DNA of 64,000 nucleotides from Chrysomallon squamiferum (GCA_012295275.1 CM022673.1:620001-684000); one strand, 5' to 3'. Counted from the stretch's first letter, positions 1 to 64,000 are shown. The notes: generated by a model not told the origin, from the sequence alone. Program-made: numbers and translations.

Positions 1-2404
1 ATCTATTCCACTATCTGAAGCTGATAATCAAAGTTAAAACCAGAATTATCCATTCACAGATTTTTATCAAAGTTGTCACAACATGAAACAAATATCCTAT
101 TTAGGCTGAGCTGAAAAAAAAAAAAAGTATATATAAATTGTACGAATTCTTGAAATCAGGAATCCAAAGAAACGGTTGTAAACTCAGCTCTGCCAAAGGT
201 AGTGATGGTGAGGTGCAAAGTACGGCACTAATGAGGAAGAAAAGGAATGCTGTTTGCCAGTGCCAGTTTTAACCCTCTGTGACAGGTTGATGGTAGTTGT
301 TGCGGCACCTCCAATTGATATTAGATTCTCTCTTAACCAAGTGACTACTGTACATGTTCAACACAGGAAATTATTGACTGAGGGGTTTCCGTATTGACGA
401 GAAAATACCAGCTATATGGACACAAGTCAATTGTTAATTAGGCCCTGTTTCAAGCAACAAGTCCAAAACTCTTCAAAAGTAAATACTGCATACACAAGGA
501 TTTATGCTGTGTGTGTGTCAAATATCAGGCAGAGTGAAAAGCGGAAGACAGCTCTGTTAAACAGACATATACAAATACATTCAATGCATTTTCATTTTCT
601 ATTAGAAAAAAATGCATCTGAAGTTGTGATAAAAAGAAATCACTGTCTGAATAAGTGATCATTATTCATATTAAAAATTAAAAAGATATTTGTCATCCTT
701 CTTCCCTAATCCATTTACTTTTCACAACTTAACCCTAACTTCACTAATAAAACCAATAAAATATGAATGATTTCAGTTTTATTTTAGAAGATATGTCTGA
801 TATTTTACTAACATACAATTCTTCAATTAGTAATATTAGACATCTTGTTTGAAAAACCATCAAATACATTTATTTTCAATAAATAAAACTGATTTCCTTT
901 ATATGCAAATAAATATATAAAAGTAAAGAAAAATACTCCCAGCTTTCTTAATAATCATACTATAAAGCAGAGGCAGAGTTTACATACACGATGAAATATG
1001 AGGACATATATGTGAAGTTCTTCAAATCAGGAAAAGGAAAGGGATGTTTTAATATCACTGCAGTATATTGTTAAATTAATATCCAAGTTGTTTAACAACG
1101 GACAAATGTTTCCAAATCAAATATTAAGTTTAAAAGAAAATCATGAGTTGTAAACTTTATCTAAATGAAATATTTGTATCAGGAATCAGCCCTCAGTTAT
1201 AAAATGATAGAAATTTTGACTAAGCAAATGATTTTCAGGGATCAGAAGTATCTTTATTATATTTAAAATAATCACTTTTTAAATATTTAAAGAAATATTA
1301 TTGAACTTTTTATATTTTCATTTTTATTTAAAAGAATTTAGGACAATATTTCTGTACTGTAAACAGTTCAGTTCTCATAAGTTGATGTTATAAGGTCTGT
1401 CATTTTATGAGAAACTGTTTCTATTTAAAAAAATATGATACCAAAGTACTTCCTTTAAAAATAAAATATATGAAAATATGGAGGGAATTTTTTTATATAT
1501 ACATTTTTTACTTTTTGTTTTTCTTCAACAGAAATGTCAAACGGCAACAACAATTGTTCTTGAAAAATCCTTACATTAGTTCTGCAGTTATTCTGTGTAC
1601 TGCAAAGAGAATGGATGGCCTAATCAATAATATGATATCAGTATTATTGAAGATGACAAGCATGTTTACCAACACTTAATTACTGCTCAGAATCCTCTCT
1701 GCAGCTAGAGATTGGAGAGGACCCCATTGTTGTTGAATTACACAAGCTATTCCATGCCGCGTATGCACGACACTCCAGCTTCAAATTAATTCTGAGGTCA
1801 TCACTCAATATTATTGAGATTCCAACACTTTGGAAATCTTTCTGAAGGAATTCTATTGTCTGAGGCTCTGCAACTTGCTGTGCAACAATGTTCCATTGTC
1901 ACTTGGCACTGCTTCTCAGATATGTAAATACAGACCCCTGTCCGATTCTTTCCTGCAAATAATCAGCAGGATCTAATGAAATCCATACAAACTCTTTCGT
2001 CTAGCAAAAATCTTTAATTACAGCTGACATTATCAACTATTTCTTAACTCACCACTCTTATTGTAATGATGGGGGAAAATGAGCTTTTGTCAGAAGCTAT
2101 GCTTGCTTCTATTTTATTTTTTTTCCTTTTATTTTTTTTTTTTTTCTTAATGCAAAGGAACATTTGTGAGAAGAAGAAAAAATATTGAGTGCTTAAAAAA
2201 GAAGAATAGATAATTTCATTTACGAAGTCGATCAATATAAAAGCAGAATGGAATGCAACTTTATTACATGTGCTATTTCACAAGTTTATCACATAATGGC
2301 TAATAGCAGACAAGAAAATAATAGCTAATCAGAGAGAAATGAGTGATTTCTTTACAACTGTCATTTCGCACTACCTAAACTCAATTTAGTCTCATAGAAA
2401 ACTA

Positions 2405-2495
2405 AAGGAAATGGAATAGAATGTTTGTTTAACGACACCCTAGAGCATTGTTAATCATCTTCTTTTAGGTGTCATACTATATGGTTATTGTGCAC
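2405..2495 (-). mobile_element. Decayed SINE 3' fragment
   Basis: tgtttgtttaacgacaccctagagcattgttaatcatc...tgtcatactatatggttatt resembles, from recollection and not a database search, the reverse-complemented tail of a gastropod tRNA-derived SINE. Confidence 0.5.
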
Positions 2496-2982
2496 ATCAT
2501 TTACTTAGAAAGATTAAAAAATAAAATAAAATCTTGTTATCATTCCACAGAATACGTCTTTCCTTCTTTTTCTTTTTTTTCAAACAGGGCATTAGAAGTC
2601 TTTTCTATTTATTGTTGTATATCTTTTTTATTATTCTTTTTATTACTAATTTCTGTTCTCTCTCTCATTTATTTATTTATGTAAATATTTATTGGCAAAT
2701 TATTATTAATTATTAATTGACATAAATTTAATCAATTAGCCTCAATAAAGTTAACTGACTCAAAACATTTTATTGTTATTAGTTGATTTATTTATTTATT
2801 TACTTATTTATTTTTATTATTTGTTCATTTTGTTAGCTGAAAACATTTAATTTCTTTGAATATTATCAGATTCACATTTAAAATTATATAAATATGTTTC
2901 TAAGGTTTCTCTGACTACTCTAAACTGTTTTGTTTTCTTTTTCAGTTTATCTACATATCTTATAAGTTTTGCCTCACTTCTC

Positions 2983-3130
<148 letters not shown>

Positions 3131-5187
3131 AGATACTCACACTTACACATGCATAATGTTTTCCAAACATATTAACCACAATATAATTGTGTATCAGAAT
3201 TTATTAAGTTTGGTTCCTATGTGAAGAAATCTAAACCACAACAAGTGTACATTTTGTCAGTTTCTGTTTGCCACTTCACACACTTGACAAATTTTTCTTG
3301 CACTTCGTGAGCAAGTAAACCATAAGCTCAAGTTTCGAAACTCTACACCAACAATAGCCAGAACACAAACTTGTGAATTTAAAAAAAAAAGAAGGCAACA
3401 AGTAACAAAACTCTTATCTTTTGCTGGTACACTTATCAAACTTGGTAGTGGAACAGAGTGAATGAAGCATGCAATAAACATATGTTTTCTGATTACACCA
3501 GCTGCTTAATGGTTGCCAGTGTAAATTAAAATGCATAACTTCCTGTCAGCTGTTGTTCAGATAGTCACATACTCATCAGTAATCATCCTTTGTGCAATTA
3601 ACATGCATATGTAGAAAATACATACACATGAAGAAAAACAGTGGGTGCAAGCACATTACTAGTGCAGGGGTTAATTAACATGCTTTTGGAAAAAACCCAC
3701 AAAAAAACAAAAAAAAATAACGAAAAAAAACAACCTTCTTTTTTAGGTGAATGGGCTTCCTGTATTCTTTTTAAAATGTTATGCTTAAAAAAGTGAAAGA
3801 AAAATAGAGATAAAGATTTAATTAGTTTTAACAAATACCAAGTGAAAAAAACAAACAAAAAACTATTTTGTACTGATCTCATATATATTTGTTTTTTATA
3901 TTTTTATATTTATATATGCATGTAAGAATGTATGTGAATATACGGATAAAAGTATATGCCTTTCTATAAGTATGTAAGAGTGTATGTAGTGAGCAGAAAT
4001 GTTAATTTACAGTTAGCTGAATTCTAAATCAGGAAGTTTTTAAGTAAAATGTTTATTTCTTTTTAAAATTTAAAAGCAATTTCTTGACATGCCAAGAAAA
4101 AGAAACATTATTATTTTTGTCTTTTTTAAAGTTACATATAAGTTTAGTAATAACAGGTTAGTTGATATCTTTTAATAAAAATGTACAAATTACAGAAGAT
4201 AGAAATTAAGATATGAATTGTAATACAGCACACAAAAATTATACAATTATAAAACAAATTATAAAACTGACAGATTAAGGTTATATATTATAAAACACAC
4301 AAACAAATTATGATTAATGACTGGTTGAAAATGATCTTTTAAAATGTTTACTTAACATTTTTTCTTATTTTATTTTGTTTTAATTATTATTATTATTATA
4401 TTATTAATTTTTATTCACAGTGTGTTGAATCAAGACAAGAGTTTCCAAAGTTTCATTAAACAATAGTAACAATTACGAAGTTGTTTTTAATTCAAAGAGA
4501 TATGGGATATCATTAAAGGACATCATTCAATTTGAAATAGGCTAATTAAAGGCACACCTTAGCAGGAAACTTTTTAATGTTTGTATTTTTATCGTTTGTG
4601 ACATAGCAAAAGAAATAAACAACTAGGAATTATGCCTCACATTGATTATGTACTGTGGGAAACGAAAACTGTTAATTGCAAAGAGAGAATTAATTATGTT
4701 ATCCCAAGGATCAAAGTCAAGCTGAATGTTGTAAAGTGCTTCCTAAGTGTGGCCAAAGCGTGAATTATTAGGAACAAAGTTTATTGATGACTTCCTGTGG
4801 AAAGAGGCAAGAAAGTGGTTTACACGGGCATTTTTATGTTTTGTTGTTCTCAATGTTGACTCTAGCAAGTCCTCTAATCTAGGCTCTGAGAAAAGGGAGA
4901 AAAAAATGAGTAAGAAAAATCTTCAAAGTTATTACCAGTGTGTTATCTTTTTATGGTTTACAAAGAAGCTGGATAACAAAACAGAATGATAATTTGTATA
5001 ATATTTGTGTGTGAATGTGAATGTGTTCGTGTGTGTGTGTGTCTCATTATGACAAATGTCTAGATGTGTGTATGTCTTCATGCTTGTATATTCATAGAGA
5101 TATACACATGGACTAAAACTGAAAATTCATCATATACAGTTTATTTAATATACATTGTACTTCTCACAAAAAGGAAACAAAAGTTAT

Positions 5188-5191
<4 letters not shown>

Positions 5192-5250
<59 letters not shown>
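5192..5250. repeat. (TG)n then (TATG)n microsatellite
   Basis: Directly visible. Confidence 0.95.
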
Positions 5251-5344
5251 AAGTATCTATGCATATTTGTATTTAAGTATGTATATATTTTATCATACTA
5301 TAATTTGATTAAACATAAATCTTAATAAAAACCAAACTGTATAC

Positions 5345-5850
5345 ATAGTATTTTAACCTGTAGAGAAAATCCCAGATGCACATATTATTTTAATCTGCAA
5401 AAGAAGACACATTGACTATAATGACCAGTCCAGTTACACTAATCTGCAGTTAAAGACCACCTTCCTAAAGACCTATAATAACATTACTACTTACAGATTA
5501 TCTAACCTGGAAAAAAACAATCTATTTATGATGACCATACTGCTTATGCAAATGAAGATCACAGACAATAGTGATGGCTAGCTGATTATTAAACCTTCAG
5601 AAAAACTATCTAATTATACTGATTTCTTAAACTTTTAGAAAAGGATCACCTATCTTTAAATATCTGTCTGCTTTTGGATTGTCAGCTTGAATCTACCTTT
5701 GAATGCCTGCCTGCTTTACAGATTATCTAACCTTCAGAAGACAATTAGTCTGTAAAGACCTGTTTAACAGACTATTCAACCTGTAGAGAATGACCATCTG
5801 TCTCCAAACATCAAATTTGAGTTAAAATTATTTTGAACAGGTCAGTTTAA
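5345..5850. repeat. Degenerate minisatellite / possible MITE-derived array
   Basis: ttacagattatctaacct is exact at 5491-5508 and 5716-5733. aacctgtagagaa occurs at ~5355 and ~5778, and aaagacc/gacca units recur. Confidence 0.65.
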
Positions 5851-7074
5851 CATTATTTTTGATATTCATAATGCTGTATGAACATTCCCTTGATTATCAT
5901 GCTTTTTAATTTTAAACTTATTTTGTGAAAAGAAAATACATAGGAAAGAAAAAAGAAGAATGAATAAATTAGGATGATTCAAAGTGTTATGGATTAGACT
6001 GAACATTTTATCATAATTAACCATACAAAACGTAGCCTTATTATGGGGAAAATATTTTATAAGAAACCAGGTGCAAACCAAACACAGTTTTTCAATTTTG
6101 ATTCTTAGCTCAAAATCAGTTGAATATATAAGTATTTTTGACTATGTAACTGAATTGTGTGTATCTATGGAAATAAAATAAATTATCCACATTTAGTGTG
6201 CATTCTGGCACATAATATTACATATCACACTCTAACATACACATCTTACACACAGACATATGCACATCATAGATACATAAATACACTATAAACTTAATGT
6301 CTATATACTCTACATACATACACATATATATACTCTACATTCAAGAAAAACACGCTTACCCATATAAGCCATCTTTAAATTTTTGTGTAATTAATTGTAT
6401 ATCATAAGTTTTTCAGCTTTTTAAGGCAATTCCAGAAATAAGGAAAGAACAACACAAGTAATAAGTGATAAATAATAAAATATATACATATATACATATG
6501 TACACATACACAAATACAGACACACACACACCTACATGCATACGCGCACAGACACACACTGTAACTGTTTACTTTTATTATTATATGATACAGAATTAAT
6601 TAATGTCTTCAAGTAAAGCACTGTTTAGTTTAGTTTTTAGGGGATGTGACTTATATTACTTATATTAAAATCCATTAAACTGTGGCCTTAATTGGTCATT
6701 ACAAAATTATTTCATTTAGGATAATTCAGTGTTTATATCTACATTATGTGTGTACATATACTTAGTCATTAATTATTCAGTCATACACATTTTTTTATTT
6801 ATTTCTCTGTTCTAAACTAAAGACTGACAACAAAAGTAATCTTTGTGTTATTTCCATAACTATTTCCAAATTCTAAGCAAGCAGTCAAATTAGACAGGTC
6901 ATGTTTGATCCTCCAAGTAAAGACTGCAGAGGGCAATGGAGTGTTTTCTAATCTGTAGAACACACAAAACAATGGGATGGACATGATTAAGAAACAGTGA
7001 CAAGCCTCTGAAAGCAGGCCACCCCTAACAACTGCATACAAACTAGGAATTATCAATACCTTCATTGTCATCTC

Positions 7075-7685
7075 TCAGACATACACCTCCCTTTCTCAAA
7101 TAAACATAGATCCTCCTTTTCCACATCAGTCTATATTGTCATATACCTTTTGTGCCATGTAAACAAATGTCAAACTATATATATATTTCTACTCCAAAGC
7201 CCAATTAAATAAATATCGTCTCTTCAAATATATATAAACACACAGACACACACACACACATACACGCACACATAGTACTCCCTCTTTCTGATAACTTTCT
7301 TCCTCTCTCAATCTATATATTCCCCCTCCCATAAATACATGCATTTTTACTTCCCACATCAATCTACCTAGTATAATGTCAGGGTCTTCCTTCCATATAA
7401 ACATATATCCTCCCTTTCTGTTTTTATACATTGTAATTTCACACTATCATTAGTTTTCAAATTGTTCTCTCTTTGGTACCAGCACATTCCCCCTTTTTAT
7501 ACAAACATATATCTTCTCCTCCTATTCAATCACTTTATTTATATTTTATTCATCCATCTCAAATATCTCGTATATCATTTTTCTACATGTTTAATATCCT
7601 CCCTTTATATTTCAATTTATATTTTGTACCAATATATTCCCCCTTCCATACAAACATATATCTTCCCCTCCCACATCAATCTTTG
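7075..7685. repeat. Degenerate pyrimidine-rich minisatellite
   Basis: Recurrent aaacatatatc(c/t)tcc-like and cccacatcaatct units. Confidence 0.6.
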
Positions 7686-7689
7686 TGTT

Positions 7690-7896
7690 GTAGACAGCAC
7701 TGGGTACTTCATTAAATAAACTTTTGTTGTCTTCTAACATTGGTTGGCCTCAGTAGTGGCATTCAGATATATTTTTATAATTTAAGTCCAGCATTCTCTG
7801 TCTGCTGCAGACAACACATTGTGCTTCATTAAATAAAGTCTATTTTCTTTAGCCATTGTTGGGATATTGGAAGGAACTCAAGATATTTTCATAATT
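7690..7896. repeat. Old tandem duplication, ~117 bp period
   Basis: agaca..cac..cttcattaaataaa...agatat..ttt.ataattt occurs at ~7692 and ~7809. Confidence 0.6.
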
Positions 7897-8827
7897 TGGT
7901 TAGCTTCGAAAAGCTAGCCCGCTTTGCACTAGGATATGAGATTAGATGGGCTGATCGACTCCCTTTTGGCCTGGTCTTCCACAATGCCTGTATGAACAAA
8001 CCAAACAAGCCCAGAGATCATACAATCTTCATATTTCATGCTGGAGAAAATGCTGATTGTCATAGATGACAGATGATAAACTAATTCCTGACAGGCTTGT
8101 CAGTTTAAAGCAAATATGCACCACCAATGATTTTTCACACAGACCCAATGGTAGGCAGGCTAGAAATTACTCATCGCTGGAAAAGCACTCCAAGTGAAAA
8201 CCACAATGATCGGAAGTTTACAGTCACTCACTAAGTGTTTGGCTGCAGTAACTTGACAATTAATTACATCAGTGGCTGGGTGTCGAATATGTGAATTAGC
8301 ACACACATTTTTGCTGCGTGTAATCTGTGTTAACCAACCTGCTGTTTGGACAATGCATTTCACATATTTCAGTCATATATAAATGATACAGTAAATAAAT
8401 TATCTGATGTGAATATCATCATTTCTACAAAATCTTGAGATTTAAAATAAAAAATTTAACTCCTGTTGCTACAGATACTTAATGCTATTCAAATACATAT
8501 TTATTTATGATTACCATGGGAACTTTTCTTATTAATTAGCACAGGCAGTAGGAAATTGACTCTTGTTATGGATTTAATGAATAATTATATATATTGTTAC
8601 TATGGCTACTTTTATTACTGCTCACCTGAGCAACATTCTTTACTAAATAAATTAATACAATTTAACACATCAAGCAAACTATCATCTGAACATCTGTCGT
8701 TTTGTACTGTGATAGCAGCTGGGCCATTTCTTTTTTGTACTAATATATGTAAAATAAAATAAAATACCAAAAAAAAAAATGGTTTCTGATTTTATTGTCT
8801 TTTTTAAAAAACCCATATTTTTTTAGG

Positions 8828-8846
8828 TATTTAAGAAATACCTCTA

Positions 8847-8886
<40 letters not shown>
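8828..8886. repeat. (CA)n microsatellite
   Basis: Directly visible. Confidence 0.95.
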
Positions 8887-8890
<4 letters not shown>

Positions 8891-11800
8891 CACACCTTGT
8901 TTTCCTTTTTACATAGATTTCATTAAATGGGTTAATTATTTTAAAATCTATTTGTGTTCATTCTAAATTTTATCAAATGTTTTACAGATAAATGCCATAA
9001 ACTTTCTTATGTTATTATTGTTGTTGTTAATATCATGATCATGATCACAATGATCATAATCATTGATAATCTATTTTCATCATCAACAATTAATCATTTA
9101 TATATTGTTTTTCATACATTCCCTTATTTCTTTATTCATTCCTTTATTCAAGTAACTATATAATATTATTAGGAATTACAAAATAATGTAACACACTACA
9201 TACAGAGACATGAATGTTTTCTGCATAGCTTAGCATTGAGAAAATTAAAAATATTTAAGAAAAACATCTTTTAATTAAAAAAATATAACATTTGATTTAT
9301 TGTTTTAAAAAGATTTTCATGTAGAAAAATTAAGGTGGAAATTACAAAAGAAGAAACACATATCAATTATCTTTCTATGTATTCTGAAATGGAAAATGTT
9401 AAAGATCACAAACTGAAAAAAAATCATAACAGCATCCTGAACTTTTGAACAATCAAATCACTGATTGAGAATGCATCAAAAGATTAAAAAAACAGACTTT
9501 TTCATTAGCAGTGCCATTTCTGTTGTCACAAATAATAGCTGAAACGAAGTAAAAATAAGAACCTCATAAAAGGGGGGAAAAAAATAGTTAACCCCAAAAA
9601 GGTTTAAATGTATCTTCTAGTTGAACACACATAAAACATTAAATGGCGATTTTCGAAAACACAACACAAAACTTTCTTTTAATTTGTTGCAGTTTCTTTT
9701 GACTGCTTTTGTTAGGTTGCCATAACAACAGCACAAGAACCTGAAAAATCTGTTAAGTGTAAGCGAATGTGAAGTTTTGACATGAATTGCTTCGAATGGA
9801 GAGGAAATGAAGCCATCATAAAAGAGAACACTCACCAGTACCCAGGTCTTAGAGAGGCTGCTTCCAGTGAATGGCATCGGCTCAGTGCGCTTTGTTTCCC
9901 CCTCACTGTTCCCTGGCCAAAATAAAATTGAATGCCTCAATAACAAGTGTCATTCAATGCAAGAACAGCATGGAGTTTACATTAATGCTCTTTATTCCAA
10001 AGTAAAAAGTCTCATTCTGCACATTTCTATGGGGGGGGGGGTAAAGAAGAAGAAAAAGAAGAAGAAGAAAAATTGGTTGGTTGAGAAGACAAACTGGTAA
10101 CAATCAGTAACCTCTGTTTGTTGTGGAAGTGGGAGAGATCGATGTTCTTGTATTGTGAGAAAAATGGTGAATAAAAGATCAAGTATCTTAAAGACTTTAA
10201 AAAGAAATCAGATGAAAACAGGTGTATTTTCAACACCAATTTGGAAATAATATATTAACACTGAGCGAAACTTAACATAATATTTAGTTGAATATATATA
10301 CTATAGGATACTTTTAAATATTATATTTTACACAAAATAAATGCAATAATACACAAAAATATTACACTTTACACAAAATAAATATACAATTTTTAACTAT
10401 TAAATTTTAGACATATTGTATGAGACATTAAATATTTACATTTTATAGACAATAAATACTATATTAGACTTCAACATGTTACAATTTTACATAAAAAATC
10501 GAATATATTGTCTAAAATCTGAAACATTTAGCACAACATTAAAGCAATATCAATCTTCAAAATAATTTATTTAACACATAATGTAATATGAAATTTAAAA
10601 ATAATATATTTAAAACATAATAAATTCTAAATAAAACTAATGATAAATATAGGTAAATAATTCTTCATAAAACTTAAAAATAATAAATTTGTAAACTCTG
10701 AAAAGCATACTTCTTGTCATTAAAAGAAAACTATATGTTGTAAATTTTTCATCTTTTTATAAAATGATTATTTTTATTACATTCTAAAATCAACACACTA
10801 TTGTAATTTAAGGTTTATTCATTTTCATATTCTATAAATTAAAAATAAATATAAATTGTAACAGTTTGGTTTTCATAAACAGTTCTGAATGATTATTAAC
10901 AAAATGACATAACAGAACAGATGTATTTCTGACATAAGATTGTCTTGCAGATATCTGAAACATAACCAAAGATGTTAAAATTGATGGATAAATATCATTT
11001 AAAGTATATTTTTGATGACAAGAAGAAATGACCTAAATAGTGTCTTCATACTTCCAAGTTATATTTAATTTGTTTATTTTGCTGTCCAATCTTAATTAAT
11101 AATGAAGTATAACAACAAAAGAATACATTTTTGTAATATTTTGGGGTAGTCATTTTTTATATATAGGGCATACAGATTGGCTTACAGTGTTTCTTCTGAT
11201 ACGGATATACAAAGTACAGCTATTAGTCCATCATGTCAAAATAATGCAAACCATACTTAAGCTTTAAATACAGGTATATGTACAAAAACATAAAAGCAAA
11301 ATGAAAGCAAAATGTTATTTAAATGCTCATAACTATTAACTGAAGAAAAATTTGGAACAGATTTACTTTTATTAAAAAGATAATAAATATGTGGTGATCA
11401 GAGGTCTTTGATATTAATCAAACAATAAACTGTCCTCATAAAATTTAATATTCACACAGTAATTTTTAAAAGTAAAACATATTCTTCATGAGCAGATGTT
11501 TGTTTAAAAACATTTTCAGTTTTCCTTTCTTTTTAAATGCCTCTTGAATAAAAAGAATATGTAAGTGCTATTTTGTGGCTCTGACTGTACCCAGTGTTTC
11601 ATCTTATCAATTCACACACATCCATTTAAAGTGCACATAAACTATTTAGCATTTTTTCAAAAATCCACAGAAATAAACTATAACTAATGAGAAAGCACAG
11701 ATGTTTGTAAACTGCAAACTAAATCTAATATAAATGGTAAGAAAAGTTCACAACCTGGAAATAAATTATTTTTTAGTAGCGATTCATAAAAGAATAACAC

Positions 11801-14312
11801 TGCTCTCCCTCCCCGTATTTCAGTAATAAGTTTTTATTCTTTTCACATTAATTTCTTTTCATTTTGTGCTGAGATAATGAACCCCATCTTTTAAGGTAAA
11901 GTTTAAAACAAAAATGGAGATTTACCTTCATATGGTTAAATAAAAATATCATCATCATAGATTATTTATGTATTAACCTAATTTATTTATTTTTCAAGTG
12001 ACTAGACAACAAACACACACATCCACACATATATGAACAGGAACACACACAATCAACATAAATTTAACAAAAATCAGCAGTATATCTGTATGTAATATAT
12101 GTGTTAATCTAGGTTTGATATACTGAAATATGTGTAACAATATATTGAGATTAACCAGTATTTCTGAAAGTCATTAATTCAAAATTACTATATGGTTTCC
12201 TAAGTTTATGTTTAGCTAACAGGTAGTTATTGCTAAATCAATCTACAGCTTCAGTTATATATGATCAAGCCATCAATGCCACAGCGTTTACTGTCTTTAA
12301 AAAGTGTCTCTATCCTTCCATAAAGCATTAAAACTTACTGCACACCAGTCTGATCCCTTTGTAAGAACCAGGATAATAATATTACCATCAGGACTGTTTT
12401 TAATTGTGTAAATGTTTATGATAACCATTATGATATAAAAGAGTGATTGATAACAGTATTATTTTATTTCTTTATTGGATGCTAAACATTTATATGATCA
12501 TATTCTCTGACTAACAAGTATCAGTTTATCTAGACTTTACAATACTTCTTCAAGAACTGGAAAATAAGTCTAAACAAAAAAGGACAAATATAGATATTTC
12601 ATTTTCACATTAATTTTTGGCATAACTGACAAAATTACATAAACTATACATGCACACATGTACACACACACACAAACAAACCTTACAATCACTATAAATA
12701 GTGGCGAGATATGATGACTAGATAAGATTTGGATTGGAACAATTTTTGATAAACTGCCTTGCTGTTTACATACATATATATGTATTTTATTTCTACTTTA
12801 CCTAGTTTTCATATATATAAGCCTAATCAGTCTGGTTAATGATAATTCATTGTTTTATTTTATTTTATTTTATTTTTTGTTTGGTTCTACTTTCTTTTTA
12901 TTTATTTTTTTTATTTTATCCATTTTGATTTCTGTGCATGTTCTTGATATGGGGTTCAATATTATTATAGTTACTTTGTTGTCATATTTTTGTTATTTGT
13001 TACGTTTGTTGTTGTTGCTACAGTATATGTCACTGTTGTTGATATTTAATAATTTTACTGTTAATTTTGAAATAAAGATAGTCAAACCATCCACCTAGGA
13101 TTTCGTCTTAGGATTTCTCAGACTTCTTTTCCTTTTGTTTCTGAAGACTAATTAAAAAAATGTTAAGAAGACACTGTTACTAAAAAAATCTTTTTTAAAA
13201 ATTTAGTCTTTAACTAAACTGGCCGAAACATTTAGCTCTAATGTAGAAACAAGCATCAAGTGGGGATTACAACAAAAGCACATTCCTCAAGTGTGGAAAT
13301 TTTTCTGGTCATACAAAAACTGACATCTGACATTGTTGTGAGTGGCATTGATTTCTGAAGCATTATTATAGCAGCAAGCAAAAAAAAAAAACAGTCTAGA
13401 GACAGTGCGATGAAAGCTTGCACCAAACGCAAAGACTTCTAATCCACTCAGAATAATACAGATTAACTCCCATTGTCTGCAGCTGGGGTGCTAGAAGCAG
13501 CGATTGGGGCGTGTGTACAATCGTTACTTGCCCCTGGGTTACATTTCGACGAAACACACTTCAACAATGAAAGAAAAAGCCTCTATTGATTTATCTTTTT
13601 CTTCTATAGCTGTGATGCAAATGTGCATTATTACTCTAAAAATCAATCAAGCACAATGCTAAATCTAGCCCAAATGCATCTCTTGTCATAGTGTTCATCA
13701 ACTTTGGATCAATTCTGCCCAAAATTTTCCCAACTCCAAATTATTAGAGATAATGGCACCAGCAGAAGCAAAGATTTTTGTTCAATTTTCTTCTCTTGGC
13801 TGAATTTGTCTTTGAGCGGGGAGATCGAGCGTGGTCGAGATTTATAGGAATTGTGTCAGATTGTGAGAAATATCAAAGCCATGCCATGACACCTATTATA
13901 CTTTATTATAGATTTTTCACATCACCCTCTTCGAGCTGGGCCTCGCGGCAACAAAGGGTGAACAACAATCACAGATTCAAATAGTAGAGTTTCTCCAAAT
14001 TGAGATCCACAAAATGAAAATTCTTCAATTAATGACAATCCTGAACTGTTGCAAATGATTTCTGATTCAACAGTTTGCGTAAGGATTGAGAACGATTCTG
14101 AAGTAATCTCCTTTTTTAACAAAAAGATGGACAATTTTTTCTTCAGCCATTAAAAATCTGAACAATAAATTCATGAATTTCTAAGTAAACTAGATAACTG
14201 TCTATATGAATTTCTATATGATTTAAAAAATTTAAAAAATCTAATTAATTTTTTACCACTTAAAAAAGATTAAAGTTAAAAATTAAATTCAGATCTGAGA
14301 GACACACACGCG

Positions 14313-14507
<195 letters not shown>

Positions 14508-15404
14508 GTTGGAAACTCGACATAAAAGAAAAAAACAGAGTCAAACCAAGTGGAGAAAGAGGCAGTTAAAATAAGCACAATATTGTCAGTACATTTATGT
14601 GTGATGACTAAAAATCATTATCACATACATAAATAAATAATTAACATCATTCTCTAAAATAAAAATATTAAATTTTCAACTCTATTTTATTAAAAAAAGA
14701 GGAAGAGAAGAGAGAGACAGAGAAGATGAAAAAGAAAAACATTTGGCATCAATTTTCTGCTTTTTACCACAAACTGAAAACAAGTAATTAAAGTCTTCCA
14801 TCAAAAATCAAAAGAGTTTGTACAAGTCAATAAAAACATTTCAAGCAAAATTTTATACATCATTTAAACAGAATATAAATATCATTTATTTCAGCAGTTT
14901 AGTAAAACAAACAGTTTTAAAATGAATTGTAATTATCTGGTTAACTTAATAAACATAATGAGATCGTTAATTTTTACAAGTTTGAGGTAACAGAGTGCAC
15001 CAGAAGATGCCACAATGAAAAGTTTGGTTTAACAAAAAGCACATTATGATTTACTGAACAGTTACAAGTGGAATTTTATAGCATATTTAATTGATTAGCT
15101 TCTTTTATGCCGAGCATTACAAAAACCTTAATGAAACATTAACTTTTATATTTGTTTCTTAAGCCAACATATTGTGTCATTAATGCTATTTTCACAGAAA
15201 TACAATTAAAAGATAAAAGTGTTTTAAATATCCTCTGTCTGTGCATCTGTTTATGTGTTATTTCACTCTGTTCAAGTATGGAACTTTTAAAAGTATTACT
15301 CTTTTTGTTCATGATGAAGAGGTTTGAAATACTGCCTTAAATGTTGTCGGTTTGTGTAGAAGATGTTAATTATTTGATTTTTTAATTCAAATTTAATTAT
15401 ATCC

Positions 15405-15407
<3 letters not shown>

Positions 15408-15454
<47 letters not shown>
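15408..15454. repeat. (TTA)n microsatellite
   Basis: Directly visible. Confidence 0.95.
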
Positions 15455-18303
15455 TTTCTTCTTTTTTTTTTCTTATTGTTATTTTAATTTTACTAACAAT
15501 TTCTTCTTTCTATTTATTGTATTATTTTTCATTTCAGTTTTTCTTCTGCTTCTTCGTGATTTTCTTTTCTTTTACTTTACTCTTTTTCCTCCATGGTTAG
15601 AAACAAATATTGTTACTGACAAAAAACAAAAAACAAATAAATTAAGAGTCATAATTATTTTTGATCCATTAAAACCATACAATTTTAGTTTATGATTATT
15701 TTTTTAAGTATATTAGGTTTTTAGTTTTTATAATGAGAATGCTGAAGAAATACACTTTGCATTGTAGAAAACACTTGAAACAAACCTGCCTCTTAAATTC
15801 CACTACACCAAGATAAAAAAAAAATGTAAAAAAAAAACACCCAAACATTCTGTGTCAACCTACAATTATCCTAAACAAAACGTTTTCAAGAACAAGACAA
15901 AGCCAGGAGAATCACGTGCTAGCTTTCAAACTTAATTCATTTAAATATAACTTTCTACTTTTCATTTGCCCTTTCATCTGTCTTGGGAAAGGGAGATTAT
16001 TGCCCATGATCCTTTCACAACAGGCACATTAGAAAACAAATAACTTCCCAATTGGCCGCAAAGACCATGATTACAATGCCTTCTTGACACTGTATGTGAG
16101 GGATTCGTCACGACGGCAGCTCTTGTCCCTGCACAGGTCTTCAAAGCACAGGGCGCACGGAGGCATCAGAAGAATGCAGCTGTGTAATACATGTAATACC
16201 TAGATCCCAGTTCCAGCCGATTGTCAACAGTACAAGAATGGCTGCAAGATTAGAATGAGGTGTACAAGCTTTAGACACTTACTGCCAATGTGGGTAAAAG
16301 ACAATAATTGCTAATTACATATGCTTGTTTTGTTGAGTGTGATCAGAAGAACCATGGAAGAAAAAAGAATTTAAATCTCTGTTCAAACTTAAATATTTTA
16401 TTTCAATGCTGATTCTTTTTGTTTTCTTACTTTTTCAAAAAAAGAAATGAAGAGAAAAAAGAAAAAAAGTATGTGAATATTTTTTTTTTATTGCTTGATG
16501 AAATGTATCTTTAATGCATATTTAATTTATTACCTGTATGACATATTTTGTTGTTAACTCATCTGGTAAAAAAAAAAAAAAAAAAAAAACCCAGCAATAT
16601 TTCTAATGCCGTAAATAAATACTGACAGGCAGATAACTAAACATTCTCCATTATTCTTATTCTTATTCACCAGTTTATATTCACTTTCTCCCTAACATTT
16701 GGCTCATGATCCAATTTTCTCTCATTCTTACTCACCATTTTAACTCTATCTTATCTTTTACTCATTTTCTTTCTTCTACTTTCACTAATAATTAATGCTC
16801 TCTCTTCACCTCTTACCAATTTTCTGTCTACCTATCTTTCCCTGTCATCTATTACACTTGTTTTTTCTCACTTTTTTCAGTTCTATTATATCCAATGAAT
16901 TAAAACCCTTTTTTTTTTTTTTTTTAAATTTGATATTTATAAATATTACAATAATAATAACAACTAAGAGAATAATCAAGATGAAAAGAATGTACAAACT
17001 AAGATGTCACATGTAAAAAGCAAACAGATGACTGATTACTTTTTACTGTATTCAATCCTTGACAATTTAAAAGGAAAAAAAAAAAAAAAAAAAAAAAAGG
17101 TAAAAAAGGAATAAAAGGAAAGAAAAAAAGAGGAAAAATTAAGACTCTTGATACTGTGAATCTGTGACAATCTGACCCTTCAATCAAATACATCCCTTAG
17201 TGACAGATGGCCATTAGTGCAAATGTTATAAAGTAGGATTTAAACATGCAACAATTCTTGTTAATTCCTAATTGATCAAGAAAAAAAAGTATAAAAAATA
17301 TAAAATGGAAGAAAAGAAAAGAGAAAACTAAAAAGTAAATGAAATAAAAAAAAAGAAAGAAAGAAAAGAAAAAAGAATGATGATAGGATCTGAAAATTAT
17401 TAGTCTGCAGGTTTTACTATTTTTGAAATATATTTTCATATTTTTGACTTTTTTTTAATATTCTATTTATTTTATTTTATTTTTAAAAATGTTTTTATTT
17501 TTATTTTAATATTGTTTGATACTATGATAGATATGTTGATTTATTTTATTTAAGAATTACAATTTTTCTTGATATGTGTGAAGGAAATATTTATCCAATC
17601 AAAATTATTTTTTAGTTTTTAACATTTGATATAACACTGATAATTTTTTATTACATAAAAATATAACATATGACTTTATTAACACTGATACATAAAAGAA
17701 AGAAAGATGAACGATAAGGAAAGTAAATATAACAATAAAAGAATAAAAAAGAAACAGAAAATGAAAATCCAAAAAAACACAAATTTTATTTTCCTTTAAT
17801 TTTCAAACTGAAAATAATTCACTGTTCTTCCAAATAGAAATAAAATATTCTTAATGAAACGTGATATTGATAATAATTGAAAATATTGAATAATAAAAGA
17901 AATGATGCATGTTATGTATGTATATGTCAAGAAAATTCATTATTAGTATTTTGTAAAGCAAAAAAAAAAAAAAATAATAAAATTTATAATGTGTATTTAT
18001 CAAGTCTTATCAGAACAAAACAGATTAACAAGCCAAAGAAAATACTAAATTAATATTAAAAATATTATTAACTAACATTAAAAAAGTAAGAACCATAACA
18101 ATAAGTTTCAAAAAATAAAAAATAAAATAAAAAATAAAAAAATAGGAAAAGAAAAATTAAAGCTCGGAATGTAAGAAGAAAACAGTGTATATACAGAGAA
18201 TCATCTGACAATACTTTGCCATTATACTTAATGTTTTTATGTTGTTGGATGAAATCTTGAACAAAAAAATAAATCAAAATGGAATACAGAAATATATATA
18301 TGT

Positions 18304-18307
<4 letters not shown>

Positions 18308-18356
<49 letters not shown>
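18308..18356. repeat. (AC)n microsatellite
   Basis: Directly visible. Confidence 0.95.
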
Positions 18357-18361
<5 letters not shown>

Positions 18362-21300
18362 AATAACCTTCAAAAATTCAAATACTGATAACATGAAAAG
18401 CTATATTTTTCAAAGTCATTTTGCAGTCCAAAAACTATTGATGTGATAAAAATTAAACTTTAAAAATGTGCAAGCCTTGGAATGGTCAAGCTCTTGTTTT
18501 CCTGGAAAATGACAGAACAATGAGTCATTGATTAAGTGAAATGAAATATACTTCTATTTGTGTTCTGTCTGTACATTGTGTGTAGCTTCTTTACATAATA
18601 ATTAATTACAGAATTAGAGAATCTAGCAATTCCATGGACAGTTGTTTCAGATGCTGACAGGCAATCTTGAAATGGAACATACAGCAGCAAAATTCATTCC
18701 ATGGGTTCTGTCACAACAGAAGAAGAAATTTCTTGCTGAAGTCTACTGGACTTCCTTAAAATGCTAACAGTGATCTACATTTCCTCAAAACGTTCATAAC
18801 CAGTGGGCCTACAGCTATCACCCTAAAACAAAAAACAAATCTTCCCTGTGGAAGTTGCTTCTGTCTTCATGTCCTAAGAAAGCGCAGCTATGGTGGAGTT
18901 ATGTTATAAAGTTATTTGACAGGGTTTTTAATCACAAAAGTGTTGCATAGCATAAATAGCACCCCCAACTATAAGAAAGTTATTCAGGTGCTTAGAAATG
19001 CAGTAAGAAAAAAATACTAACACCTTTAGGCATGTGATTACTGGTATATTCATCATAAACAATACGCCCACCCAGTCTTAATGCCTCATACAATGGGTTT
19101 TGGGAGATTAAGGAGAACATGACAAAGGTGCTGATGGATTCAGTGAAAAAGAGCTTTGCAGACTGTTTTGTAATATGAAACAAATGCTTGCAGAAGTAAG
19201 GTTCTAAGAGCAGTTCTTTGAAGGAGTCTAAGGCACTACTGTCCTAAGTAAACCATATACTTTTTTATTGTAATTTATATCTGGGTACTTTGTGCACAGA
19301 ACTCTAATATATCATAGGTGTGCCCCTTGGTTTAGAATAGTTGTGCTATTATTAAATACCTCTTTTACGTCCTTTTTTTAATATTTTCAATAATATTAGT
19401 TGGAATGAGAAATTGCCCAACAAATACACAAAGAATAAATGATCCTGCCATCCAATTTATTACTATACATATTAAATAAATTACAATAATTAATAAAAAA
19501 AAAAAAAAAAAAAAAATCTCCTTATGTGATAAAGAATTGTAAGTAAATATAATATGTTGAAGACAACAAGCTTAAACCTTTTTTTTTAATTCAGTAATTA
19601 ACTGAGTACTTATAAATAATATCTAATTAGATACACACTTTCTGCCTATTGTTGGAAGGAAAGATATATACTGTTGTACAAAAAAGACATATAAAATTAA
19701 TTATTTCCACTTAACACATACCTCAAAGTTATGTTTTGAAAAAAAATTTAAACTAAAAATTGTATCAGCCACTGTGTAAATGTTTTTAATGTTTACAATA
19801 CCTGCATGAAATAAATCAAACAGCAGAACATGTCTGCAGTTTGTTTAATGAAGATAAGATTGTAAACAGTGTTTAATGTTACAATCAGTTTGTTAAAAAG
19901 AAAGAAAAGAAAAGAAAAAAACAAAAAAAAAAAGAAAAAAAAAAAAGTAATGGCTGGGAATGTAAGAAAAATGAGAACAATGAATAAATGTGTTCATGTT
20001 TAAAGATATCCCAAAGCAAGTGTTACTTTAAAATAAGATGAAATAATTTATTCTAGCTTAGTGGAAGGGAGACAATCATAAAAGGATGTTAGATGTTCAA
20101 ATAAAATAGTCTGCAGATTTTATATAAACCTTATTTCCATTTCTAAGTTTTCTGAAAGACATTTTGTATATACTTTAATGTTTTTGAGTGCTGATAAATG
20201 ATAATAATAGTCCATGGAATACAGAAATAAATTTGTTCAGATTATAAAGTGGTAACTGTTACTAACAACTGGAAAGTTTTAGTTGTTTCACACATATCTA
20301 CATTCAGTGTATATGATACTTAAAAATAATAATAATAACAAAAATAAAAAATAATAATAAACCTCACACACTCACACACACACACACACACAATTATAAA
20401 GTATATTCTAATATTTTCATTAAGCTTAATGCAGAATTCAAAAAGAAATATTTCAAAATATATATTTATTTAATTTTTGTTTATACATTTCTGCATTCTG
20501 ACAGTTTTCTTTTTTCCTTAGGAAGATATAAATTTTACATATTAATGTATGTGATGATTATTCAGACTTTAAAAAACTGAAAACAAACGAGTTTAATTAC
20601 AACTAAAGCCAAGGAATGTACAAATAATTATTATAAACAAAGACTTAGTTAATTCTGATATAATAGAAGGGAGGTAACTACAACTTTACAAATTACTACT
20701 TATTCTACTAGATACACATTCATTGTCTGTGTTTGGGTGTGTGTATAAATTATGTATCATTATGTTTTCATTAGAGTTGATGTATGTGTTTGTGCACATG
20801 TGTATGTGTGTATTTGTTTATGCATAAGTAGATTTCTATATTTTGCATGTATATGTATGTGTCTGAAATCCTTTTTTAATATTTATTTGTATTTTATTTT
20901 TGGGAGGCCTGTATACAAAATGTATTTATATTCTTTACAGATTACGTAAGGTGGGAGAATTTATTTAATGTTCTGCCAACAGGTAAATTAAATAAATATG
21001 ACCTCTTTATTTCATCACTGAATACCTGTGTCTTCTTCTATTTCTAAAAGCCAGCAGAATAATTGTTATTCAACAGAAGTGATGCATAACATCTACTATA
21101 CACAATGTGAGTTGAAATTTCTAGGCCAGAAAACTTTTCAAAAATTATTAAGACTTTAAATGAAAATAAATACAATAAACTGGGAAACAAACCATACTTT
21201 AAATCAATTTATTATAGATTCTCTCTTTATATCAGTGTATCTGTTTGTAAATATGTACTTTATATTCAACTGAATGTTATATATATATAAATAGATATGC

Positions 21301-21919
21301 AGACAGACAGAGATGACACAAAAATTATTATTACTTTTTTTTATCTTTTGTTTTACATTTAAATAAACATTTTCTTCCTGAATAAATTACCAGTCTTTAG
21401 AAAAATACTTTAATGCATACTTTCATTATTTGATGTGGCAGCACTTTTCATGATTACTGATAGGCACAAATACACTTTCGTTTACATTTACTGCCTCAAA
21501 TATTTTTGGAGCTTTGATTTTTTTTTTTTTTTTTTTTTTTAAACGAAACAATTGTTGTTATCCCCATAATTTAAATAACAGAGTATCTTATAAATTAAAT
21601 AATAATAGATTTTACTGTTATCATCATATAACCACCTTGACACAGGATCCTACCTGTTGCAAAACATGTAATATAGGTATACATTTCTGCTGTAGTAATT
21701 ATCAGTCACAGAACATGATACATCACATAACTGTTTACGCATCAGGGGCATAATGTGGTTTATTCACATGAACAATATACAATATCACAGTGTTTGAATC
21801 TCAACACTGAAACATGACTGAAATTTCATTATGGTGTGTTGCTGAATGAATAAAGGAAGGAAGAAAGGAAGGAATGTAGGAAATGAATGAATGAATAAAC
21901 TGAATGTATTAATAAAATA

Positions 21920-22160
21920 AATGAAGGAAAAAATATTTAACAATATCTTAAATCATTCTCATATTTTTCATTTACAATTTTTGTTTTTCTTTAAATCATT
22001 ATATCATTAGCAATAAATGATCTTTTATAATCATTTTAATCTAGATAAAAACATAGATATACAAAAACTTCTGAAAATAGAGTAAAGGAGGGAATAGCAC
22101 TTTATACAATGGGAACCCCAACCCCCAACCTGTCATGTATCAGGACACCACTATCCACAA
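21920..22160 (-). mobile_element. Highly decayed SINE copy (tentative)
   Basis: cattagcaataaatgatcttttata resembles 31194 tattagcagcaaggttcctttata. It is preceded by a GAAG/GAAT-type simple tail. Confidence 0.3.
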
Positions 22161-24741
22161 ACTGTTCATCATTATTGTAGTCAGTAAAGAAAGGATATCA
22201 ATAAAGAGAAAAAACATAAGCCAAGTTTAAAATCTGTTTATGAATTATTCGCATGTTAACATACATTATATCATAGGTATGCTAATTTTAATATATTCAA
22301 GGTTTTTATTCTTTCTTTATAAATACTATTTCAAAAATTGTATTTATTTATTTATTTTGTTAGTTATTTTGTTACAGTTAGTTATTATGGACAGTGTCAG
22401 GCATAAATGGTCAAAAGTTTACATTTCAAATTCAACTTTAAAAAAGAAAAAAGAAATTGCAGGATACAATTTTTATAACATGTTATAATTACCAAATAAC
22501 TAAATGTCTGGATGCATACCTGAACAGTACATGAATATTCCTATATAGACATTCTCAGATACAACCACATATACACACAAGATACACACGCACTTAAATA
22601 TATCAATACACATTATTCATATAAAATAGAAAAGTCTAATAATCGAAACAAAGATAAAAATACACAAAATCTCTTTTTCATTCTGACTTAAACAAAAAGA
22701 AAAATTCTCATAATATCTGCTGGCATTGAAATAAAACATCAACAGTAGACCTGCATTCTATCAGGGCAATTTAATTTGATCCTTAAATCAGTAGAACAAA
22801 CAAGGAAAGACAGCCATGAGCTTGAAAACAAAGCTGTGTAAATAGGTGATAAACATTAAATATTTTACACATTAACGAAGAGTACAGCAAACTGGAACTC
22901 AGATAGGCTGGCTTGTTGTTGATGATGATTTGTTTAGAGAGAAGGTAGATTGTGGCCTCGTTGGGTTTATGTTCTAGTCATTCAGTATATCCAGTGAAGA
23001 AGATAAATTATCTATGACTCAGCCTATAAAGGAATTAATGGTTCCATAAGGCAATGAGGCAGAAGGCTGTTATATATTAAAATATCAGTCATAGTGGCAT
23101 CCCACAAGATACATGTTTGGATGTCATGGATGTAAATAAGATTTTTAATAACGATATATTTATAAGGTGGCCAGTTATTAGTTAAAATAAGTTAACTGGA
23201 ATAATAGTTCTAATGTTGTTAAAATAATGATGTAATCTATCAGATATGCCTAAAAATCATTGCTATTATATCCAGAAATGCTCATAATTTCCATCTAGAA
23301 GGTAACAAGTAACAATAATTAAAAGACCAGTAAATCAATAATGTATAAAACAAAATTATGTGTATTAATGAATATATGAAGCTGTTTTGGTGATGAAGCC
23401 CATACAAACAGGAAGGAATATCAGGGATGTAAATATATTTAGTAACTACTGTTCCATGATGGCAAATTAATAAAATATAGGCCTATAAGGTATCTATAAA
23501 TGAATGCCTGTCAGTCTATTAGGTCAATGGCAGTATTATATGAGAAGCATCAGCAAGACAATGAAATCAGTAAATTAATGATATGCCTCTAAATCTGTGA
23601 CATAATTAGTCAGTATGTCAGTTAATTTAGCATTGTAATAGAGCAGTATCTAATGAAGTCTCAGTATGATTCAGTCAAGGTAATAAATCAATGAAATTAC
23701 AGTCATGTCAAATAAAGCTTGATACACAGGAAATAACCAATTAGTAATAATATACTGATAATTAAATGAAATCAGCCATTGAGCAAAATAACCTATTAAT
23801 AATATAAATTTTAATAGTCCCTTGAGCAATGAATATTACCTAAATAAAAATATCCATACAATTAATACCATTATTATAAAAAGAATCAATTTGGTCATAG
23901 AGTGAGGCTTTCAGGAAAATTATTTCATTCTGTCAAAGCTTTGGAAAGGTTATCTGACATTTCACTTTACACCAAGTATTAAGTTCTCTAACTTTGGGAA
24001 GAGATGAACACATCAAATAGATCTATGGTATCAAAAGTAATAATCAACAAGCATATAAATATAAGAATGTAATTGTTCAAACAATAAAGCTGATACTTGT
24101 TTAATACTATCATGGCCAAATGTTTAAGACCACAAATTTAAATTTGGTCTTCATTGCTGGAGTTAGTTTGTGGACCAGTTTATATGATTTCAAATTGAAT
24201 TCTTCAATATCAACAAGTTTTCCATATTGTAATGTTTATGCCTTTGGTGAACAACACCAAGTGAATTTTCTTGCTTCATCGTACTGGTGATCGCACTGCA
24301 AATCTCCTTAACATTTTATGGTCTCAGGCTGTTATTTATCTCAGTCATCCCTACCTTTTCTGATCTGAATAGCAGCCATAATTCCTAAATTTCAAGACTG
24401 CACTGTGAACACTATACTTACAACATTTCATTTTTTTTTTTCACTATGCATTGTGTTAAGCCATTATAAAGGATCACTATCTGAGCTTGCTTAACTTCAT
24501 CATTTTGATGCACTCTCAGATAAAACAGAAAATGATGTCAATATGTCAGAATCAGTGATAGAACTGTTTGGATTTACTTTAAAGAAATCTTTTCATATGA
24601 AAATGAAGACTGCTACCATCTTCAAAAAAGTTTCATTTTTAGAAATTTTAAATTCTTTTATTTTAGGGATGGTCTTAAATTTTCAGTCACAACTATAAAA
24701 TTCCAAAATAACTGATTTAATTGGAAACAATTATAAATGAA

Positions 24742-24803
<62 letters not shown>
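24742..24803. repeat. poly-T followed by (GT)n
   Basis: Directly visible. Confidence 0.95.
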
Positions 24804-24804
<1 letters not shown>

Positions 24805-27044
24805 ATTCGTTTTATATATAAAAAAGCAAGCTGTACAAACTTGATGCTGTTCAATCAAAAGTGTCTGTTATGTGCATGCAAACTCTTCTTTCAATTTATA
24901 ACAACATATTTCTAAAATTAATTCTTTTATACATCTGTAGTGATTGCTCAATTCGCCTTGCAGCTGTTAGTAACAATAACAAGAGACAGCATTACACTGC
25001 AAAAATATAATAAAAAGGAGTTATTCTGAAAAAAAATAAAAATAATATAATGTAGCACCATGGGCACATCAATTCACTACCAAGAAATAAATAAAAAAAA
25101 ATATAATAAAATAAAAAATTCATAATAAAAAGAAACGAGCCTGTGTAAATGACAGGACATTGAATGTATGGCGGCACAGTTGATGCATTCAGAGTTTGGG
25201 CCATTTTTAAACCCAATTTCTAAACTGAATTTTATAAATGAAAATTAAGCATTGTGTATTTTGAATTGTTGATCTCAGCAGGTCCTACAAGGTGAATCAT
25301 CCACGGTCTGCTGCCTCGAAGAATAACAACAGACTGACATGCAACACTGATCCCCTTGATACCAACAAGCACAAATAACTCTTTTCACAATGACATTGTA
25401 AAGTCAACATAAAGATAGAATATTGTTAAATGATCCATCAAGTTGTAATTTTCCTTTTTTCAATACGTATGCTATGTAATGAAAAATACATATATGTAGT
25501 CAGAGAGAGAGAGAGAGAGACAGAGAGAGAGAAAGAGAGATACACAGAAAGAAACAGAGCTTATCATGTTATCACCAGGCACCTAGGTGATATTACTTAT
25601 ATTAAACCACATACTTCTATTGTTATATTGCAACATTAATATTAAAATTCCCATGCTCTGCAGTCCAAGGTCATTATAATTGAATAAATATCCCATTAAA
25701 TTTAACTATTTCAGTTAGATGTTGAATATCAAGCATATTAAAAGATTTGGTATGTACAGCCTAGACAGGCAGAATCAACTTCATTTTCATTTAATTATTT
25801 CCTACTCTTCCTTCCTTCTTTCTTTCTTTTAAAAAAAAAATAAAAAATTTCATTTAAGAACAAATTTCCAATATTAATTATCAAAAAGTTATAAGAGGTG
25901 CACAAATAGGAATATGAAATTAAAGTTTATAATCTGCATACCCATTAAGTATCATCAAACAATATCATCATTATTTTACCTAATTATTCCACTGCATAAT
26001 AATATTAATCATTATATTGTTATTTAATAAGACTCCTATTTTATAACACAAGAAGAGCAGCAATTTGGACATGCTAAACTTTATTAATAAGTTGATCAAG
26101 TGAACCATCATCAAGCAGTCTCTTAAATAATTAATAATACATGTATATTATTCTAAAAACATCCTTAAAATCTGAAATTTAAGTAAATGCAAAACTATCA
26201 TTTGCTTTCTTGTCTAGGTTGCTGAATATCTGTGAAAGGTAAAACATGGGACAAGAAAAACATTATAAATAAATGTCCCAAAAGAAAATATAAGTAATGA
26301 TTCTGTTATTCAAACAAAAAGATAATTATGGCAAGAAGAAATGAAATGAATTTCAGCAGAGTTGAGAGTGAACATAGCAGGAGTATGAGAGACAGAATCA
26401 AAACGTTAAGTAAGAAAAAGAGTGAGAAGAGAAAAAAAGGAAGGATAATAGGAGACATGCATGTTACTTGAGATGTAAATTAATGCAAATCTTTCCACTT
26501 TGTTGCTGAAGCCATCAGTGAGAAACAAGCCCAACAGCAGCAAGCCCAACAGTAACAATCGGAACAACATTTCTATTAGATGTGTCAAGATAAATTTATT
26601 TATTTTAACAATGCATGTAAACTTTAACATACAAGAAGGTATACAGTAACACCAGGTAAGTATTAGATATGGTATTATTTCCCAACAGACTAAAACTATG
26701 ATGTTGACAATCATTTTGTTGTCTCCAACTGAGCTGTATTATACTTAGCAAACAATAGGGACTCCTGGAGTCTGCAATATGCAGTCAAGTGCAGCAAAAG
26801 TGGCATTGTCCATGAGAGAAGATGGTGACACAGCTCTTTGTACAAGACAATCACACCTCTATGCAACATACAGACACATTAAGTTGATATTCCAGCTGCC
26901 AGATTAAGGCCTTGACACTGTCTGTCTGGTGGATTTCTGTTTGTCTATCTTTCTCACTCAAGTTATTATTTGTCTGTCCATATTTTTGTATTTAAATTAA
27001 TCTGGTTACATCTACATTAGTCACTGTCCACTGTTGGTTGGTCA

Positions 27045-27075
<31 letters not shown>

Positions 27076-27211
27076 ATTCATTGTTGACTTCTGTTAACCC
27101 ATTATATACCTATAACCCTCTATCCAAAAGTCTGTCTGTCAGTTTAACACAATTCTCATTTTATAACATCCTTCATTTTTAAACACTCAACTGTCAAATC
27201 AAGAATTTATT

Positions 27212-27251
<40 letters not shown>

Positions 27252-28034
27252 ATATATTTTTTACCTATTTAAAAAGTAAGAGAAAAAATATATTTAAATA
27301 AATAAAAAGGGGGAAAAAAATGTTGGATAAATATTATTGTGCAATTTAGCATAACACATTTGTAATACATTAAGTGGAGCATAAAATTATTAAAGGTAAT
27401 AACATATTAGTGTTAGCTTTTTTTTTCTTCTTTTTTTTACATCAAGCTCTGGCCGACTTACAAAACAGACCATGAAGTAGTAATTTAAAATATATTAAAC
27501 ATTTTTTTTAAAAGTGACTCACAAGTGACTGGTATCATATGTACATTAACCAGCTGGTTTCAGTATGTTAACTGACTGAAAAATGTTTCATTTGACATAT
27601 ACAGGTCTTCCTCTCCACAAACATTTGTTCCTTGATCCTTGTCACAAGTTAACCTTTTATATGGTAACTTTACTAAATTGTTTTTATTTATTTTCTTCAT
27701 CATTTATGTAGATGTAATCAAGCAAATCAAACAAAGATTATGCATTATTCTTTTATACAGCTTCAGCAAGTTACTTCTTTACTATTATTATTATTATTAT
27801 TATTATTATTTTTTTTTTTTTTTTTTTTTTAATAAAAAACACAATACAATAAGCAAATGTGTAATACAATGAATGTTAAAAAAATGGCGATGGGCTAAAT
27901 TAAATCTACTATAGTCATCTAACAAATCTGAAAAACATTTTTTTTTTTCATTTCATGCAGAAAAGAAACAGTATCCAAAAAGATATGCTTGAATGATTTT
28001 ATCATCAATATAAGACAAAACTTCCAGTACCCAT

Positions 28035-28125
28035 ATTCATCAAATATTACACAAAATTTGATCTAATAAACATTTTGCTAATACCAAAAATTCTGTATGT
28101 GCACCCATTCATTAAATTGTTCTAA

Positions 28126-28162
<37 letters not shown>

Positions 28163-28575
28163 TAATATCTTTAATATCATTAACATTTAATTTTTCCCAA
28201 ATTATCAAATATTACACCAGAAATAAATTTAACCACCATTTTAAAGTATTGTATTTAACAGTCATAAAAAAACTGATGAATGTTATTATTCCCTAATTAC
28301 TGAATATTAAAGCAGAAATTAGCCTAGTTACCATTTTTAATCTGTGGTATGTATCATGAATCACCCACTCATTCATTAAACTGTGGTATTTAGCAGCCAT
28401 AAATGATTTTGTTAAATACAATAATTAATATTTTATTATTCCCTTATATCAAATATTACTGCAGATACTGCTCTTATTACTCATTTTGAGGGCCCCATGT
28501 TTTATTTCTGCCTGAATTTAAAAGTCATGAAAGATATTATTATTATCTTTAACATTTTATACCCTTATTATTGTA
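28035..28575. repeat. Degenerate tandem array with embedded (AC)n
   Basis: Recurrent tcaaatattac, ttattattccct, cattcattaaa and tgtggtat units; (AC)n at 28127-28161. Confidence 0.6.
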
Positions 28576-30744
28576 ATCAGAAGATATACTATAATAATAC
28601 ATATTTTGTGTAAATAAATATTTTACGTTTTCAAACTGTTTTTGCCTATTTATATTTAAAAAAAAAATTTTTAATAGATTTATGTAATAATAATAATATA
28701 AAACAATAATTTGTTTACAGCAAAATATAAATAAAGAAATAAATACCTTTTTATTTATTAATTATTCTAACATGCATTATTTTAATATTCTTAAATTAAA
28801 TTTTAAATTAAGAATTAATAATACAAAAACAAAAATAAATATATATACACACACACATATTTTAATATTTATAACAGAGAAATATGAACAATTGCTTCAT
28901 TCAATTACTTCAATTTAAAAAGGTCATGTACAAATACTCACAGCTATACATTACAATATAAGTAATATCTCCTTCAGTTTATAAAATATGAATGGAAGTA
29001 GGCTGTTATCATAATGCCTAACATCAATTTGCATGACACTGCTTGCTAATGTCACATAACAAATTTCACAAATTTAACACCTTTTTTAAATTTGTTACAA
29101 AGAAAATTCTTGGCTTTTCTATTCACAGAGAATTATTTGAAAAGCCAGAGAAATTCATTAATAAAGTATTTTTGTTAAATCCTTTTCTTATTAATTAATT
29201 GCAGGTAAAAAGACAAAGAAAAAATGTGATAATGTCCAACAAGCAGTGGTTGATACTATAAAGAACATTACATGATAAATATTCAGTTCTTAACCTTAGC
29301 CATTGACAAGTGAAAAGCAAATTAATTTAATTAATTTTAAGACATATTAAACCCAATACATTCATGTTCACCTTTCCATCAAAGTAATTATTTTTTAAAA
29401 TGACAATAAAAGGTTTTAAAATAGTAATAAACTGAAAGGTTTATGCAAATTTTCATCAAACATCCTGAATATTACATTGAAAAAAAGTTTCATATTCATC
29501 ACAATGACACTATATTTCTAAAACTAACAAAACACATGTCAGACTATCATACAGATGACATTTGAAGGTGAGGTTCTTTTACAAAATGTTTAAAAAATTT
29601 ATAATATAAAAAAATATTTTATATTATAATATGGTGCAAAGACATTTTATTCAGCATAAAATTGTTTTTAAAAAGACCTAAATTATACATATTTGCCCAT
29701 ATCCAATATAGTATGCATGTGATAAATATTAAATAAAAATAATTAAATATATGAAATCTCTCTTTCTCTAAACATCCCAACTCCTGGGTTTCTATTTGAA
29801 TTATTACTAAATACACAAGTAATGCTGTAATCTGTTACAACAATTTCATTCCAGAAAATACACTGACTGCATTAGTTTAATGAAATTACAATTTATTAAT
29901 TTCTCAATATGGTTATTAAATTTACTGAAATTGCTTTCCATTTAAACCCATTTTAATTTTAGTGATAAAATCCTGATGCCTATGTTAAGTATACATATGC
30001 ATGTGTGCATGTTTGTTTTTATGATTATCAACAGAATTATCATTACTGCTATCCTATCATCATCACTCTAACTATCCTCTTTTTTTATTTATTTTTTTTA
30101 TATCTTGTTAAAATTTTATATTATGTTAATTTCAATTCTTCAACACACTTCCATCTACAGGCACCTAAAACTTGTTAAGGTCAATTTTTTAAACTTGCTA
30201 AGCTCATTTCTTATAACTTTATTTTCAGCTAGCCTAACAATAGAATGCTCTGATAACATGAAGATAGGAAGTGCATTGTGCTAACAACAATAGATGTTAA
30301 AAGACAATGGTTTAGTAGAGGGGTAACTGTCATACAATGCTAGCTATCATAATCCACCACTCCTGTTTTATTTCTCAACAAAGCTTTGGGTTCACTAGGC
30401 TTGGTTGTCAACTGTGGCTTGTCAGGTGATAGAAGCAATATTATTCACCATCTTATCATGCAAGAATTGCAAGAAAATTCTCACAAAAGGTACACACAAT
30501 TTAGATACATCTTGATAGTTCCAAAGAAAATACTGACCTTTATCAGTTTTGATATAATTCAATCAGTAAATAAGTATCATATGTAAGTCAGATTTCTGTG
30601 TGCCTAAGTGATTTTATCTGTGAATCAGAAAGTATTCGCACATATGTATTTATAGGACTATATACACATATATCCATGTATACATGGTATGTAAGTGTGT
30701 GTGTATATATCTATATATATGTGCTTGAATATTTGAATATATTC

Positions 30745-30825
30745 ATAATTAAAAAAGAGTAGAGTACAGTGTTATGTCAGGAGGTTTCTTTTCATTATAT
30801 GTATGGTCTTTAAATCACTGCATGA
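30745..30825 (+). mobile_element. Decayed SINE fragment
   Basis: aaaaaagagtag...ggaggtttcttttcattatatgtatggtctttaa resembles the 3' half of the 31600-31810 copy. Confidence 0.35.
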
Positions 30826-31069
30826 GGACATATAAAACCTCTACATCTACATATTTATTTTATGTTTTTTTAATTAATTATCTAAACAGATTATTAGCAC
30901 CAAGTCAGAATTTGTGAAGATTCTGTCAGTACCTATATACATAAAAAAAAGTTATAGCAATAATCCAATTGTTTCTTATAATAATCATATTAAACTAAAT
31001 GAATTGGCAAATTGAACTATTTTATCTTGAATGGAAAGGGTCTGGAAGTAACAGTTTCAAGGAAAGAAT

Positions 31070-31245
31070 AATTTTGTTTAATTTAAAGATTCATTAAACA
31101 CATTTTTAATCAATTCTTATATGGCTCATACATAAGGACTATATAAATAATGGGAAGAAATTAACTTCTGAAGCTGATGGGCTATTTGTTTTCTATTAGC
31201 AGCAAGGTTCCTTTATATTCATGTTTAAAAACTAGAATAATATAT
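31070..31245 (-). mobile_element. Decayed SINE copy (reverse orientation)
   Basis: The reverse complement of ~31190-31223 (catgaatataaaggaaccttgctgctaata) aligns with 31658-31690 (catgcatataaaagaaatgttgcagctact). Confidence 0.55.
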
Positions 31246-31599
31246 CTTTTATGGCATAACAGCTACAAACTATCAAATGTAACAATTCAGTTTCAGACCA
31301 ATCCATGCCAAGTGCCACTGATAGTCTGTGGCAATAATGTTTACTGGCATATCATCATTTGTATTTTTAGAATCATTAAATTTTCTGTCAGTATCATTTT
31401 ATTTATCATTGCCATTATTACAGTTTTCCTCAGTATCTTTTCATTAGCATTATCTTATTTATCTTTAGAATCATATTTCTGAAGAAAGTGATATTATAAC
31501 AATAGTAGCATAAGAATTAAAATATTGTTAAATAACAATAAAGACTATTGCAATGAAACTGTTAATTAATCACTGGCAGTTTTCTGTTACACAACTGAG

Positions 31600-31810
31600 A
31601 AGTGCCCCAGAACTGGTTTATCAAAAGCAAAATGGTTCCAGTATCTGTGTGAGTAAACATGCATATAAAAGAAATGTTGCAGCTACTTTAAAATGAAGCT
31701 GAAAAAGTAGTGGCATTGGGTTTCCTCTGAAGTGTAATGTAATGCAAAAACCACAAAATATGAAGTATGATAACCATTAACATTAAAATATGAGGTGTAA
31801 TTAAACCTGA
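31600..31810 (+). mobile_element. Decayed SINE copy
   Basis: agtgccccagaactggtttatcaaaa matches 37598 agtgctcaataactggttttatcaaa. The gggtttcctct segment is similar to ~30782 gaggtttcttt. Confidence 0.55.
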
Positions 31811-31852
31811 AAGCAACAACAGTGCCATTTGTCATACAATAATAAATAACAA

Positions 31853-32190
31853 ATTTAAAATTTGATCCATTAAGTATTTAAACAACAATAACAATAATAT
31901 CACTTATATATAATAATATATATAATCTATCTTAATAAAAACTTCATTAAATGATATTAATTAACAAATACATCTTCAAGCATCAAAATAACAATAACAG
32001 TAATAATAATAATAATAACAACAACAACAATAACACTGGACATGTAATAATTTTAAATGAGACCCATTAAGTATTTAATACATGGAAGTCCTTGTTCTGC
32101 TTCACACATTGCTCAAAATCTATCTTAATAAACACTTCATTAAATTATGAAAATTAACAGCTATATCTTCAACCATCAAAAGTAATTAAA
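31853..32190. repeat. Tandem duplication, ~195 bp period
   Basis: ccattaagtattta and aatctatcttaataaa.acttcattaaat...atcttcaa.catcaaaa each occur twice. Confidence 0.85.
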
Positions 32191-33371
32191 ATAGAAAAAA
32201 TTAGTCATGAAATTCAACCACTTACCAATATTTTCCCCGTCGTTTTTTTTTAAACAGAAATAAAAATAAAAAATAAAAATACTTGTCTGTTACATCAGTG
32301 TAAGTATAAATGTTCAGTCCACTTACGGTGTGCACAAAACTTTATTTTCCACCTACATTATGTGAAACTGAGAGCCTATGAAAAGCTCCGACACAATGGA
32401 ATCGGGTAGCATGCAGTCTCAAACACAAAATGTCATTGTCATATGAGAAAAGAATGCGCTAACAAAAGAATTGAAAGATGTAAATACAATCCTCATGAAG
32501 CAGAAACTATAAAGAATAAGAAACCAAATCTGAAGATATATGTTACGAGGATCATGTCAAAATAAAAAAGAAAAAGAAACAAAACCTTTTTTGTTGTTTC
32601 CTTATATTCATAGGTTAGTAGGCAAAGAGATATTTTCATTCATCTTTATTTGTCTTTTATTTTATTTTTATTTTTAATATTTGTTTATATTTTCCTTCAT
32701 TATTTATTTTTTTATATTTTTTTTTTTTTTTAATATTTCTATTAAACAGATGACTATATTTGTCAAATGTCATAATTGATAATAAATATATAAATAAATT
32801 TATAAAACAAAACAAAAATAATAATGTGTAAGACAAAATAACAAAAAATATTCATTCTAGAATTTAATACTAACATAATTTGATCAAATGTAGTTTCAGG
32901 ACAATTACAACTGTTCTAATGCTAGTAAAGGCATGAAAAAATTTAAAATGTTTTAAATGAAACTGCATACAAGCATATCAGCATGTCAAATACACATTTT
33001 ACTACATGTAAATTTCATTAAATATACTCAAATCTGATTGGTTCACAGAAATGAAGGCATTTGCAAAATAAGGACTAAATAGTTTGTTTGTTTAGCAGTT
33101 ACTAAATTATCAAACAAATACAGTTTTCAGAATAAAATATTTATCTTTACAAATAAATATGAAATGGGAGGGTTTACTACAGCCAATCACACAAAGGATA
33201 GACTTAACAAATTAATTACTGTAAATCTTGGTTTAAGATGGTTTCCATAGAATGGAAAGAATTTATGTATCAAACAGAAATCATGTTTATTAAATTTATG
33301 TGAAAATGTAAAAGTTTAACAGACCAAAATAGAGCATTACATTTATGAAGATTTAACATCATAAAATTATT

Positions 33372-33372
<1 letters not shown>

Positions 33373-33417
<45 letters not shown>
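33373..33417. repeat. (TAA)n microsatellite
   Basis: Directly visible. Confidence 0.95.
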
Positions 33418-33420
<3 letters not shown>

Positions 33421-36400
33421 TCACTTAGATGAAGTTATTCAGAAGATACAAAAGTTTAATAGATCAAATATAGAACACATTAATCAGTTCATAGTACAAA
33501 AATAAAAACATCTATGCTACCTGCCAATATTCTTTTTCTTTTTTTTTAACTTTATTTTTATTTTTATTTTATTTTTATTTTTTTTTTGTATGCAAATTGA
33601 TTAGAATGAGTTAATGATCTTATACTTTGCTGACAGGAATAATCCCCTTTGGTGCTGTTACTGGACTCTCTCCCAACTTGTACAACAATCCAAGTTCAGC
33701 TAAAGCAAAGCTGCTTTATTATCTATGGGAAGGTGAAACTATTATATTGCACTCTGCTAAATGAAAATAAATAGCAGATTTCTAAATATTGATAACTGGA
33801 TATATATGTTATATGTATTTTTATCATATGTACATGTAAGAATTACACATTTCTAATACAAAATGTTTCTGATTTAATGTTACCTGTTTCTAGAGTGGAA
33901 TTTTGATCAGTGATTATTTTTCACAATATTAAGGAACAAAATAAATACTGATACAATTTTTTTTTAAAGCAAAGTGAAATGCTAAAGACTAGACAATTTA
34001 AGAAAAATGATTACAGATATAATTAGTTACATCACTTTGATGGATAGAAATACAAATATATTGATTGAAATGTCTGTTAATAATTTCTTTACTTTCTTGA
34101 TTTTTTTTTTCTTGTCTCTCTTTTTAATGTAGATCCATACAAAATGTCATTAAATAAAACAGACCTTCCAAAATCTTTTCTATTCATTATAAAGAGGTAA
34201 CAATAAATGCCTCAAATATAATGACTGTGTGTATTTTCTGTGATGTGCTACCCAAACAACATGCACACAAGTTTCAGCTAAGTGTTTATAAAATGCACAC
34301 ACATTCATTATAAAGAATTATCACTGACAATCAGAAGACACTAAGCTACCCTCCCACAAAGTCAACATGGTTACAATAAAATGTAAAATGAATGCAACAG
34401 ACACATACAGAATATAATGTGTGCTGAGAATAAGAGAAAGAAGACAAAGTACAACACTCACAGAAACACATTCTTTCTTCATTTTCCATATTGGGTACAC
34501 CTGTTACACAAGTGAAAATATGTTTGACAATAAATAATATTTGGTACCAGTCATCTCCCTTTGACTGAGGAATAATATTTACCAAAAGGGCTGAATTGTT
34601 CTTTTATAAATATATATACACACACATACACACACAAATTGCATTGTATCTATTATTATGAAAAGACACACTGTTTAAGAAGATGAACTGAAACATGGAT
34701 AGTTGCATAGGTGGATGAAGGGATGGATAGAAGAGTTGATAAAGACAATTATTACATTGAGAGATGGATTGTTGGATTAAGGAATAGATGAAAGGAAGAC
34801 CTCTGTTCATTTGAAAAAGGAATACACAGGTTTTTAAATGATGATTTAGCTGAAACAATTATTGGACAAACTGTCAGAAAAAGAGATAAGTTTAATAATG
34901 ATCAAAAGCCTGGAACAGATGTTTGGTCTATAAAATACTATATCATTGTAGTCCTGACATTCATTATGTAACACAATAAATATATTATATAGTCAAAATA
35001 AACTTCAACAGCTTTTTATCACATCTTCCAAATCATGTTAAATATTTCCAAGATATGTCTAGACTAACATTTATTATTACTTCTATAACATATATTTCTG
35101 ACATTAATGCAAATGTTTGAACATTAACCTCCATTATCATTTGTTTAACTAATGAATAATAATTCAAAATGTATCATTTAATTTTCAATACTGCAAACTT
35201 CAAACTTATATATATATATATATGTATATTCCAATACATTACAAAAACTAATATTTAACTTTTGGTTTTTATAAAATGTTAAAAAAATAATAATAATAAA
35301 ATAAATATATATATTTTTTAAGTTAAACATTTTGCACTATTAATTGTAAAGAATATACAATACCCACATAGGAAAGAAATTTGCTCTGAGAAAACATGCA
35401 TTTCTTTAATAAATATAGTCGACTCCTATGTACCAATCAGTGATCCTTCCTTAGTAACATGCTAAATCATTGCTATTATTGACTCTCAGAGACAGGCTCA
35501 AATACAGCCATAATGATGCCCCCCACCCTGACAACAATGCGCATGAATAAGTGTTATGCAAACATCTGATAAATTTAAAAGTTTAATCAGAGGTGGGTGA
35601 ACAAGTGTACAATACTAGAAAACTGCTAGACAACAATGGACATGGTTAAGACGAAAATTATCACAAAAAGGATTACTCATATATTTTTAACATGTCAACT
35701 TTTTTTTAATATATTTTATATAAGAATAATAATAAGAACATTTTGGGGGGCTTGGGGATGCAGTGTTAAGAGAGTACTTTTTTTTTTTCTCCCCAAAACA
35801 TCTTTCTTTCTTTCTGTTTTATTATTTATAAAATATTTTTTGAGTTGATAGCATTTTGTTCTATTTTTTATTATTTATACCAGGTCTACTTTTTCTAATC
35901 ACAAATAATTATTAATTTAAAGCCAAAAATAATTAGATTTACAACTGAAAAAACTAAAAAATTATTTCATTTATAAATATATAACTTTAAAATGATTCAG
36001 TTCACAAATATATAACTTTTTAACTTAATATATATGTAGAAGTAAAAATGACCCAGTTTATGAACAAAAAAATTTAATTTAATTTACAGATCAAATATTA
36101 TTCTACTTATAAATAAAGAATAATTCTGTTTACAACTGAAGAATGATTTTATTTACAACTAAAGCATGGATGAATGTCTTTTCACAAATTGGAGAAACAG
36201 TCTGGGTATTCTAAGGACAAACTATCCGTTATTGCATAGCACAACTGAGTGCTTCCCCATTTCTTTACATCAGGTCTATTGAACCTGCGTACAAGCAGAG
36301 CTGGCAGGCAGTTATTGTACAAGTTAAAAATGTCATGAACAGTTGGATGGGCTTGCTACAGGTTCATTTCACAATTTACATGCTGTAGCTCTAATTGGCA

Positions 36401-37368
36401 ATAAACTGAATAAAGACTATTGATCATTTTTCAATATATTGGATAACATTAGAAGTTTGAACTGAATGGCAGAAATTATGGTTCCATAATCATTCAGTAT
36501 ATTTTTTTTAAGTTGCATTAACTATATATATAAAAAATCATCTTTGTTTTGTTTTTTTCCTTTTTTATAATAATAATAATAGAATAAATAACTGTAATAA
36601 TCATATAAATTATATTTTGAGTTTGTAATGATCATAAAATAACTGTAGATTTCTTAATATTGCTAATGGTAGTTCCTGGTTGCATATGAATGACTGTTAT
36701 ACTATAAACCATAATTGTAATTTCTGTTTGTAAGTACCAGTTTTCATTTCATTCATTCATTCATTCAGCATTGTAAGAAATAGAATCAGCATTATGTTTT
36801 ATTATATAATAATCTCATAATGATTATACTAAGCATATGTTATCAGTATAATGTATAATAATATAATTAAAAAATTGTCTAAAATAATAATAAATTAAAA
36901 AGAAAAACTTTCTAAAATTATTTTTAAGTACATGTATTCCCTATATCTTTCTGCATTCTTAAAACAATTAGCTGAATAATTTTCAACTGATCAGACATTT
37001 AAGAGATAAAAAAAAGAAGGTAATATGCAATCCTTTCCATAAAAGACATGATAAATCAACTGTAAAAAAAGACAAATATTCTATTCAGTTTTATTTTATC
37101 TCAGACAAAAACATGAAAGCATTTAAGCAATTTATTATTAAAGACATTTTAAAGATTTTATTAATTTTATTTTTACTTTAATTTCAAATATAGGTATCCC
37201 AGATATATATAATTACCATATTAAATTAAATAAGATATGTAATCTATGCTAATTATCTCCATATCAGCTGAGCATACCGAAATTCCATTGCATTGTCTTT
37301 TCATTAAAAAAGGTAAAGGCAGTGAGCAGTTGTAGTAACAAATCACAGCCTGACATGGGCACAAGGAG

Positions 37369-37442
37369 ATGACCTTGTGTTTGAAAACAAAAGCATAACC
37401 TTATAATGACCTGGTATTTGAAAAACAAAGCATAACCTTACA
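37369..37442. repeat. 37-bp tandem duplication
   Basis: atgaccttgtgtttgaaaacaaaagcataaccttata / atgacctggtatttgaaaaacaaagcataaccttaca. Confidence 0.9.
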
Positions 37443-37596
37443 GGAACAGGCATGCAAACAATGAACAGGTATTTTATTACATTTGAGGTGTAATACAAGT
37501 TTGCACTACAATTCTCTAAACCTTATTAAACTGTTATTTTATTTATTTTCTCATTCATAATTATAAACAATGCAAAAAGCTATTTCCTATTCTAGA

Positions 37597-37665
37597 CAGT
37601 GCTCAATAACTGGTTTTATCAAATATCACAGTATTTAGTTTCCTTTGGATGGCATATACATATAT
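37597..37665 (+). mobile_element. Decayed SINE core fragment
   Basis: Similar to 31601-31665 and to the reverse complement of 53471-53525. Confidence 0.45.
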
Positions 37666-38398
37666 CAGTGTATTTTCTTTTTCATCTTGATCATTATTCA
37701 AACATCTTTTGTTTTATTCCTAACAATCATTAATATTTAAATATACTGACAAAAAAAAAAATATTCATTCATTCTGTTTCAGCATTATTTTATATTTTTT
37801 ATATCTATATCTATATCTGTGTGTGCGTGTATTATATATATATACAAACACATAGTAAATTATGTGAGTGCACATCAAGTATTGCATTAGAATTTAATCA
37901 GACAGGCACCAAAGCAACTAAATTTTTATTGTTTTCTCAGAAACAGGTTGCCACAGTTCATAGCTGTATTATAGCCAATAACTAGCATATACTATGCATT
38001 TTTCAATCATTTGTACCTAAAAAAATCTCAAAAGCTTTGCACATTAAATACACAAAATGTAATTATCAAATCTGTAAAAGAATAATTCACATTTAAAGTC
38101 AGTATACATCAATACACTTACCAAGTTGAAAAATACTGTAAAAAAAAATGTTACTGTCAAAAACATAGAAGTCTGAAAACATGTGATACAGTTATTTTAA
38201 AATTCAGGGTTTTATGTATTATTAAAATTGAAAAAAAAAAAAGGAAGAAAAAAAAGAAGTAAATATTCATTGTGCTGCAGAATTATTCACTACTGAAATA
38301 GGTGGGTGTTTTAATGGGCGTGTCGTAAGGACTTAGTAGTCACAACATTAATTATTTGAAAATTAACATGTGATGAAATAATTATAAATGTCAGTTCA

Positions 38399-38443
<45 letters not shown>

Positions 38444-39032
38444 TTAATTAATTAATTTATTTTTTGTTTATGTGAATATATATGACTGTGTGTATGTGTA
38501 TGTGTGTGTGTGTTTGTGTGTGAGAGAACCAGTTCAGGAGGTTTTGCTGGAGGTGATAATAGCGTTTTTGCTATATTCATAACATGATGTTTAATAAATG
38601 TAATATTCTTAATTAAACTGATTTAACCCAAAAAGAAATTATTTTGAGCAATCTCACAAACAGCTTCTTAAGTTAAATCATGTAAATATCATTCATTATG
38701 TCCATCATTCTAGGAAACACATTTTTTTAAAAGTAATAATAAAAATATTATGACTGACTCAGCAGTTTATTAGTTTTATCAGTTCTGTTTAGAATAAAAA
38801 CCATTTTAGTTTTTTATTAAAATATATTTTCCAGAATTACACTATTTATTAATATAACAACATTTTAAAAACATGGTTTAATGATTTTGGGAACTTTTTT
38901 TTTAAACATCTTCTAACTTTTATCTTCATATATGGATATATAAAATTGTTACATGTATTTTATTTATAAATTCTGTTTTTAAAGTGTTTAAAGCAAATGT
39001 TTTTGTTATAATAATCAATATAATAATTTTCT

Positions 39033-39205
39033 ATAAAAATATCTTTTTACCTACTTTCAGAAAATGACAAAATGATTTTTTCGCTTAATTATATCCACTG
39101 AGAAAATTAAAAACGTGATACATACTTTATAAAAGTATAGCTGTTATACATATTTTTATTGTACATAAAATATCTTTTCACCTACCTTCGGAAAATGGCA
39201 ATCTG
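39033..39205. repeat. Short direct duplication (~40 bp, ~131 bp apart)
   Basis: aaaatatctttttacctactttcagaaaatgacaa versus aaaatatcttttcacctaccttcggaaaatggcaa. Confidence 0.75.
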
Positions 39206-42200
39206 TTGTATTTTGTTGTTGTTTTTGTCGGGCTATTTCACATAGTTTTGTTCATGTGGAAAAATAAAAACTTCACACATTAGAAACGAACAAGAATGAT
39301 CAACCCCTTTTCTTAGAAAACCATCGCAACTAATATCTTGTTTATAGTATTAACTCAAGTGTTGTTGATTGTCTGGGCATTGTTGAACCCAGGTGTGGGC
39401 CCAAGTTGTTGAGAAAGGAGAAAGTTTTATCTCAAGAGAACAGTGGCTAAAATCTCACCCATACAATACTCAGCAGTGACGGCCATTGTCATACCCGAAC
39501 AGTAGCTTCACATCAAAGTTACTCCATACACACAAACGCTAGTCAATGGGCAACTACCAACACCCAAAAATTTCATCACTACATAGTAATATCGGTTAGG
39601 AAAAGACCCCATTCATGCTCTTTTATGTTCCACCTAAGAAATTCAACAACTTTTCTCTGCCTGGGACAATTGAATATTGATTGTCATACCGAAAAAGCTT
39701 GCACATTTTGATACAACAATGGCACAGGCTTTTTATCTATGAATCAGTTTTTACCTAAGCCTTTTATTTATTAAACAACAGTTTCAGCAATGAATAGGCA
39801 CTTAGAATATGAAACACTTGAAATAGAAGCGAAAGCTTTTGCAAGTGGTGCCAAAAATTAACAATAATAACAAAGCCAGTTATTCGGTAAAACGTACTGC
39901 ACACATTAAATTATATGGCTATTTTTATCTTATTAAGTGAAAACTTCTGTACCCTGTTCTTCTTTATCAATACAATTAAGAAACACACAATGAACAGACC
40001 TTTGGTCACAAAAAAGCATTAATATGTCACACAGTATTGTATGCAAGTATAAGAAAATGCTATATAATAAAAGTTAATAATAAATCTACCTTCAAGACAC
40101 TTTAAAAAATATCTGTATTCATAACACCAACATGTTATAAAGTTAAATATCTTTCTACTAAAACATATTTACCAACTTCTAAATTATTTGGCAGTTAAAT
40201 AAATATAAAACTAGTTTATTAAAGATTCCAACAGCAGTTTAATATTAGATATCCTTTAATTTTACTTTTGGTATCACATTAGCCTCCAATAAATAATTTA
40301 CTTTTACATATAACAATGTCTACATTTTTAACATCCAAATTGTTTTTAACAAAACAAATATTTTGCAGTTCTGAATTCAAAATATGTCAAGGTAATTACA
40401 GTTAATTTGCTGTAATACAGTGGAAGTCATTTTTAGATGGGTTTTGGGGGTGTTTTTTTAAATAGACAAAAAGGAAATAATATTGGGCTAAGCAAATTGA
40501 TAAAAATAAGGGAATTTTTATCTTTTGAACCATTCATTTCTTTCTTTAAACAAAACTACCCAACCCCAATAATCCTAGACATATGAATAATTTTATCATA
40601 GTCAAATATCTTAAAAGATTTCACAAATGATAATTTCCTTATAACAAATGTAAAAATTAAAGAATAATTTTTATTTGAAAGGTATAATTTAAATCTAGCA
40701 TTACAAATCAAGACTATGCAAAATTTGAATCTGCAGAGGTCTGGTGATATGATATTAAAAATTAAATAATCAGTATGTGCCTAAAAATTAATTTTGAATG
40801 CTAAAAAAAGCTGTAACAAAAGATATCTTCCTAAACAAAACAGTTGTATCAAATATTGCTATACCTGTGAAGGATCCAAACATGTATTTTTTACTGAAAC
40901 TTCAACCAGTGATCCAAATATGGAAAATAATTCTGGTGTAGACACTGAAAGAGAAACACACATCATCACAAAACGTTTTTCACATTTTTATATTTATATC
41001 AATATCTGCAAGACAATTTTAATTTTTTTTCTTTTCTTTTTTCTTTTTTAAATTAGTAATCAACAACTACAACAGATCTAATTAATCTGAAATATTTTTT
41101 TTTATATATAATTTTTCCATCAGTGTTACTATCAGACCTGATCAAGACAACAGATGCAGTGTGCATGCATATGCATTATTTTATAGATGAAATATTGTCA
41201 TTACTTGACAGGATTTTTAGTTTTAGTTTTTTTTAAAACACTAAAAAACAATATGGCTGAACTTTATTTTGAGCAATAACTTAAATACTCAAAAATTTAG
41301 ATTCACAAAAAAACAAAACAAATTTAAAGATGAGTTTTTTAAAGAGATATCCGAAGATCTGAAACAATAAACTATTTTGATTCATTTTCTGGTACAATAA
41401 TTTATCAAGATACAAGAAAATTTGACTATAAGTTTAAGAACTGAAATTTATTATTAATATCTCAAAAATATTTCAGATAAATTTAAATTTTCATTTTATA
41501 ATACTAGGAAATACATTTTCTGTAATTTAAAGTGATTATTTTTGGTTCTTTCAATAACATTTTGCAAATAAAAGGATGCTGATAGAAATAACATTTTAGA
41601 GACTCAAAAATAGCACTATTTTTTTTTTCATTTTATTCATTTATCATTTTCTTTTTTTAATTATTATTATTAGTGTTAGTATTTTTTTATAATTATCAGA
41701 ATATAATGCTTGATAAAAGATAGATTGGACAAGAAAAGATATCTATTTCTCTATTTAATAGATTAAATACATCAAATCTGCAGTGAAAATTTCCCCATCA
41801 TCAAATGTACTAATTAATTTTATTATTATTATTATTATTATTACTATTGAAATATTTATGTATTTTGTTTGTTTTTTGTTTTGTTTTTTTTCTTTACCAA
41901 TATTACAATATAGTACAGACAGTAGTAAGTAAAACAAACGACTACTGTTTATTTTACTACTAAAAGAAAAAGTTGTCATATGATTCAAATTATCCAATTT
42001 ATGAACAATACACATTTTTATGAATGAAATAAGTCATTCATATAAGTGCCTTTAAACCTTTAAAAAATATATATATATATAATTTGTATTTTAATTATAA
42101 TGATATATAATTATATCAGGAATGCTTAGTATTTACTAATAATTATATCCAAATGAAAAAATATAAAATTTAAATAAATAAATAAATAAGTTTTGTTTTT

Positions 42201-44951
42201 ATATAAATTTTGCTGAATAGCTTTGATGTTATAAAATTTGACAACTGATGAAGTAACATAATATTTGATCTTTCACTTCACTAATCCAATATATATACTC
42301 ATGCAAATTTAATTAGAAGACTGAGTCTGATGGCTACACATTTGATGTATTTGTTATAAGAATACACATTCACAGGAATACTTACAAATATTCATATTTA
42401 TGTAATTCAGATATATATTGTGGCCTTGAATGGCTGAATCACTGATGTTATAATATCAGTAATTATTAATTATATTTTTATAACTGAAATCCAAAGATTT
42501 TTAAAAGATGTGCTTTGGATTCATGTAATTAAATATCTGTATTACATATATAAAAAGAAAAAAAGAAAGAGAAAAAAAGCAACAACATATATCTATGTTA
42601 CTTGTTTTGAAACTGTATACTCACTTAAGTATCTGATATCTTCAATATTCTAAACTGGTATGATTTAGCAGAAATCAGGAATGATTCATATTTATGACTT
42701 GTAGGTTATTTTCTATACAAGTGGCTATTAACATTTAATTATTAGAAATAAAGAATAATTATTCAAGGATGATACTTTGAAAAAAATGAGATTGTTTACA
42801 CTATTTATATTCACAAACTCAGATTTGTAGGAGAATGTGTAAATAATGACAGTTCTATTTGCATGTCAATGACAATAAGGAAGCTGAATAACATAACGTA
42901 TTTTTAAATAATTGTATATTTCCACTTTGTTAACTACAAAAGGAACTAATTTTACTATCACATTAGGTTTAATGTTTCATATTCAAAATTCAAAAGTTAA
43001 TTATGCATTTGAAAAGATATCAAGTATGGTGTGAATATTTAATAAATGGCTTTTTGGAAAAGTGAAATTTCTTAATTCCTAAAACAAGGAATTGATGAAT
43101 TTAAAATTTCTAGGAGTTCTAAAAGTACTCTACACACAGATACTAATGTTGCAAAAAGGAAAATGGTGAAAATGTGAAAGATAATTTTAAAAAGTTTGTA
43201 GATAAGCAGACAGATTGACAGAGAAATAGATAAAAGTTTGAAATCTGCTCGATTAAAAATAAAAGTTAAATCCTGAAATTATATTTATATACTTAAAGTG
43301 TCAAATGCATTACAAATCTATAAGTATAATTTACTCCAAGGGAAAAATCCAAACAGTATGCCAGTTTGATCTTTCTAATAATAATTTACAGGATAAATGT
43401 ATATAAAAAGATATTTTTGAAAAATATAAAATTGTCTTAATAGCATTTGAAACATTCCAAAAAATGTTGTTCAACAGGATTTCTCAACTCTGAAGATTGG
43501 AGAGGACTAATCTTTTGACTATTTAAAAGCATTAATTACCTATAAAATATATATTTAAAAAGCCCTAAGTATTATTAATTTAAAAAAATAAACTTGCCTG
43601 AATTTTAAACATTGATGAAGGACAGACCAGTAAAGCTCCACTTCTCATTGAAATGTGAATAAAATGTCTAAGCAAGTGGCACACCACACAAATCCACTTG
43701 TAGGTTTTGTTATATTTTTGAATAGTTGCGATAGATTACATATGAATGAAAACACAAAAGGGTTACCTTCTATTAAAATAGTGTTGGAGCAATACATGGA
43801 GACCTCTGATGCGTTTCAAAGGCCTGTACTACATTTAAATCGAGGGTGTGGTGCTTTTGTCTGTACAACAAGACGGCCTCCCATTATTTCTACTACAAAA
43901 ATAAGTTTGAACATACAGTGGTGAAAATGTACAATGTACATTGTACGACTGTGTAGTCATTCTACGGGAAGAAAAAGGTTTCGCCTATTCTGACAACAAA
44001 TCAAAGAAGCAATTACTACAGTGAACACATACAGCTAGCAAAATTAAGAGCCAAAGTGTTTGAGTTCATAGTGCAAATGATAAAGGGTATTGCTAGCTAC
44101 AATAGCCACAACTAGGCCCATGTACACGTCAATGTACCGTAATGTTCCATTTCCAGTACATTTGCTAAAAAAAAGTCAAGTCAGGTGAAATGCTAAGATT
44201 TGTTCATTATTTTGTCTAACTAGACAAACATCATTGTTGAATTGTGTAACTGATATCGCAAAACCAAATAGCCTCTTGTCACTGCACTGTCTTGGTATAA
44301 AACAATTTGAAAAGTCAGTACCAACCAGTGACATGTATCTCATGCTCAACAAACACTGAGCAAAATCTTTTCAACTTTCAATAATAGCTTGTGCTTGGAG
44401 TTGCTAAGGGACTTTAGCACCTTGGTCACTAACAATAAAAAAAATAATTATTTATTTGTTTCAAAAAACTGAATATAAGTAGTAGTCCTAATGTTTATTT
44501 CTGATAAATATTGTTATGAAATGTGTTACAGTTAAAGCTAAAAATACATCATTCAAAATCTTTAATTATCTTTTAACATGTCATTGATCATGACACTGCT
44601 GAATAATAATACATTAATACATAAAACATTTCTGATTATAAAAGAGTTTAAAAGAAAAAAACAATTTGATGAAATATTTTCGAACACATATAAAATTATT
44701 AATATAAAAATAGTTTCGTTTAAATTAATTAATTAATTAATTAATTAACTAAAAGTTTTTAAAAATTATAATAATATAAAAATAAATGTTTTTATTGGGT
44801 AGCCGTACTATCGACTGCAACATTTGTATTAATCGATAGCGAGTACAATGGCAAACAATAGCTCTAGGTTTGCACTCCCCTGTCGGCATTTTATCAAAAT
44901 CTGTTCTGCTTTAGCCTTTGCTTTATGTTTAAAGTTAAACACACCACTTAC

Positions 44952-44980
44952 TTTCGGACTTACTTTCATCATTTAAGCGA
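44952..44980 (-). other. Candidate micro-exon 2 of the minus-strand gene with two tandem donors
   Basis: Poly-T-CAG acceptor ending at 44981. Exon TCGCTTAAATGATGAAA is followed by AAA|GTAAGT at both 44963 and 44951. Confidence 0.45.
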
Positions 44981-45134
44981 CTGAAAAAAAAAACCTGACA
45001 TGAAGTAAAAACAATTGCACTGATTCAAATATACTTACTTAATAATTCTTGATTATTATCGTAACATGTTTTGTTTAATTATGCCAACAGTAGATCTATT
45101 TTTGTCTGTTATGGAAATCCATAACAAACTTGAC

Positions 45135-45181
45135 CGCCATATTCCAATCCACAGCAGACGACGCGCGAAAAAAATCACGTG
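45135..45181 (-). promoter_or_regulatory. Putative promoter of an unidentified minus-strand gene divergent from BCAT
   Basis: Dense motif cluster: E-box TCACGTG (45175-45181), E2F-type TTTCGCGCG (45162-45170, minus), CCAAT (45144-45148) and YY1-type AATATGGCG (45135-45143, minus). It is CpG-rich and is followed on the minus strand by donor TAA|GTAAGT at 45038. Confidence 0.6.
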
Positions 45182-45641
45182 GGTACAGCGATTTCTTCAA
45201 AAAAATATGTACTGTTAATAATACTCTTATGTAACGATTTGAAAGCTATTTATAATATACAGAGGTTTTGTTGTTGTTTTTGTTGTTTTAAATTGGCTAC
45301 TCGTCACAGGGGTAAAAAATTTTAAAAATGTATTATTCATTTATGCTAAAGGGTGATCATCGAAGTATAATAATGTTTTAAATAGCTCTAATCGTAATCA
45401 TTCAAGATATTTCTTCTTACAGTCAACTATACAATGTCTTTTTTGTTGTTGTTTTATGAACAAACATAGGCAAACAAATAAATTTTAAATATTAATAATA
45501 ATATAAATTCTAAGAAAGCTGTTGAATGGATAAAATTACAGTGTTACATGAATCTTCTGATTTTTGCTGCAATTATTATTATTATTATTATTATTAAATT
45601 TTATTTAAATAATGGTTGGTTTGTTGTTTTTTTTCTTCTTC

Positions 45642-45689
<48 letters not shown>
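45642..45689. repeat. (TTA)n microsatellite
   Basis: Directly visible. Confidence 0.95.
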
Positions 45690-46306
45690 TAAAACGTTTT
45701 AAAGAAAGGCACTTCGTCAAAAGTGTCTAAATTTTCTTTCAAGAAAATCGTTTGGTCGTAATTTCCTTGAATGACGTAATAGTTTAGGCATTTGACATAA
45801 TGTGACTGCAGCAACCTTTTAATTGTTTTAAGACAAAAAAATAAAAAAAAATAATAAAAGTCAATCAGTTGTTCAGGGAAAGTGAAAGCAGCTGCGGTTT
45901 CTGCCTTATTCGTGTTCATAGTGAATAAAATTTCAATAGCGATATTTACGGTTATCCTACGTCGAATGTCGAATTTGTATATAATTACACGATTTAACAG
46001 CAAGAGACCCTTTTTCACTGTCCAAAACACTGACATGGTTGACTGATCCAATTATTTCATTTTCATATATACATTTTTAAAAATTCATAAATCGGTATAT
46101 TTTAAAAGTGTTGTTTCACTTGTTTAGTTTTTCAAAATTCATCTAACATTTTCTTTATCTTTTTTTAAACAAGGCTCATATAAAACGATTTTCTTTAAGA
46201 GTATCTCATGATCCGACAGAATTAAACAAGAAACATATTATTTGTACTAAATATATATTAAAATTCACATTAAGGTTGGTGGTTGTGGTGGGTTTTTTCT
46301 TCTTTG

Positions 46307-46309
<3 letters not shown>

Positions 46310-46354
<45 letters not shown>
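46310..46354. repeat. (TG)n microsatellite
   Basis: Directly visible. Confidence 0.95.
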
Positions 46355-46356
<2 letters not shown>

Positions 46357-46479
46357 CTACCTTCTTCTTCTTCTTATTATTATTATTAACAGTTAAATGG
46401 AAAGAAATATTTGCACTTTTAAACAAAACAAATAATTCTAAGAGTTAACTAACGAGTTTATATCAATTAATGGTGCATG

Positions 46480-46512
<33 letters not shown>

Positions 46513-48309
46513 TCATTGAAACTAAACTAATAATTTACCTGTTTGCGTCCGTTAAATGGAGGTTTGTTCTGAATGGAAAGTACGTAACATCTATTAAAAA
46601 AAAAAAAACCCCAAAATCCACCTGTTAAGGGCATTACTCGTATATTATGCATGATTCAAATTATGCCTCTCCATAATTCATAATTGTTGTATCTCATATA
46701 AAAAAAATAAAATAAAATAAAATAAAATAATAAAAAAATAAATATCGTACCATTATAAGTTTTTTCATTATTATTATTAGTAGTAGTAGTAGTATTTTAT
46801 TGTTGTTGTTGTTATTTTGATTGAAATGCATCTAATTAAGTTTTAACACAATCTTTGATATAATGATAGAAAAGAAAGTTGATTCTATTTACTTTAGAAA
46901 CATGAACTAAAATGGCTAGCATGAATAAGTTAATATGTGAATTATTTTAACAACTTAATTTTTATTTTAGTACTAAGAGAAAAATTATTATTATGTTTGT
47001 AGTGAATATAACATACAACTGGTATTTTGTACAAATACATTCGCTCGCTGACACACATACACACACAGATGAATAATTGAAATAATAATCAATTTATAAA
47101 ACTGGCAACATATACATATGCTTACTAATGCATGGTCGTGCAAACTCGTCTTATCTCCTCCTTACGTCGTACATACATGCAATAGGCACGCACCTACTAA
47201 ACACTCAAACGCACAAAGTAAAGACAAACATTTCACATTACCTTCGTTTTGCAGTTTACCTCGATAATGTGTTGTTATGAAAAATAATATATGAATGAGT
47301 TACTTTATCCTTCTTAAACAATTTCTTTTCTTTCTTTCCATACCTTTTTTGTTCGTATGTTGTTCTGTTTTTTGTTTTGTTTTTTGTTTTTTTTTTTTTT
47401 TTTTTTTTTTGGGGGGCGTCTGGGGTTGTATTTTTTATTTATTATTATTATTTTCTTAATTGAGGGAAGCTTTACAAACCCCATGACGCTGTCATAAGCA
47501 AGTTCGTATATCTAATTTAATTCAGTGAAATATATCTGTACTAATACATCTACACACAGAATATTTTTGTACTGATTAAAATGTCTTTATGAGAAAGATG
47601 AAATAAAAATTAATAATTCCTGTCATATACTTATAATTGTAAACAGAATATATTAATATTCATTGTGTACCGACAGGAACTTTTCAACGCATTTTCTGTT
47701 GCCGAGATTTTTCATACGGCATTCTCTAAGAAAGAATTAACTTGTGTAAGTGCCGACTTAAATATGACAACTCGCTTCTTTTCATTGATAATCCACTGTT
47801 CTTTCTTTCAGAGAGACTCTTTATATTTCTGTTGTCAGGAAAGGAAAAGTTTCAAAATGAGACAAAGATCACGTTTACTCAGACAATCGCAAATAATTGA
47901 AGATATTTATTTCTTCGCAAGCGCAAAGTGACACCCGCCCCCCTTCAACAAAGACACAGGATTTATTTTACAAAGATTAAGTACAATTATATTTATTTCC
48001 CTTAAATCTTCTTTCTTTTTTCATTATTCGTTAGAAAATATTCGAGAACAATAATTGCCTTTAGAGATATTGCTAATTGAGTTTAATTTTATTAACTTCA
48101 GTTAATAACCTCGAAAGTTATAAGCCTCAAACTTTCATCTGTCAACAAACATCATGTTTCGTTTTCATTTACAATTGATGTCATGCTTTTGTTAAGTTTT
48201 GACTCGTATAATCAGATTTGAATATCATAAATATGATTTATTTCTTACATTAAAAAAGAATAATAATTTATCTATCTGTGTATCTGTTTATCTGTGTATA
48301 ATGTCTTCC

Positions 48310-48346
<37 letters not shown>

Positions 48347-48659
48347 TAATAATAAATAAATAAATAAAAATAAAAGGAGATTGAAAAAAAAAAAAAAAAA
48401 AAGAAGATTTTATTGTATTATTCAGTTATTAACAAACGGAGAGAAACAAATACAATTCATTTGATTAATTCTTGATGAATATGCTGGCATTTTCGGCTTT
48501 AATTTAAGAATTACATAACTTAAAAAAGCGTACTGCAATCGGTTCGTTTATCTGATGTATATATATTTAAAGTCACTTACATTGCTTCTGAAATATGTTC
48601 AAGAAACAAACAAGCAAGCAAGCAACAACAAGGTAATGAAAAAAAAAAAAAAAAAAAAA

Positions 48660-48791
48660 AAAAAGGAAAAACGGTTTGTTTACAATAAACAAAATTAATA
48701 TAATATTACAGAAACAAACACGTTCACGTTTAGGAACGGTCACAAATATGCCGACAAGGGTTGTCTAACTTGAACAATAAAAAAGATGGCG
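48660..48791 (+). promoter_or_regulatory. Putative BCAT promoter / 5' UTR
   Basis: Local CpG retention, a YY1-type AAGATGGCG overlapping the ATG (48783-48791), and a forkhead/FoxO-type TGTTTAC at 48677-48683. Confidence 0.55.
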
Positions 48792-48809
48792 ATGAGAATC
48801 GAAGGACAT
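48786..48809 (+). CDS. BCAT: BCAT coding exon 1 (MAMRIEGH)
   Basis: AAGATGGCG start context at the end of a CpG-containing region, followed by donor CAT|GTAAGT in phase 0, in frame with exon 2. Confidence 0.7.
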
Positions 48810-51800
48810 GTAAGTTGCTATACAGAATTGTCTGCATATCGTCAACAACAATAAAATATACTTTAATAATTTGTTAATATCATATTATGATCATAATGAT
48901 TTTTCTGCCAACAAAGCTTTAAATGTATAAAAGGGCAGACATATCAAAATTTATAAAACAAGCTTATGTTACTTCTCATTCTCACCAAGTCTTGGTTCTG
49001 TCATTGTCACCTGTGTCAAGTTCTAATACTTCATTTGTTAACTGTTGTTAGTACTAAAATAAACATACACAGTAGATGACATTGCTCTTTTCATTTTTCT
49101 AAGGTAATTACATCTTATGCAGTTTACACAGACAATGTTTTTTTGTAGATGTATCTTTTTGTAGATGCAGTTTTAAGAAACTGCTGAGATACTCAGATAG
49201 TAAGAATGTTAACTTTAGACAATTTGACAAGTCAGCAGTGTAGGACATTATTATAATGATTATTAATAGGATTTATTGAACATTGAGGTTCAATGAAGTG
49301 TAACGATTATTATTATTGTTACTATTATTATTTTCTGTATGCCTGATACTTCTTGAACTAATTAAACCATTTTATTAAAAAAACGTGTTAAGATTTTCAA
49401 CAAAATGAAAAATGTTAAGTTACGGATAGGTTGGCTTTATCACAAGTTTTGTATTCTCCAACATAGTTGTGGTCTAACATTATAAATTTTATTCCATTAT
49501 CTTTAATTACCTTTAATTATTAAGCTTCAATTTATATAAATATGTATCTTGAATTGTTTTATGCATTAAATTTTTTGTTTGTTTAATGCATAAAAAATAA
49601 AAATGTTAATGCTTTTTTCATTAAATTTTATTTGTTTAGTTATTTTTATTAATATGTCTTTTTCTTACAGATGAAGAATCTTTTATGTTACAAGAGAAAT
49701 GTATTGATAAAAGTTTTTGTCAGAAATGCATCAACTGGATCTACATTTAAAGTGAGTCATTTAATTATAATAGATTATAACATTTCATAATTTTTATTTA
49801 GCCATATAAGTAATACTTATTTATGGTGGTAAATTTCGGTGTCATTTGATTTAAATATTGAATGTCAATATATCACAACAACCATCAAAAAGGCATTATG
49901 TTGAGCTGTCACTTGAATAAAATGGTCACAGTATATATCTTCATTGTGTAGGTGTGTTAATGTGTAAATGTGTGTTAAATAATTTCAAACTATATTACAA
50001 GATAAACTGAATACTTATTTTGTAGTTCTGTCAACTGAAATAATCAGTAAAAGAAGAAAACAACTTGTTTAATTTTGAATAATTGGCCTGTTTGTTTATT
50101 TAAAAAGGAGATTTAAATATATAATTTGAAAATAAAACATTACTTTTTACTGATTAAATTCATACTATTTAAATTAATATATTTCAAATATTTTATTAGG
50201 ATGTTTGATAAACCCTTTTGTTGCAGTTAAAACCTTTTACACCTTTTTTCCTTACTAACAGTTCAGTGATCTTCAAATTACTCTGACTGATAAACCTCAG
50301 CCAAAACCAGACCCAAATAAGCTCATATTTGGACATCATTTTTCTGATCACATGTTGGAAATTGATTGGAATTATACAAAGGGATGGGGCAAACCAATTA
50401 TCTCACCTTTTCATAACTTAAGTATTCATCCAGCTTCAAAAGTTTTGCATTATGCTTCAGAGGTAGGCATTAAATTTTGTTTGAAATTTGAATTACTGGA
50501 ATATTTTAGATTAAAAAGTAATTATTATTATAAAAAAATTAGACTTAAAATCTTCAACTAAATATTTAATTGATGGAGTTATCTACAAGTCTGTTTTGCT
50601 TATATTGTATACTTTATATTTATATACATTATATTAAATTAGCAATAAATATTTATTAAAATTTAAATATTGAATTTCAGTTATAATATTGTGCCCATTA
50701 TCAGTGAATAGAATGTTGTGTTAGTTGCTTTAGTCAGCAAACCCTTTTTTTATATAGTGATATATTTTCTCCTTTGGTATCTGAAAGCTGTTTGAAGGGT
50801 TGAAAGCATACCGTGGTGTTGACAATAAGATAAGGCTTTTTCGACCAATGGAAAACATGAAAAGGATGAACAGTTCTGCAACTAGAGCAGCTCTTCCTGT
50901 AAGATCTGTTTACTTATCATTTTTATTTTAAAAATATTTACTGCATTTAAGCAGATTTTAATACTCCCATGTCTTTTACTGCTGTCAGGTTTTTTATTTA
51001 GTGAACGTAAGTTTAACATACTGAACATTATTACTCTTTTATGAATTTTTAACATCTGCCTAAAAATTAAAAATAAGAATAGTAAAAAATTAAAAATTAA
51101 AAGAAAACCTATCAATGTATGTAATATTAAATACATTTTTTATTTATTTAATTAGCATTTAACTTTCTTTGTTAATGAAATGTTGAAGTTTGGTACATTG
51201 TGGTATGGTAATTTAATTTATAAATTTGTTTTTGTTGTATAATTGTACTACTGTTTATTATAATAAACATGTAATAATGGTTAATGCAACCACAGTAATA
51301 CATACATGTTGTTTGAACTGGTTAACTGAAATGTTTATATTAAACTTTAAAGTTTAAATTTATTTCAATTTTCGGTTTAATGAGATTGGTATTGAAGTGA
51401 CAAACATGAATTGAGCTATTTAATATCAAGTAATTAATATCGTCTTTAGTAAAATTTGTTGTTTCTGATTAACATTAAATTCCAATTTTGAATATCTACT
51501 TTTGCTGCATTTTCATAGATCTGTTGACTGTAAAGATAGTCTTGAGCCTTATTGTAATGAGTAGTTATTTGTTGCTGAATGTCATTAATTTCATGTACAT
51601 TTAGACCTATTTAAATATTTAATAAAATAAGGTTTGTAAGACAAGCCATTACATGTTAAATTTTGAGGTTTAATGTGTCATCACATTTTGTAATTTAATT
51701 TATTTTTGCTTCAGAATTTTGATGGTGTTGAGTTAATTAAATGCATCAAAAAGCTGGTTAGCACTGATCAGGAATTTGTACCATACTCGACAACAAGCAC

Positions 51801-54800
51801 CCTTTACATTCGACCTACTCTTATTGGAACCTCGGTAACTAATCTTGTCATTATATTTAAAATTTAAAATTATTTAGTTAGTGTGTGGACACAATATTTA
51901 ACAAAAATATTAATATTTTGGATCAGTGGCTGTGGTCATTCAGTTAAAGGTGTTAATATATTTTTTAACATTAGTGGTAACAAATAACATAATAATATAA
52001 ATGGACAAATGAATCTATACTAAACTATAATTTCATTATTGTTAAAGAAAACTGTGAAACATTTTGGAATTGTTTTTAATTTTGTAAACAGAGAAACATT
52101 CTTCTATCAAGAAGGGTCAAAATTTAATTTCTGTTTACTGAATTGAAATGAATATATATATATATATATATATATATTTTATATATATATTTTATTTTTT
52201 TATTTTATTAAATTGAAATTATAGTTTTGTTTATTAATATCTGATGACTGCTTTAAGTCTTTCCAAAAATAATGCTTATGAACAGTTTATATTACTAAAA
52301 TACAATTCTGAGTGGGTTATTAAATGTTGCAGTTTGTGTGAATCAGTGTTAAATTTATGCAGTGCTTATGGTTTGTTGAAAGAAACAGATCTTTATGATA
52401 TTTGATTTTCATGGGTGGAGGAAACCTCACATCTCATCACAGTTTGATGTTTACATCACTTATTTAAACTTAACGTCATTTAGTCTATTTAAAAATGATT
52501 CTTCTTGTTGATTCCAGATTAATTTATTGCTTTGCTGTTTATTTTCAAACCATAAGCTCTGTTATATATCCAACATCCTGAGGGTTAAAATTATTTTATT
52601 CATTGAAGTAGTCAGCTTCATTGTAGAATGCTATGGTCACTTAGAAAAGTTTTTTTTTTTGTGTTTTTTTTTTTTTGGTTAATAAGTATGATTATTCTTA
52701 AGTATACATTAGGGCTGATTAGTTTTTATATTCTTACTTTTAGCCTGGAGTCCTTTGATAAATCTGCCTTCCACATTCCAAGTTAACTTTAAAATATTCA
52801 CTTTACAAATAGTAAAGTCTATTTATTGCTTAATTGTAATTGGTTAATTTTAAGATTACTCAGTTTTGATCAATTAAATTTTTATTCTCAGGAATGTTGT
52901 TTGTTAGCTGATTACTCCATAATAGGTTTGTCACACATAGTTTGATAAATAACTAATCTAGCAGTTTAAGTAAGAATTTGAAGGGGAAAAAATATAATAG
53001 AGAATTCAAAAGTAATAATAAACATAATAATTTTTTGATGCTCACTTTGTTTAAAGTTAACACTTTTTAGAAATTCATCACCACCTTATTTTAATATTTA
53101 TCACAATTAAATATAATCTGACAAATTTGCAATGAAATGACACCATTAGTTTTATTATTACATCATTAGAGTCAGTTCCAGTAAGAATGATTTTGCTTGA
53201 CAGTTAATGGGGAATAAATTAATATCGTTTTAATGATAGATCATTGATTTAATGATGCTGTCACTCATAAGAATCAAATACTTCATCACCATTCCGTAGC
53301 AATTATGATTTGATTGAGAAATTAACCTATACAAGTAACTTAAATAGGCACGGAAACAATATCACAGCCTTTTTATACAATCAAGGAAACAGAAGAATTT
53401 TACTAACTTTATTCAACATTCTATATATCAAATGTCATTTATATAAATTATCTTGATTTAGTTGTATCTTCAAACAGACAGGAAAGCACATACCATGACC
53501 TTTTTATACATCAGTTGTTTAAACTCACAGTGAATCTGTCATTGCTTCAGTCAGCAGTTGTCTACCAAGATATTACAAAATGGGATTCCATTTAATGGGG
53601 TTAGTACATCAGAAAAAAAAATCTTTCATTTATTCCCCTCCACTAAAAAAAAAAGGTGGCAAAAAAATAATTCCAGTTCAGACAAAACAGTTTTTTTTAA
53701 TACTTCCACACAACTTTTAAGGACATTATGTTTTTCCATAACCACAAGCTATATAGATATATATATATATATATATATTTTTTTTTTAAATTACAATTTA
53801 TTAAATCTTTCTTTTATTTTAATAAGTTAGAGAGCACTGCTAGTAAATCACTGATGCATTTATATCTTTGCAAATATTTCACATATTTCAGTTGATTATT
53901 GTTGGGGATTTTTTTGTTTTGTTTTTTGTTATTACTGTTTTCAATTTCAATTTCATCCTTATTTTATTTTATTTTATTTTATTAGAAAAAATATGAGTCT
54001 TGTAGTTTGTAAATAAAAAGTTAATTAAGAAAATACTATTAAGAAATATAAATAGAAAAACAATTATTATAGTTGTAATTTGTATTTCACTAAGTAAAAT
54101 TATTAGCTTCATGATTTCTAAAACCCTAATGTAGGAAAAATGGTGGTATTTAGTTCAAAACTAAAGTATGCAGAAAAAAACAAATTAATTTATAAATGTT
54201 TCTGAAATTTTTTCTGAAGTGTTTTTTAAAAATGAAGATTTGTATTTAGTTTACAATAATGATTATGATTGTGATTATGTTTTCTAAAAGTAAATTCTAA
54301 AAACATGACATATCAATAATTTATTTGGCTTTTAATATTGTTAAAGTACTTTTGTCTACTCGTATCAAGAATCTCAGTATAATAATATTAAAAAAGCTTA
54401 ATATGTTTTAAAAAAAGTCTTAATTTATTCTAACCAAAATTAAGATAATTTAATACAGTATATGTTATCTAAAACAGTATTACTAAATTATTTCAAAAAT
54501 TAAGAATTCAGTTTTATGTACATACATACAGGTTGATATATTAAAATGTATATTTGTTTCTTTTGTTTTCAGTTTAATTAAAATAGTTGCTTAATTAAAT
54601 GTATCAAATTTTGAATGAAATATAATAAAGATTCATATTTTAAGTTATTATTAGTTTGTTAGTTGTTTATTATTATTATTATTATTTACTTACCTCACAA
54701 GCTCAGTAGTTTATTTTTTTTCTATTTGCCATGCTTGGAGCGTTGAGTTGTCTTTTCTTTGCAGATGACGTGACCTTCACCTTGGTGCAGGGCCTCGCTC

Positions 54801-56196
54801 GCCGAGCCCCACTCCTCGCACTGTGACACGGTCAGGCAGATTTGCAACTTTTCTTCCACAATTTTTCAAATGTTAATATTTTCACAGCTTTGACCTTAAT
54901 TGTTTTGGGTATATTTAATTTTTTTTTTTTTTTTTTCAATTGTATGATATTGCAAATTTGTCCCTGGAATCCCTTGTATTTAATCTTTTTATCTGTTGGT
55001 TAATTAAAACAATGTGTAGTTTACATTAATCTGTTTATATTGCGTTTATTGGTGTTGGGCTTTCCTGTTGCAGCTGGATGCTTTTATAACTTTAACATAT
55101 ATGAGCTTAAATGCTTATCTGTAGAAAAATCACATAATGTATGAGATAATAAAAATGCACTAACACGGAGACACATTTTAATATTTATGATTATTATTTT
55201 TATTTTATGCCATATATGTAGATTTTATTGTTATAATGTTACATGTGTCACTGTGCGTTATAATTATATGTTAACATAAAGGGATTTTTTACATGCATCT
55301 TTTAATAATATTCCAAATATGCAGTTTCTGGTTTAACTATGATCTCTGAATTCTGCTGCAAAAGTCTCCAGAGATCAGCAGCAAGTAATGTTTTATAAAC
55401 ACCTTCCAGTATACAGTAAAGTTTGTAATACAAAATTCTTGAAACATCTTTAAAAAGTTGACAAATAGCAAGATAGGTGCACCATCTCCTTTTGTAATAA
55501 AGTTTGTAATAACTAATGTAATTATTCTTTTAATAAAATTATATTGCATGACTGTATTGAAGAACATGTTTGTTTCTTAAACAACAAACAATTTAACAAA
55601 TTAATTGCAAATACAAAATGTATAAAAAATTAAAAAAGAAACCTTTTCATGAAACCATTTCATATGTTTTATTTGAATTACCAAATAGATACAATAAAAA
55701 GTATTATATATAAAAAAATAAATATATATATAATTTCTGCAGTAAATTTCTTATCATTATTCAATTACTGAATTTTACTTTTAGTTTTGACTGAAATACA
55801 ACAGAATTCAGATACCCAGAATATATTCCAAGTAAATACATATCTACTTGGGAAGTATTTTGTATAATTGAATTCTTACCTTTGTCTTAAAAGGAAGAGA
55901 CTTTTTTTTTAAATTATTTATTTTTTCTTCTTAAATTTAAAAGTTTCAGTTTCAAAAAAAATAAAAAATAAAATTTCAGAAAGGTACGGCATAGATTTTA
56001 TATTTGATTAAAAAGATTTAAAACAAATTAAGCCAATGATTTAAAAAAATATTCCTCGATTATATTCATTTGGTTTACCCTTACTTACAATGTTGCACAG
56101 GCACCTGTTTTTCCCCCACTGAAGTAATCATTTACAGAAAAATAAAGAACATGATATTCATATTATAAAAATTAATAAAATGTTTGGTACACACAG

Positions 56197-56235
<39 letters not shown>

Positions 56236-59200
56236 GGTAGTTAAAAATTGAATTATCATTATGTTATGTAATTCTTTTGGTGTTTACTGCAAATGCATGT
56301 ACGTTACATTAGTTCACTAATTGGACTACATATTAACTGAATTAAAAATTTCAGTGAATTTATTAAATTAATAATACAAAAATAAAAACTTCACAGAATA
56401 TATTAAATCAATTTTATAAAATTAAACATCTTCAAAGAATGACCCTTTGGTTGTTTGAAAGTTTTGGAATTTTTTTGAGAATTTGAACTTTTGAACATTT
56501 TAGAAGTTTGAACATTTTAGAAGTTTGAACATTATTATAAAGTTATCGTTTTCTAAATATAATAATAGTTAATATTTGCTAACAGACAGTAATTAAGATT
56601 TAAAATTTGAAATGAAAATTTATATCTAGTTTTAGAATTTTGAAGGTTATTATAAAGTTATGTTTTCAAAGATTAATAGTTGTTAATGTTTGTAAATTGA
56701 CAGTAATTAATGTTTTAAAAGGTGAATGAATAATTTATCTCTGGTTCTTGTCTCAAGCATTATTGGAAGATCATTGTAAAATATCAATTCATATTTTAAA
56801 AAGCTGAGATAAATGTTTTTATTAATTTACTTTAATAAATTACATCCTGGTAGTCTTAATTATTTATTCCCAAAATAATAAATGATTAAGTTTAACATAA
56901 CATAACATAACATTTATTACCATTCAGTAATTATTTATTTATTGATGTTTAATTCATTCCATCTATCTATTCATCCATCCATATGTCATACTTACATCAT
57001 CCATGCAATTAATAATCCTTCTAACTTATTATATATATATATATGAAGTTGTATGAGGTACTATTATTCATATGTGACATGTTAATGTTATTACTAGTAT
57101 TTTTGTTATTATTATTATTATTACTAATTTCTTTACAGCCCTCTCTTGGAGTGAACCGCACTTTAGATGCTAAGCTGTTTGTTCTCATAGGTCCTGTCGG
57201 TCCTTACTTCCCAACTGGAATGAAGCCTGTCACTTTGTTAGCAGACCCCCAGTATGTCCGAGCATGGCCAGGCAGCTGTGGTCAGTACAAAATGGGATCG
57301 TGAGTATCTTAATAAATCTGTAAATTAAAACTTTTGTCTCATTCATCAGGAAATTTAAATTTTTTTTTTTAAAAACCCACAAAAAAACACATCATAATAA
57401 TAATAATAAGAAGAAGTAGTAGGATATATTTATGCAATTAATGATCCCCATAAGTTTATAAACAATTAGTTTTTCATTCTTTTGGATTTTTAATATTCTT
57501 TTATATTAAATTAATTTAAATCATTATTATTGTTACTATAAATATTTTTTTAATTTTATACACATACAATGCACACACATACACATTTGTGTGCACACAC
57601 ACACACACACACACACAAAAATAAATTGGGATCAATTTCATCACTTGAATTCGAACATAAAAAGATGAATTAAAGATTAGAAATATGTAATTAGAAAATA
57701 ATTTTTAAAATTTATAAAATGTGTAAAATATATTTTAGAGACATTTAAATAACTGTCAAACATTTTCTGTACAGCAATTATGCTCCAACAATCTGCATAC
57801 AGGACATTGCATCGAAAGAGTTCCACTGTCAGCAGGTGTTGTGGTTGTTTGGTGAAAATCATGATCTCACTGAGGTAGGAACCATGAACCTCTTCATGTA
57901 CTGGACCAATGAACAAGGAGGTACGTCTGTGATCATAGTAATTTTACTTTTCAGGATAGATCCTGGATATCAGAAGAAAAAAAGGAATGCTGTTAGCACA
58001 TTTGTTGATATAATGTGTAATGTAAAACTAAAAAAAAAAAAAAAATATAATGATTAATTCAATTTAAACATGATTTTATCTAATAGATGTAACAAATGGA
58101 TATATTTGGAAGATTTTGCATAAAATGTCAAAAGCTTTTAAATTATGTATTCTTTCTTCACACTGTTTCATCATCATGAATATTAAACTGGTGTCAAAGA
58201 ATGTAATTAATATGAAGTATTAACAGATGAAACTGGTAATTAAAAACATCAATCCTGACTTCCATAAGATTATGTGACAGCATCATGCTTCCATAAGAAT
58301 CTAATATTTGATGACCATTACTGATACACATGTTATGGTGCTGTTAAACATTATTGTTATATGATTTTGTAGAAGAAGAACTGATCACACCACCACTGGA
58401 TGGTCTTATTCTTCCTGGAGTCACCAGATCCAGTTTACTGGCTGTAGCCAGAAAATGGGTAACCCCTCCTTAAACCTTTGGTCAAGTATAATATTAGTGA
58501 TATTAGATATTGAGGTAGGTAGGAAAATAAAAAGAACTGCTTTTAATATGACTTTTTGTATTTTTTCTTTTATACAGAAATTAATGCATTTATTAAATGA
58601 ATGCATGAAAACTAGTAAATGATGAAAAATATATTTTTAGGGAGAATTTAAAGTGACAGAAGCTCGATTCAACATGAAGCAGGTCATCAAGGCACTGAAG
58701 GAAAACAGAGTAAGAAATATTCTTATATCAAAAACTATATAATATTGTAATTACATTAAACAAAGACAATATAATTTCTATTTTTTTTACTCACCAAATA
58801 GAGAAGAATGTACTGTTACAAAGATAGTATGAAATAATATCTGAATTAACAGAATTAAATTATCCTCCTTATATTTCATAATTTTCTTTACAAATTTGAA
58901 AAACTATACTTTAATAAGGCTTCTTTTACGCATTGACATTTTTGTATGAGCGTTCCTGTTGTAATGTTTATAAAAATCCATTACAATATTCTCATGAAAG
59001 AAATGGTTTAATAATATTTTAATTTCTAGTGTTAGTAATAAAAACAACAAAAATATTCAACACTGTTATCATCTGTTAGGAAAGACTTTCTTGGCAACAT
59101 ACTGATTTAAGGATGTTTAGGCTTACAGTATCTGGATATTACTTCTGATAAAACCATTTGCAGGTTACTGTGCTTGCATGTAAGATTGTAATGTTATTTT

Positions 59201-60006
59201 TGATTTATAATTTAAATCTTAAATGATTATTTAGGTTTTTTAAATGAGAGAATTATATTGTTTTGAGGGGTTTTTTGATTGTTTTGTATTTTTCTTTTAA
59301 CAGTTTGTAATTTATGCCCCTTTCATTCTGTTTGAAAATTTAATTTATGCTTAAACACAAGCTTATAGTGAAATTTTAATATTTTTGTGATTAGGTTTAT
59401 GAAATTTTTGGTGCTGGTACTGCATGTGTAGTGTGTCCTGTTAGCAACATCATGTACAAGAATGAGATGCTGGATATTCCAACAATGAAAGAAGCAAAAC
59501 TGACAAACAGATTTTTAAAAGAGCTCACAGACATACAGGTAAATTAACTAATAAGCAACATCTAGACAAAAACAACAACATAATTTAAATAAAGCTAAAC
59601 TTACTAAATTGTTGTTATTAAAATACTGGTTCATTCATTATTCAATAAAAAAATGTATAGATGTATTAAGCTGATGTTTTTCTTATTACTGGCATTTTTA
59701 TTTATTTATTTTGTCTGATGATTACATCTTCTAAGAAATGGCTGTGAGTAAACAATGAATCAAGATTTTTATAAACTTGAAAAAGAAAAACAAGCAAAAA
59801 AATTCAATATATCTATAATTTATGTTCATGAATAATTTAAATTTAGTAATATTAATTTTCTATTTTCTATTATGTTACTAAACAAATTTGTCAATTGTTA
59901 TTATTATTTAATCAGTGGCCTTGATTTTGTTTATTATTGTTCTCTTTTTTTTTTCCTTCAGTTTGGTAGAATTCCTAGTGACTGGGTTGAGACAATTGAT
60001 GAGTGA
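48786..60006 (+). CDS. BCAT: Branched-chain amino acid aminotransferase, spliced CDS join(48786-48809,49671-49751,50262-50462,50788-50898,51715-51834,57139-57299,57775-57920,58373-58458,58641-58709,59395-59538,59962-60006), 395 aa
   Basis: Manual exon assembly gives one continuous frame with GT-AG introns of matching phase. It contains the BCAT motifs [53 protein letters not shown] (PLP lysine), [17 protein letters not shown] and [11 protein letters not shown]. Length is close to vertebrate BCAT1/2. Exons 1-2 are less certain than exons 3-11. Confidence 0.96.
48926..49103 (+). promoter_or_regulatory. Candidate alternative TATA promoter and first exon 1b in BCAT intron 1
   Basis: TATAAAAG at 48926-48933, TATAAAA at 48952, Inr-like TCATTC at 48976-48981, and donor AAG|GTAATT after 49103. 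Confidence 0.35.
49671..49751 (+). CDS. BCAT: BCAT coding exon 2 ([27 protein letters not shown]), mitochondrial-presequence-like
   Basis: Acceptor tttcttacag, donor AAA|GTGAGT, 81 nt, phase 0-0. The peptide is basic with no acidic residue and ends [10 protein letters not shown], similar to the RYASSSFK region of vertebrate BCAT2. Confidence 0.85.
50262..50462 (+). CDS. BCAT: BCAT coding exon 3 (FSDLQITL...LHYASE)
   Basis: Acceptor cttactaacag, donor GAG|GTAGGC, 201 nt. Contains [22 protein letters not shown] and GWGKPII. Explains ORF 50352..50561. Confidence 0.96.
50788..50898 (+). CDS. BCAT: BCAT coding exon 4 (LFEGLKAY...RAALP)
   Basis: Acceptor ctgaaag (less common AAG type), donor CCT|GTAAGA, 111 nt. 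Encodes [20 protein letters not shown]. Confidence 0.96.
51715..51834 (+). CDS. BCAT: BCAT coding exon 5 (NFDGVEL...[11 protein letters not shown])
   Basis: Acceptor tttgcttcag, donor TCG|GTAACT, 120 nt, phase 0-0. Confidence 0.96.
53470..53525 (-). mobile_element. Decayed SINE core fragment in BCAT intron 5
   Basis: The reverse complement of acagacaggaaagcacataccatgacctttttatacatcagttg aligns with the 37598 and 31601 copies. Confidence 0.5.
54765..54830 (+). other. Candidate 66-nt stop-containing (poison) cassette exon within an RNA hairpin, BCAT intron 5
   Basis: Strong acceptor tcttttctttgcag and weaker donor ACG|GTCAGG. GC/CpG-rich island in an AT-rich intron. Reads ATG ACG TGA in the BCAT frame, with stops in all three frames. 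Stacked helices span 54759-54847. Confidence 0.55.
56480..56745. repeat. 17-bp tandem repeat (tttgaacattttagaag) plus ~115-bp duplication in BCAT intron 5
   Basis: About 2.5 copies of the 17-mer from 56490. ttattataaagttat...gacagtaattaa occurs twice. Confidence 0.85.
57139..57299 (+). CDS. BCAT: BCAT coding exon 6 (PSLGVNR...QYKMG, includes the PLP-binding lysine)
   Basis: Acceptor ttctttacag, donor TC|GTGAGT, 161 nt, phase 0-2. Contains GPVGPYF and YVRAWPG. Explains ORF 57043..57303. Confidence 0.96.
57775..57920 (+). CDS. BCAT: BCAT coding exon 7 (NYAPT...QQVLWL...EVGTMNLF)
   Basis: Acceptor ttctgtacag, donor GAG|GTACGT, 146 nt, phase 2-1. Explains ORF 57836..58057. Confidence 0.96.
58373..58458 (+). 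CDS. BCAT: BCAT coding exon 8 ([18 protein letters not shown]...W)
   Basis: Acceptor attttgtag, donor TGG|GTAACC, 86 nt, phase 1-0. Confidence 0.96.
58641..58709 (+). CDS. BCAT: BCAT coding exon 9 ([23 protein letters not shown])
   Basis: Acceptor atttttag, donor AGA|GTAAGA, 69 nt. Confidence 0.94.
59395..59538 (+). CDS. BCAT: BCAT coding exon 10 ([16 protein letters not shown]...LTDIQ)
   Basis: Acceptor gtgattag, donor CAG|GTAAAT, 144 nt. Contains the GTA motif and the CXXC redox motif. Confidence 0.96.
59962..60006 (+). CDS. BCAT: BCAT terminal coding exon 11 ([14 protein letters not shown])
   Basis: Acceptor ttttccttcag. Matches the Q-(Y/F)G...SDW C-terminus of BCATs. The TGA stop is followed immediately by TAA. 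Confidence 0.94.
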   Translation, partial: FGRIPSDWVETIDE

Positions 60007-60790
60007 TAATCTGCGGTGTGTACAGTTGTTTAGTTTGTGATATGTACAGTTCTGTATTCTATAGCTGGTGAAACTTGGTTAGTCCACAAAACAGAAAGTA
60101 TCCTAGATTTTCATTCCTGAATGTCTTGTTTTACTGTGCTTACATGCAAACATACATCTAATCATTCACAAAATAGGCAGTGTATCAGCCAGGATACCCT
60201 CTGTATGTTTATCATCTGTTATCGGATGACCTACCCCCACTGCTGAATATAGTTTGTGTGAGCATTTTCCAGTCAATGACAATCTATATAAATTTGAAAT
60301 AACTAGAAAATTGTGTTTTTGATTTAGTTATTCAAGAGCATTTAATCACTTTGTAAAAGTAGTGTCCCTCTTGAACCATCATGATTCTACAAACATTTAT
60401 GTATCTTGCTTTGCTTTATATCTGTTATTTAATACAGATTTATTTGACAAAAGTCCTAAACTGGATGATTTCTTCCTATAAATCCTGGCTGATGCATTGA
60501 ACAGGGCATTTATTTAGAAAATATACCATGATGGCAATTATAAAATAGGTCTTTTTGTTTCTTTTTTTCTTTAAAAAAAAAAAATGATAAACTGAACTAT
60601 TTTATAAGAAAGAGAAAAAAAGAATAATTGTGGTTATATTTTTATAGTGTAAAATATCTTTATAATATTTATTTCCAGTAACTGTAATTTTGATATTTAT
60701 TAGAAGATCTGTTACTAAATGTTAAGAAATATAATGCTTTACAGAACAGTTTGTTTTTCACAATAAACAAATGGATATTTATTATAAAAC
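60007..60790 (+). other. BCAT 3' UTR (minimum estimate; may run several kb further)
   Basis: Follows the stop codon. The first AATAAA seen is at 60762-60767, with more at 61373, ~61766 and 63081. The real end cannot be fixed from sequence. Confidence 0.5.
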
Positions 60791-63700
60791 TATATATTTA
60801 CTATCCGTTAGGTAAATACTGTTATTTTTAATATTTTTAATATATTTATTTGCCAAAAAATTGACAATGTATAGATCATAATTTAATGAAATGTGGGTTT
60901 CACCTAATTTTACAGCATATATGTAACATTTATTTGTGGAAAAAATGTGAAGATCTCACTTAAGTAGCAAATATATTTTGCAAAAATATTACTCAAATAT
61001 ACTTGGTATCTGTGTTGAGAAAGATCTGATTATTTTTTTTATTTTTTACATATAGCTCTAATATTTATTGGTTATTTATGAACAAAAAGATTTTGAAATA
61101 TCTGTTCAAACATTTTAATCAAAAAGGTCTCCTACATATTATAATTCTGTAGATCTGAATCTGTCTTTATAAAATTATGTAATTTACTGTTATAATAACT
61201 TTTAGCTCTTCTGAAAATAGCATCTTATCAAATATATTTGTGATGTCAGGTGTAACTTTCCTGGATATAAATCTATAACCTCTTTTAAAATTTAATTCCC
61301 AATTCCTGATGGTTGGTTTAGTAGTTGCTAGTGCTGCTGTTTTTCTGTGTATGATTGCAATCATGCTGAATTAATAAATAGATGATTTATGTGAAGCATT
61401 AGCTTTGATCACAGGGTCCCTTGTACTCACATCCACCTTTACTTCAATCATTTATTTACATTTAATAGCCCTCCAACAGTAGATATATATTTACTTGCAA
61501 AAATTTGTGTGAATTATTTGATTTACATAAGGACAACAGCAAAAATAAGCCAATTTGTAGATTTTATGTATTGCAAAAGAAATGGAGGGAGAGTAGGTTT
61601 AGTGTTTTTTGCTTTCTTTCGAAAGGTGATTATATATGTGTTGTTTGTTTGTGTTTTTCTTATATTATATTTGAATAATCCGGTTTTATTTCAGTAATCA
61701 TTATTCTGTTTGATAGAAAATATTTGCATTTTACTAAATTAACTTTTGTCTTTCTCTTATTGTTTAATAAAATATATTTGTGTGTCATTTTGAAAATATG
61801 CATCTTTAAAAATCAGCATTAATAATCTTTATTCTTTAGTCAGTTGTTTATTTAAGAAATTATTGGTGCATAATATTTTTTTTCTTTTTAATTTAGATAT
61901 AAATACAAAGGATTTATTGTATTTCAGTGAATTTTTTTTATTTTTTACTGAGCTTTCCGTTTTGAGGATTTCTATGAAATGTGGCAAATGCCTGTAGTTT
62001 TGTGTTAGTAAAAAAAAAATTAAACTAAAATCTGGTCACTATGCAACAAAAGTTTTGCAAATTGTGGAAACAAGAATGAGATCTGACAGAGTACTCTATA
62101 CATCAGGTTCCCTGCTAGCAGCCTTTGTGAATTATGTCCATCTGTACTTATGATTTCAGAACAAAAAAATAAATAAAACAAAAATCATGGTTCAGTTCCT
62201 TACTGTATATACAGACACAGTACAGCTGGAAGAAAAAATTTGGGTAATACTTCAGAAACAAAAAAAGTGTTTGATCAAAACGTAATCTGCTCATAAGTAT
62301 AGAACTATCTATATTAATTATTCACAGATTGATTTATATATTAAATATATATTATTTGGTGGTTATTCTTCAACTACCTCAATGTTAGTGTCTCAATAAT
62401 AGATATTGGTGAATAGTGTGTTAACTTCAGTTAGTACCAATTTGTTTTTTTTTTATTTTAGGTTTTAAGAATAGTAATAAAGGTAAAATGCATTTTGGGA
62501 ATTCAAATGCACAAATCCTACAAATATTAGTGAAATTTTATATAAAATTAGAAATTACCATTTTTTCTATCAGTATGGTAATGATTATTTGTAAATAAAA
62601 TAGATTACAAATAGATTCTAAATGTCTTAGCCACAGTATAGTTGATAAAGATAATAACTAGCTATAATAAACTGTACTGTAGCTATCATATTTATTATCT
62701 GTATAAACATTATATTACTTATCAACAAATATCTGCACATTTACATGCAGTAAAGATATATCTAGCTACATTGGAAACTATTTTTCACGTTCTTTTATCG
62801 TTTTTTTTTAATTGCAGATATGGTATTCTTAGTCAGTGAGAACTGTAATCTAACACATTTAGAAATTATTAACTGAACCATATTGATGAAAATGTGTGAT
62901 TAATATTTTTAACTTATTAACTTTGATTATTGTGTTTATTTTCTATTAATTACAGTAATTTATGTTAGTATATAAATTTGGCCCGTTCTGACATTACTTT
63001 TCAGCAAATAATTTACAAAAACTTTTTTCCATACAGATTTTTTGTCTGTAACAAAATATTTTATTGTATTTTGAATATTTAATAAAGCATTTAATGTTTG
63101 TTAAAAGAATCCTCCTTTTTTTCTTGTAAATTCCATGTTAAATGTAGCATGTCTCATGAAATATTGACTTTCATTGTAAATTGTCAGTTTTTAATTTAAT
63201 GAAAATGTACTTGGCAATTGTTTGTGGTTGTTTTAAGCTTTTAGCAGTTATAGAGAAAACTTTTATCTTTATTAACATTTCAAAATGATTGGCACAAAAT
63301 AGTCAGTCAGGTGCATTTACACTGAAGAATTTATTGTCGTTATTCTTACATGTGATTGTGTAAAATGTACTTACATAACTTGAATGTGGCTGAACTAAAA
63401 CATTTCACCAACAATGTGAGGATCAATATTTTAAGTATAAACAGCTATACACAAAAGAATGTTAGGTAATTTTGTTACATCTTTTAGTATCTATGTATGT
63501 TGTGAGCTTCATTAATCAAATCTTAGTGTATAATATGGTAATAATTTTTTTTTTACCTTTTGTTGGCAGCTGTTATTTTTGAAATCAGTGTAATGCATTT
63601 AGACATATCTTTATAAGATTATTTTTTAAATTTTTATTATATACCATTTTACAGTTGGTAATTACCGTCTTGAAATAATGGAAATCCTAAAATTTATGTC

Positions 63701-64000
63701 TGTTTGCTGTTGGTCCCCTAAAATTATTACATTAATGTGCAGAGATGTGATTTGTTGCTGTTGACCAGTATCATTAGATCATAATAATAAATGTCAAAAT
63801 GATTTTTTTCTCTTCATCTCTTTATTTTACAAAACACAAAACTTTTATTTGCAAATAACTTCTGTGTATTTAAAATTAAACTTACATTTGATAATCAGAG
63901 TATTAAAACAAATATATTGTACATTTTGTATGGCTTTTTGTTCCATTTCATTAGAAGGTATGAAGCCAAACTGTCTCTTTTTTTTATATGCATATATATA

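Follow-up and report, generated by a model that had tools for sequence, protein, structure and literature searches.

Intron 5 of the BCAT gene of Chrysomallon squamiferum contains a real, structured and previously unremarked poison exon, a 66-nt cassette that is spliced into transcripts and carries an in-frame UGA as its third codon. The cassette lies within a hairpin that is predicted to bury its weak donor, and in the reading that we favour, to which we would give a little less than an even chance, it is an insertion-derived, donor-folding stop exon that likely drains BCAT mRNA into forms without the full enzyme. The window analysed was a stretch of 64,000 nt (GCA_012295275.1, CM022673.1:620001-684000), all positions are counted from its first letter, and the features are collected in Table 1.

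The BCAT gene in the window comprises 11 exons (coding 48786-60006, 395 aa, one stop), with the exon numbering confirmed by the coding part of exon 1 at 48786-48809, and the closest named match to one BCAT exon is Gigantopelta aegis BCAT at 81%, followed by a runner-up at 67%. Intron 5 is the longest in BCAT at 5304 nt, in agreement with a preliminary description made from the DNA of the same stretch, and K230 in the YKMGSNYA motif is presumably the PLP lysine of BCAT. Elsewhere in the gene, the acceptor of exon 4 (50773-50787) is atypical, with AAG and 8/13 pyrimidines, and is predicted in one context to be the hardest BCAT acceptor to open (9.1 kcal/mol); tandem repeats with periods of 40, 17 and 115 occupy 56343-56746 in the 3' part of intron 5; and an exact copy of the worm METT-10 nonamer, TACAGAAAC, stands at 48707-48715, ~70 nt 5' of the start codon, probably by chance.

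Table 1. Features of the BCAT cassette and its surroundings (window positions)
Feature	Position	Strand	Remark
BCAT exon 5	51715..51834	+	constitutive, phase 0 end
BCAT intron 5	51835..57138	+	5304 nt, phase 0
GC-rich (52%) upstream flank beyond direct repeats	54727..54751	+	probable branch-point region
3' splice site of cassette	54750..54764	+	used in 3/4 RNA runs; 11/13 pyrimidines
Left direct repeat CTTTTCT, TSD-like	54752..54758	+	forms polypyrimidine tract
Imperfect inverted repeat / predicted hairpin, 89 nt	54759..54847	+	-33.7 kcal/mol
66-nt poison cassette exon	54765..54830	+	X4 record 8 spans exactly 54765-54830, between exon 5 and exon 6 letters
In-frame UGA	54771..54773	+	57 nt before cassette 3' junction; five further junctions
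Weak 5' splice site ACG/GTCAGG	54828..54836	+	used in X4, read through in X1/X2; predicted paired with 54771-75
Intronic stretch with RNA cover after donor read-through	54831..55492	+	possible alternative last exon near AATAAA (weak)
Strand predicted to pair with either 54759-66 or 54950-62, in competition	54835..54847	+	fold predictions
Right direct repeat CTTTTCT, TSD-like	54848..54854	+	adjoins inverted repeat 3' end
Best partner of 54835-47 on the whole + strand	54950..54962	+	predicted 13 bp, 2 G-U
BCAT exon 6	57139..57299	+	carries YKMGSNYA lysine K230

RNA data consisted of assembled contigs of four runs (X1-X4) from a single study, the four recorded as RNA among 24 listed runs, aligned to 53990-55620; such contigs record presence and carry no inclusion level. 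Nineteen runs of organism B, in which 0.04 of the words occurred, were left aside and carry no evidence. Exon 5 was joined to 54765 in three of the four runs (X1, X2 and X4), the loose ends ahead of 54764 corresponding to the last 29-30 letters of exon 5 in X1 and X4, and to its last 9-10 letters in X2, and an X4 contig of 1324 nt left the cassette at 54830 and continued with 30 letters from the start of exon 6, giving full inclusion (exon 5-cassette-exon 6) in one run of four. Both junctions proposed in the preliminary description, 51834-54765 and 54830-57139, are present in these contigs, and the cassette exon is real and spliced into transcripts. Contigs of X1 and X2 cross the donor into the intron, reaching 55301 and 54966, respectively, and X3 covers 54813 onward without a junction. 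RNA cover was not found over 53990-54763 in the four runs, except for one 35-nt piece with unrelated flanks, and since cover is absent upstream of 54764, the signal is not DNA carry-over. A small ORF from 54731 across the island was rejected on the same ground, there being no RNA cover before 54764. A skip form presumably exists as well, given that the 395-aa frame is intact and that some contigs have their start 30 letters within exon 5. The sole variant listed across the RNA contigs, C to T at 54853 in the right direct repeat, comes from one contig at depth 4.4 and may be an error.

Intronic cover stops at 55492 (X1) and 55480 (X3), just 5' of an AATAAA at 55496-55501. This end, seen in one study, after two earlier hexamers that are read through, and in a comparison reaching only 120 nt beyond, gives a weak hint of an alternative last exon, and a splicing intermediate explains it equally.

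Coordinates and frame were as first described: the acceptor AG ends at 54764, GT begins at 54831, and the 66 nt between them open with ATG ACG TGA in the BCAT frame, adding Met-Thr-stop after codon 179 of the 395-aa protein. The predicted truncation before the PLP lysine follows, with the UGA 5' of K230 and six junctions downstream. NMD is expected where an in-frame stop precedes a later junction by more than 50-55 nt, and the cassette UGA, at 57 nt ahead of its own junction, has the stop position called for in AS-NMD. The pyrimidine tract of the acceptor is good (11/13), in keeping with its description as strong; the donor had been called strong as well, and here the description failed, with consensus matches at 5/9 positions, tied lowest among the 11 BCAT donors. 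Under a simple splice-site rule the cassette is the sole candidate in intron 5.

The island that holds the cassette, noted at the outset for its GC and CpG, outranks every other 90-mer of the 64 kb in GC content (0.61). The cassette has a CpG o/e of 0.90, as compared with 0.17 for the remainder of intron 5 and 0.21 for exons. A CpG-rich island could also point to a DNA-level intronic enhancer to which splicing is incidental, and TGACGTG, TTGCAA and TGACC/GGTCA within it resemble what we take to be bZIP, C/EBP and nuclear-receptor sites; however, short motifs of this kind are common, the spliced exon coincides exactly with the island, and we regard an enhancer as improbable.

A simpler source for the GC island and the hairpin, missed in the preliminary description, may be a mobile-element insertion. 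Exact 7-nt copies of CTTTTCT abut both ends of the 89-nt inverted repeat, and an exact 7-nt flanking repeat was found for three of the 6109 terminal inverted 8-mer pairs of the window, island included; in a looser control on 80 acceptor-like sites, three had a 7-mer that recurred about as far away. The 8-mer CTTTTCTT has eight occurrences in the window, and within intron 5 it occurs only at these two repeat sites. Terminal inverted repeats of the kind expected of a MITE are present (7/8 terminal matches, imperfect farther in), as is the target-site duplication (CTTTTCT at 54752-58 and 54848-54). The arms of the inverted repeat are imperfect, at 13/18 matched (count from alignment), and the GC-rich zone continues 25 nt beyond the left repeat, the GC content of 54727-54751 being reached by 0.7% of other 25-nt intron windows. 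Because a small DNA-transposon insertion is marked by inverted repeats at its ends, a duplicated target and CpGs that are not depleted, we consider an exonised MITE-like insertion the likeliest origin of the cassette, with about an even chance of being right, and do not claim the family membership that defines a MITE. Vent-snail genomes are described as rich in DNA transposons in PMC7736800.

A second copy of the island was not found in the 64-kb window by searches that included BLAST and a covariance model, and at 88% identity no non-BCAT contig lay on the island in the four RNA runs; the possibility raised beforehand, that the island is a high-copy repeat fragment, is thus not borne out among RNA contigs at that identity, a level that leaves room for an older or low-copy element behind the island. 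A tRNA fold, as expected of a tRNA-derived element, was not found (ARAGORN, 0 genes in the window). Searches with parts of the island gave six exact matches of a 17-mer in viral contigs, rejected as none extended (15-22 of 83 further matches), 0 matches of a 22-mer in prokaryote genomes, and no match in a plasmid search. The window holds a second terminal inverted pair with an exact 7-nt flanking repeat (CTAACAT), at 28774-29017 (244 nt), possibly a small transposon relic.

Folding of the hairpin at the bounds originally given yielded a z-score of -2.26, with 5/200 shuffles equally stable (10/300 in a second shuffle test), and seven other choices of bounds gave -0.02 to -1.8, so that its predicted stability is mildly beyond chance. 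The antisense strand gave -0.37 against -2.26 for the sense strand, an asymmetry that would fit RNA selection as well as insertion. Three of the helices first drawn by hand (54771-75/54830-34, 54777-80/54823-26 and 54784-88/54818-22) were recovered with pair probabilities of 0.78-0.98 in a 400-nt context, falling to 0.62-0.80 for two of nine transcript end points. The apex was redrawn: the CTCG/CGAG pairing of the preliminary description has a predicted probability of 0.16-0.24 versus 0.75 for GCTC 54797-800/GAGC 54804-07, and the GGG/CCC alternative has 0.13. Overall, the predicted structure is a rod that does not branch, and it shows neither a junction nor an obvious pocket.

Opening the cassette donor was predicted to cost 8.5-10.6 kcal/mol, versus 0.7-6.7 kcal/mol for the ten constitutive BCAT donors, and it was the hardest of the 11 to open with the upstream intron removed too (9.3-10.6 kcal/mol). 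Opening the cassette acceptor was predicted to cost 3.4-6.3 kcal/mol, within the normal acceptor range of 0.3-9.1 kcal/mol. Of the proposal that the hairpin hides both splice sites, the half concerning the donor is thus upheld by the models, whereas the acceptor appears no harder to open than normal ones. A hidden donor beside an available acceptor matches the RNA: three runs use the acceptor, and in two of them the RNA continues past the donor.

The acceptor helix as first drawn (54759-66/54840-47) is predicted at a probability of 0.91-0.99 for RNA ending before ~54960, and is displaced in longer RNA by a helix between 54835-47 and 54950-62 (0.97-1.0). The two mutually exclusive helices are predicted to lie within 2-3 kcal/mol at 37 C. 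In a control, the best partner lay within 200 nt for 14 of 1500 13-mers; as the competing 13-bp helix was chosen post hoc from ~10 independent 13-mers in the island, its meaning is suggestive only, and it is not clear from the models that the exchange would open the acceptor. In the 64 kb, the next-best partners of 54835-47 are 52756-68 (second) and 53528-40 (third), both upstream of it in intron 5, and pairing with either would loop out the cassette; 0 of 1500 controls had second and third partners in the same intron, a post hoc criterion from which we draw no support.

Homologues were sought in 80 of the 184 metagenome matches to BCAT exon 5, among which the exon 5/6 intron position is common to animals. 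The island was not found by BLAST in these 80 loci, a single-sequence covariance model run over the window and the 80 loci recovered only the island itself, and intron-versus-intron BLAST of 27 loci, whose orthologous introns or intron starts came from distantly related animals, gave nothing that resembled the island. A bivalve-like locus (L066, 82% to Mya BCAT) has an orthologous intron of ~185 nt without the island, the termite/L038 intron match was rejected as a simple repeat, and the splice-site rule returned a candidate cassette in one of seven other introns, which is AT-rich and unlike that of Chrysomallon. Short BCAT homologues (78 examined) were mostly intron read-ins, none was named as gastropod, and none of the 37 that cover the junction motif ends like the cassette product.

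Several of these loci are of note in their own right. The orthologous BCAT intron is likewise very long, at ~8 kb, in two insect-like lineages (L012:5818-13790 and L025:5628-14075), and that of L012 has one GC/CpG-rich island ~4450 nt in, of a sequence unlike the Chrysomallon island. In L058:1-2258, a BCAT exon 99% identical to that of L022, which by reading appears coral-like, is joined at the same junction as exon 5 to MDKNEAC-stop, and downstream of this lies a transposase region that we take to be Harbinger/PIF-like; the locus may be a separate case in which a transposon captured this BCAT donor.

The missing homologue in 80 loci would suit a neutral leak, in which a cryptic exon or transposon relic yields rare by-products or splicing intermediates of no real consequence for BCAT; flanking repeats without a mismatch and CpGs still in place likewise fit a young insertion, the z-score of the fold is modest and shifts with the bounds chosen, and the read-through contigs may be pre-mRNA. 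Against such a leak, the acceptor junction survives assembly in three of four small RNA runs without NMD block, the X4 cassette contig runs unbroken at exon 6 (a weak hint that inclusion is not rare), and the cassette stands alone in its intron under the splice-site rule. We think a neutral leak unlikely, while taking it seriously.

Precedents in metabolic genes bear on a different possibility, namely that the exon is older and under selection, serving homeostasis as a poison or decoy exon, with a protein factor adjusting its inclusion to the supply of branched-chain amino acids, keto acids or B6. In SSAT (SAT1), a polyamine-repressed, stop-containing cassette is routed to NMD, and in OGT an exon-like element in the long intron 4 (decoy exon/detained intron) promotes unproductive intron-containing RNA (both from PMC13296549); in C. 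elegans sams, METT-10 (METTL16) operates a 3' splice-site m6A switch in which a stem-loop controls unproductive splicing (PMC8208822). BCAT shares with SSAT a stop-containing cassette in a metabolic enzyme, but the metabolite response is shown for SSAT, whereas BCAT has a predicted donor hairpin and an insertion signature. Its read-through forms resemble the intron-containing OGT RNA, although in BCAT splicing removes the upstream half of the intron and the cassette is also included in full. The likeness to sams is a stem-loop at a splice site of an invertebrate metabolic gene; sams needs UACAGAGAA/UACAGAAAC in the loop, whereas this METTL16/METT-10 nonamer is absent at the cassette AG, where UGCAGAUGA stands in a stem, and the masked site in BCAT would be the donor. 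A homeostatic exon would be consistent with the position of the cassette in the longest intron of a metabolic enzyme, with UGA as its third codon, with GC and CpG kept beyond the repeats, with predicted helices that include three G-U pairs and fold strand-asymmetrically, and with a competing 13-bp helix whose best 64-kb partner is ~100 nt away. The 27 orthologous introns or intron starts and the 37 short homologues speak against it, however, as do the post hoc choice of the competing helix and the acceptor that this helix does not clearly open, and we hold it to be rather doubtful.

For insertion itself, inverted repeats and a target duplication have been described around alternatively spliced exons of Triticeae DRF1, with a proposed coupling to NMD (PMC13678858). 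The BCAT cassette has the same terminal inverted repeats and target-site duplication, but the element is 89 nt long and sits in an animal genome, and neither sister copies nor a transposase family were identified.

The preliminary description had also suggested direct ligand control, by analogy with TPP riboswitches, in which RNA structure masks a splice site. Fungal and plant TPP riboswitches that control splicing are mentioned in PMC7941889, a source whose main text has 0 occurrences of BCAT; the BCAT cassette differs from them in having no TPP aptamer, Rfam match or branched fold. In the Rfam search it had called for, the island matched no family at either threshold (0 matches at one; at the other, one chance match elsewhere, E 8). 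We know of no ligand-binding riboswitch validated in animals, and none appeared among the matches listed. A true riboswitch, with PLP or a branched-chain metabolite bound directly by the RNA to switch the splice sites, would draw on a predicted structure that overlaps the donor, an apt gene context and two mutually exclusive helices of similar predicted energy; an unbranched rod without a pocket argues against it, as does the insertion signature, which accounts for the rod without selection, and we judge it very improbable. In the literature searched, which covered few subscription papers and no supplements (where isoform tables could bear on novelty), no BCAT poison exon was found, and 'bcat-1' did not occur among the matches listed.

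We therefore return to the insertion-derived stop exon with a folded donor as the reading to be preferred. The T-rich target duplication and the left end of the inverted repeat would have created the acceptor, which is used to join exon 5 to 54765. The hairpin is predicted to close the weak donor and to leave the acceptor about as open as normal ones. Beyond the cassette acceptor, the RNA is either spliced from 54830 to exon 6 or extends into the intron. Cassette and read-through forms both stop at codon 182, before K230; the former would be an NMD substrate, the latter a stalled intermediate or a transcript ending at an intronic poly(A) site near 55500. In such an arrangement RNA structure would set how far BCAT output is dimmed, splicing factors may adjust it, and no ligand needs to bind; the cassette likely lowers BCAT enzyme output.

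The BCAT cassette is compact and expressed, and its one-helix prediction, donor burial, is open to a minigene test. If it is an exonised MITE, it would be a clean case of a mobile element giving an acceptor and an RNA structure in one step. Should inclusion track amino-acid or B6 status, which we consider unlikely, branched-chain amino acid catabolism would join metabolite-controlled unproductive splicing, where the short list of pathways so far comprises SAM, polyamines and O-GlcNAc. Should a transposon-born hairpin instead have been domesticated as an RNA switch, its competing helices and buried donor allowing the RNA itself to bind PLP or a branched-chain amino or keto acid and thereby set the destruction of BCAT mRNA, for which the chance seems to us slim indeed, animals would have a natural riboswitch, and its bearer would be a snail with a closest named relative that depends on bacterial symbionts for its living.
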